A stretch of DNA of 62,147 bases, filler included, from Dicyema japonicum (lineage: Eukaryota > Animalia > Dicyemida): assembly GCA_011109175.1 (NCBI GenBank). It is 7 parts of 7 records of this genome, joined end to end, with 100 filler letters (N's around TTAATTAATTAA, not from the genome) between each part and the next. Parts side by side here need not be neighbours in the genome. Positions count along the whole stretch, not along the records: positions 4,847 to 29,383 come from RDEW01000143.1; 6 more parts are not named here. One strand, given 5' to 3'. Shown here piece after piece: positions 1-62,147 of this stretch (the stretch's first letter is position 1; every line of letters starts with the position of its first letter). The position numbers and the translations under genes were made by a program. The notes beneath the pieces were generated by a model. The model was not told where the DNA came from. It saw nothing but the letters and a program-made list of their open reading frames with translations, and searched no databases.

Positions 1-350
1 ATGAAAAAATCTTTCATCGATACGAAATGATATTCTCTGCTCATTGTAATGGGAGAGAACAGTGTCAGTCATTTCTCTGGAAAAATGCACTAAGGAGAAC
101 TACGCTCCGTAGGCTGTGTCAGGTGGGAATCAGACCGATGCCACCAAGGTAAACGCACGTCTTCATACATTCAGCGTAATCTTCTAGTAAGCTGGTTGCA
201 CAGCATTTGGCCGGTAGGCCAGGGAGACGATCGGCACGATACGTGGAATTTCTTTCGCGCAGGCTTCGAGGATACAATCTCTTCTCAGGAATTGAATGCG
301 TTTCTCAGTTCAATCTTTGCGTGCCCGTCGAAAAAGAAGCAAACTCGCGG
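1..350 (-). mobile_element. Degenerate CRE-clade non-LTR retrotransposon reverse transcriptase fragment
   Basis: Minus strand reads AKIELRNAFNS then, after a frame disruption, DCILEACAKEIPRIVPIVSLAYRP. This resembles the CRE-type RT motif KLDFxNAFNSLRRDxML...LAY. Confidence 0.55.
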
Positions 351-524
351 AGTTGTAAATTCCTCAAAAACTATTGAATACGAAACGTATTAGGATTTTA
401 AAATTAATAATTTAATTTATTATTTTAAAAATTTATATTTTAACCTATTATACCTTTTTAATTGGTTAACCTGCACAGAAATAGTATTAAAAAGGAAGTT
501 AAATTCAATTTATCTAATTTATCG

Positions 525-1082
525 ATGTACGTTTCTGTCTCTTGGAAATTCGTGGAGGTATATCCAAAGAAATCTGCACTAGGTATCTCTTTGTTTCCTG
601 AAATACATTTTAGCGCACTGTCTTATTGTCAATCATGATTTAACTATCCTCTTTGAAAGCTTTATCACACCGAACCAATCAGTCACCAATTATCGGACTC
701 AATATGGAGGAGTCCATCCCTATGATTTGGATAACTCGATCTCATTTCGTAGCGCGAGATCAATTATATTCGATATCCTGAAAGTAATGATATGTTTGGT
801 CTATAGTTGTAGGACACACTCATAATTGGTCACGACCTTGGCCAATTTTTCGCTTGTTTAGAATTTAACATCATATATTTCGACTGTTTCGACACATATT
901 TGTGTCCGGAACTCATTGAAATGATGCAAAAATCTGGCAGCGAGAAGAGGTCATTGAAGGAAATGGCCAGAATCATTCTGGACTTTGACTTTGAAAATTA
1001 TGACTCGTGGTCCCGAATAAGATCTGCGCGGGATCTTTACTTATTAGTCGATTCTATACGAAACAACAGATTAGATTGGTGA
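525..1082 (+). CDS. ISG20/AEN/REXO4-like DEDDh exonuclease-fold protein, catalytic residues absent; start codon uncertain
   Basis: Splicing GT-AG introns 583-613 (31 nt) and 784-812 (29 nt) gives one frame: MYVSVSWKFVEVYPKKSALAHCLIVNHDLTILFESFITPNQSVTNYRTQYGGVHPYDLDNSISFRSARSIIFDILKDTLIIGHDLGQFFACL...SLKEMARIIL...SARDLYLLV. It is collinear with the REXO4/AEN pattern ARCSIVN...P...VTDYRT...GH...SLK.L. Confidence 0.8.
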
Positions 1083-1359
1083 ATTTTTAAAAAATTGTTT
1101 GGATTTTATTGTTTATTTAAAAAAGAAAATTAGGTTTAGAATATCGAGTCTGTTTTTAGAACAAATTTTTGAATAGAAAAGTGTTTCGGAAGTTAAAAAG
1201 GAAGAACAGACATTTTTGGAAATATAATATTTCCTAATTATATTAATTTCCTTTTTGTGTATATTAAAATTTTAAAAACCTCAACTCATTTTGCAAGTAA
1301 TCTCCGTATTTCATCTTCAAAAAATTGAAGATTTGGAACAATTCAAATAATGAAGTGGA

Positions 1360-1440
1360 CATTGCAAGGTACGCACTGTCACCGAAAATATTCGTACTTG
1401 TAATGGACCATTTGACTAGAATATTGCACGAAAAATACAC
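1360..1440 (+). mobile_element. Short RT fragment (RTE-like LINE)
   Basis: YALSPKIFVLVMDHLTRIL resembles RT motif QGsaLSPxLFxLVMDxL. Confidence 0.45.
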
Positions 1441-1619
1441 TATAGTGCCGATTTTGGGACCGGCCAAAAAATCGGCGGATTCGAGAGACAATTTAAATTT
1501 TAAATAATCAATTCTAATTGAAAGTTACAATCTTTAAAATCTATACAATCTTTAAAATTTCATTTATATAAATAATAAATATAAAAAATTATCTTTTTTA
1601 TTTGATTTTCTAAGCAGTT

Positions 1620-2150
1620 CGCCAATTTTCATAATATTTTTGTGATCATGTGTTCATCCATGCTTTGTTCGAATATGTGTACGTAACATAATTTCCGATG
1701 TTAAAATTTTTGAAACATCTAGGATTTTTGAATCTTCCTATCACCGGAACAATTTGCACATAATAATGAAAATCGATCCTTCGACAACTTTATTCCAGGC
1801 CTTGATTTTGTACATACACTTTTCGAAGGAATTTCCTTGTAAAAAAACACCGGTTTCATCAGCATTATAGACGTTATCCAATCCATATTATTTAATTTTT
1901 AAACTGATTATGTCGTTGAAATCAGTAATGGATTTTTCATTATGATTAATTGATCCCATATCGCCGTGATGTTTTCTTAGCTTAGGACCATTTCGGGTCT
2001 TGAACTTTTTTAGCCATCCACGGCTTCTTTAAATGCTCCGTCATTTTCTCCAAATTTAAGAGCCTTTGAAATGATTATTGAATCAGACAAAATTGCTCCC
2101 TTTGACTCCATTAGGTTAATCCACGCTACCAGTTTCTCATCAATTTCGCC
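1620..2150 (-). mobile_element. Degenerate pogo/Tigger transposase fragment (CENP-B HTH + start of DDE_1)
   Basis: Minus strand has GEIDEKLVAWINLMESKGAILSDSIIISKALKF, KDRFSLLLCANCSGD and SNKAWMN, with stops and frameshifts. Confidence 0.75.
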
Positions 2151-2262
2151 AAAAAATCGGCGGATTCGAGAAACAGGCGGATTCGAGAATCTTCCATAGG
2201 AAATTCAATATTTTTGACTAAAACAAGCGGATTCGAGAAACGGCGGATTCGAGAAGCAGNTT
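2148..2262. repeat. pogo-family subterminal repeat block (GCGGATTCGAGA x4)
   Basis: The block is near-identical to 37798-37903, which ends in ...TTTTACTG-TA, a pogo-type terminus. A single copy also occurs at 1463-1486. Confidence 0.75.
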
Positions 2263-2560
2263 GAGAATCCTACATACAGCTGTCCATGTGAGAAGCACTC
2301 GCTCTCTAAAAATAAGCCAACTACCGTTAATGACTGTCCTTGGGCCTTGTTTATTGTCATCGCAAAACTCATCCTCAACGAAAATTGTAGCCTTTTAAAT
2401 CTAAACGTTAATTCATCAGAAATAATCATACATAATTCCTCTGGCAGCCTAATTTTCTGATCTTGTATAGCTGAAGTAATCTCCCCATTTCCAATATCTA
2501 AAAGGATAATTGGAAATATGCTATTGATACCTTGTAAATGTGCACGTACATTTACATCTA
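2262..2560 (-). mobile_element. Helitron Pif1-like helicase C-terminal fragment with internal deletion
   Basis: FKRLQFSLRMSFAMTINKAQGQSLTVVGLFLESECFSHGQLYVGFS is the Helitron/Pif1 C-terminal signature. It is joined directly to LLDIGNG...IRLPEELC. Confidence 0.85.
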
Positions 2561-2990
2561 AGCTTAGCTTAACAGATAACCAACACACCAATCAAATACA
2601 CCAATTAAATTAAATACATAACTATCAAATTAAGCAGCATTTAGAGAAGCAGCAGAGAAAAAAACGGCACGCAAAGAAGAAGCAGGCAACACAATGTCAA
2701 GTTGAGAAAAAACAGTTTTACTTACTTACCTTAAGCCTTTTTATTTCAAATGTGATGGTGATGGTGGAATACGGCCCATTGCTGTTGGGAACGTCTTTAG
2801 ACGCCTGGCGGCCAAAATCATTTGCCGNTATAGGACCACCAGAAGGAGCAACTACAAGAGCACACATTTTAAATTAAAAAAATTAAAAAATTATTTTTAT
2901 TTTAAGAAATATGATAATACTAATAAAGATAAGTGAAAATCTTGTTTTTTTACATTCTCATCAGTGTCAATAAAATACAATGGTGTAGAG

Positions 2991-3060
2991 CAGGGTTTCC
3001 CAAACTTTTTATTTCGCGACACCCCTAAAAATGTTAACTTTATCCTCGGCACCCCTAAAT
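2991..3060. mobile_element. hAT terminal inverted repeat (left end)
   Basis: CAGGGTTTCCCAAAC is preceded by GTGTAGAG, which resembles an nTCTAGAn-type 8-bp target. Confidence 0.6.
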
Positions 3061-3219
3061 AATATTTTAAATAAATATTTGTTAAAAACTAAACTGAACA
3101 ATAATTAAGTCCTTAATCTAAAAATTATTTAACTTTTTTTAACAATTCTTTCAATTCGTGATCTGTTGATATTTCAAGAATTTGTTGATATTCAGAAAAA
3201 AATGCTAAAAATAACAATA

Positions 3220-4746
3220 CAGTCCGACCCCAAAATGGGGCAGACCCCAGGGGTGGGGCACCCTCGGATTTTGGGGCACCCCCGCATTTTGGGGCACTTT
3301 TTTTAAAATCAACATTTTGGCAGGATAAAATGAAAAATCAATAAAAAAGTATGGAAATTTTGGGGCACCGTAAAAAAATTTATTTAAAATTTTTAAGATA
3401 ATAAAATTATAATAAATTAATTACTATTTTTGTTTTATTTTCAGTTTTTATTTTTTGTTGTGGTTATGGATTACGAAACTAAATTGAAAATTGCTAAAGA
3501 AATTTTGAGGAACAATTTATCTGAGAGGCAACTAATAAGATAATAAAATTATAATAAATTAATTACTATTTTTGTTTTATTTTCAGTTTTTATTTTTTGT
3601 TGTGGTTATGGATTACGAAACTAAATTGAAAATTGCTAAAGAAATTTTGAGGAACAATTTATCTGAGAGGCAACTAATCACTAAGTACAAGACAAGTAAA
3701 GGAACTATATCAAGAATCAAACGAAATATTGTACCTTTCTTACACACCGGCAATACTAGTTCAGAGCTTTATGAGACATTTCACGCCGATAGAGAAAAAT
3801 TTGATGATCAAGTCTTTGAAATATTTCAAAAACTTCGGGTGGATAAAATTCCAATTTCAGGCCCTATTTTGAAAAAAATCGCCTTAGTTACGGCTTCAAA
3901 AATTGGATTTACTTCTTTTAAAGCTTCCAATGGGTGGCTTGATAGATTTAAATTACGACATGAGCTTCAATTCAAGTCAATATGTGGAGAAAAGGCCTCA
4001 TGCGAATTATCTCACGTAAAAGATTATTTTGAAAAATTCGACGTGAAAGTACTAAAATATGGACCTGAAAATGTATTTAATTGCGACGAAACCGCACTTT
4101 TTATTAAAAGAACTCCCCAAAAATCATTTGTTGAAAAAGGCGAACCGTGTTTTGGCTATAAACAAGGAAAAGAAAGACTCACTGTTCTTTTATGCTGCAG
4201 TTTAATTGGGGAAAAACTTGATCCGTTAATTATTGGAAAATACAAAAAACCTCGGTGCCTAAAAAATTTTGATGCNNNNNNNNNNNNNACTCCCCAAAAA
4301 TCATTTGTTGAAAAAGGCGAACCGTGTTTTGGCTATAAACAAGGAAAAGAAAGACTCACTGTTCTTTTATGCTGCAGTTTAATTGGGGAAAAACTTGATC
4401 CGTTAATTATTGGAAAATACAAAAAACCTCGGTGCCTAAAAAATTTTGATGCACAAGAGTTTGGGTTATTGTATTCGTCTTCTAAAAACGCATGGATGAC
4501 TGGAAAGACTTTTATGAGTTGGCTTACGCTAATAAATGAATTTTTTTGCAAAAACAACAGAAAAATATTATTGTTACTTGACAATGCAGGATGCCATAAA
4601 ACTGTTGAATGTTCAAATATCGAATTTTTATTTTTACCGAAAAATACAACGCCCTATTTACAACCTTTGGATATGGGAATAATCAAGGCTTTTAAAGATT
4701 ATTATTCAAGTTTTTTAATGGAATTTTTGTGTTTTCAAGATGTCGA
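3220..4746 (+). mobile_element. pogo/Tigger DNA transposon: left end plus near-intact transposase (likely ATG 3608), truncated by gap
   Basis: TA|CAGT terminus at 3218-3223 with subterminal TTTTGGGGCAC repeats. The ORF has HTH_psq-like and CENP-B HTH regions (ASNGWLDRFKLRH), followed by FNCDET, LLLLDNAGCH and QPLDMGII. Confidence 0.92.
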
Positions 4747-4846
4747 NNNNNNNNNNNNNNNNNNNNNNNNNNNNNNNNNNNNNNNNNNNNTTAATTAATT
4801 AANNNNNNNNNNNNNNNNNNNNNNNNNNNNNNNNNNNNNNNNNNNN

Positions 4847-5060
4847 GGCCACATTGACCATCGAAGTTTTAGAAGTCTGCTCCTCTTCATAGACTTGAAT
4901 TTGATGTGGTATGAGGTCATGGTGGTGTTCTTTCTCGTATACTAACCCATTAATACATTAGAGGTATTTGTTTTTAAGTTAAGAGCTGTTAGGCTTTGCA
5001 TGTTCGACGTGAAGATAGAAGACTAAGAAGGCCCTTAGCTTGCGCAGCCATGAGAAGAAT
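4847..5060 (-). mobile_element. Highly degenerate LINE RT remnant
   Basis: Minus strand RPISILL...KGLLSLLSSR resembles the YRPISLL RT motif; many stops. Confidence 0.4.
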
Positions 5061-6199
5061 ACTTATTGGTCTCTTAAACTAATAACTAATGACAAAAAGT
5101 ACGCACAAATAAGAATATTACCGCTGACGTAAAGAAGGTCGAACCTTCCCAATTATCAGTGCGGATTCGAGCGTCAAAATCAATATCACTGTCATCTTAA
5201 GTGAATTCAAAGGGAATTAATCATAAGAACCATGACTTAGTAAGCAGATTAGACTTGGTTAGGAAAACACGTTTTTACTACAAGACTTGGACTCTTCCTC
5301 TAGAATTTCAAAACATAAAGAATAAGACACTTTAGCTACGGACAGTTGACAAACTTTCCGAACTAATTCTAAAAAACCTACTTTCTATAGACAGAAAGGA
5401 TAACCTTTTCGATTTCATAAAATGTTTGGCGTTTTCTGCTAACTCAGTTATTAGGAATGGAAAAGAGTATGGGCGGTCAAATTGACTATTAAGTCTAAGG
5501 CAGACAGAACAAGCCTTCTTGATTGGCCTTGAGAAGATACTCTTTGAGTTGACAAGGAAGGCATCAGAGGTTACTAAGATATCAATTTTTTGACATGTTG
5601 CACAGTTCAGTCGACCAAAAAAATCCAACGTGTTGGAACGCACAAATTGAAAATGTGGATGCAAAATAAAATCGACGTCGAATTTTGCACAAAATGTGGC
5701 AATTCTGTACATGCTCTAAGTCATGTGGCCGGCCTAAGCAAAAGCAGCAACTCAACTCTACCTGAATCCTAAAAAAGAATTGAAAGAAATCGACGATAGG
5801 CCGATGGAGTGATGTCTTCTAAATATTCCTCATGATATGCCTGAGAATACAGAGACACTTTGGTCGAGCAATATTAGTATCATTAGCATGTAAATTTTTA
5901 GGATAACTAAAATTTCAAAAAATGGCATTTTTGTGTCATCTAAAAATTAATGTCGCGAGACATCCGTGTTACACATTCTATCGTGTTACATTTTGACCTT
6001 GAAATTTGACACCAATCAACCTTGATATTAATCCTCTGAAATTAATCCACTTAACACAATTCACAGCTTGAAAAATTAAATCACCACTAGACTAAATAAC
6101 TGTTGTTTTATTAATATTATTAATGTAATATTTAATTTTATAATTAAGTTATTATTTAATAAAAATAAATCTATTCAACCCTTAAAATTACAATAGATA

Positions 6200-6290
6200 C
6201 TAGATCCCTATGCGGCCTTCGGCCGCTGTTTTTTTTCTAATAGATACTATATCCCTGGCCTTTGGCCGCTGTTTTTTTGATAGACACTAA
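6200..6290 (-). mobile_element. Two tandem Helitron-like 3' termini
   Basis: Minus strand: GCGGCC-GAA-GGCCGC hairpin (6212-6226), 8 nt, then CTAG|T (6200-6203). A degraded second copy lies about 47 bp to the right. Confidence 0.7.
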
Positions 6291-6933
6291 TATAAATAAA
6301 CATAAAGAAATTCAATTTTATTACAAAAGTTTAACGAATTACTCTAATTAGGGATTTTAGCACTTCTTTTTCTTGTTCAGAATTTTTAATTCTAANNNNN
6401 NNNNNNNNNNNNNNNNNNNNNNNNNNNNNNNNNNNNNNNNNNNNNNNNNNNNNNNNNNNNNNNNNNNNNNNNNNNNNNNNNNNNNNNNNNNNNNNNNNNN
6501 NNNNNNNNNNNNNNNNNNNNNNNNNNNNNNNNNNNNNNNNNNNNNNNNNNNNNNNNNNNNNNNNNNNNNNNNNNNNNNNNNNNNNNNNNNNNNNNNNNNN
6601 NNNNNNNNNNNNNNNNNNNNNNNNNNNNNNNNNNNNNNNNNNNNNNNNNNNNNNNNNNNNNNNNNNNNNNNNNNNNNNNNNNNNNNNNNNNNNNNNNNNN
6701 NNNNNNNNNNNNNNNNNNNNNNNNNNNNNNNNNNNNNNNNNNNNNNNNNNNNNNNNNNNNNNNNNNNNNNNNNNNNNNNNNNNNNNNNNNNNNNNNNNNN
6801 NNNNNNNNNNNNNNNNNNNNNNNNNNNNNNNNNNNNNNNNNNNNNNNNNNNNNNNNNNNNNNNNNNNNNNNNNNNNNNNNNNNNNNNNNNNNNNNNNNNN
6901 NNNNNNNNNNNNNNNNNNNNNNNNNNNNNNNNN

Positions 6934-7268
6934 TCAAGACCGTTTGCAGACTGTGGAGGTGGAGAAAAAAAGGAAGTATGACTTTCTTGCAAACGAGATG
7001 GGGCAGATGCTTGGTTTCAAGGTCCTCGTTATTCCAAGAGTAATGATGTGGAAAGGAATTGCAAAAAAGTACCATAAGGGTTATCGAGAACAGTTAAAGG
7101 TAGATAGGAAGCTCCAGGCCTATCTACAGTCCACTGTTTTAAAGCGGACCCTAGAGAGCCTGACACTGGAGTATAGGAGGCAGAGCCCTGAGATGCCATA
7201 TGGACAGAGGGTTCAATTGTACAAGGCGCTCTCGGAGTTGTTTCAGCAACCAGAATCGAACCTGCCTG
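6934..7268 (+). mobile_element. C-terminal restriction-like endonuclease region of an R4/Dong-like non-LTR retrotransposon
   Basis: QTVEVEKKRKYDFLANEM...VLVIP.VMMWKG...YH...LQAYLQSTVLKRTLESL shows the K..KY and P.V..W.G motifs of RLE elements. Confidence 0.7.
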
Positions 7269-7539
7269 NNNNNNNNNNNNNNNNNNNNNNNNNNNNNNNN
7301 NNNNATATACATCCAAATGACAAATAAGAATCTTTATAAGAACGACGAACTGATTTACCCATAAGCACGTTGATGCGCACGTTATTAAAAAATTTATAAA
7401 TAATGGTTAACCAATGTAAATGTCATTTAATGTATAATAAAAAAATAATTATTTTAATTTTAGTAATTATTTTAATTCGTTTATCTTTTTAAATTAATTA
7501 AGTCAAAAATGTATATAAATTTATTCAAATTTGTATTTG

Positions 7540-7590
7540 GCAGGCGGCACACTAGAAATTGTCTTGCGGCACACCGTTTGACAACCTCTG
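7540..7590. mobile_element. hAT right end
   Basis: GCGGCACAC subterminal repeats followed by GTTTGACAACCTCTG (reverse complement CAGAGGTTGTCAAAC). Confidence 0.6.
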
Positions 7591-7979
7591 NCAGGATGGC
7601 TTTAAGTCATCATCTCGAGAGCCATTGTCAGAGGAAACAGGATGAGGATCTCTATATATCGTGGATAGTTCATTTTTGACGAGGATCTCTATATATCGTG
7701 GATAGAAATAGAAGTCCAAGACCCATTAGAGATTTCATCGATGACTATCTGAATATTGGAGATATAATATTTGTTTTGAGACAAAATAAATGTAAAAAGT
7801 ATCTCTAATTGATGCCCCTTAAGAGATAAATGATGCCACTCAAGAAATATTGTTATAAAAATTAATCTTCGAATCCAGATTTTCGAAAACTAATAACAAA
7901 TCATCAATCTAATATTAAAATATACAATTTACTATTTTAACATTGTGATTATAAAAAAGTGTGATTCTAAAATTTCCAC

Positions 7980-8542
7980 TTAATATTCCTTTCAGTCGAT
8001 TTTCCGCAATAAAATACCAATATTGAACATTTGGATCGTTAGATGGATCACAGTCATGTGCTAAATTAAATTGTCAAACCTTTTCCAATAAAATATGGAT
8101 ATGATAGTTTAGTGTAGTATTTTATCACCAAAGAATATAATGTGATAGTATTACCATTCTCAAAACTTACTGGCATATATCCGCATCTGTAATAATCTCC
8201 ATGTTTAATATTTGGAAGATTTTTTGTATTTGTGTAGGTTTTATTATCTTTGAGTGTTAACTATTAAATACTAGAATTTAATTTTAATTTTATTGAGATG
8301 TTGTAAAATTTGTCTGAGAATTCAATAAAAAATTGGTAGATCAAGTTATTTGTTTTGATTGTAATTGGCATTTCATCATAAAAGTGGTAAGAAATAGTTT
8401 CAATTGAATAATTGTTTGTCTACCATTATTATTTATAAAATACATTTGTAAGTGTACTTTTCAATAAACTTTTTACATATACTGACATTCGATGTTCAAA
8501 GTCGAAATTCGAGATTGAGGACAAAAATATTAACAACAACAT
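7980..8542 (-). CDS. Possible orphan secreted protein with micro-introns (structure not fully resolved)
   Basis: ATG at 8542 opens MLLLIFLSSISNFDF (signal-like). Stop-free AT-rich blocks follow: TNNYSIETISYHFYDEMPITIK, KDNKTYTNTKNLPNIKHGDYYRCGYMP and HDCDPSNDPNVQYWYFIAENR. One junction near 8270 could not be spliced. Confidence 0.3.
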
Positions 8543-9208
8543 AAGATGTAAAATGAACACGTCGATGTGTATAATTTGGGTCACTTTTTTTATTAATGAA
8601 TTTATTTTTAATAATTTGAAACAAATAATATTTATTTTAATTTTATAATTATATTTATTTTCATGAATTCATTAATCAAAAAACTCCTATTCATACTGCA
8701 ATGTTAACCGTCTTTAAGAATTTCATGGTATTTTATCGTAATCCATCATAAGTCATTCTGTTTTGTCGGAATCTTTAATGATCGAAGGAAAATTTAATCA
8801 GCGATATTCGTAAAATATCAAAATAACTATTTTATTACACAATCGAATAAATATTTGTTGTCAATTGACTTACTGTGTCTTTTAATTGAAAACGTATTTC
8901 TTTTAAATCGTCAGGAAAAATGGGATCTCAATTATGAGACTGTCTACTACTTGTTAACTGTTTGTTTTTTGTATTAAAACGTTTTTATTCAAAAAATATT
9001 AATACTAGGAGAATATTCTGAAGTGAATTGAATATAAAAATTAAAACCAGCATTAACAAATAATACAGATATTCATAAATAGGTGGCATAAAAGGAATTC
9101 AAACGAAAATCGTTAATTCATAGATGAATTTATTACTAAACTTTATTTTAAGTGTAAGAGCTGTAATTTTAATTAATCCAAGACATATCTAAGACATTGA
9201 AAATTTTC

Positions 9209-9258
9209 TTGACTTTTTTTTTGTTTGTGAGTCCCAGAAGACAATTCAGTTCCGCAGA
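9209..9258. repeat. Left half of ~86-bp structured element split by the LINE
   Basis: TTGAC-T-tract-GTTTGTGAGT...AGACAATTCAGTTCCGCAG matches 48104-48158. Confidence 0.7.
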
Positions 9259-12200
9259 AACGAAACCAAATTTATTCCACAGTAAATAAGGAGTTAGTTT
9301 AAGGATATTTAAACGTGTCCGCCTATGCGACCTGGACACTTCCGATGCATCCCGTCTCCATTTAGTCTCCTTCTATCGTTGGATCCCATCGATCCTTTTC
9401 TCTACAATATTTTGACAGTTGTTAGAATCTTGTCTTCTTCAGTACTGAGAGCATCACAAAGCCTTTTCCCCAAAGCCAACTTTATTGCCGACCTTCTGGT
9501 TTTTCCATGAGTAACATAATTATTTCTCTTTGGCGAGAAAAAACCATGCTTCGCATCCATATAGCAGCTCCGGAAGAATGATTCTCATGAAGATGAACAA
9601 GAAAGTTTCCAAGTTTAAAAACAACTTTCTTTTACATAAGAGTGCTTGAAGCGCCTTCTTCCTTCTTTGTCTAATGTCCTCCATGAAGGAACCATTCCCT
9701 TCGATTACTATCCCGAGGTAGCGCAGTAAATTTACTTTAGGAATCTCTAGTGAGTAAGGCTGCGTCTGATGCCTCCTTAGGCGACTGATTCGTAGAGAGC
9801 TGGACTTCTCCGTGGACAATCTTATCCCTCTTTTGGTGCACCAGTCCTGTACTTGTTTAATGAATGACATGATTCTTTTTTCCGAGAGAGTTGATTTCCC
9901 GGATGTATCCGTGATCAGAATATCATCAGCGTATATCAATAATCTGGTGTTTATATTCGGTGGAGTTGGAATGTCTGATAGGAATATGTTGAATAGAAAT
10001 GAACTCAAGACAGAACCCTGCGGAACTCCCCTTTTCAGAATGATGTCTTTTGACATATTTGCTCCAACACGTACTTGAGAAGTCCGTCATGTTAGGAAGT
10101 CCTTTATCCACATGAAAAGTTTCTTTTGAATATGAGCAGCTGCTAGCCTTGATAGGAGTGCTTCGTGGCACACACTATCAAAAGCCTTGGACAGATCCAA
10201 ACATACCAGGTTAACTAGTCTTTTGAATTCCAGACCTCTCATTACCATTGAATGCATCTGGTAGATGCAGTCCGTGCATGGATTTCCAGGTCTGAAGCCA
10301 CATTGTTCTGCGAGGAGGAAACCACTTTCTTCTATGTGGTCGTTTAGCCTTCTGAAAATAATTCGTTCGATAATCTTGGAGATCAAACAGATGAGGCTTA
10401 TTGGCCTATAGCTGAGTGGGTCCCTCCTCGATTTTCCCGGTTTCAGTATCATTCTGACAATAGAAGATTTCCAGCGTTTTGGGACATGACCATGATGAAT
10501 GCTTGCATTGAATAAATTCCTCAGTATGGGAAATAGAGCCTCTGGGGCTTCCTTGAACAATCTCATGCTTAGATGGTCAAATCCAGGAGCGTTAGCCTTG
10601 CTTTTCATGATTGCAGTCATGACTTCTTCCGTAGTTATTTTTACTTCAGTATCTTTGAAATCGTCCAAAAAGTAAATTAAAATTTCACGTGAAGAATCTA
10701 ACATCTCCCTCGGAATAAGCTCCATCGGGTTGACCCCCCGAATGCTGTCCAGTTGTTTCTTAAAAATATCTGGGGCTTCTTCCATAGAACATAGTCCACC
10801 TTCTGGCTTAGTCAAGGAGAGTTTTATGTCAATCCTTCTCTGACCAGTTATTCTTTTGTAGAACTTCCAGAACGAGGGGTCTTTGTTGTTTAGTTTGCTT
10901 GCCTCTAACCTCAAACATTGTTCTTAAGATAGTCTTGTTCCTTCTTTAATGGCTTTCTTGATTATCTTCAATTGTCCGGTCAGTGCAATCCGGTCTATCC
11001 AGTCCACACATCTTCTGAGTTTGGTCCTCAGACAATTCCTTTCATTGATCAAAGATAATGTGGAACGCGAAAGACTGATGCTCTTTTCATGATTGGTACT
11101 TTGAGGATCTCCTCCTTGCGTAAAGCATTAAGTATGTCTCCATCATGATGGAGAGTTCATTGTCTATGATGTCGATATCACTTCGGGAATAATCTTTATC
11201 CTTCCAGTCTTTGAGGTTTCTTGAAATGTACCTTCTGTAGTGTTCCCAGTTTACTTTTGTTAGGTCGTAATAATGTGGAACGTGTAAACACAGAGTCCAT
11301 GGAGTCTGGAGCTAGGTTCAATTACATCTCCTGTGGTATATGGTTACTCCCGATGTCCCACATGATCATCGGCTTCTCTACATAAGTGTAGAGTAGTGGT
11401 AACACCAGGAACACCCAAACATGTCTCCCCCGTAGTGCAAGTAATGATTCGATTTTTCCGATGTCAAAATCTCAAAGCCAGTTTTATCACTCAATTTCCT
11501 CAGTCTGATTCCATCATCGATAGTACCGAGGCATCTATATTTAATGTTCTTGGCATTTAGATCACCCACTAGGATAGACATATCGTTTTTGTGAAGAATT
11601 CTTCAATTTCTGCGGAGCACTTTCTATGGTCATTTGAATACATTCCACAGACGTGTATCCAACGGCCACAGCATCTCACCTCGACGGAAACAAATTCACA
11701 GTGTGTATTCATTATAATTTTTGTCTCACGTATATGTAGAACTTCACTGTGAACAATGTGGTTCCAGTACTAGCTTCTGCACCTTCGACCCATGGAATTT
11801 CTATAGAATTGTATCCCTGTAGCATTGTGGTGTTGGTCTTTTTCACTTTGGACGATAGTAGTAGTGATAGGTCATGACGTCTTTTCTTTAAGGATCGGAC
11901 GTTTACCAGCACTATCTTCAAGTTTCTTTTCAATTTTCTTGTTGGTGGCCCGGGCTCTCCATGGCCAATGGTTCTTTCATGGAGGACATTAAACGAAGAA
12001 GGAAGAAGACGCTTCAAGCACTCTTATGTACAGGAAAGTTGTTTGTAAGCCTCGAAACCTTCCTGTTCATCTTCATGAAGATCATTCTACCAGAGCTGCT
12101 ATATGGATGCGAAGCATGGTTTTTCTCTCGCCAGATATTGCGTAAATCCACCCCGAGTGTGCTGCTTAGTTCCTTCAGTCTTGATATTATTTCCTTTAGT

Positions 12201-13282
12201 TCTTTTGTAATACTCCCTGATAACTTTTCCTTCGGTAGTCAGGCTGATTCTCGTGGAAAATGAGCAACTTCGTACATGTTAGTTCTTGCGCCAATAACCC
12301 TTTTTTGGGCTGGCGGTTCCACTTTCTTGTTTATAATATCCGTCTGTTTCTGTTCCCTGTTGTCGATTCGGGAGTTTGATTTTCGTCTAGCCTCCATGAA
12401 TACAGGGCATCTTTCGTATCTTGCGCCGTGTCTTGTTGACCCGCAGTTAGCACATTTTCGTTCAAGAGTTGGATCCGCATCACACTTGATGGTGTCGTGT
12501 TTTCCCGCGCAACGGAAGCATTTTTTCTTTTCCGTGCACTGGTATGCAAAGTGGCAGATTTGCTGACAGCTGTAGCAGATTGGTGGTCCTCTTCGTATCC
12601 ATTCACAAGAAATCTTGTTCGTCCCGATGTAGAAGCCACATCTAATTAGTGATGTAGCCTCCGACTTCATATTGATCGTGGCCTTCGCCAATGGCATGGC
12701 CTGCGATCCTCTGGTCATTCAGGTAACCTTCGCGACTGAGGGAGCCATCTCCTGAAGGTAGTCCAAGAGGTCGTCCTCTTTTACCCAGAAGGGGAGGTTC
12801 CTGAGGACAATCTCAGACGGTTTTGTTGAGATTGTCTTGAAATGGTGATTCTCATTACCAAAGGGGCAGGTCTCATTCACCGCTTCTATAAAGGTGGCCA
12901 CATGGGAGATATCCAGGAAATCCAGTCGGAAAGAGCCCGGTCCTCTGTGGCTCATCCTCATAGATCCGTATAGGTCATAGTATTGTAAAAATTTGCGATT
13001 TTAATCGCATTCATAGTAGAATTCACTGTAATCAATATAGTCCTGTTCTCTGAATAATCAGATTTCATTAGTTCATCCGTATATTTAGACATTTCCTTGG
13101 GATCGTATTTTGTAATGACATTCGCTGGTTTAACAGGTTCTGCATTATGCGAAGTCATGTTCTCTAGAGAGAATGATTCAGCAGTAGCACTTCCGGAAGA
13201 CGAGAAGAGCTTTTCACTTTAGTGGTTTTTACTGGTTTTACTACAGATCTCTTCGTGTTAGTTTTCTGAACCACTTCTGAAC
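9259..13282 (-). mobile_element. Near full-length I/Jockey-group LINE (gag-like ORF1 + APE-RT ORF2, frameshifted) with 12-bp target-site duplication
   Basis: ORF1 starts at 13158 and has three zinc knuckles (CYSCQQICHFAYQC, CFRCAGKHDTIKC, CANCGSTRHGARYERC). APE motifs: LKIVLVNVRSL, ILVGDLNAK. RT motifs: YRPISL, LDLSKAFDSVCH, GVPQGSVLS, YADD, YLGI. CAGTTCCGCAGA occurs at both 9247-9258 and 13283-13294. Confidence 0.92.
11967..12133 (+). repeat. Inverted ~170-bp copy of the LINE's own RT C-terminal segment
   Basis: Encodes NGSFMEDIKRRRKKTLQALLC...LPELLYGCEAWFF. It is the reverse-complement homolog (roughly 85% identical by eye) of 9531-9696. Confidence 0.9.
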
Positions 13283-13330
13283 CAGTTCCGCAGAGATGAC
13301 ACGCTCGCTGATAACGGCGTTACTCGTCAA
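13283..13330. repeat. Right half of ~86-bp structured element split by the LINE
   Basis: CAGTTCCGCAG...CTGATAACGGCGTTACTCGTCAA matches 48148-48191 (CAGTTCCGCAG...CTGATGACGGCGTCACTCGTCAA). Confidence 0.7.
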
Positions 13331-14654
13331 CTTAAATTTTATTTTTGTTATAATCAGGGCGATTTTTCTGACTTTATAAATACGAAATTTTGACTTAAAA
13401 ATTGCAATCTTCGTGTCCTTATTCGAGAATTTTTTTTATGATAAAAATGCACTGTTCTCGATCCTTTTTGGGGGCTTAAACTCGAGAGATATCTTGTTTG
13501 GTTGTTTGGGGACAAACAGAGAAGACCTTGTTTTAAAGGACATGTCTGTGTCTTCTGGGTTTTATGTTGTGATTTCTTCGACCCCGAATCAATATTCTCC
13601 AAGTGGCTCAGATTATTTGCGATTGGCGTTAATATCGGAGTTTGATCATCAATTTTTGGAACGACCGATTACGCTCAATATTGGTAGTTATTATTTAGCA
13701 ATTCTTTGTAAACTCAACCTAGCTCGTTTAGAAGTCAAGCTTGCTCTAGTCGCTATGATCTGACAAGTATAAACTGAGACCACTAACAAAAAGCATTTTA
13801 TATATTTGAACGTTTTGGGAATTTTTGTAATTTGGAGTCTTCCAAGTGGGATCTTGAGAGTTCTAGTGAATCTAATTGTTTTTTAATCGTACCTCGAAAC
13901 ATATAGTCGAATAAAGTCTATTTGGTTAACAAGAATTCTCATTCGACAACAAAAATTGTTATTGCTTTTTGAAAAGGAAACAATGTTTGAAAAACGATCT
14001 ACGTCGATGTTCTGATCCCCATGACCGTATACTCATGGAGCTAGAAATTATGATGATCACGCAAGAAATACGCAGATTAGAAAAAGTTAAGAAAAATAAT
14101 TTTGGATAGCTCAGTGGAGCGAATTGTATCGAAAGAAACCCAAACTTTTTGGAAATAATAAATAACCGAACGTAAACCCAGAAAAGAAATTTAAATGTTG
14201 CAATGTCATGAGAGGTCTCCTGTATGTTTGCAAGAAATTCCTAACATGTGTGGGAATGAACTCTCTAAAAAACATCTGGTTAACTTTGATGAGCGACTGT
14301 CTCGTTTGGCAGTAGCGCTCTAAAACAAAAGCTGGAAAACGTAATTATTTTTTTTCCTTAACGTCATAGCTCTATAAATAATGGAGAAGTTGAAAATGTG
14401 ATAAAATGACTAAAGACAATGCTCTGAATAGACAAGATTGCTATTTGTTTTTCAAGGAAGCACTCCAGGTACTTTATGAATATCTGGGATCTCTACGTGA
14501 GTATGATGAATTATATAAATTCGGCTTATTTCGTAACGTCAAAAATCATATTCTTTTTGTTATCTTTAATTTTTAGTTTGCCCTTTTAGTTTCTTCTCTT
14601 AAGCAGGCGCATTGCCAAGAACATCTGCGCACATTTATTTAAATTCTCCACTTC

Positions 14655-15790
14655 CTATAGCCTGGCATCCAAAACGTTTGCAACATGTTCACTGTTAAAT
14701 TTTCTGATTTTTCTCTGTATCTTAGTACGTTCCGACTGTAAAAAGCATTTCCTGTTTGTGTTCGTCATGTTTTCTAGCGATAGTCGAAAATCCTTCTTTT
14801 TTGCAGTGTGGGAACATCGGGGTGGCCTTGCTCGGTACCTCTCAATGTGTTCGTTTGCAGCCATGTGAATTCTTTCCATTGTATGCGTCCAAATGACTCC
14901 CGGTAGAAGGCCTGTCTCTATTGCTATTAAATAATATTCCATAGATGCTCGATAGATATTTTGAGTGAAGTGTGAAAAACATAATCTCTCGACTAGGTAT
15001 CTTTCCCGTATGACCTGAGATGGCTTTGTTCCTGAAGTGCGTGCATAGTGACTTGTAATATCAAACAGGGCCACGACGATCTTGTGGACGCTTTCCCGAC
15101 GGCCCTTCCGTATGAGATCGAGTCCCGTAATAGTGTTCTATTTTTTGTCGGCAAAGAATGTAATCAATCTGATTGTAAATCATACATGGCCTCCTGATTC
15201 ATTTCTTCTGCAGCTCGTCCAGGTAGTCTTATGTCATGCAGCATGCGCAAACGCAGTGTTACACAGGAATAGACCAAATGCCCGGCAGAAATTTATCAGC
15301 ACAGCCCCCGGCAAGTTCCTGATCCCTCTTCCGTGTCTTCCGATAGTCGACTCATGTTCCCGACGTACTCCTGCTTTAGCATTCCAGTCTCCGGCAATGA
15401 GGACTAGAAAAGACGATTCCAGTTCGGCATATGTCCTCGACAGCTGCATGTAGAAAGCGTCAAGTTCGTCCGAATCTTTGGCGACGCATCCATTGTGGAG
15501 TGCATAATATAATTGAGATAAGGGCCCTCGATGAGCGTTTGACCACAACCCGTATTTGAAGTATGCTGATTCTGTTGTTAACACTCTAACACCGATGTAT
15601 CCTACGAACAATTTCTTGTGCACGGCAAACTTCTGTCCATAGTGTCTTGATGACAATGATAGTAAAATGAGTCTATAGTCTCCATGTAGCTCGTCCATTC
15701 CATCCTGTACTTTTGTCGCTTGTAGGCATCCCACGTCTGCACCATATCTCCCCGGATCTGAAAATAACAGGTTTCTTCTCACTCCATGCT
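14655..15790 (-). mobile_element. RTE-clade LINE 5' fragment (AP endonuclease and linker)
   Basis: DVGCLQATK, ELDAFYMQL, LIAGDWNAKAG and IGRHGRGIRN..G..LINFC...L.LCNTAF are typical RTE APE motifs. Confidence 0.85.
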
Positions 15791-15849
15791 GATCCCTTTT
15801 ACATTGAAAAATGTTATTTTAAGCTCCTCCATAAATCTGGGATTTGTGC

Positions 15850-16160
15850 CATTTAAAAAGAGGATTTGGGGAGGCTAGACTCGTTTCACAAAAATCATCT
15901 TAGAAACATAACTGGAATGTCCTGGCCATCCAAGATCTCGCGTAGTGGACTGCACAATAAGTGTGATTGGACACCATTAAGTCACAAGATCATTAGCTCT
16001 CGTTGGAAATTTTTTGGAAGGCCGTGAAGAAAACATTGGCATCTGGTGACGATCTAGACTCACTGATAGACCTAGCTAAGAACTAAAGAGCTTGGAACAA
16101 CCTAACTAACTCTCTTATATTCTTTGCTGCACATGCGGGGCTATAGATATTATGGCTCTC
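15850..16160 (+). mobile_element. RTE-like LINE 3' end, family A
   Basis: Ends TTTGCTGCACATGCGGGGCTATA...GTGCTAATAATAA; homologous to 43030-43160 and 45720-45865. Confidence 0.7.
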
Positions 16161-16569
16161 ATAAAAGTGCTAATAATAAGCGCTTTAAGTTCGTTTCAGA
16201 CATTTTGCAATAGAGATGACGTCACCACCTCAACCTCAATTCCCTGACTGCGAATAAAATCTAAGAAACCTCTAAGAATTGAAAATTTTATTAATTTCCT
16301 TAGTTTGGGAATTAACTATTAACTCCCTTGTTCCCCCTCAATGTAGACTTGTCTACGTTCTTTCAAAATTTGTAACAGTCGAGATTCGAATCTAGATCCT
16401 AGAGTATCCGATACTTCGTATATCCAATTTTTACAAGTTGATTTTTTTTAGATAGTGAGATTAAGACATTCGTGCAGTGCATTACTACCTCAACCACACA
16501 GCAAACTAACCACTTAGCCAACTCACATTTAAGCGCATAACATTAACAAATTATTGCAACTGAATTTTT

Positions 16570-17800
16570 CCCAGGATGAAAGAGTTCACGGGCCTCCGAA
16601 TAAACTATCATCGACAAGATCTAGAAATTCGCTTATCACACATTATTGAAGAATGGAAAACCGAAGATCCTGCTTCATACAGGCTCATCTCCTTAACGTG
16701 AACACTATCCAAAATACTTTAAAAACTCGAACTCTCGGTTATTATTCTGATTCTTCTTCAACCTAGGTTTCTACATTGATTTCGTTTGGGAGATCGACCA
16801 CAACACACGGTGTCAAAAGTTATTGCTGATGGTTCTACTGCTTTTCCATCTCACATGCGTACAGCAATAGTCTCCATTGACATTGGTAAAGTATTCAACA
16901 CAGTTCTTAAAGATACACCAAAACTTAAAACTGTAGTTGGTTAACTTTTTCTCAGGAAAATGTGGAATAGTTAACTGCAACCTATCAGATAAGAATCAAG
17001 ATACTTCCAAACGGATTGTCCAGAGTTTTCCGATCACTTCGACACTTTTCAAAGTATTCCTTCATGACAAAGCAACAAACATGGATAAAGATTCCTGGTT
17101 ACTATTCTAATCATCACAAACGAAACCGTTAGACTCTAATAAACAGCTGAAAGTGCAGAGCTCAACGATTGGTAGATAGCCAACCGCCTTTCATATTGAC
17201 CACAAAGTCGACATACACTTCATTCACTTCAGAAGAACTAAAAAACCAGAAGTTTTAATCATATCTTTTCAGAAATATGTAACAAGTTATTAGCGGCGTA
17301 GGACAAGTTGTTGAATTGCACTTTTGAAATACTTTCTCACTAAAGGTCTACAAAAAGATGAACGTTGTAAGTCCACTTGTTCGGAAGACCCTTTTAAATT
17401 TGGATTACAATTGCGACAGTCTACCAGCGACGGTACTAGATTAGTTCATGTTGCGTAGAGACTCAAGCCTTGCCACAAGTAAAATGAGAAAATGACCAAT
17501 TCGAACTCGAAGATGTTAAATGTACGAAATTTCTTTAGTTCAAAGCTTTGTGTGTCCGAGTTTTCAGAGTCTTCCATTTAACGATAAGACGTCACCACCA
17601 ATACATTTTCACTATGGCCAAAGCGGTGCAGCCTGAAAAATCAACAGCAACGCCACCCTCCTATACTGTCCTGTTGCTACAAACTCCTATAGTCCATCTA
17701 ACCTTCTCCCTCTCAAGACAACTCCCAATCCATGTCCCCGTAGAATGGTTTACGGTCGTTATGGAGCATAACTACCGGACTAAAAATCACCGAAATCAAA
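16570..17800 (+). mobile_element. Heavily degraded LINE RT
   Basis: DPASYRLISLT*TLSKIL and TAIVSIDIGKVFNTV, with many stops. Confidence 0.6.
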
Positions 17801-19049
17801 TATAAAAGCAAATCTAACAAAAAACAGTAAAAGACTAATTTTCATTCAAAAAAGACTTCATTTTCACAATACTATTTTCACGGTCCCATGGAGCAACATT
17901 ATTATTGAGATCAAACGTATTCTAAATGACCACAAAGCCAACCTGAGAGGCTCTTTCCATCAACTCATTCAGTTCATTGTCAGTAAGGTCTTTATATACG
18001 TCGCTTTCATCATCACACAACAGTGCCAAGTGCTCGGAGATCTCAAAAATTGACGAAATTGAATCCTTAAGTGAGACAGAATGCTACAAATGATCGACGC
18101 ACAGAGTCGTCCATAAACTTCATAGGAATATTGTAGAAACACTCGCTAAAGTCACTCCAACCTTCCTCGGAATTGGTCTTATTCCGTTACTTAGATTAAG
18201 TACCTCGATTTTAAGGGGGAGTAAGTTTTTTTCAGATTATCATGATCTTCTTCCGTTAATTCAACCACTATGAGAATAAAAAAACCAAATTTACTTTCTT
18301 TTGTGTGATCCTCTGGGATAAATCCAAAGTACTCGTCATAATTATCTCGCATAATGAGCTCAACAAAATACTAAAAATTAAATACACTCCCGCTAATTTA
18401 TTTTAGATATTAATTATTAATTTAGAAAAAATTTATTTAAATTGTTTATAAAGATTTCAGATCGATTGCTTCTCTTTAAAGATTTCGGACAAAAACAATG
18501 GGCAAGGTTTTCTGCGTTTCTTCAATGAACCAGTAATTAAAATTTCAATTCCAATAATCTATTTTTTAAATTTTATTAATAATTGTTTCTGAAGTCACTA
18601 ATTCGGATATACGCTGCATTATGTCTTTCTATCGGCCAGTTCTCTTTCCAGTACTTATGCGAGGTCAATGTGGCATTGTTAAAGGAGCTTTGTTTTTTAA
18701 CTAACTTTTACTTTATTAAAAAAATGTAAAAAGGGTATTTATTTTAGGTTTCTTACACCAAGTCCTGCCATAGTTTGGAGTCTCCTCTGCGATCTCAGAC
18801 CACTCTTTTGGTTTATTTCATGCTGCGACATACGAGTGAAAAATAGCATCTCTCTTTTAGTCTGCAATTTTTTTCTATCACTTCTCTGATCGACAATGAT
18901 AACAGATCGTCGTCCTCATCTAACGTCTCGCCGAGCGTTTGTGTAGGGCGATCTTGATCCTTGCTCTTCGATTTTTCAACAAGCAAGATCAAACGTTCCT
19001 TGTATGCAGTGTAATAGCACTATGAGTCTTGTGAAATTTGGCTGAGGTG

Positions 19050-19620
19050 TCCTTCAGGGTTCAGTGCTCAGTCCTCTATTATTCAACATTATAATGAGTG
19101 GGTTGCCTTGCCCAGAAAACCAACGTATAGAAATCTTGATATACGCGGATGACGTCATAATTTATGATGTCTTTTTAAACCCTTTGGTATCTGAAAAAGG
19201 TTGAAGACGTACATGGACTAGATCTAACCTAAAAAACTCGATGCAAGACATATTTCGGAAGAAGACTATGAAATACCTTGGCCTCCTAATTGACGAAAGA
19301 GGTAATTTTATGAAACATGCCAAAATACAAAAAAACGCTACGAACGCTTTGTTCTGGGTTATAAAATTAAAGCTCGAGTCAGAGACCTTTGTTTATGTCT
19401 TCAACTCCGCAATACTTCCTAGAATGTTACATGGTTTAGAAGGATGGTACGACTCATAAAGGAGAAATTTAATTTTAAAGAAATTTGAGAAAACGCGTAA
19501 TTTTGACCTAAAGCTTGCTTTCGGGATAAGTCCACGTATGCAATTCCCCTATGGTTGAAAGGAAAAATGTGCAAAGTTAACGGAACTATCGAAAATCTTA
19601 TTTGAAATTTCGTAAACCGC
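19050..19620 (+). mobile_element. LINE RT C-terminal fragment related to the 9.3-13.3 kb element
   Basis: LQGSVLSPLLFNII, LIYADDV, KYLGLLIDERGNF and ILPRMLHGLEGW parallel the 9520-10056 ORF. Confidence 0.8.
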
Positions 19621-20869
19621 ATTAAAGTATCTGCTACTTACTTTCAGAGACGACCCTGTGTTTAGAGATTTCTTGGGGAGACTTATCTTTTCATAATACT
19701 TCCTTTATCACTTAATTTCCAGTGTTTACTTTATAATAACTTATTTGACTGGTGCCCACGTGATTTTCTATAGAGACACCATCCTCAAGTAGGATGAAGT
19801 CAACCAAAGACTTACAGACTCCGATCTCGTACTTCACGGAAATCACTTTTTCCTCAGTGGCATAATCATCTGACACGACATCTTTGAGAGTATCCACCAT
19901 TCTATCCATTTCTTTATAGTCCTTGTTACTTAAGGTCCAAAGAAATTCGTTGCCATTTTTAGTGACTTGGAACATGGAATTTGCTTTATCCAGTTTTCCA
20001 TTGTACATCCACGTTATATTGAGATTCCTCGGAGAATCGACCTTTTCCCTTGCATTTAACTTTAGAAAAATGACTTTGAGAGATTATCACATCCCCACTA
20101 TTGACATAAATCTTGACTGATCTCAACGTATCGAGAATAACTGGTTGATCTGCAAATTTGAATTCTAGCAACCATAAGACGAGACAGTGAAATGTTGCCT
20201 GTACTCTATTAGCGGTTCTTTATTCCTCACAGGAGTAGACAAATTCAAATATCTCTTATATGTTTGTTTGGATTTGATTTCCAGGAAGTCGGAAGTAGAA
20301 TGACACAAATTGGTGGTCTCTTTCGTACAAGATTTGGTCATAATCCTTCAAATTTATCAAACCGCATTCATTGTTGCAAAAATAAGCATGGCGAGAAAAC
20401 GAGAGAAGTATTCAGGTGTAGTTTCACATCCCTTCCGTGTGGGAAGATCGTGATTAACTCTGAGCACTGGAAAACCTCATTGATTCCACTCTATTTGAAT
20501 TTGATGAGATCATTTCCATTTATACATATATAATTGAAGGTAGAGTCATTTATACAAAATATTTGAAGTACACGTAAATCTCCACGGCAACCAGTATTGA
20601 GAGAGAGGAAATGTCCCGTGGTTCCGATTAGAATCCATTATTAGCACCAGATTATCGATATTGCGTTGCCTCTCACGATTGTAACGGAGATCAACTGGAG
20701 AACCCAACCGGTCTCACGTTCTTCGTTACTTTTAGTTTAGCTAGCATCCAAGTTTCCTTAGAAAACATAGCGATTTCACACTTATTCCTCACGTTGTCTC
20801 GACCACAATGGGATAGAACGCGAATCGGTCTCGTAGCGCTTCGTATTTCTTCTCCTTAGCCTTCATCGT

Positions 20870-21530
20870 TTTTTCCGCGACATGGAGTGTGTCTATGACT
20901 CCCCGCTTCCTATTAGAAAGACTTTTTCAATACTTGGAGTCATCCTGGATACCCTACTCACATTCACCCATCAAGTGGACCTAGTAACCGCGAGGATTCA
21001 AAAGAAAATTGGAATTCTCAAGGCTTTCACTCACTTTCCAGTATCCTCCTGCCCATCCTCCAGTATCCTCCTGCCCATCGCTAGAGCTTCTACCTAGTAT
21101 CGAGTACGCCTGTGCTGCATAGATTGGCCCTTTATTAATATCGGCACAGAGCAAGCTGGAGGTTTTACAAAATCGATGTCTAATGATTTTATTAAGATCG
21201 ACAAAATGATGATTCTATTGAATCGTTGAAAAAGACGTCCACCTCGTTACTGCGGAGAACAATAAACGTCCACCAATCGTGGAATACCTTACGGAACGTA
21301 GCTGAGACTTCCTCAAGATTGCAAAGTTTCCTGACCATCCCCTCGGACCGCACATCAGATTATATATGGACGCTTGCCCGAGAAATGAGAAGTAACCTTC
21401 CTCGCTGTGGAGATTAATCCAGGACTTCAGAACTAATAGCAGGAGAAGGACTGGTGTAAACACCGGGCTCACTAAATCAGAAGATAACATTTATCTTCTT
21501 TCTCGTGATTTCGGGGTTAATGAAATAAAT
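20870..21530 (+). mobile_element. Degenerate Jockey-like LINE 3' fragment
   Basis: ILGVILDTLLTFTHQVDLVTARIQKKIGILK, and ...IEYAC.AW-like residues downstream. Confidence 0.65.
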
Positions 21531-21559
21531 TAATTATTAAAAAACAATCTCGAGAAAAC

Positions 21560-21960
21560 ATAAAATTAGTTAAGTTTCCCTAGTGCCGTATTCCGAACCA
21601 TTCTCTCCGTTAGCTTCGACCATGATCTTCTGTTGCGCACTAATTCTCTTAGGTAGTCCAGGTCGTCCGCTATTTCCATTATAATATCAGATGCTGTCCA
21701 CACCCTTTTAAAAGTAGTGAATCAGGTTCTGATGGACTGCAAATCAGAGACCATAATGTCGGCAGGCCGACGGGAGTATAAAAAGATGGAATTTTCCAAA
21801 CAGTTCTGTTCAGTGTACGGTCGTTTTTGTCTCTTGTAGACAACACACAGAGACGTCATATTTGGTTACATCGCATACCAGTCGGTGTTTCTTGCAAGGT
21901 TAATCAAGTCCACTGCAATTGAAAGATCCCAGAGTGAACGGAGAATTCGGTAAGGAATAC
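21560..21960 (-). mobile_element. RTE-like LINE 3' end, family B
   Basis: DNA homology to 47140-47465 (opposite strand) and 49170-49290; encodes MxDDLDYLRELVRNRRSW. Confidence 0.75.
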
Positions 21961-22279
21961 GAACAAGATATACTGGAATAGTGGTGTCGTCACCACCTCA
22001 ACCAATGTATAAAATAAATAAATTTAATTAAAATTAATAATAAAATTTTTACTCGACACGTGTTTATTATTCTTGTTGGTTTATGGGTTTATTGTCAAGA
22101 GCATGGAAAGCATTTTTTATGCCATGAAATATTCAGAGTTTATAGTCAACTCAGAAGGGAACTATTTTGTTCATAATGTCGATTGTAATCAACTGTGACA
22201 AAATAAAAAAATAAATAAAATTATTCCAACGACCAAGTGTAAAACCAAATTAACTACTTCCTTGATCCTATCGTGTTCC

Positions 22280-23220
22280 AGAAGAAATTTCACCGAAGGA
22301 CAGTGATGCATGTGACGTTTTCATGAGAGCTAAGATCGATTCCAGAAGGAAAAGGTATTTCATTTTTTTATTTTTAGATTGCATGGGCGAGGTAAAAAGT
22401 ACACACACGTTTTTGTTGGATACTTCCGATGATTGTTTAAGTTGGCCACTGAAAGTTACGAAGACACTTGTCAAATCAAATATTCCTCTCTATAAGATGA
22501 GCCATCCTTCTTGTTAAACTTTTTTAAAGAGTAAACATACCCATTACCATGTGAAACAAATTCCAGGATTTGCGTGAAACAGATTTCCACCGAATAAATA
22601 AATGAAATTATTTGCCGCTTAAGGTTTCTCATAAAAATAATAGTAATGGTGGACAATATATTTGTTTATTGTTGACCAAGAGCAAATTAGAGGGAACATG
22701 TACATAATTTCTTTGACGGGGAATGTTGCCGTTCCAAATTGATCGATTTTGTGAATTGTATGTTGACGAATTAATGTCGGGAATAAAGGCTTCGGTTGTA
22801 AAAAACAAAAAAGAATAGAATTCTTTTCTATAATTGGACAACCACCTCACTTGGTTGTCACAAGATGGGGTAGTTGGCTACCCGCAGCAAAATATTACTC
22901 TGAATCTTCCTGAAAAAGTTCAGATTGTTTCAGAATTTAGCAGAGACGGAGTATTGTGATTGTAAAACCGACTTTTTTTATAACTACTTGATATGAAAAT
23001 AAATAATGCTATTTTTTCTATTTTTCCAAAAAATTTGCTACTTTCCGGTTGCTTTAGTAAGGAAACTGGTGTCCTTTTGGCTGAGAAGACATCGATGGGA
23101 AGAGACATAAATTAGAGACATGTCCATTCCGCATGGGTTTTTGAGCAGACATTTGAACTAGAGTGGTCTTTTCAGGTTCAGATAGATTTCAAGACAATAT
23201 TCTTCCCAACCATAGAATAG
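22280..23220 (+). mobile_element. Degenerate hAT-like (DUF659-type) transposase
   Basis: DSRRKRYFIFLF...TFLLDT, DELMSGIKASVVKNK, IGQPPHLVVTRWGSWLPAAKYYS (the P..TRWGxWLxAA.YY motif), and ELEWSF near the end. Frameshifted. Confidence 0.7.
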
Positions 23221-25339
23221 TAGAGATTGGTTTCAAATTTTATTTGCTTCTCTTCGACCAACCAAACGATTATACTCATCAAGAAGGCCAATCCTTATTA
23301 TTCACGTAGGAAAGGGCATCCACCGGACATGTGAGTGAATGCTTATCTTAAGTATCGATGACTTTGTTCTGACATATCCACGATTGGGTGAAGACATCAA
23401 ACGCATCAGAAAGAACAATTAAAGGAAATCGAATATAACAAACTGCGACCTCATTTCCGTTAACGGCGGTATTATCGAAATAAATAATCAAGATATTTCG
23501 CACACATTCGGTATGTACTCCTGCGTTCACTCAACTGTCGACAATTTCAACTCATGGGAATATTCATTTATTGACGCGTAGTCCAAATCACTCAATTGAG
23601 ACTTGAATTAGCTCATGAATGAAATTCTCCATAAGAATTCAACCTTGTTATTGTGAAATAGCTCTTGTTTTGCTTTTGGTACTTTGTGAGTGAAGTATTG
23701 AGCGCTAGTAGAGTGAGTTGATGACTTAACAGTTCAACTTCCTTAAATATACGCGTTACGATTGAATACACACATTTGTGTTAAACCAAGTGATTAATTA
23801 ATCAGATGCTTTAGGAGGTGTCGTACCTTTGTCTACTCAGCTTCATGATTGTTGAAGGCCCTTGTTTCCTTCTCGTGATCATTAAACGATGACAGACCTA
23901 GAATACATTGAAAACCTAAAGTTTTATATAAAAGAAGCGTCTGGTCACATAGGATCCAGATTTGAATCCAGTCCAGCTGTAATTGGAAAAACTTGGAGGA
24001 TAATCTATCACAAGTTCCCATTTCTGTGCACGTGATTGCCGTCAGAGAATTTGACAAATTATTATACAAGACAGTGATCCGTAATTAAGGGACTAAATAT
24101 GATTGTGGTGACCTCCTTCTAGCACACTTCATGTTTTTATCGCCTTGTTAGAGATTTTCATCTTTAACCTTTGGTTCATTCAGCGATGTAGGATCTTATT
24201 GAAGGTCAGTACCCGTTTGCTGCTTGAAGAGACCAAATGAATCAAGAATATTAGTAAATATAACTTAATGCTTATCAAATCCGATTTTTCTTTACGTGGA
24301 CTTGGTTTTGCATACACAATCAAGATTTCACTGATCAACAATATTCAGGAGGTAGATTTGATAGAAAACATTAGGACAGACTTGTCATAGAGAACAGGCC
24401 ACGTGGAAAGAAGATCTTATTGGTTTGTGGCTAACAGAATTTCCTAAAAAATTAAACTTATAATTGCCTCTCCCAGGTGGAGATTCGCTCAGTCAAAACC
24501 AATGTTCTACCGAGTCAATTCACTATACAGCTCAGCTCTCGGTATAGAGAGCAGTACAAGTTTATGATTTTCTACTTTTTCCATTGATAGATTTTTTACT
24601 CAGGGAAACTATAGATGTTAAACGAATTCCTTCACTTTTGTAAAGAAAGCAGAAACCCATTCTTCTATACCTGTTCCAGACAAAAGAAATTCGGTTGGCT
24701 CTTAAGTTCCTTCAAAATCGATTTCCTGTACTAGCGCGAAGGAAGGGGCTTCCGGGCGGTGCTGGGTACAATGGAAGACCAAGACGTAAGATGATCATCT
24801 AACTGTTCGGTGAATGAGAAATTCCAGATCACAGTACATGTGACTAACTACCAACGAGATACAGAAAAGTTCCAAGAGACATCATCTTGGCCCATACTAT
24901 GTCTTTCTCTCCTGTCGATTTATTTGTTATAAATAATCATTAAACTAAAAAAATATTTAATTTCTTAAATATATAATTTTCCGTGGTTCTGTCCACCTAT
25001 GTTGTAACTCAGGCTTCCCATTAAGCATACAAAATTATTTATAATTTAATAATAAATTAAATATGTTTTTAAAGTCACAGTTTTTCGTAATCTATACTGT
25101 CAATACTGGATTGCAAGATTATATGAACAGAATCGAACAACGGTTGATCAAGCTGATTTTCCAACTTCCAACAGAATCATTAGAGATAAGAGATATGGAG
25201 CATTTGAAAGTCAAGATTCCTGAGCAGAAAGACCGTTATAGGTCCATCTGCTAATATAAATGAGAGGTTTCGGTACTTTTGTAATACATGCTTCACAAAA
25301 TAAGACTCTAAATGAATTAATGAAATTTTTTAATGAATA

Positions 25340-25777
25340 AATGGCAGGCTTCCCGGCAGTACTAAAGCCTGTGGGATTGAACCGCGGAGATGGGAAAAGA
25401 CCGGATGAATTAACTATCTTTCAGTTCACTGAGGGAAAATCGCTCGTATGGACTGCACTGTTGTGGATTCTTTCTCGAACTCGATGATACTCAGTTTGGC
25501 GCAGTCTGTTGGATCGGCAGCTGATCTGGCCGATAAAATCAAGACTAAAAAATATGGCGAAATTGGAAACCGCTACTGTTTTGTACCGGTAGCAATCGAG
25601 ATTTCTGGTGCGGCCGTAAGTATTACAGCCTCATTCTTAAAGGAAATCCGGGTGAAATCGGCCCACCGTAAGAAAAACGTGCGGCGAGCGGTCTGGCTGA
25701 GGCAACAAATTGGGATTGCAATTGTCCACGGAAACGCTTACTCTGTAATGTCAGCAGCCGCTCTTCCCGATAGTTAA
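25340..25777 (+). mobile_element. CRE-clade LINE 3' fragment (RLE domain)
   Basis: [36 protein letters not shown] and IGIAIVHGNA. Confidence 0.85.
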
Positions 25778-25899
25778 TAAATAATATTTTATTGTTAATA
25801 AATTCTTAATTTGTAGAAAAAAAATTAATGAAAAAATTTAAAAAATTGAACAATCCGAATTTGTAAATATTAATATTATTTTTTTTTAAATAAAGAAGA

Positions 25900-26068
25900 A
25901 GCGCCGGAAGGGGACCACGTCATGCTGCTCTGAATGATGTGATCGTCAGAGCTCTGAAGGCTTCAGGCTTCCCAGCACAGCTTGAACCAGTGGGTCTTGA
26001 TCGAGGAGATGGGAAGAGACCTGACGGGATGACCCTTTTCCCCTTCACGTCTGGAAGATCTTTGGTCT
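25900..26068 (+). mobile_element. CRE-clade LINE fragment
   Basis: [50 protein letters not shown]. Confidence 0.85.
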
Positions 26069-26125
26069 NTATTAAATTTTGTGATTAATTTTAAATAATA
26101 ATAATTTTAAAAAGTTTTTATACAC

Positions 26126-26275
26126 CGCGCAGAGGTCAAGATTGTCCCGATTGTAATCAGTTGGGATGGACATTCGTGGAAGTATGCCAGATCTTTGAAT
26201 ATAAGTGAAAGAACGTATGCGTATGTTCAATCGCTGGTAATCAAGAATACTTTGGAGAGTATGATTGTATCATAA
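26126..26275 (+). mobile_element. R4/Dong-like RLE element 3' fragment (second, diverged copy)
   Basis: EVKIVPIVISWDG...YARSLNISERTYAYVQSLVIKNTLESM parallels the 6934-7268 peptide. Confidence 0.7.
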
Positions 26276-26579
26276 AGGAATCAAGTCGAAGTTTTGCGGT
26301 GTTATGATAAACTTAATGAAGGGATAAAGGATATTCACTCTCGGTCTGATTAGAAAGAAATCCAAGAGAAGAGTGTGAGCGAAGTGATGACAATATATAT
26401 TGAGGAAAAGGAATGTAGTTGCTCAAAAAGGAAACGAATTGGATAGACAACATTTTAATTAGAATTAACTTTTTAAGATAAAAAGGGAATAATTGTTTTA
26501 TTTTGAAAAGTTAATTAAATTTTGCGGTTTTTCTTCAAAGCCTTTATTTGATAATAAATATTGTCATAAATTTAATTGC

Positions 26580-26990
26580 TGTCATGATTGCAAGCGTGAT
26601 TCGCTCAAATGACCAGCAGCGCTCACGGGGGTCTCCTGATCGTGTATAAATCCGATTCCCTAGACGAGTCAAGAATTCCAGAGTCGCAGGCGTAATGAAC
26701 CAGACGTCTCAACGGCGATCGGAACGAACAAAAAATCATTGAGTAGGATCGTGTACTTTGCAAGTTTCAACCTCTCGGCCTCTTCAGTGGCAGAACAGGC
26801 TCAAGAGGCATTCTGGAGTAGGTCGCAAGGGCTAATGTGTTGGTGCAGGTGACGTTCCAGGCTGTTTCAAAAAGAAAGATTGTCATCACATCCGGTCTTT
26901 TTCCGTCACACCTGCAAAGACCAACTAGTTCAAGCATCGAAGAGTATCCGGCAGCGTCCAAAGCTCACCTAACTACTTTGTTCAAGGGCA
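26580..26990 (-). mobile_element. CRE-clade LINE 3' fragment
   Basis: ELVGLCRCDGKRPDVMTIF, WNVTCTNTLA, EEAERLKLAKY and FVPIAVETSG. Confidence 0.85.
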
Positions 26991-27189
26991 TGTGTCTGCA
27001 CTNATATCACAAGCCGGTAAAAAATTCAAAATTTTATTTTAAAAATTTTATAATAATATTTACAAATTCGTCATTGTTCATTTTTTTTATTTTTAGATCT
27101 AATATTAAAAAAAATTTCATTAATTCATTTAAAGCTTTATTTTGTGAAGCATGTATTGAAAAAGAACCGAGGTTTCTGTACCAATCATC

Positions 27190-27885
27190 AAGCCAACACC
27201 GACTTGCCTGTCTAGTCACAGGAAGATGCAAATGGAGTGGCACATGGATCAATACTCTTCCTGTCGGACGCGCTGGGACCCACATTGATGAAGATATTGT
27301 CTGCATCGGTATTTCCATCAGACTTGGACTCAAGATTCCCCAGACTTCAGGTGGCGGTGCGGTGGTGCCGTCGACTGTTATAGACATTATTCTCTTTCTT
27401 GCCGAAGAAGTGCAGGACGATTCCCAAGACATAAGGTGATCAACGGAATTCTTAAGCGAACCTTGGAGTCAAATGGATACCCTTCCATATTTAACTGATT
27501 GGCTTGACAGATGATACGGAAAACAGCCGGACGGAATTAAAATTTTTCTATTCGAGGTGGGGAAGCCATTGGTATGGGATACCAGGTGGATCGACCCCTT
27601 TGTTCATTCAGCATTGTCGGGAGCGCGGTAGACACACTGTATGCCCGAGAAAAAACAATGAAAGAAAAAGAAAAAATAAAAAGCGTTACACGATCTGTTC
27701 ATGTTCTGCCTCATAGTAGTTGAAGTAACAGAAGGAATAAGCGGGAAATCGCTTCGCTTCTTAAAGAAACTGGAACGCCTAGCTATGCTAAAAAGCAACG
27801 ACGTCGTGAAACTAGGTGGCTTCTCTAGTTAATCTCTGTTGCAATCGTAAGAGGCAACGCAACGTCGATTATGTTGGCGGGGATC
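27190..27885 (+). mobile_element. CRE-clade LINE 3' fragment (degenerate Zn finger + RLE)
   Basis: SGTWINTLP..GTHIDEDIV.IGISIRLG, WDTRWID, KRKNKKRY and ISVAIVRGNA, with frameshifts. Confidence 0.8.
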
Positions 27886-28839
27886 ATTATTTAATTGATT
27901 TTTGTGTTTTTGATTAATATAAATTTATTCATTTTTGATTTATTCATTTTAAAAATAATTCACTTTTGGCTTTATAACATTAGCAGTGTTTAACCTCTTG
28001 CAAATGTCTTCGATAAATAGACCATCAATTTTCTTAGAATTGTTTAGAACACCATAAATACAGTTTTTGGACAAAATCACTTTTTCCTTTATTCTTCAAT
28101 GTCTTTAGATTCCTTGGTATGGAAAATTATACATTTCTTTCTTAATTGACCTACGTCCTCCGAAAGTTGTGTATGGTTCAATGGTATTACAATTGTAGTG
28201 GACGATTTTCATAATCAAATTCAACGCGAACAATAAAAAATTTAATTTTGGACAAAAGAAACAAATCAGACATCAGCAACCAAGTGAGCACTGCCGATGG
28301 CATTTCACTTAACCAACTCTCCTCAGAAGGATCTCCTAGGCTTGACGAGATTGCGTTTTCTATCTCTCAGAGAACATCTCTGCCGACATGCGCGTCTACA
28401 TCAGCAGTCTCGAACACATTTGGGACGATGAGAAACGGCCCCCAAGCGCAAAATATTTATCCAGCTTTCTCTGTTCGGCAGAGTAAGTGGCCGGAGAATC
28501 CAAGTTTTATTGGGTATTTTATTTGTCAGGAAAAAAGGCAATCATCTTCCAAAAATACATTCAGCCTGAATCCTTACAAGAATTAATCAAAAACAGAAGA
28601 ATTAGAAAGAAAGAGTCAAATTTGCATCCACATAGACAAAATACAAAGTAATCCAAAAAACAAATAAAAAGACTAATAAATCGAAAAAATCCAAATTCCG
28701 TCAAAAAAGCCCGCTTAAATATTTTCTCAATGTACGATTCTAAATGTGGTAATATCAACAAATCTTTGCGTATTAACGAAGGCCATAATTGTCCCCTCCC
28801 ATTTAATATTTTTTATTTAAATGAAATGTCTACGAAATG

Positions 28840-29383
28840 TTCGAGACAAAAACATCATGCAGAGTATCCAATTCTCGCAAGTGCGGGATTCGATGTTCTG
28901 TATGTGTTGGTTACTACCACATAGGTTGTGAAAAACTATCCAAGAAAATTGCTCGATCACTTCCCTCGTGGTCGTGCCGGTCGTGCCGTCTGGAACTCAC
29001 TAAAATTGAACCTCGTGATCATTTTGTGTCATCATCATCTGTATCAGATCTTCTGGAAGCCATGTCTCCGGAGGATTTTCTGGTTTTATTATCAAACACG
29101 CGACAGAGGAAGATTATCCCTGTCAGGATCCCCAAGGCTTCCCGGATCTCAATTGCTTCTGCCCTTTCTTCTTGCATTGAGAAAGCTGTGTCCAATGGCT
29201 CGAAAAAGGATTGGATGGTTCTTTTCTCTTTCCCTGTCCTGGCTATGGGGTTAGAGCGTAAGCCTGCCCCATCTTCTCGGAAACCCTCTCTATCCCATGT
29301 CCTGAAGAAACGTGTGAGTGCCTTTATGGATTCATGGGAGTCCCTGGCTGAAGAATTATTTGTTTCACCAGTTGATTACTTCC
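28840..29383 (+). mobile_element. 5' part of a CRE-like retrotransposon ORF with N-terminal PHD finger (cut by contig linker)
   Basis: CRVSNSRKCGIRCSVCVGYYHIGC...WSCRSC is PHD-like. It is followed by RIPKASRISIASALSSCIEKAV...W..LFSF, recalled as the pre-RT region of CRE-like elements. Confidence 0.65.
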
Positions 29384-29699
29384 NNNNNNNNNNNNNNNNN
29401 NNNNNNNNNNNNNNNNNNNNNNNNNNNTTAATTAATTAANNNNNNNNNNNNNNNNNNNNNNNNNNNNNNNNNNNNNNNNNNNNTTATGCAGACAGTTTGT
29501 GCACAGAGACGGTTTCCAAAAATTCTTTTCAAAATTTGAGCACATTTGGAATATCCAGGAATTGCTCTACTTAGGAGAATCAAATACGTAAATTCGATTT
29601 ATATTTCCTATTTTCAGCCGTTAACTTAACAAAATTTTAATTTCGCATAAAATGTATATTATATTTTATATACTTTTTAGAGATTAAACGAAACGACTG

Positions 29700-30166
29700 G
29701 TCGATGCGAGCCGACTTCGAAAACTTGTGATAAACTTTGAAAATAAACATAGGAAACTGAAGACCAAGAAATATAATAGAGTTAAAAGTATTTTGTCGTC
29801 AGGAATGGAATAAAATTTCCAAAGAAACATGCTTTAAATTAATAAAAACATACAAAAGAAGATTAGAGGCAGTAATTGTTGCGAAAGGTCATGCAACAAA
29901 ATATTAATGACGTACCGTGCCAACATTTTTTGCCCATTTAATTTTATTATTATTTTTTTCCCATTAATAACACTAATAAATTAAAAAATGCTCATTTCTT
30001 AGCCAATTATTAACATTTTAGAGATTTAAAATTATTTTCTATATCCTCAAACTCTCTAATTTTGTTAAAAAAATGATTAAAGGTAAAAATTATTTTATAT
30101 TTTATGGATAAACATGTAGAATATTAAAATTTATTAGTGGTGCCATGACTTTTTGAGCCCGCTGTA
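29700..30166 (+). mobile_element. Tc1-like transposon 3' end and right TIR
   Basis: ELKVFCRQEWNKISKETCFKLIKTYKRRLEAVIVAKGHATKY*. The terminus is GGTGCCATGACTTTTTGAGCCCGCTG|TA, with an inner repeat GTGCCAACATTTTTTG near 29918. Confidence 0.85.
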
Positions 30167-30715
30167 TATCCATTTTCTCATTTGTTAATTAACATCGTTT
30201 TTTCAGAATAAATACGGGCTACCATATTTCGTATTATTGTCTATCTGTTTATAAACATTTTATTTAAGAGTAATCTTTGGGTAGAATACATTAATTACCA
30301 CGAATGTAATAAGATAATGAAAATTAGCAAGAAAAATAATTTGAATCGATCAGGCCATTAAACGCAAATCCACCATGTCATTCTANGAAAATGTTCAGGA
30401 ATATTTGATTTCCTATTACAATAAATAATTTCGTTAATTTTTTGCATAATGTAATGTTTACAATTAAAAAAATTTATTTTTGCAATTTTTTACAATTTTT
30501 AAAATTCATTTTTGCAATTTTTTTTATTAAAAAGTGCAATTTTTTGGTTGCCCTAGTTATTAGATAATGAAAATTAGCAAGAAAAATAATTTGAATCGAT
30601 CAGGCCATTAAACGCAAATCCACCATGTCATTCTAGTCTATAAGGATATCTAATCTAGATTCGACATGGAGGATTTGNTAGCTTATGAATAAAACAAAAT
30701 TTTGCCTGTTAGTAG

Positions 30716-33700
30716 ATGAAGGTTTGTTGTACTGTTTTGAAAACCTCGACTGCTGTTATTGACAGTGCTACTGGTATTTTAATTTATTAATTAGCGCAGG
30801 TTATTTTGTTAATGACCAGGAAAAGAATTTGTTAATTGCAAAGAATTCGCACGTTGAGGTGTACAATTATGTCGACTACGAGCTGGTTCCTGTTCTTGAA
30901 ATACCAATCTACGGGAAAATTGACTGCATTAAGTTGTTCTCATCTAAAGTGATTATTCATACTGAATGTGTAGAAATGGAATAAACCAGTTTTGTTAGTA
31001 TATACTGAAAATGGGGACTTGATGGTATTGGAATGCAGGAAGGAGACAGCCAGGACAGTCCTACACGGAAAACTAGATGTACTCGATTAGTGATAGTCCA
31101 GAAAAGGCATTCTTCCCCGCCCGTGGTTGATTCGACCGGAGCATACCTGGCTGTGCAATTGAACGAGCATTCAATAAGAGTGGTATGTCTTGACCAATCG
31201 TTGACTTCCTCTACGATGCAGTGACAAGGATGTTATTATTTATAGTATGGACGAACAAGTGGTTGCCATTGCCTTTTCCGACTCTTCGTTGAGTCTGGGA
31301 ATATTATATAGTGTTAGTAATTTTTCATATTCAGAATGTCCATGGGAAGTATTTTGTTGTCCGAGAAGTGCTGGGTAGCAAAAAGTGCGGAAATCAACAA
31401 GTGAATGGTGATGTCACCGCCGCTATCCCTCGTTGTATTTTTGACTAATCTGTAGTTTGGGGTACGGATGCATTCATTCTCTATGGGGGTGGATCTGTTG
31501 TGTATATCAATAAGGACTGTGTCATGTCTCGTACATATTCACAGGTATACTTTCACTATGACGTAGACTGCCTTCATCACCTGCTGTTGTCAAGTCGGGG
31601 ATGACCACTCTAGGCTAGTCTTGGGTGATTTTAGTGGACTACTCTACTATGCCATCATTACTCGCACTGGATTGAGCATTGGCACATTCGGCCAAACGAC
31701 TATTCCTTCCACTCTACAACATTTGGGTAATGGAGTGCTTTTTGTTGGCTCGAAGATGTCGGACTCACTTATTGTTCAAGTTTTTTTCTATCGTTCCATA
31801 TCGTAGATTGTATCTGAAGAACCCGCCATAAAACAACTCACCCGGATTCCTAGTATTGGGCCTGTCGTAGATATGGGGTTTGTCGATAAAGATGAGGATA
31901 CTCATAAGTTGGTTATGTGCTCGGGGTATGGTCGTTCTGGTTCACTCAACGTGATCGAGCATGTGGTGGGCTATGACACTACTCTTAACATCGATTGTCC
32001 TCACGTCCAATGTATCGTGACAATTGCAATTTTAGATATTTCTCAGTTCATCATCGGCGACTCATCCTACCTTCTCCTCTCTACTATTGCGACATCTCAG
32101 TTGTGACTCCCTGCCCATAATAGTGTCATTTACAAGTCTTGGGAGGTTTCCATTGACTGGCTTGACAATTCATGTCCTACTCTATTAATAGAAAATGTGA
32201 AGCATTATTTGTTATATGTTAGCCTTACTGACTACCCATTCATAGGTTAACACTCATCAAATGTCACTTATACATTCCAACAATGTCATCTGCTGGTCTC
32301 CAAACGGGTCAGAGATAACCCTAGTTGTCACACACGAGTCAGTAATATTGGTTGTCCCCATCTCTACCATATACTCACTTGTTATTGGCGATGGTGATTT
32401 TCAGAACGTGAAGTTATATTTGGTTATTTTCTTGACAGATCACATTTGTTCAACCAACAAGTGTCGGCTCTCTGCCTGATCCGAGATGTTTTCGTGGTGT
32501 TCTTTTGGTCTGATAAGTCAGTCTATGTTTATGAACTGAATTTATTTTCCCTCCTCTTTTCTGCTCAAATTGGTACCCATGTGGTTATATTCTAGACCAC
32601 GTGGTTTTCAGTATGGTGTTACTTAGTTCTTCTTACTCTCAATGCCTCATTTGTTCTACTACTGATGGATATATTGCACATGCTGATTATAACTCCACCA
32701 CTCGTATGTTTTGTTTTAGTAATGTCCAGGTAGGCTCACTGATTTCGATGGTCGTTATTTGTCTCACTCTCCTACGAATTTATGCAATATTACTGTTGAT
32801 GGTCAGCCTTGTGTTGTGGCCTGCTCTTCTTCCTCTTCTCAAATACGCTACTCAGAGGACAATGTGGTGATATGTCCCACTAAGATCAGTCATTTGAGAT
32901 ATGCTGCCAATTACACTTGCCTTGATAATCTACATACGTAGTGTTGTACTTTCATTATTAGTCACATTGTTTCCGATGGAACATACGTGATGATTGGTCA
33001 ATTTGATAGTATAGAACGACTCCATTGCCACAATATTCCATTAGGGGAGACACCACGGTATTTTTTGTTAAGTAACAGTAGGCGAATAAGTTATTGTTCA
33101 AAAAATAACTTCATTCTTGTGTTGACTTGCCAACCCTCAAATGTGTCATCATTGCTTGTGTTGGATGGAGATAGTTATGACTTGATGTTTTCACATACAT
33201 TCCTCCCAGTCGAATATGCATCCAGTCTCGTAATTCTCAATACGGGGCAGTACTATTTGTATGCTGTCGGAACAGGCGATACTGAGAAGGATACATTCGA
33301 GTGCGAGGAGGGGAGGATTATATTATTTGAATGTCACAAGCAAAGTCTTAACGAGTTCAATCACGTTGACATCGATGGTTTTCCATATTGTATTGCACAG
33401 TACAAAGATAATTTCGTTGCAGCAGTGAATGGAAAGGTTAGTACAGTATTCGTTATGAATAGATAATCCTCTGCCCTGTGGTTAGCTGCACAGTCATTTC
33501 TGTACTCGACAAATATGTGGCCTGCATAAACATGACTGTATTTGGAGATTATATTGCCGTTGCTTGCTTTATGGAGTCGGTTGCTCTTCTGACAGTACAG
33601 AATAATACGCTGATCGAAGTTTATTTGTATTTTTCAATGATAGGTCAAGAGGGCCTATCGCTGTAGAAGCATCACTCATGTCCTCTTTCTAGACGATGAC

Positions 33701-34249
33701 CTGATTTTAGCATCAGATAAAAACAAGAACATATTAGTTTACAGAATAAATGCGGATTACAAACTCGAGATCGAATCATGCTACTACTTGGGGGATTCCA
33801 TAAATAGACTAATTTGTGGGCATATTACTAAATATAGTCCACAATCAAAAATTATATTTGCTACTACATCAGGAGCTTTGGGCTCTATCCAGCTTATACA
33901 AAATCAATTGGACGTAAAATTTTATTCTGCCGTTACATCTGCTTCTCTATCGGTGTGTGGTAAAGTGGGGAATATAGATTATAACAAGTTTTCCCAGTTA
34001 TTCTTATTCTAGATTCCGTCAGGAATGTTTTGCATTTCCTAAATATTATGAATATCCACTCGACTTCGATTATTTTATTGACGGGGATCTTTTACTGTCT
34101 TGTCTTAAATTTAATTCAGTTCAAATAGATCAAATCGTCACACATCTCGAGGTAGTCAGATATTCATATTTCTTTAGAGACATTTCGGTATTTCAATATC
34201 TTCTAAGGAGTTGGTCAAGACCGTTAAGAGCTTTTATTCTAATCTGTGA
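30716..34249 (+). CDS. DDB1: DNA damage-binding protein 1 (multi-exon, many ~22-31 nt introns)
   Basis: N-terminus TVLKTSTAVIDSATGYFVNDQEKNLLIAKNSHVEVY (intron 30774-30799). Internal motifs: LGDFSGLLY, LGNGVLFVGSKMSDS, IPSIGPVVDM, LVMCSGYGRSGSLNVI, HNIPLGETPR, EEGRIILF, GDYIAVACFMESV, IIFATTSGALG, FIDGDL. Stop at 34247-34249. Confidence 0.93.
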
Positions 34250-34452
34250 TTTACATTTATTATTATTTTTTACTTTGTTTTTTTATTTTATCTTCTAAAT
34301 TGTCGCGGAAATGACAAAATTTTATTTTAAATTCATTTAAAAATTAAGTATTTCAGATCAATAACGTCATAATTCGAAATAATCAATCTGGTTAATTAGA
34401 CCGATTAAGCGTACAACTTAAATATCATTATTGCCGTATGTATTTTCCTAAA

Positions 34453-36454
34453 ATGAAAATAAGCGAATTAAAAATGATAATTGGAGGTCTTGTTATTTTA
34501 GCCTTGTCAATTTCCATTGCTCTTGGCATAGATACTATACTTATCCATAGAAAAGTGAAGTGCTTAAATATACTTATAAAGTAGACTGAGAATATCCATG
34601 GTGCTGTGAACAGCAGCAGTCCACTGTGTTCCTCGTATGGACGTAGTATTTTGAAGGAGGGAGGTTCTGCGGTTGATGCCGCTATTTCTATTGCTCTCTG
34701 CATCGGAGTAGTAAACGCCCACAGTTCTGGAATCGGAGGGTTGATTTTTTGTGACCTTTCATTAGTAGGGGAGCCTTTATTGTAGTCCGAGATTCGGCAG
34801 GAAACGTTAAGGTGTTTGATGCACGGGAAACAGCCCCAGCTGCCTCCAAAAAGGATATGTTCGATAATAGTACTTCTCGCGAGGGTGGACTGGCAGTTGG
34901 AGTCCCAGGATTTCTTAAAGGGATCTTCCGAGTCCACCAAATCTATGGAAGGTATTTTTGTCGAATCAATAAAAATAGAAATCAATGGAAAACACTATTC
35001 AAAAACGTGATTGAACTTTGTGACGAAGGAGTAGAGATCTCCCAACCAATGGGTTTTTACTGTGTTCTAACCAATTAGCGAAGGCAATTAACACAAAAAT
35101 CTCCATTCAGGAAATCCGATATACCCGTCAACTCGGCAGCATCTATTCCTCAAATATTAGCAATACTTGTTGTGTTAAAAAAGAAGGAGAAAAAGTCAAA
35201 CTGACGGAATTGGCAACTACTCTCAGTATCATTGCATCTGAAGGGATTAAACCATTTTATGAAGGAGAAATCGCTGATAACATCATTTCCGCGGTATATC
35301 AGTCTCTCTGATTGCCAAAGGTGGGTCAAAATGGGGGGATTATGACAAAACAAGATCTCGAAAATTATAAAATCATTGAAGAAAACCCGATTGTTGTTAA
35401 AATTCGAGGTTTACGGTAATTTTTAAATTCTAAGAAAGCACCATTTACTCGATGCCGCCTCCCAGCATTTCAAGTTTTGTTTTCGCGGTTTTGAAAATTT
35501 TGGAAAAATTTGAACTCAAAGACGAGGACTTTGAGAATCCTGAAACATATAGGAAAATTTTGGAGGTTTCCTGTACTGGGCATTATATAGACTTTTCGAT
35601 ACGCTTATTTGGGGGTTGAGAACTTTGGCGACATGGGGGATTCAGGGACGGAGGAGTTAAATCAAGTTTTAAGGTTTTATCCTGTAAATGAGGTTAGCGA
35701 TGAGTTTTTTGAAGAAGTGTACAAAAAAGTTCTTAAGGGTACAGTCGAAGACGGACTAGTCTCTACCAATCCTTCATTCCGCGAAGACAGCGTCGGCACT
35801 TCAGATATTTCCGTAATCGACGAGACCGGCCAAACTGTGTCGATTACATCGTTATCATTATTACCAAAAATGGTATTTCAGGTCTATTAATCGGTATTTC
35901 GGGTCACATGTAATGACTCGAGATGGAATAATCCTCAACAATCACATGGATGATTTTTCCAGTGGTTCAGATAACCTCAATTTTACAGTTTGTAATTTTT
36001 CGTTATAATCAGAACAATTTACCATTGCCTGGTCATCGCCCAATTTCTGTAATGTCCCCTCTGATAATCAAGGATGAATCAAGTGGGAAAATATTTAGTT
36101 TGGGTGGAACCAATGGGACTCGAATTGTTACTGGTTTATTTTTCCGCAAAACAGAAAGGACTTGCAAACGTCCTCATAAATATTTTTATTCGCGGATATA
36201 GTTTAGAGAAAGCTATTGAAGCTCCGAGGTTACACGTCTTGAGTAGCCCGAGGGTATTTTACGAAGGTAGTACGTTTTATGAATACTTTTTAGATGGGTT
36301 TAAACCGCATATATTAGAGGGACTTGGAGGAATGGGGTACGAGATGATACATTCGACTGAAGGTATCAATATTGTCAACGGTGTCTGCGTCGACGGGAAT
36401 AAATTTGAAGCTCATGGAGAAACTAGGAAATTTGGAAAAGGAATCGCTTTTTAA
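34453..36454 (+). CDS. GGT: Gamma-glutamyltranspeptidase (glutathione hydrolase), type II membrane-anchored, multi-exon
   Basis: N-terminal TM segment, [60 protein letters not shown] (after intron), [10 protein letters not shown] and AIEAPRLH. Confidence 0.93.
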
Positions 36455-37379
36455 TTAGTTGAATATTTTATTAATTCTTATTTGTTCATTTTCCAACTAA
36501 TAAAGCATATCAAAATTTCAGTTTGCTAAAAACACGAAATGTCTTTTAGAAAGGACGCGCAAGTAAGATTTGTAAATTGACTGTTGTTTTAAATATTTGT
36601 CATAAATAATTAAAAAAAACTTTATTAAATTAACTAACATTTAACTTTTTCGAAACCCAAACCCTTAGGCGAATTAAAAAATGACCCTAACCCCGACTTT
36701 AGAAATAAACAAAAAATGTATTCTAAACAAAAAATGTATTCTACACATACATTTATTCTTTAAATTTCCGGAACTCCCGTTCAATCACCTTTAAATCATT
36801 CTAATTCTCCGTTATCTAATGTCCGGTTTGTGTTATTTCGATATTACCACAGGTTATACGTTAAAATGCTTCAAGTTAAAATAATTCCTTTTACAGGTAT
36901 TGCGTTTTAAGTTCTCAATCCAATAAATCATACAGAAATGCTCAAAAGTATACGAAAAAAATGGAAAACCAGAATGGAAAAGAACAATCTCAAAAGCGAA
37001 ATAGAATATTGGACGAAGGATTACAAATATGCACGACCAGTTATTCCAGCTGTTTATTAAGAATTACCAACTCACTATTTACTTACAATTAACTAAACTA
37101 AATATTATAACTCCAGTTGGCTCAATTGAACAGNNNNNNNNNNNNNNNNNNNNNNNNNNNNNNNNNNNNNNNNNNNNNNNNNNNNNNNNNNNNNNNNNNN
37201 NNNNNNNNNNNNNNNNNNNNNNNNNNNNNNNNNNNNNNNNNNNNNNNNNNNNNNNNNNNNNNNNNNNNNNNNNNNNNNNNNNNNNNNNNNNNNNNNNNNN
37301 NNNNNNNNNNNNNNNNNNNNNNNNNNNNNNNNNNNNNNNNNNNNNNNNNNNNNNNNNNNNNNNNNNNNNNNNNNNNNNN

Positions 37380-37756
37380 TGTCCACCTTTCCCTACGAGC
37401 AGGGGAAATCTCTTATTTGGGACTCCACTTGCTCAGATACATTCTCGCGCGGAAATCTCGCTTTGTCCGCTGCTGATCCTGGGCACGCTTCGAGGCTCGC
37501 CGAGGATCGTAAGATTCACAAGTACGGCCACCTTTCGAACTCGCTTTTTTTTACTCCAATCGCTTTGGAGTCTTCCGGGATCTTCGGCCCCAAGACGCTT
37601 CGCTTCCTTCGCTCGCTCGGTCGACGGATATCAAGGATAAGACACGACTCCAGAGAGTCATCTTGGCTCTTGGAACGTCTGTCGATCGCTGTGATCCGTG
37701 GGAATGGCTTTGCTATTCGCGAGGCTGGCCGACCGCCTTGTGAGGCCATTAGCTAG
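37380..37756 (+). mobile_element. CRE-clade LINE 3' fragment
   Basis: AEDRKIHKY, FTPIALESSGIFGP and LERLSIAVIRGNG. Confidence 0.88.
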
Positions 37757-37797
37757 TTCAACTCTCCCCTGTTTTGTTCGGTTTTTGAAANNNNNNN

Positions 37798-37903
37798 GGC
37801 GGATTCGAGAATCTTTCATAGGAAATTCAATATTTTTGACTAAAACAAGCGGATTCGAGAAACGGCGGGTTCGAGAAGCAGCGGATTCGAGAGATTTTAC
37901 TGT
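37798..37903. mobile_element. pogo/Tigger right terminal inverted repeat
   Basis: GCGGATTCGAGA repeats ending GATTTTACTG|TA (reverse complement TA|CAGTAAAATCTC). Confidence 0.8.
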
Positions 37904-38210
37904 ATTTGATATTGATTATTCAGTAATTGATTAATCAATTAATCAGTTTTCCGGACTGATTACAATTGCATGAATCTATTTTATATCGGCTTTGATCATC
38001 AAAAAACATAAACCTACGATAATATAAATCAAAATATTGAATTATAAAAAAATCATATGTTAATTTATTATATAAAAATATTTTTGTAGGAAAACATACA
38101 AATATCCTCCAACTTTAATACTTTAAGATTAATAAAACATGTCAATTTATTCTATCAAAATTTTTTTTTAAATAGTAAAAGATTATAAATACAATCAGTT
38201 CTAATTTCTT

Positions 38211-38911
38211 ATGATTCTTGTTGGATTTATGTTAATAAAATTATAATAGACCTTCTTAATATTCAATTCCTTTGTCATTTCTAAAAATGTTGATGTCGAA
38301 ATCACTAAAGAAAATCAAGATGGACAGGTCATCGAAATATCCGCCTCGGGAAACGTGCAATCTGTCATAGAAAGGCTGAGAAATTTCAAGAAATCTATTC
38401 TGGACATTGTAAGAACATACAAACCAATTTAGTTTTATCCCAATTCTGGTCTCTCTGATGCAGTCGACATTACCACGGATATTCTCAGCTCTTACACACC
38501 AGGTAAATAATCTCGTATCAATTCTTAGAGAATGAAGCGAACATTCCAAAAAAGGACCGGCCAATCGACAGTCCATCTGTGGAATATCCAAGTGGGATCG
38601 AAAATGACTCTGGTGAGTATCCCATTTACCGGTCAAAGTTAGAGAATTTCCTGGCATGGGTTAGTAGAGATTATGTAATTTCCAAGGTCCATATCAACCG
38701 TAATCCAATCGTGATTGGATTGTCCGCTTTTTGTCTCTTTTTGGTGCTCATTGTGGTCGTGAGTGGATACATAAAAATGAGAAGGTCGCGAAAAGTTGGT
38801 TTTGAAGTTCTACTTGTTCTTAGGACTATGATCGACTGAACGATGACATTGATTCCATCGATAAACAGAAACTGGTTAATTATGTTTGTTCATTCTTCAT
38901 AGGAGGCATAA
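38211..38911 (+). CDS. Type I membrane protein, TGN38/TGN46-like architecture
   Basis: Six micro-introns (first 38220-38249) give MILTFLIFNSFVIS (signal), an acidic luminal region, TM PIVIGLSAFCLFLVLIVVVSGYI, and tail KMRRSRKDYDRLNDDIDSIDKQKLEA* containing YxxL. Confidence 0.7.
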
Positions 38912-39249
38912 TTAATTACACTTAACATTTCCTCGGTTATACTAATCATGATTTCTATTAATCTGATTTTGGGTTTTATAAGCTGAANNNNNNNNNNNNN
39001 NNNNNNNNNNNNNNNNNNNNNNNNNNNNNNNTTAATTAATTAANNNNNNNNNNNNNNNNNNNNNNNNNNNNNNNNNNNNNNNNNNNNAGATTTTGTTAAA
39101 TTAATTGTAAAATCAATATTTAGAAGTTTGTCCTTTATTGCAAATAACTTCGTCAATTCTTTTAAGCATGGATTTGTATAATAATTGTATATATTAATTT
39201 TCCATAGTGTTCCAAATATTTTGAGCGATTATCCACAGTTCTGAAACTG

Positions 39250-39790
39250 TTTTGGACTTTTATCTTTTATTTTTTATTTTAGATACTCACAACAAGTCTC
39301 AATAATAGTTATCCATAGCTATTTTAGCAAAACGTCATCAGGCTCATTTGAAGGATGTGACAAAGACACCATCTTGATTCCAGACTTAATGGTCTTGTAT
39401 TACATACTTGTATAGATTCTTGTTTGTAATTTTTTTTCGCGCCAGTTGATGCAATCTACAACACGGAGTTGCTTTACGATGGATAGGCATCTAGTTTGTC
39501 AAATTACGCTTCAGAGACCACCCCAGGTTGGCGCGTTTGTACATTAGGACTGGTTTCACGAAGCATTGTATAGTCTTACACGTAATTGTGTGCTAATTTG
39601 TTTACGATGATTCTATCAACTTCCCATTTTTCTAAGGCCGCGACGGCCAACATCTACCTGTTAGTGATATCCTCAGCGTCTCCGAGCAACGACCTCAATT
39701 TTTTACAGTATCTCCATTTTTCATCAGTTCGGGTTAGTTTACAAGTATGGTAGTTGTGTCCGTCATTTCCGTATTGATTTGATGAACCAT
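39250..39790 (-). mobile_element. Probable degenerate Tc1/mariner remnant
   Basis: WNQDGV and HPSNEPD resemble FQQDGA and WPxxSPD motifs; many stops. Confidence 0.35.
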
Positions 39791-42511
39791 TTTTCTAGGA
39801 CATCTGCATCTTTTGGTATATAGTTTAATGTTTTCTCGTCGCAGTGTTATCCTATGATATTTCTTATCTTCTCAAACGCCATTTTTTGATAATCAATACA
39901 AACTCTATTCAGACAAGTGGAAAAATTCAATGTACTTGTCATAAAAGCGGAAAAATTAGCAAAAAAGAACCAATTGGAATAAGCCAAATAGTAATTCAGT
40001 GGATGAGACGATTGTCAACCTTGGAATGATATTAAACAAAATGAAGGTAATGTCGCTTCTCTCAAATCGGCTATACAAATCTTTCTAATAACTTAATTAA
40101 GGAATGACATTATTTTAATATTTTTTATTACAATGGTTTGTAGGAGGCCAGCAGCTATTAAATTTGGACGCAGCAGATGTTGGTCGCTCTTATAGATCGG
40201 TCAGTCCCGCATTGTAGACGAACGTAGTGCTAATTCATGACATTCAAATAGGTTAATTTGTTGTCAACGCGTAGTAAATAGGGTGATGCCACATCGTTGA
40301 CCGAGCCGTCTACTCAGATATCCCTCGAAGAGTTCAATTCTGATTGGTCTATTGGCCAGTGTAGTATTTTATTAGTTTTCGAGTTCTGATGTTTTCTCGT
40401 AGAAACGTCGTATCTTTTTCCTCTTTCACCACCCTATCACCTATTTTGAATGACATGCCCTCCTGACCCCAATATCCCTATTATCGTCTGTACATTGTTT
40501 TTTGTTGCTCTCTCTGATCAGATTTCTTGGCGGTTAGGCATCCACCATATCTGGCACATATGTGAGGACGAGCCATTTAATCAATTCATTGTGTTCCCAG
40601 TAGATTCTCCACAATCCTCCAGAACTCCCTTATAAAAAACATGTGGAAAACACTTAGAAGCTTTATTAACGCTGAAAACACGGCTATGTGATGAAATGGA
40701 CAACAAGATCTTCCTAAACAAACTTATGAAGTACTACGCCTCCACGAGTTTCATTACACACAAGAAATTCGAAGGTCCATCCATCCTTGCCCTCAAACCT
40801 AAAAGAGCCACCTCTCCGATTGTTTTTCTCTGTGGAGAACGTACAGAATATGGTAAACTCAGATCCAATGGAGAAAGAGGATGTCTATTCTCCAAAGATA
40901 AATTGACTTCTGGGGTGACAAAAGAACGGTCTCGTTTGAAAACAATGTCTTTACAGATCCCCGGACGTTACCATCTATTACCATGGAAGCAACCGAATCT
41001 ATAGAGTAAACTCTTTGTTTCCATGATAAAGACTCTTGAGAGGGAAAAGGAAAAATTCCCATATGAATAGATTTTTTAAGGTTTGTTGCACAGAGACTCC
41101 TCAATAATTATATCCAATCCTAGTGAAATTAGGGGAAGAGAAAGAAAATCTTAAAGAATAAAATTTGAAAAATGAAAAATAAAATCTAGAGATTCCCGTT
41201 ATGTTGGGTCAAAGGAATTTCCCATGTCTTTTTCATACATATCCTCGAGGACACATAGTCTATAAGAAAGTTTCACTTTGTAGATATCCAATATAATTCA
41301 AACTATCTTCCAAAATCATGTCAACACTTCTTGTACGGCTGTCCTCACGTGCTGGCAGTAAACTATCCAAATTTTCGAGGATAGCAGCAACTGAAAGATC
41401 ATTTCTAGTTCAAAGATATCATCATCCGTAATTTGTCTGATTTCTGGATACATTTTGTAATTTGCGTAATTTCTTTATTTATATGCGTATCTTATGTTAA
41501 TCGATTATGCAATTCTGATGATAGCCAGACTCGTATTTGTGCAACAGGAGTCGAAAACGAAAACGGAAAGTTGTATATCCGACATTCTTTAATTCAAATC
41601 TTAGTGTATTTGATGTCTCTTTTTCCTTTATTTCGTCCATGGACAGAAAAGGTAGGAGATGTAAGGCATTTTATGTCGCAGTATTGAATTTTAGAAATTG
41701 CTAGCTAATCTTATGTATGTGGTTAAGAAATAAGGGTAAGAATGATAACATGGCTTTTTGCGATAAGATGACTCACTTAGGAAAGTCTATATTTGATGTT
41801 AAACAGTTTATTAATAAACGTTAAAGAAACAATTCGAGACCGTTAGTCGCCTTGACTGCGTGGTTAGTCCCCAGGATTGTGGGTGACAATTCGTTCAAAT
41901 ACCTAGCAGCCAGTCATGTCGAAATCCGATTTCCTAGTCGATCCACGAATTCAAATGTTTTGAAAGTATAGTGGAACAAGACGTTTCTAAAATCTTAAAC
42001 TCATCTCTGTTATCAGGTCTTTTATTAATTTGGTGATCAATGAGTGACATGTTGGTTCTGAAATTTTTTTTTTTGTGGAAGCTTTATAGACAAATATGCC
42101 AAACGAAAAATTCAAACATATACTGATGAACGAATTAGTGTCCTAAGCAAATCTCATAGACAATATTATGGATAAAGTATGCCCAGCGTATTCATTTTAA
42201 AACTGACAGTAATATTTCGAAAGCAGTGAGAGTGATCCATCACTGTCAATCATCACAAAAAAAGAATCTATTACATCAAAGTTAACTAAGGCCAATTATT
42301 AGCAATTAACAAGTGATAATTAACTATTACAGTCCCGTGCAAATGTTACCGTCAAGGTCAAGTAATTTATAAGTATGTTACCGCCACTTTACTCAAAAAA
42401 GAGTGAATCCGNNNNNNNNNNNNNNNNNNNNNNNNNNNNNNNNNNNNNNNNNNNNTTAATTAATTAANNNNNNNNNNNNNNNNNNNNNNNNNNNNNNNNN
42501 NNNNNNNNNNN

Positions 42512-43160
42512 TCTGTGGACGCTGAATCGATGGTTATCTGTCTTTAAGCTGATTTATGGCTGGTCTCCGACATGAAATAACAACTTGACTTTAAAAAATG
42601 TTTCTTCCTTTGCGATGGCAACACCCCGAAGGGATAACGATATTCCCATTCGCTAATGGTCGAAACATTGCTTGCGGTGTTCACATGTTAAAAATACTCT
42701 CCAAAAAATTTGGTTGGAATCCAGTTTATGACACGAGGATCATCAAAATCGCTAGATCTCGTACGCTGAGAAAAATAACAGGAACTACTTGGCCCACGAG
42801 AAATCGAGAAATACTTTATTTAAGAGATGTAGCACTATACCTATCAGTTTAGAATTACTGGAATCCCGAAGGAAGCTCTTCGGACACGTGCTGAGGATGG
42901 AATTAACATCCCCACCTAACAAATCTATGGAAACATACTATGTTAGTCAAGAAGGCCGCTATCGTCGAAGACCAAATACAACAATGTTAACAGTTTTACA
43001 AAAAAAAACCTGGTTAAAATTAAAAGAAATTTAAAAACTGCCGACAACCTTGACACTATGAGAGCTTTGGCTAAAAACAGAGGAGCATAGAAAAGGATGA
43101 CATCTAACATTGTTTTTTTGCTGTACATGGTTCTCGTGAAATGCTTAATTAATAATAAAT
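42512..43160 (+). mobile_element. RTE-like LINE 3' fragment, family A
   Basis: LESRRKLFGHVLRME...PPNKSM...RYRRRPNTTM, LDTMRALAKNRGA, ending TTAATTAATAATAA. Confidence 0.8.
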
Positions 43161-43549
43161 TAGTCTAGTGCGATTAACTCAAGAAAAATTAAAGAAAATA
43201 AAGAAAATCATTAATAATCTTGACAGATGGATATTACTCCACTTGACATACCTCATGTTAAGAAACTTTATTAAAAATTTATTTAGACGAAGAAAAGTCT
43301 TATATTTACTCGGTACAAAAACTACGGCTTTTTGTAAAGAAAAACATGAATTAGTGCTAAAAAAACAGAGGTACATCTTAAAATCACAATTTCTTAGTCA
43401 GGACATAATTATAATCACTTCACTGAAACTTCGTTTTCGACAATACGACATGTTTGTTATGCCAATATTGCTATGCAATTCAGGAACATGGGTATACCTG
43501 GAACTATGGTCCACATGGATGGTGGCAACTCTGAAATAATGATTATATG

Positions 43550-44990
43550 TTGTGTTGTTTAATTAAGTCGTGTCCTTGGAGATCGCATGAACGAGTTTCC
43601 TCCACTCTCCACGATCCGTTGCAATTTGGAGTAGCCTTGATATAGGAATTCCCGTGACCTCCTCCACCGTGGATAGCTATCAAGTCTTTGGTCGGCCAGG
43701 TCTTTTCTTCCGAGTGATATTGCTCAGCATAATGGTTCTTTCCAGGGAATCAGAGCGGACAACATGCCCAATAAACGCCAATCTGTGTTTTACGATTCTT
43801 CCTTCTAGCGAAATGTCCGTTTCCACCCGTTTGAGTACATCAATGTTTGTTAATTTAAAAGTCCAATTGATTCTTAGTAACCTCCACCAGTACCCAGCTC
43901 AAAAGCATCAATTTTTCGTCTATCCACCTTTTTCAGTATCCATGATTCTGCGCGGAATAGGAAAACCGGTAACACGATTACATTAACCAGTCTGCATTTG
44001 GTCCTTAAGCAAATATCTTTGCTTTTCCAAATTCTATTCATTCTCTGGAAGGTGTCTCGTTCCATGGCAATTCTTTTCTTGATTTACAAACCTCCGTCAT
44101 TATTCCGATTAATTAGACATCCCAGAAAGACAAAATTATCTCAAATCTCTTGTTTCTTATTCCCAATTTTTAGTTCCATTAATGGCAGTAGTCATAATTT
44201 TGTTCTTCTTGATATTTAGCAATAAACCAAAGACGACGCTCTATTCTCTGAATTTTAGAATCAACTCCCTGAGCCATCCTCTGTTTCACCAGTAAGGTTG
44301 CATCGTCACATAGCGCAAATTATTGATGTTGCTCTCCAATTTTAATCCCTTTTTTGAAATAGTATCCAATTTAGCCATGATCATTTCGGCATAAATATTG
44401 AATAGGATGGGAGATAAGCATCCTTGTCTTACTCTTTTACAAATTTTGAACCAATCGGTATCTCCATACACTGTTCTAATAGTAACTTTTGATCCTTATA
44501 AAGAGATTTGATAAGCAATATCAGATGGGCATCGAATCCAAATTCTTTTAAAGCGGACCACAGCTTGTCATGTATAACGGAATCATAGTTAATGAAGCAC
44601 ATGCATACACTCTTTTGGGATTCATGAGCTTTCTCCATAATCCACCGGACATTTGCTATATGGTCACGTGTGCCTCGTCCCTTCCTGAATCCTGCTTGGA
44701 CATCCGGTAGAATCATTTGGCATTTGGCATTAGACGATGTTCTATTATCTTTAGAAGTATTTTGCTGACGAAAAGATTAAGTATTTATCTAAAAGTAAGG
44801 TTGAAGGTAGACTATAGATTGATTCACAATTTTGAAATATTAGAGCATCTTTCCAAACATGTATTATGTGACATGCTGGACTGGTTGCCTTGCTGGACCG
44901 GTTACCATCATTTTTCGTTTGCAATCTGACAGCAGCCACATTTAAGCGATAAAGAATATTTAAATTATTTTTTCGTATTTTTAATCTCAT
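43550..44990 (-). mobile_element. RTE (BovB-like) LINE RT and 3' end, frameshifted
   Basis: QAGFRKGRGTRDHIANVRWIMEKAHE, VRQGCLSPILFNIYAE, IWKSKDICLRTKCRLV and DRGEWRKLVHAISK. Confidence 0.92.
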
Positions 44991-45561
44991 TATTGGACAA
45001 GGATATGTGCTTAAAGATGTAAGGGCCTTTCTTTTAATTTATAGGTTAAACATTGGAGTCAACTGATATTTTAAACTACCAATTCAAGATGCTCACCAAA
45101 CGGCAGCATCCTTGACTCCCTGTGTAAATAACTTTGATATTTTAAACCTTAAATTTTACTAAAATTTAATTTATCTGTCAACCAACGTGTGACAATTCTA
45201 CGATTTGTAATCACGAGAAAGCAATTAACACTGGTTCAAAACACATTTAACCAAAATTGGAAGAATTCAGAAATTCAACTGTCGTTTAATAATATTGTGA
45301 TTAACACGTGGATGAAATGACTGACTCACATCGGAAATTCGATTTTTGAACTCCCAGCTGCACGAATATTCTGTGCTACCTAAAATTGAAGTGTATAAGG
45401 GATTACTGTCTAAAGTCTCATGTATATGCTGATGATAATTAAAAATGAATTTTTGTAGCGTNNNNNNNNNNNNNNNNNNNNNNNNNNNNNNNNNNNNNNN
45501 NNNNNTTAATTAATTAANNNNNNNNNNNNNNNNNNNNNNNNNNNNNNNNNNNNNNNNNNNN

Positions 45562-45866
45562 AACTCATAAATATTTTTGCTAATATCTTGGGACTAATAA
45601 TGAGTGACCGTCCCTCTAATCCGAGATCAGGTCGGACTAATAACGAGTCACTTATCAGGCTGTACACACTGCCAATAGTCTTACAAAAAGACCTGGTCAG
45701 TATAAAAAAAAACCTAACAAATGCCGACGACCTGGACAGCATGAGAGCCTTGGCTAGGAACAGGGGAGCATGGAAAAGGATGACATCTAACCTTGTTTCT
45801 TTTGCTGCACATGCGGGGCTATAATTAGTATGGCTCTTGTGAAGTGCTTAAATAATAATAATAATT
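45562..45866 (+). mobile_element. RTE-like LINE 3' end, family A, with (TAA)n tail
   Basis: RPRSGRT...LPIVLQKDL, DDLDSMRALARNRGAWKRM, tail AAATAATAATAATAATT. Confidence 0.8.
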
Positions 45867-45877
45867 ATCAGGCTGTC

Positions 45878-46045
45878 ATGAGAAGAAGGTGTTTTAACAG
45901 AGATATCGAAGAAATCTTAAAAAATATGTTTAATAAGGGCATTTATCTGTCCAAATCAGAGATTCAAGAAGTTGCAAAAAACTTTGGTTTGCCGGAGTGT
46001 ACTGTAAGGATTTGGTTATCTNATAATAACAGGACTAATACTTAA
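45878..46045 (+). CDS. Divergent homeodomain-like ORF (possibly truncated)
   Basis: MRRRCFNRDIEEILKNMFNKGIYLSKSEIQEVAKNFGLPECTVRIWLSXNNR fits the pattern RRRT.F....L..L...F....Y.S......LA...GL....V.IWF.N.R. Confidence 0.6.
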   Translation: MRRRCFNRDIEEILKNMFNKGIYLSKSEIQEVAKNFGLPECTVRIWLSXNNRTNT

Positions 46046-47139
46046 AAAAATTATCCACATCTGAGTAATCCGTAGTGACTCAGTTCAAGGAGATGAAAAA
46101 TCAATCATCTTAACGATTGAATATAGTTCCAAGAAAAGAGGAATATGAGGCCAGCTAGATCTGAGGGAAGCCGACATCAAACCCGATGTGGTAGACGAAT
46201 AGAATTGTTTGTTCACAGAATTGGTCATTGAATTTTAGGTTCGTAAGACGTTTGATAGTAATAGATTTTCAAAAAGCAAGATACACAGAGAAGTAAGTGG
46301 TTCATTTTTTGATTTGATAGAGCGTTTCTCAAAAAAGGGATGTATACGCATCTAGTATTTCCTGACATGCGAATTGCATCTTTAGATGTTCTTTTGAATT
46401 AGGAAGTCGACGACTACTCCCTAAGTGACGGATTATCCGAATACTTTGAGCTTTTGGAGTGAGTTTTTGGGAATAACATAAAGGAACAAAGAAAGAAAAA
46501 TCCAAAATTGGTGATCGCACATTTTGCGACTGAAGTTCTGTAATTAAGATATAGCAATGTCAAAATGGTAAAAAAATATAAAAAATTTTCTAAAGTTTTT
46601 TTTTAAATCCCAATTAGTTCAATCCGAAATATTATTAAGAATTGAAAAAATCATTTATTTATTTTTATTAAAAAAATGTTAAAAAAGCACTTAATTTAGG
46701 GAGTTTGAATGACCATAATGTTTCCTCTGACGATTGCTATCGAGATAAATAACTAACGTTTACCACGTGGTGCCATGTGGCGCTATGTGGCTATAATTTT
46801 CCCTCCCTTCGATGGTGTCATTGGATCCACCTTATTGAGGAGACGCCCAATGCCTGGTCGGCATCAAGAGGATCCACTATTCTTTCTCCGGAGACAATGT
46901 CGTTACCTGGAGACAAGTTCTGGAACGCTGGAACAAGTCAAGATCAAAGAGTTAGTTAGTTTGGTTACTCTTGGTCTTTGGAATAATTTTTAATTTTTTT
47001 GATAGCTATCGAGATACACTCTCGAAGTCGCCTACAGGTGAGTTGTCCCTTAGCCTTTTGAACTATACAGAAATAGTTAAATGAATATTTAAAAAGGATT
47101 TGAACTAATATCTTTTCTGGTTGAGGTGGTGACGACACC

Positions 47140-47465
47140 TCTATTGCACTATGTCTTATTCGTATTCCTTACCGACTTCTCCGTTCACTCTTAGATCTTT
47201 CAAATGCAGAGGACTTATGCAACCTTACAAGAAACACCAACTGGTATGCGATCTAAACAAATATTACGTCTCTGTCTACAAGAGACAAAAACGACCGTGC
47301 AATGTACAGGACTGTTTGGAAAGTTCCACCTTTTTGTCCTCTCGTCGGCTTGCTGACATTATGGTCTCGGATTTGCAGTCCATCAGGACCTGATTCACTA
47401 CGCACAAGAGTGTGGACATCATCTGATATTATAATGGAAATGGCGGACGACCTGGACTACCTAAG
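47140..47465 (+). mobile_element. RTE-like LINE 3' region, family B
   Basis: Reverse-complement homolog of 21620-21960; cut by gap. Confidence 0.75.
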
Positions 47466-48103
47466 NNNNNNNNNNNNNNNNNNNNNNNNNNNNNNNNNNN
47501 NNNNNNNNNNNNNNNNNNNNNNNNNNNNNNNNNNNNNNNNNNNNNNNNNNNNNNNNNNNNNNNNNNNNNNNNNNNNNNNNNNNNNNNNNNNNNNNNNNNN
47601 NNNNNNNNNNNNNNNNNNNNNNNNNNNNNNNNNNNNNNNNNNNNNNNNNNNNNNNNNNNNNNNNNNNNNNNNNNNNNNNNNNNNNNNNNNNNNNNNNNNN
47701 NNNNNNNNNNNNNNNNNNNNNNNNNNNNNNNNNNNNNNNNNNNNNNNNNNNNNNNNNNNNNNNNNNNNNNNNNNNNNNNNNNNNNNNNNNNNNNNNNNNN
47801 NNNNNNNNNNNNNNNNNNNNNNNNNNNNNNNNNNNNNNNNNNNNNNNNNNNNNNNNNNNNNNNNNNNNNNNNNNNNNNNNNNNNNNNNNNNNNNNNNNNN
47901 NNNNNNNNNNNNNNNNNNNNNNNNNNNNNNNNNNNNNNNNNNNNNNNNNNNNNNNNNNNNNNNNNNNNNNNNNNNNNNNNNNNNNNNNNNNNNNNNNNNN
48001 NNNNNNNNTTTTCACGAGAGCCATAGTATTTATAGCTCCGCATAGACACACATTTTATTTAAGTAAAGAACAGTTAATTTTAACTAATCGTAGAACCAAG
48101 AAA

Positions 48104-48191
48104 TGACTTCTTTTTTTTTCTTGTGTGAGTGTCCTTTCTAGACAATCCAGTTCCGCAGTGAGTATCCACTGATGACGGCGTCACTCGTCAA
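48104..48191. ncRNA. Uninterrupted copy of an unidentified ~88-bp structured element (candidate small RNA, SINE or MITE)
   Basis: Left part matches 9209-9258 and right part matches 13283-13330. It contains three short hairpins and TGAC...GTCA termini. Confidence 0.45.
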
Positions 48192-48599
48192 AACCCTTTC
48201 TGCATCGTAGATGCGTGGCACCTTCAAAAGGTATGATACGACATATAAAAAATCAACACATGGGCCATTTTATTATCCGTTATTTTTTGGGACATTTTTT
48301 GAGATTAAATTTATATTTTTTTTAACTTTTAAATATACAAAAGAAAAGTTAATTTATTATAAGACCTGGGCTTATTTTCGAAAATGTCGGTGATAAGCAT
48401 GGAATAACAAATGTTTGATAATTCAGTGATCCTGCTAGCAACAATGTTTGGTGATAAACTAAGACCTTCAAAAAGAATCTTTTTCTCGGGATAAATTATT
48501 TCACTGACTTTTAAATGACTGTCTTTAATAAAATTTACATCTGTAAATGGTTTGACGACTTTCTAATCATTTGACTTATTCGTTGATTTAATAAGAGGA

Positions 48600-49100
48600 T
48601 TTGGTCAAAATCCAGTACTCGGTTCTAGTGTTTTGGGTCCCACCCCAAACCCACTCACAAACAAAGCAGTCCGGATATCAGACAACTTTATGTAATATAA
48701 AAAGAGCTCAGACTCTAATCCGAAAATACAAGTGCACCGGAAAAAATCAACGAGCTCCACCCAGAGAGGCAGAGTCCTAACAAAAATCATACAAATAGAA
48801 AAATTACTTGCCAGAAGTGAAGCAGAAAATCAAATTTCCGAAATAACGAAATATAAAGACGGACCAAAGATGTTTAATGCCATTCACCTCCTCAACAGAA
48901 GGAGGAGTTCGGGCCCAATCACTGTCCATGATAGCCTCGGCCGTACGGTCATTGGGGACGTAAATAAAACTAATATCATCACACTTTGATCTTCTATTCA
49001 AAATGCACAGTGAAACTGACTACTCGGTGAAATCATTGAAACCTGACAAATCCACTCTATTGCACCCAAATAAGTGGAAAAAAGAATAAAGCTTTTCGTA
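48600..49100 (+). mobile_element. LINE linker region between APE and RT (RTE-like), degenerate
   Basis: EAENQISEITKYKDGPKMFNAIHLLNRR...TVHD; similar in character to 14655-15074. Confidence 0.45.
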
Positions 49101-49169
49101 TCAGACTAACGTTTAACCTATATTTATATTTACTTAAATTAATATTATCATTAAAAGCACTTCCGAGAA

Positions 49170-49900
49170 ATCATAAAGTTAATTAAGTCTCCCTTGTGCC
49201 GTATTCCGAATCATACTCTCCGTCAGCCTCGACCATAATCTTCTGTTGCGCGCTAGTTCTTTTAGGTAGTCCAGGTCGTCCGCCCAAGTTAGTCTCAAAC
49301 CAGCCACCGATAGGTCTTCATTCAAGATAGTCGAAAGTTTAGTTCTTGTTTTCCACGGATTCCGGATCCTATTTGTGACAAGTAGTTGTCCATTGCGACA
49401 TTTGCAAGGACCTGATCATTTAGACGTAACACGTGGCCAAAGAGGCTTTATCTTGATTTGAAAATACATCTGACAGCACGCCGGATTTTCATTTATTATT
49501 TAGGTTTGCAGTAGAGATCTTCATAGACCATTGATCTTGATTTGATCTGAGCTCTGGAGGAAGAGTCAAAACGAATATTTCCCGTTTAGGGATTCTCCAA
49601 GTCCCGAAGTTGTAGGTAAGTACCAGATGACAAAAGCTTTGTATATTCTATGCCTGGTATTTAGTCCTATCCTCTTCTTGTGGCTCCATATTAACAATAT
49701 TTTTTCAGTGCACTCATAGCAAGGATCTTCCTACGAGTAACACCTTCAGAGTCTCCTAGAAGCGAACCAACCTTCTCCATGACTCGTCCGATCTCCGATA
49801 GTACGTGTAAGCGTTGTAAACTCCGTTTTGTCGGAATTTACGGATAATAACCATTTCGAAAATATAAGTGGGAGTACGTTGAGCATGAAGTGTTTGAGTA
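49170..49900 (-). mobile_element. RTE-like LINE 3' fragment, family B
   Basis: 49186-49290 is about 80% identical by eye to 21575-21670. LFGHVLRL-like residues lie upstream. Confidence 0.8.
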
Positions 49901-50001
49901 TNNNNNNNNNNNNNNNNNNNNNNNNNNNNNNNNNNNNNNNNNNNNTTAATTAATTAANNNNNNNNNNNNNNNNNNNNNNNNNNNNNNNNNNNNNNNNNNN
50001 N

Positions 50002-50800
50002 ATGTGATCCCGACGAATTGGATCAAGGTCTCATCTTTTCTCGGTTTTGATCGCCAATTTTCTATAGATCTGTTAGGCATTTCAGAAGGTTGATTTTCTG
50101 TTCACATTTGTTCAGCACGTTAGTGACATGTCTCGAAATTTCATGTGCGTATCGAAAGTCAGACCCAATATTTTTGCCATTTGCTGAACGGCAATCTCTT
50201 CCCTCCGCAGTAACTTTTATTCTCCTGTTCGACAATCTTTTGTCCGAGGTATAGAGAGTTGTAACAGATTTTCGGTATTGATTGACATCCGATTTTTATT
50301 AAACCACTCGAGAAGTCGATCTATGTGGTGTTGTATTCTTTCTGTCGCTGTTTGGATGTTCTGATCCTGTGAGGCTCGTCTGCATAAGCCTAGAAGCTGG
50401 TCGTCTTCTTCATTCGGCGTCGAATGTCAGCCGTAAACAGGTTGAATAGTAATGGTGATAGCGGCGAGCCCTAGGGTACTCTATTTGGGAATAAACGGGA
50501 GACAGAATGAATGTTTCCAATGCACACTATACCTCTTCGTCCGCTAAGGAAGTTCATCAGCCAGCGTTGAGGTTTTCAAAGATATCTGATTGGTAGATTT
50601 TCCATGTTAGGTTTTTCCTCGGTACAGATTCGAAAATTTTGTGGACGTCCAGTGAGCATAAGCACAGTTTTCTTGTGTCTTGGGCTTGCACTGAAATCCA
50701 AAGCGAATAAAGTTAGTCAGGGATGTGAGGAAGCTCGTTGTGGACCGATCCTTTTTTGAAACCATGCTGGAATGGTTTATCGGGAGTCCTTTCAGTGATT
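50002..50800 (-). mobile_element. Degenerate Jockey/CR1-like RT
   Basis: KDRSTTSFLTSL, GVP*GSPLSPLLFNLFTADI and AYADE. Confidence 0.8.
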
Positions 50801-51399
50801 TTTGCAATGATAAGCTTTTCCAGAATTTTTTGAGAACTCGGTTGTCTCGCTCACAAATAGATATTTGGATTATACATGAGCACACGCATTACCATTAGAA
50901 AAAACTTTTTCTACGTTATATTTGGCGAAATTATTTTACGGAGGGATCTTAGGGGTTAAAATTAAGTCTGTTAGACCAGCCAATCCTATAATCAGGCCAA
51001 GAATTACTCAAAAGCACTTAACCCTTGGAATCACCCTACATGGGGTGACTAGGCTGTTAAAAAATACGGATCATGTGATATGTAAACATTTTGGGAGAAG
51101 TATATTTGTATTGTCTCCACCATATTTTAACTTTCTCGGATGGTTTTGACTTCCAGAATCACAGTTGTGGGAACCCCTCCAGAAATAACCAGTGGAGTGG
51201 TAGAGAGCAAATTATATTGTCCTCGGTCGCTTCTTGAAGACATTCCAGCTAGCTTCACATATTTAATATCAATTTTATATGAATTTATTTTTTGGATAGT
51301 TATATGCTGTAAAATTATTATAACAAGGACTTTAGGCACTCTAAATTGATTTTTGTCTGAGGTTGTGACGTCACCTTAAATCAGAGAGTCGACACTATG

Positions 51400-52430
51400 G
51401 ACAAGGTTTAGCAGTCCACAAACGATAGACCAACTCGATCCAAAAGTGGTGGATTGTCAGTGACAAGATATCAGTATTGCGGTTAATGACCGGAAAAACG
51501 TTTCCAATGATTATTAACATATATGCACTGACAGTTGACATAACATTAAATGTCCTGAAGAAATTGAAAATTTTTACTGGAATATTGCTGTGGTGATTGA
51601 AGATATACGTGATGCAACCTCACTTTCCTTTCAGGCAATTGGAATTAAAGTGGGAACTATTAGTAGAGATGAAAAATCATTGGAGCTAATAGCAGAAGAA
51701 TTAAGAACCTTAATGATGCTGTTCTGGTTGACTTTTGCTAAGCATCTGAGCACGGTCATGGTTGCATGAATCCTCCGAAAGCCACCATCAGTTTGTTTAT
51801 ATGACACAAAAATTGATATTTTATCGAGAACAAAAAAAATATAATACTATGCATAGAGAATACGAAACATATAGAAAAGACAAAAATATAAAGAAAACTC
51901 CATTTTACGGGATGTAAAGACGAGGGTACGATTACCTCATGAAAGTACACCTGAACAGTATGTCAAAAAGGTCGAACACCTCAACTATGGCCCAAAAAGT
52001 TCAGAGCAATCTGACTGCTAAATTGGATGAACAGACCTAAAGGATTCTAAATGATGACAATGGAACGGAAATGTTAGAAAAAACAGAGATGGCGGGAAAA
52101 ATAACCGAATCCCTTTTCAAAAATGATGACAAGGATGTACATCAGTTTGTGGAGATCCGAGATGTTTAAACATCACAATAACTCTAACTGAGTTACAAAC
52201 GGTTTTGCAAAAACTGACAACGGAAAAAGTCCGGGTATTGACGGTATAAACGCAGAAATTCTAAAATACTCACCCCCTCACTCACTCATCTGGTATGCAA
52301 CATATTAAACGACATTTTCACTACCCATATGGGAGTTCGACTTGACAAGGAGTCTTTATTCCTATCCTAAAACCTGGGAGGTCAGTTGTACCAGCTGAAA
52401 ATTTAAGACCCACAATTCTTCTGACTATAC
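51400..52430 (+). mobile_element. Degenerate RTE-like LINE (APE + start of RT)
   Basis: IINIYAL (APE) and PGIDGINAEILK (RT domain 0). Confidence 0.6.
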
Positions 52431-54261
52431 GGTAATTACTGTCCCTAAGTGTTCTTGATGGAATATCACATACTGTAGACGAGTTCTTGTCGTGGGGTAA
52501 GTGGATTCAGAAGAGGGAAGTCTACGGCGGATATCGTGTGGACACATAGATCGATGTGCACCATGACCAAAATATTCAAAAAGGCGTTTATATTCTGGAG
52601 ATTGATTTATCAAGAGTTTCTTAGAGGAAAGCTCATGTGACCACTAGAAAAGTGACATACACGACGAAAACGGAAGAGGACTGACTGTGCAAAACATACT
52701 TAACAGTCAGTGCGACGAAAATAGAAGAAAGTCGACCTAATTCTTTATCTCAGAAAATATCCTGGCGAATTTTCTAACAACGGCTTTTTATTGAATCTTT
52801 TGTCTAAGAAAAACTTCAAACTAACAAGTTTATCATTTTTATTAATATTTCAAAGTTTCCACTGTAAAGAAAATCTTATTTCATCATTCCATCTACCGAC
52901 TCTAAGATCAACAAGGACACTACTGCTTAGTTAAATATGATTTTCCTTGACTCAATGATCCAAAGGGTCACCAAGTGTTCACGCAAGACCAGATGCTTTG
53001 TGAGCGTACATCGATAGCTGTCGTCAGAGNNNNNNNNNNNNNNNNNNNNNNNNNNNNNNNNNNNNNNNNNNNNNNNNNNNNNNNNNNNNNNNNNNNNNNN
53101 NNNNNNNNNNNNNNNNNNNNNNNNNNNNNNNNNNNNNNNNNNNNNNNNNNNNNNNNNNNNNNNNNNNNNNNNNNNNNNNNNNNNNNNNNNNNNNNNNNNN
53201 NNNNNNNNNNNNNNNNNNNNNNNNNNNNNNNNNNNNNNNNNNNNNNNNNNNNNNNNNNNNNNNNNNNNNNNNNNNNNNNNNNNNNNNNNNNNNNNNNNNN
53301 NNNNNNNNNNNNNNNNNNNNNNNNNNNNNNNNNNNNNNNNNNNNNNNNNNNNNNNNNNNNNNNNNNNNNNNNNNNNNNNNNNNNNNNNNNNNNNNNNNNN
53401 NNNNNNNNNNNNNNNNNNNNNNNNNNNNNNNNNNNNNNNNNNNNNNNNNNNNNNNNNNNNNNNNNNNNNNNNNNNNNNNNNNNNNNNNNNNNNNNNNNNN
53501 NNNNNNNNNNNNNNNNNNNNNNNNNNNNNNNNNNNNNNNNNNNNNNNNNNNNNNNATTTGATCCACATTGAGGTAAAAAACCAGAAATAAGTGGGAGAAA
53601 TAGAAAATAATTAATTCGAATTTTAAGAATAAACACAAAAATACAATTTTCTGTATCCTTGGGGAATTCTCAAGTTTCTTACTGTGAAATATTTTACCAG
53701 ATATTAGATAAAAGACATTAAAATACCTAGAAATTCTCAAAAGTGATACAGTATTAAAAAAACAAGAATACGGCCAATATTCTTCTGATTTCACAATCTA
53801 AAATAATATTTCATTTGCCAATCGGGAGCTATTGAATTTTAGATTCAGAAAAAATGGCTTCAATCATAAGTTTAGTCCAGATATTGGTAATTATTACAAC
53901 TACTAAAAACAGATAAATGTGTACTCTTATTTCATCCAATCATTCAGATGTCACGACAAAGAAATTTCAATCAACCAAGGTGCCTAATAGCGAAGAAGGA
54001 TCTACCAGGTGTCCATATCAACAAGAATGTTTGAGACCTAGGAAATTTGTTTATAAGACTAGAATTTATATTTTGAATTAAAAACAGTTTATTCTGTTAA
54101 TCGAGTGAATTTTTGAGATCCACAGAACCAGTTTAAAGTCAACACATTATTTTTTAATAGTGTAAAATTTACCATCTATATCATATTTTTTATGGATCAT
54201 CTCTTTTTTATATGTACCACGACACAAGAATTTATTCTTAAAGACAATATGGACAGTATAA

Positions 54262-56820
54262 CTATTTTTCTAAACAAAAAGGGCATGTTCTTGCGTTCTG
54301 CAGTCGCAGAAATTCATACTCCTCAGTATTAAAAAACTAAAATAACACAATAATCAAACTCGCCAACATCTCTCACATACACTCACTGCCACTTGATCGA
54401 TCATACATCGATACAAAGTCCATTTCAAAGGGAATGGATTCCTGACAACAATCACGTCAGAAATATGGAGACTTCGTAAAACATCAACCCCCACTGTAAA
54501 TTTGTCACCATTCGAAATGTTCTAAAAAGAAATTCTAAACCAACCCCTTGGAAATGTAGGAGTGCACTTGAAAAGGGGTCCTTCTCTGTTTGTTCTTCGA
54601 TGATAAGTTTTTCTTCAAAAAATATTTAAAAAACAAACCTTCGTGACCATTGGTGGGGGCCGGTTTGAAGTTACTTTTAAGAAGTTTTATGAGCTCCTCG
54701 TTACTGATATCCTCACTGGGGACAAATTCCACGAGAGGGAGAGCATCTGAGCTTATTTACTTGAATAAATACCAAAATTATCAAAAGCATAAACGAAGCG
54801 ATATCCGCAAGAAACACAGACAGATTGGTCATTACATAAAATTGGATTTGTCGTGAGGCAAGTGAAACAGTTTATGAGGACGTCATTTTCGTCGGTGAGG
54901 GGAGCAGCGGAGACAGTAAAAAGTGTCCCCATTATTTCTTTTTCTAGTTCGGGCGGCAAATTCATATTCAACAGTTGTTTGCAACAAAATCTCGACAAGT
55001 TATATGTTCCCAATTCAAGTCCAGTTTTTGCCATTATCGACAATAAAATACTTTTTTATAAATATATTTATATTTGTAATAAATAAAAAATACATTTTGG
55101 ATATTCTGGCGGTTGTGGGCATTCTCTCTAATGCGTTATAAACATATCTTGCTCTGTTAAATAATTCAGTTGGCGAACATTGTAATGACGGATTAACCTG
55201 AAATCAGAAAATCAACATTACTTACATCATTAAAGGCCAAGGGAATATAAGCGTAGAGAACATTGGCCATCTCCTTATATTCCTCATATTTTTTCAAAAT
55301 TGCATTATTATCAGTATATTCTTTATTCTGTCGTGAAATGGCTTTAATAATATCCTCAGACATTTTATGGCAGAACAGCGAAGCCTTATCATAGTTCCCC
55401 AACTCGCACTGCACCGAAACATAATCTGAAGATAAACTGAAGGCATCCTCGAACATTTCTGCTTCAAAAAATGCTTTAAATTAAGTCAGGGGACCAACAG
55501 TGGACTGCCTGCTCATATTTTCCAGTCTTTGTCAGAAACGAGGCGTGGCTCTTGTAAATATATTTTTTATGTTCTGGGAATTTGTCGCCCAGGACGAACG
55601 CCTTAAACATTAACGTGACCTGTAAAACGTTATTCCACAGTTTCCCTTCAATGCAGGCCATCACAGCCTTTTCGGTCAATTCAGCCTTAATAAAAACATC
55701 AGCTGAGTGACGGAACTGTTCTAATTGGAGTAAATAGTGTCCACACAGTGTGAGGGGTTGAGTGTCCTCGGGGTCCAAATCCCTCCCAAGTTGAACTAAC
55801 CTGAGAATAGTACTTTTAAGGGGTACATGTCCTTCCAGGAGTGTTCTCCAGCAATTTTAATGGCTTCTTCGTAGTTGTTAGCAGCTTGATACAACTCTAC
55901 GGAAAGACGGGCGTTTCCTGTCACACGTGCATGTCTGGCCTCCCTTCCGGCAATGATTTTAGTTTGGGTAGAGTCAGTAGCCAGCAACTGAGATGATTAG
56001 TGAGACTTACACGAGCTTTCTGAAACATTCCAACGTCCAAATAGATTTGTAGAGCCATTTGTTTTAGCCCCGCTTGTTCATACAGTCTGGCTGCCTCGTC
56101 AAAGTTGCCCTGATAGGCCATTATTTCAGCCAGGACTGAACTATCGTTGGTTTTCCCCTAAAAATAAGGAGACTGAAATGACTTTAATAGAATGTATCAA
56201 TTCAAGGTAGAGGGTGTCTTCCAATTGAACGAATAATAGTCTTGCCAAGTCAAATTGGAGTTCTCTCATGAAGGCCAGTGCCAGACTGCGCCTGTCACAC
56301 TCAGGAATGCCAATGCAGGCAGTTTCGTAAGCAGTTCTGTCGTTACATTGAGAATGGCACCTGTACTGTTTTTGTTCGAACATATAAAAGACCGCGTCTG
56401 TCAACGGAATTTGTTTGGACTCCAACTCGACAGGAGTTTGGATATACAAGGTGCACCCAATAAATCCAGAAATGACCGAGTCGTCCTAAATTCGACAAAT
56501 CCGCCAAACATTGATCTCTTGATGACAGACCTGCCTTCCGTCGACTAGTACGTACAAGTCCTGTTCTGTCGAATAAGCCAGCATGTTCCGGCAGGTCAAA
56601 TGCCATTTCATGCTCATTGCACATTTATCCTAACATTGTGCAAGGAACATAACGAGACTGAAATATAATATCCTCGCTGTCCAGATTATTACTGTTAGAG
56701 TCTTTCTCTATTTATGAGGGCCAGTCGATCACGGTGACTGTTCAGTTCTCCTGCTATTACAGGCAGTAGTTGGTCTTCCACAGGAACCAGAATTGTAGAT
56801 TAGTTACTAAATCATTAATA
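54262..56820 (-). CDS. IFT122: Intraflagellar transport protein 122, 3' part only (end of second WD40 propeller, TPR region, C-terminal Zn ribbons)
   Basis: YETACIGIPECDRRSLA, LYLELIHSI, MAYQGNFDEAARLY, AFVLGDKFPEHK, CFTCLTTNPIL...CVSC, KDPFSSAL and CPFCLEK*; collinear with recalled animal IFT122. No N-terminal exons were found upstream. Confidence 0.9.
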
Positions 56821-56888
56821 TCATATTTAATAAAATATTTTAATATTTGTGTTTTGACGTGAGATTAAAGTTATGCTATCCTGTAGGC

Positions 56889-57308
56889 CAGCGTTTCTCA
56901 ACCTTTTTTTAATGGGGACCCCCTAGTATCGATTTTATCTTAATCAAGAAAATAAAAATTTATAATGTAATTAAACTGCCTAATGGGACTTTTGTTCTTG
57001 CATTTTAGAGATTAAAATATCAATGTTCGGCTTTGTCTCAGATAGAGCAATATGCAAATCATCTTCTACTTTAAGACGATTTCGATACTTTGACTTTAAA
57101 TATGCAAGATGTGACATTGCCGTTTCACACAGATATGTTGTGTGAAATGGAATTAACTTCTCTTATCCGACATTAAAAAACGTGATTAAAGTCTACAGAA
57201 AATTTATTTTTTATATTTAGAGCATCTTTATGAAAGAGAAACAAAGACTACATTAAAAAAAATAGATTGCAAAATATAAAATTCTGGGGACCCCGTTGAG
57301 AAACGCTG
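56889..57308 (-). mobile_element. Internally deleted Buster/Charlie-type hAT element with perfect TIRs and TSD
   Basis: 14-bp TIR CAGCGTTTCTCAAC / GTTGAGAAACGCTG. 8-bp TSD CTGTAGGC at 56881-56888 and 57309-57316. Internal peptide PFHTTYLCETAMSHLAYLKSKYRNRLKVEDDLHIALS. Confidence 0.95.
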
Positions 57309-57316
57309 CTGTAGGC

Positions 57317-57957
57317 CCTATCGGAAATCAAAATGGATTTATTGCATTTGTCGGAAATATGTTCATTTCCTAACATTGAAGATGAATTCACAAAACAACT
57401 TGCCGATAAAAATTTTATCTCAATGAATTTGCAATGGTACTAGAAAATATATTTAACGAGTTTAAACACAGATTCTGCGATTTCAAGAAAATTAAAATAT
57501 TATGCAGTTTCTTTGCTTATCCGTTCATGGAGAATTACGTGGAAAATGTTTCAGAAGAATTTAGAAAAGAGTTTTGACGTTGAACCAAGAAAAATTGAAA
57601 TAGAAATTACAAATCTAAAAATGACCTCATTTTAAAATCATATTCAAATGTCAACATGTGGAGATTTATGTTTTCAGGAAAATATCCAATTTTGATTGAT
57701 TCGTATCAACGAATTCTTTCATGCTTTGGAAGCACATATTTATCCGAGACATCATTTTCAAGCGGAGATTGCATGAGAATAGCAATAAGCTCATACGAGC
57801 CAGAATTCGAAATAATCGCAAGAGAATTACAATGCCAAAAAATCCCATTAAATTTTAATTATAAAATAAAAATTTTGTTATTAAAATATATAAGTCGATC
57901 GCCAAAAAATCGCAATATGAAAAGTAGCTCGCCGGTGAAAAAGGTTGGCCACCCCTG
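57317..57957 (+). mobile_element. Older hAT (GTF2IRD2/SPIN-like) transposase 3' remnant with right TIR
   Basis: RFCDFKK, YPILIDSYQRILSCFGSTYLSETSFS and IAISSYEPEF..IARELQCQK. The terminus is GGTTGGCCACCCCTG followed by CTCTAGGG. Confidence 0.85.
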
Positions 57958-58149
57958 CTCTAGGGATATTCTTTTGACTAGATGTTGCCTTTATCGCTGA
58001 TAATACGAGTGGTTAACCACTTCATAAACAAGTTTCTGAGTCATTTATAAACATAAACAGCGTTTTTTCGTTTTGTTGATATAATAAATTTTTTTTTTTT
58101 AAAGAACGAAACATTTATTCGAAATTAACAGGACAACACAGTGCAAAAA

Positions 58150-58545
58150 TTATTTTTTTGAACTGTCGGCGCATAAGATGGCCTAGCAGTTTCCCCGGAT
58201 GATTGTTAACGAAACTCTTTGGAAAAGATGACGAGTCTCGTTAGGATTCTTATTGTGCTTGACAATCTACGTCCCCAGTTGACGAAGGAAAGAAAGCGAT
58301 TTCGGGCCAATGAACCCAGATGTCTCCACAGCTACTGACGCGATAGTGTAATCTCCGGCCAGGAACGAGTATTTCCTCTTCTTAGTGGCCTCCGCGTGTC
58401 TAGCCGCCGAGCCAGGCTCAGCAACTGACGAGATCAGGTTATGGCCTGAGAATAAGTCGGAGCATGTCGCGTCCCAGATAAAGCATTTCCCGTGATCGAA
58501 GGGAAATGTTGTCATGCCATCTGGGCGCTTTCCATCTCCGGAATT
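58150..58545 (-). mobile_element. CRE-clade LINE 3' fragment
   Basis: [37 protein letters not shown] and VAVETSGFIGP. Confidence 0.9.
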
Positions 58546-58549
58546 TTTT

Positions 58550-58865
58550 TAATAAAAACCTCAGCATTAAACTTATTTTCCCCAATTTTACTCTTACAAT
58601 TTTCCACTAGATATTTTCTGATAAACTTTATTAATTGAAGAATGAAAGACAACTCATGGGCCGGGCTACAGCGTCCGTGTGCTCGACAGGTTTCATTGAT
58701 GTCTCGTGGTGGCTACTTTCTCCACTCAGTCGCTCATTGATTTCCCCAACATTTATTGCAATACTTTCTACATGATCGGCCGCCGTAGTTGAGAGTTTGT
58801 ATTCCGGACGCATGTCTTTNAATAGTATTCTATACAAACACTCAGGGCTTTGTCACGTCTTATCA
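58550..58865 (-). CDS. Histone-fold-like fragment (H2B-like, or SOS N-terminal histone domain-like); frame not fully resolved
   Basis: LYRILXKDMRPEYKLSTTAADHVES...ERLSGESS resembles H2B IYKVLKQVHPDTGISSKA...ERIAGEAS. No start codon was found, and the sequence abuts a CRE insertion. Confidence 0.4.
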
Positions 58866-59043
58866 AAGTTGACTTAAATCACTATCTTAGAACGAAAAAG
58901 AAAATTATATATTTAAAATATTTGTCATTGACTCAATTGGGAAGTTCGAGAAATTTTTGGATATCCTCACCTGCGAAAATACTAAAAAACATTTATCCAA
59001 AGTCATTCGCAAGTTAACAAACTCCACAATAAAGTAATTTTAA

Positions 59044-59564
59044 CACTTATATGAAATAAGTGTTTCCTTCTCTACGAAAGGGGAATTTTCCTGCTCTGAT
59101 ATTCCCAATTCTTTGAATGTAAATAATTGCATCGGCTTGGTCAAAAAAATATACACAGACTTTTCTGCCTTCAACATCCAGTTCATAACGGCAATGGATG
59201 TTCTTGTGGGGAGATTGGATAAGTTAGAAGGTTTTGTTTCATTCGTCTGTAATTGTAGAGAGACAAACAAATTTTCTCTCATATTGTGACTTAAAAATAG
59301 AAAAGTGCAAGTTAGTACGCCCTTGCTATATTTAGATCTTTAGAAGAGAGAATGGTCAAATATATTGACGAAAGTGATTGCTATGGGTTACATTGTAGAA
59401 TTTGATCTGCTTAATAATAAAATCGACCGAATTGATCTCAGATTGGATACCAATTTCAGTTCGATAATAAATACTGATATTTAGCACGTCACGACGAGGA
59501 GTCAAATCAGGACAGTGTCATGTCTATAGACTTTATTGAGATTACTGATGAAGAAAATATCTAA
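59044..59564 (+). CDS. Small multi-exon coiled-coil protein (C-terminus weakly reminiscent of PAAT/C10orf88); 5' end unresolved
   Basis: Four micro-introns join AMDVLVGRLDKLEERQTNFLSYCDLKIEKC.SLEERMVKYIDEKFDLLNNKIDRIDLRLDTNFTRHDEESNQDSVMSIDFIEITDEENI* in one frame. Confidence 0.55.
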
Positions 59565-59594
59565 TAAATCAATATAGATAAGACTATTTAATTA

Positions 59595-59960
59595 TTTAAT
59601 AAAACCGTAAATGTATTTTTGATTTTTGAAGTCTTTGGGTATTAATGGTAAAATCCTCATGTATGATAATACAGTAAATTACATCAATTTATATTTGGTT
59701 CTAATAGACTTTTGAACTAATCCAGAGCTATCCTTTGAAAAATTGAAAGTTTTAACAAAGTTACAATGTTAACTTTCCGCGATTTGCTAATAATATCATT
59801 GATTTCTTGACTCACCCAATTGTTTTGATTTGAATAATCTCTAAAATATCCTTCGAGACTATTTTAAATATTCAACTAACTATTCCGTACTTATTTTGTT
59901 ATAGTGAGGAAGGCGTCTCCAAATGTAATAAACTATTTATCGTAAAATCTGGATCTTGGA
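59595..59960 (-). CDS. Possible 3' exons of an unidentified gene
   Basis: Short GT-AG introns join LEGYFRDYSNQNNWVSQEINDIISKSRKVNI, DSSGLVQKSIRTKYKL and ILPLIPKDFKNQKYIYGFIK*. The 5' end is not found. Confidence 0.3.
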
Positions 59961-60059
59961 AGAGTCAATAAATGATTAATTCAAAAAAATTGCCTATCAG
60001 CCCTAAATATTTTTAAAAGGGAACAGAACTTCACAATCACTATTTAAATCTGAACACTG

Positions 60060-60430
60060 TCGGAACCCGGGTTGCTGAAGGTCTTTGATCTGAACACTGG
60101 CGGAACTCGTCGCAGAAGACGAGGCATCCCAAACCAGGGACTTTCCTTCTTTAAAAGGAAAGTTAGTCATCCCGTCGGGACGCTTTCAGTCACTCGAGAG
60201 TCAAAGAGTACGAAATATGCGTGCATTTCGGACGCTTTCGAGTTTGTCCCCCTCGCCTACGAACCTCTGGAATCGTTGGCAAGGCTACGACTCAACTTCT
60301 TTCTGACATTGGTAGGAAAATTTTCCACGAAAACTAACGACTGGGGGAGACGACCTGGCTTTTCCAGCGAATCTCGGTCGCTGTGCTCTGCGGAAACTGT
60401 ACGAAGCGCGGCGTCGTTGAGCTGACATTT
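60060..60430 (+). mobile_element. CRE-clade LINE 3' fragment, degenerate
   Basis: ESKSTKY, FEFVPLAYE, and FQRISVAVLCGN in a second frame. Confidence 0.8.
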
Positions 60431-60645
60431 AGGCTCTCGATTATCCTTTTAGTTACTTGCTTTGTCTGTTCAGTTATGTCTATTTAAATCTTCGTCTCAA
60501 TTTTCAGAAGGAACTACTTTGCGATTGTGTAAAACGGATTCTCTATTCTCCGTTTGATTTATGTTATTGATAAAAAAATTCCTATGTAACCAGGATAAAA
60601 TATTTTCCGTGAAAATAAAACTGTCAAAAATTTGTTATATTGGTG

Positions 60646-62147
60646 TTAATTTAAACGGACTAGAATCGTAATTCGCACCAAAATGAATATAATTTGTTTT
60701 AAGAAATCGAGGCTGATCAAATTACTGGACTTTTTGTTAATGAAATAATTTTCATCTAAATCTTCTAATTTTTTATTCTGGGATTTTTCAATCATTGATT
60801 TTAAAATAATTTTTTTATATTTTGTAGAATTTATAAATCTTTCAAACGAATCAGTCTCCATTAATTTGAAAATATCTTTGCAAGCTTGATCAAAAATAAA
60901 TCTAAAATTATTTAATTCAAATGATAAAATAATTCGCATTCATAACAAAAATATTCATTATGCTACCGATGTGGTTTTTTCATTGAAGATTCAATCAAAT
61001 TTCTAATTGTTGAACTGATATTTATTTCATACTTAGAATTTTCTTCAATGAATACTCTATAATAAATTATTTTATATTTGTACTGATATATTTTTTCTGC
61101 GGTAGACTCAAGTTGTGATTCGCTGATGAACTGGAAAAGATGACAGGTATACCAAAAGATCAAGTTTTCTTGACTTTTTTCCGAGTATAGAAACTCAAGA
61201 AAATGGATAATATAACTATTCATGAATAACGCTGTCTGTAAATATTTTCCCATGTTCAAAATTCGTTCTGTTAATATTTCGGCCGTATCCACACAATCCA
61301 CCATAAAATCGTTATACTTCCAAGTGTCTATATAATCCACCAAATCATTATTCCCACGTGGAAATCCATGGCTGATTTGCTTTCGTATGCATTCAATCTA
61401 ATTAACGTTGCTGATTTACTTCCGTACTTTTTGTACGGCTCTTTCCTCTATTTCTACAGTTGACAAAGATTCATATGCTTGCAGAGGATTATCATCCCAA
61501 ATCTATTTTTTCTTAATCAATTGTTAACATATTTAGAATTAATAGACCATGCTTTTTTATCTTGAATTTTTCTTACTTTTTGCTCACTTTTAGTTTTATT
61601 TTTTTTTTCTAAAAATAATGAAATTTTACTTGTGATTTCTTTTAACTTCATCAACAATACATTTCCAAGTTGATTCGAATTCTTGGTGTAATAAAATATA
61701 TCACTCTTTAATGAATATATTATGATACATTTTCTCTGTCGTTCATTGAAACGCTGTGATACATGATTTTGTCCAACAAATAAATTACTGAAATGAATAA
61801 ATAATCATAAAATACTATATTCTTTTTTTGTATATCTTCGGTTATACTGGCCAATATGATTTTCTCTTAAAATGATCGAATTATTATTCACTTGAAATAT
61901 GTAAATTTCGAGGTCATCTCTGAATTTGTCCGTTTTATTATAATTGACAGGGCAAATATATCCGTATTTGTAAAGACTATTAGCAATGTTTTCACATTCA
62001 AATTTTGTTTCAGGCTTAAGAATGGCGTTTAGCCATTCTATTAGGTCACATCCTGATGGAGTTTTGATACATATTTCACCTCGAAATGTGTATGGAATTT
62101 TTATGAATCTCATTGTTCTGGTTTTGGCTTTCAAAATGCTTTCCGGT
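60646..62147 (-). CDS. R7-family regulator of G-protein signalling (DEP-DHEX-GGL-RGS), 5' end beyond window
   Basis: DEP: IPYTFRGCDLIEWL...LYKYGYICP...FRDD. RGS box: FLEFLYSEKSQENLIFW, EINIS, FDQACKDIFKLMETDSFERF. A GGL-like segment lies between them. Confidence 0.88.

Follow-up and report, generated by a model that had tools for sequence, protein, structure and literature searches.

A non-LTR retrotransposon (LINE) that lies between two copies of one short sequence, within DNA that recurs elsewhere without it, raises the question of whether the element was directed to this site, shares its origin with the flanking DNA, or inserted into an older repeat in the ordinary way. The locus, at positions 9209–13330, belongs to a window of 62,147 nucleotides (filler included) from Dicyema japonicum. 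The favoured answer, with a probability of roughly 0.7, is an ordinary nested retrotransposon insertion, in which an older and abundant repeat (hereafter the host repeat) received a LINE in its tail.

The LINE is bracketed by an exact 12-bp direct repeat, CAGTTCCGCAGA, with one copy beside its 3′ end (9247–9258) and the other beside its 5′ end (13283–13294), neither being assigned to a strand. When up to one mismatch is allowed, the window contains two and only two matches to this 12-mer, whereas 100 shuffles give an expectation of 0.00. Immediately beyond the repeat the two copies no longer agree, with T/C on the left and A/G on the right, and the duplication is therefore exactly 12 bp long. 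These observations bear out the earlier note, made from the sequence alone, which had described a perfect 12-bp duplication around a LINE of approximately 4.0 kb. Outside 9209 and 13330, the two sides have only the 7-mer AAAATTT in common, which is not significant in AT-rich DNA. On the minus strand, the 3′ terminus of the LINE, ending in AAATTTGGTTTCG, and the flank word TCTGCGGAACTGAATTGTC define the 3′ junction of the LINE with the host repeat. Between four and five of eight words sampled from 9205–9310 were present in the runs searched, and those words need not span the filled junction.

Unoccupied versions of the site occur in public contigs from the same organism. In four runs, all from one sample, one contig per run joins 9254 to 13295, skipping 4040 positions. 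In these contigs AGT replaces CAGA, at least 57 letters are present on each side of the joint, and the sequence reaches at least 13351; they represent an unoccupied paralog with one diverged copy of the target, CAGTTCCG followed by AGT. At least 16 further contigs depart from the locus at 9257 into TGATGAAACACTGATGAAGGCGTCACTCGT, which is similar to the sequence from 13295 onwards, and at least five carry the left-half sequence TGTTTGTGAGTCCATTCCCAGAAGACAATT immediately ahead of 13283; these counts, and that of eight given below, are lower bounds taken from the 24 departures listed of approximately 1,700 loose-end clusters. The 12-bp repeat is thus accompanied by empty sites elsewhere, and the empty joint, together with the left-to-right paralogs, establishes that the LINE truly inserted into a multicopy sequence and generated a target-site duplication (TSD). 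An APE-type LINE inserted in a multicopy small element or RNA gene had been proposed earlier. The insertion, its 12-bp TSD, and the multicopy target that is unoccupied elsewhere all stand, but a small element or RNA gene as target is not supported, given the empty Rfam and tRNA searches and a repeat that exceeds 86 bp (both described below).

The inserted element spans 4,024 bp on the minus strand (9259–13282) and is apparently full length but dead; its assignment as a LINE comes from a reverse transcriptase (RT) domain, apurinic/apyrimidinic-type endonuclease (APE) motifs, a CCHC-bearing ORF1 and the bracketing TSD. The RT domain occupies 9544–10650 on the minus strand in one frame, with an in-frame stop at 10087–10089. 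Pfam RVT_1 matched its two halves at E-values of 1.5e-13 and 1.8e-14, tblastn aligned RT relatives through the entire interval in a single frame, and the best solved structures in a PDB search were human L1 ORF2p (6.6e-12) and R2 proteins. Together with 22 RT homologues from a protein search, these matches identify the domain as a non-LTR-type RT. It is at most 37% identical to any entry of the protein collection, which lacks Dicyema japonicum's own copies, and the nearest relatives are 30–37% identical; the protein search, a cluster look-up, the Atlas and the contigs of two relatives yielded nothing closer. In one relative that is 36% identical, an RNase H-bearing gene is called directly downstream of the RT, whereas the Dicyema LINE has no RNase H.

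Minus-strand positions 11378–11950 hold remnants of a putative APE, distributed over at least three frames. ORF translations contain the motifs LKIVLVNVRSL and ILVGDLNAKN, and their cores, VNVRSL and GDLNAKN, stand at the expected place N-terminal to the RT, as read by eye in a domain that is split by frameshifts. Pfam Exo_endo_phos_2 reached only E = 0.074 on a 67-residue piece of this region, a PDB search with the N-terminal APE piece gave no match, and tblastn with the ORFs upstream of the RT from the relatives' contigs gave no match either. The gag-like ORF1 (12239–13158, minus strand) was read from translation and contains three CCHC knuckles at 12407–12577, with the patterns CX2CX4HX4C, CX2CX3HX4C and CX2CX4HX6C; Pfam returned no match on ORF1. 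The 3′ end of the element reads AAATTTGGTTTCGTT, and the copy at 9259–13282 shows neither poly(A) nor a simple-repeat tail.

The LINE family is present in very high copy, with 7,140 public contigs of the same organism matched in run X1, and the contigs include an internally deleted copy with a joint from 9400 to 12559. Comparison with these contigs brings out the defects of the copy in the window, which is dead through in-frame stops, frameshifts and an inverted patch. A frameshift near 12960 and an in-frame stop at 12719–12721 both interrupt ORF1; at position 12721, essentially all contig depth is G (31 contigs, run X1), whereas the copy here has A. At 11588 and 11750, an extra base accounts for over half of the family depth in the contigs, so these two frameshifts are absent from the family consensus. 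At the ORF1/ORF2 boundary, positions 11967–12133 (plus strand) hold an inverted, 167-nt copy of the LINE's own RT C-terminal segment (9531–9696), to which it is 90% complementary. Other family members have approximately 14 nt (GGTCCACCATTCTT) at this site instead, with joints from 11967 to 12141. The examined piece consists entirely of transposon debris, and other RT/APE remnants are found at 15234–15782 and 16660–19460.

The sequence that received the LINE is itself a repeat, orientated on the minus strand. Its left part, 9209–9258, comprises the 3′-terminal ~50 nt and ends in an A-run (a T-run at 9214–9222 on the plus strand) of only 9 nt, followed by GTCAA ahead of the boundary at 9209. The left edge appears as a rise in contig depth from 8.5k at 9152 to 34.8k at 9213, where depth is the summed word depth over contigs at least 80% alike, is not a copy number, and may include spurious alignments drawn by AT-rich flanks. 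GC content changes near the same edge, from 22–27% left of 9100 to approximately 34% in the left part of the repeat. The right part, placed by depth and GC, begins at 13295 and runs to at least 13600: summed depth is 32–52k, 19–28 contigs cover 13334, 13355 and 13500, and GC stays at 35–36% up to ~13900. A unit bounded at 86 bp, as described in the earlier note, is contradicted by this depth and contig coverage, which run on past 13330, and by the empty-site joint contig. Pfam searches of flank ORFs and a coding-potential scan detected no coding signal in the right flank. In the left flank, a scan for bacterial-type promoters and terminators, whose model is irrelevant to a eukaryote, found nothing.

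Because its 3′ end lies at ~9210 in an A-run and its body extends rightward from 13295, the host repeat appears to be the 3′ end of an older, abundant, poly(A)-tailed retroposon, either a SINE or the 3′ region of a LINE. The A-run, the step in depth and GC near 9209, and the rightward continuation all fit a retroposon of this type; self-BLAST and a repeat search of the examined piece aligned no second copy of the host repeat or of the LINE family. Exact-pattern scans of a metagenome collection with the LINE 3′ end and with the left half-unit gave 0 matches each. The 86-bp ‘empty homolog’, which the earlier note places at 48104–48191, beyond the examined piece, is best read as a host-repeat copy with a truncated 5′ end: it would share only the last ~86 nt of the repeat and would thus match end to end without homology in the flanks.

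On the favoured reading, the nested insertion arose as follows. The older, non-coding repeat would have been in place on the minus strand, with its 3′ end at ~9210 in the A-run and its body rightward from 13295. A LINE from the high-copy family, with a three-CCHC ORF1, an ORF2 containing APE and RT, no RNase H and no poly(A), would then have integrated by target-primed reverse transcription (TPRT) at a point 38 nt upstream of the A-run. From the position of the TSD, the first nick would fall on the plus strand of the window between CGCAGA and GATGAC, and the second on the other strand 12 nt away, producing the 12-bp duplication. The LINE copy subsequently decayed, acquiring two in-frame stops, several 1-nt frameshifts and the 167-nt inverted patch.

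A sequence-specific LINE would be expected at the same position in its copies, and the contigs indirectly indicate otherwise. In at least eight of them, the sequence to the left of 9269 differs from that of the locus, and these 3′ flanks are mutually unlike (agreement 0.6) and AT-rich; De Bruijn contigs tend to end at repeat borders, with few crossing in either direction. Over the left half-unit, depth is 34.8k at 9213, below the 76.6k of the LINE 3′ end (9308–9461). The minimum, 17k, falls at the LINE 5′ end (13158–13311), as expected for 5′-truncated copies. The divergent flanks and the lower depth of the left half-unit argue against both the strict sequence-specific targeting and the RIME/ingi-type partner that the earlier note had raised, and the LINE was probably not targeted to this site.

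A softer form of targeting, in which the LINE endonuclease or the TPRT step favours a site around CGCAGA|GATGAC in the host repeat without being absolute, is unlikely. It predicts that a disproportionate share of LINE copies occupy one position in the host repeat, as Tx1L does in Tx1D. APE-type LINE clades with target specificity include R1 and Tx1 (PMC4640811). The target here is multicopy, with many empty copies, and the depth of 34.8k at 9213 far exceeds that of the ~17 listed empty contigs, so that many units could be occupied; nonetheless, the flanks entered from the LINE 3′ end in at least eight contigs, and the depth deficit of the left half-unit, run counter to the prediction. The last bases of the LINE match the target bases at the putative nick in five of eight positions (AACGAAAC versus GATGACAC), but about as much agreement arises by chance in AT-rich DNA. 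The distant RT relatives, one of them with the downstream RNase H-bearing gene that is missing from the LINE here, also weigh against a preference, and in a transposon graveyard such as the examined piece nesting is expected by chance. For the LINE family as a whole, a real though non-absolute leaning towards a single position in the tail of one particular older retroposon family is similarly improbable.

In the RIME/ingi pair of trypanosomes, each side of a LINE carries one half of a short non-autonomous element. Applied to Dicyema, such a pairing would have the true LINE extend from ~9210, at an A-tail, to at least 13330, with the 12-mers as internal direct repeats; the ‘empty’ copies would then be non-autonomous derivatives with the interior deleted, consisting of the 5′ and 3′ ends of the LINE joined at the 12-mer by recombination or template switching. 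The locus resembles RIME/ingi in that the flanking halves, once the LINE interior is taken out, combine into a short repeated sequence. The A-run at 9214–9222 lies on the strand of the LINE, an element that otherwise lacks poly(A), the right flank recurs at a depth similar to the LINE's, and the 9400-to-12559 joint marks an internally deleted copy. However, other copies diverge at the proposed LINE 3′ end (9259–9269) and not at 9210, and the depth of 9209–9258, which should at least equal that of the adjacent LINE 3′ region, is 34.8k–48.9k versus 76.6k. Depth drops toward 13158–13311 and climbs again past 13312, a profile that fits two separate repeats better than one element, and the flanks have a GC content of 34–36%, against 39–49% in the LINE body. 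The half-units therefore do not behave as the LINE's own termini with TSDs outside them. In contrast to RIME/ingi, the Dicyema junction has an insertion-type 12-bp duplication at which family homology stops, and the flanking repeat runs beyond the half-unit. A pairing of this kind is very improbable.

Searches for a functional RNA in the target were negative. Rfam gave no match in the whole examined piece at E ≤ 1 and only chance-level matches for each flank alone at E ≤ 10 (E 2.6–9.8, far under gathering scores), and ARAGORN found no tRNA in the examined piece; by these tests the target is no known RNA gene, and it is not a simple repeat or microsatellite. An undescribed small RNA gene, or some other functional multicopy element in place of transposon debris, has only a slim chance of being the target: the sequence is multicopy, somewhat more GC-rich than the DNA around it and has two TGATGA motifs in the paralog consensus from contig loose ends, but no Rfam family or tRNA emerged even at relaxed thresholds, the reconstituted 86 nt are predicted to fold at only −15 kcal/mol on either strand (a value with no shuffled baseline), the repeat is unbounded at 86 bp, and the paralogs differ by many substitutions and indels (agreement 0.68–0.94), as decaying repeats and not a conserved gene would. 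The TGATGA motifs also suggested a C/D-box snoRNA or a hammerhead, both of which were rejected for lack of a terminal stem and of any Rfam match.

The nested insertion can be placed among known systems by its likenesses. I/Jockey-type elements have an ORF1 with three CCHC knuckles and an ORF2 with APE and RT. The Dicyema insertion resembles an ordinary APE-type LINE insertion of this kind in its domain order, CCHC pattern, 12-bp TSD, apparent 5′ truncation within the family and decay of the copy. It differs from ordinary APE-type LINEs in that the copy has neither a poly(A) or simple-repeat tail nor RNase H, and in an RT so distant from known proteins. In Xenopus, Tx1L within Tx1D forms a composite, a LINE within another element. 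The Dicyema locus shares with this composite, and with LINEs of the R1 and Tx1 clades, an APE-motif LINE at a defined position in a multicopy sequence that is also found unoccupied. In Tx1L/Tx1D-type systems, however, essentially all copies lie at one site, whereas the Dicyema LINE has at least eight contig variants with an unrelated 3′ neighbour and a 3′ depth that exceeds that of the target.

As it stands, the locus is a well-resolved case of a transposon within a transposon, set in near-total transposon debris, and it carries little wider weight. Its use lies in repeat annotation: it fixes the termini of a high-copy LINE family exactly, together with the length of the TSD, and it locates the 3′ end of another repeat family. 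A preference of the LINE for this site would be of interest, since few APE LINEs other than those of the R1 and Tx1 clades are known to be target-specific. If the LINE does prefer its site in the host repeat, it would represent a ‘transposon-in-transposon’ safe-harbour strategy like that of Tx1L in Tx1D, none being known from this lineage.

Pattern and repeat searches of the piece analysed (4847–29383) located the 12-mer CAGTTCCGCAGA at 9247–9258 and 13283–13294. With up to one mismatch and on both strands, these were the only two matches, against 0.00 in dinucleotide-preserving shuffles. The bases bordering the two 12-mers on the outside differ on both sides, so the target duplication is exactly 12 bp. 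The enclosed element is a minus-strand LINE of 4,024 bp (9259–13282). Its family was surveyed in contigs from one sample of this species (four runs), aligned to 9000–13600 at 80% likeness or more. In each run, one contig joins 9254 to 13295, replaces CAGA with AGT and extends at least 57 letters to either side; it is an unoccupied paralog with a single, diverged 12-mer copy. Furthermore, at least 16 contigs in run X1 (at least ten in run X3) track the left half-unit, 9209–9258, to 9257 and then enter TGATGAAACACTGATGAAGGCGTCACTCGT, a diverged form of the sequence from 13295 on. At least five contigs have TGTTTGTGAGTCCATTCCCAGAAGACAATT abutting 13283. These three sets of contigs bear out the proposal of the earlier note that a LINE with its target duplication lies in a repeated sequence that is empty elsewhere. 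The note's observation holds wherever the piece analysed allows it to be checked; the homolog it places at 48104–48191 lies outside that piece.

The locus is probably an ordinary nested LINE insertion (probability about 0.7). At least eight X1 contigs match the LINE to 9269 and continue leftward into flanks unlike the studied locus and unlike one another (agreement 0.6), which are AT-rich as native DNA is; these are LINE copies at other sites. Summed word depth, which is not a copy number, was 34.8k at 9213 in the left half-unit and 48.9k in the bin 9154–9307, and reached 76.6k in the LINE 3′ region (9308–9461). As the evidence consists of summed word depths, the best-supported loose ends and De Bruijn contigs, which end at repeat borders, it leaves a low probability for a quantitative, non-absolute insertion preference for this site. 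Strict site specificity and a RIME/ingi-type SINE partner, both raised earlier, each need a half-unit depth at least equal to that of the LINE 3′ region, and the lower value argues against both. The contigs with unrelated 3′ flanks also speak against specific targeting. Depth falls to a minimum at the LINE 5′ end (17.2k in 13158–13311) and is higher again in the right flank, which fits two separate repeats better than a single one.

The target is also larger than the 86-bp element originally envisaged, since beyond 13330 the summed depth remains 32–52k and 19–28 contigs cover 13334, 13355 and 13500. The contig joining 9254 to 13295 itself extends to at least 13351. The left boundary of this host repeat is marked by a depth of 8.5k at 9152 versus 34.8k at 9213, and GC content rises from 22–27% left of 9100 to 34–36% in the unit and in 13300–13900. 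An RNA-gene target finds no support, as Rfam gave no match across the whole piece at E≤1 and only chance-level rows for the flanks alone (E 2.6–9.8, scores far under gathering), and a tRNA scan of the piece found none. Insertion into a multicopy sequence is the part of the earlier interpretation that stands. Read on the minus strand, the unit terminates in ...CACAAACAAAAAAAAAGTCAA, and a search of the right flank for coding signal found none. We infer that the host repeat represents the 3′ terminus of an older retroposon of poly(A) type, oriented like the LINE, and the 86-bp copy elsewhere, which lacks flank homology, would be a 5′-truncated copy of it. Self-comparison of the piece yielded no second host-repeat copy.

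Translation of the LINE predicts an ORF1 on the minus strand from an ATG at 13158 to a stop at 12239, with three zinc knuckles at 12407–12577 (CX2CX4HX4C, CX2CX3HX4C and CX2CX4HX6C) and no family in a Pfam search. The start of translated ORF2 carries the endonuclease (APE) motifs LKIVLVNVRSL and ILVGDLNAKN. The APE domain is spread over several frames; its Pfam Exo_endo_phos_2 match is weak (E=0.074), and its N-terminal piece had no match in a PDB search. The identity of the reverse transcriptase (RT) segment is clear from its sequence: single-frame alignment to relatives places it on the minus strand from 10650 to 9544, across one in-frame stop at 10087–10089, its two halves match Pfam RVT_1 (1.5e-13 and 1.8e-14), and its best solved-structure matches in PDB are human L1 ORF2p and R2 proteins. 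By our reading of the translations, the ORF2 frame appears to reach approximately 9315 by frameshift, which would leave a 3′ UTR of about 55 nt ending ...AAATTTGGTTTCGTT, without poly(A). The nearest proteins in a collection of 5.8 billion clusters are unnamed and 30–37% identical. For one of these relatives, the gene called immediately downstream of the RT bears an RNase H domain, whereas the studied LINE has no space for one.

The LINE family is very abundant, with 7,140 contigs aligned in X1. The copy studied here is dead, with some defects that most family members lack. Position 12721 is G in essentially all contig depth (31 contigs, X1) and A in this copy, creating an in-frame stop at 12719–12721. 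An additional base at 11588 and at 11750 is carried by over half of the depth, and this copy shifts frame at both positions; some single-base frameshifts could be assembly errors, given the draft quality. At the ORF1/ORF2 boundary, 11967–12141 stands in place of about 14 nt (GGTCCACCATTCTT) in other members, and 11967–12133 is an inverted 167-nt copy of the LINE's own RT-C-terminal segment 9531–9696 (90% complementary). This patch stops short of the LINE 3′ end and so is not a simple 5′-truncated nested copy; a template switch or repair patch is possible. A contig joint from 9400 to 12559, one per run, suggests an internally deleted family member elsewhere in the genome, missing about 3.2 kb.

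Because the LINE lies on the minus strand and the plus strand at its 3′ junction reads CAGTTCCGCAGA followed directly by AACGAAACC..., the priming nick would fall on the plus strand between CGCAGA and GATGAC. The second-strand cut would lie 12 nt from the first, on the minus strand between GGAACTG and AATTGTC. Such a nick site is unlike the T-rich L1-type site, and the LINE end matches neighbouring target bases at five of eight positions, near chance.

The piece is transposon debris, in which chance nesting is expected. An APE-like minus-strand ORF at 15234–15782 (LIAGDWNAKAG; Pfam Exo_endo_phos only E=0.058) and, on the opposite, plus strand, a stretch at 15880–16060 resembling by eye an RTE-type LINE C-terminal tail are probably what is left of other LINE families. 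On the plus strand, a second, different LINE has left RT remnants at 16660–16905, 18920–19192 and 19241–19459 (tblastn, 28–50% identity), the last an ORF resembling the studied LINE's RT C-terminus at the protein level only. The inverted-repeat pairs 25270–25331/27109–27170 (62 nt, 90%) and 25833–25894/27033–27094 (63 nt, 83%) are nested, span about 1.9 kb and contain a 109-aa ORF (25448–25777) with no Pfam match; they may represent a foldback element, a TIR element or a single repeat present as two head-to-head copies. A dispersed repeat family has two inverted copies in the piece (20651–20895 and 27629–27872; 247 nt, 73% identity). A plus-strand ORF at 28837–29383, ending at the piece edge, has a weak PHD-finger match (E=0.011) and might encode the N-terminal part of ORF1 from another retroelement. 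The AT-rich left flank at 9000–9144 is itself repeated (summed depth 64k), all 15 of 15 X1 contigs disagreeing with the window at positions 9102 and 9105; at least seven contigs depart at 9144 into TGTTGCTTTTATGTGCTTCA, so that position appears to be the end of a third repeat family. Assembly gaps occupy 6396–6933 and 7269–7304, with single Ns at 7591, 26069 and 27003; long ORFs over 6357–7075 were rejected as artefacts of N runs.

Tx1L in Tx1D is the nearest precedent for a LINE within another mobile element. Target specificity among APE-type LINEs is found chiefly in the R1 and Tx1 clades (PMC4640811). Those systems, like Tx1L/Tx1D, are defined by an insertion site common to essentially all copies, whereas the indirect evidence for the studied LINE points to copies at differing sites. 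An ordinary nested insertion would have little significance, unless LINE junctions genome-wide were enriched at this site.
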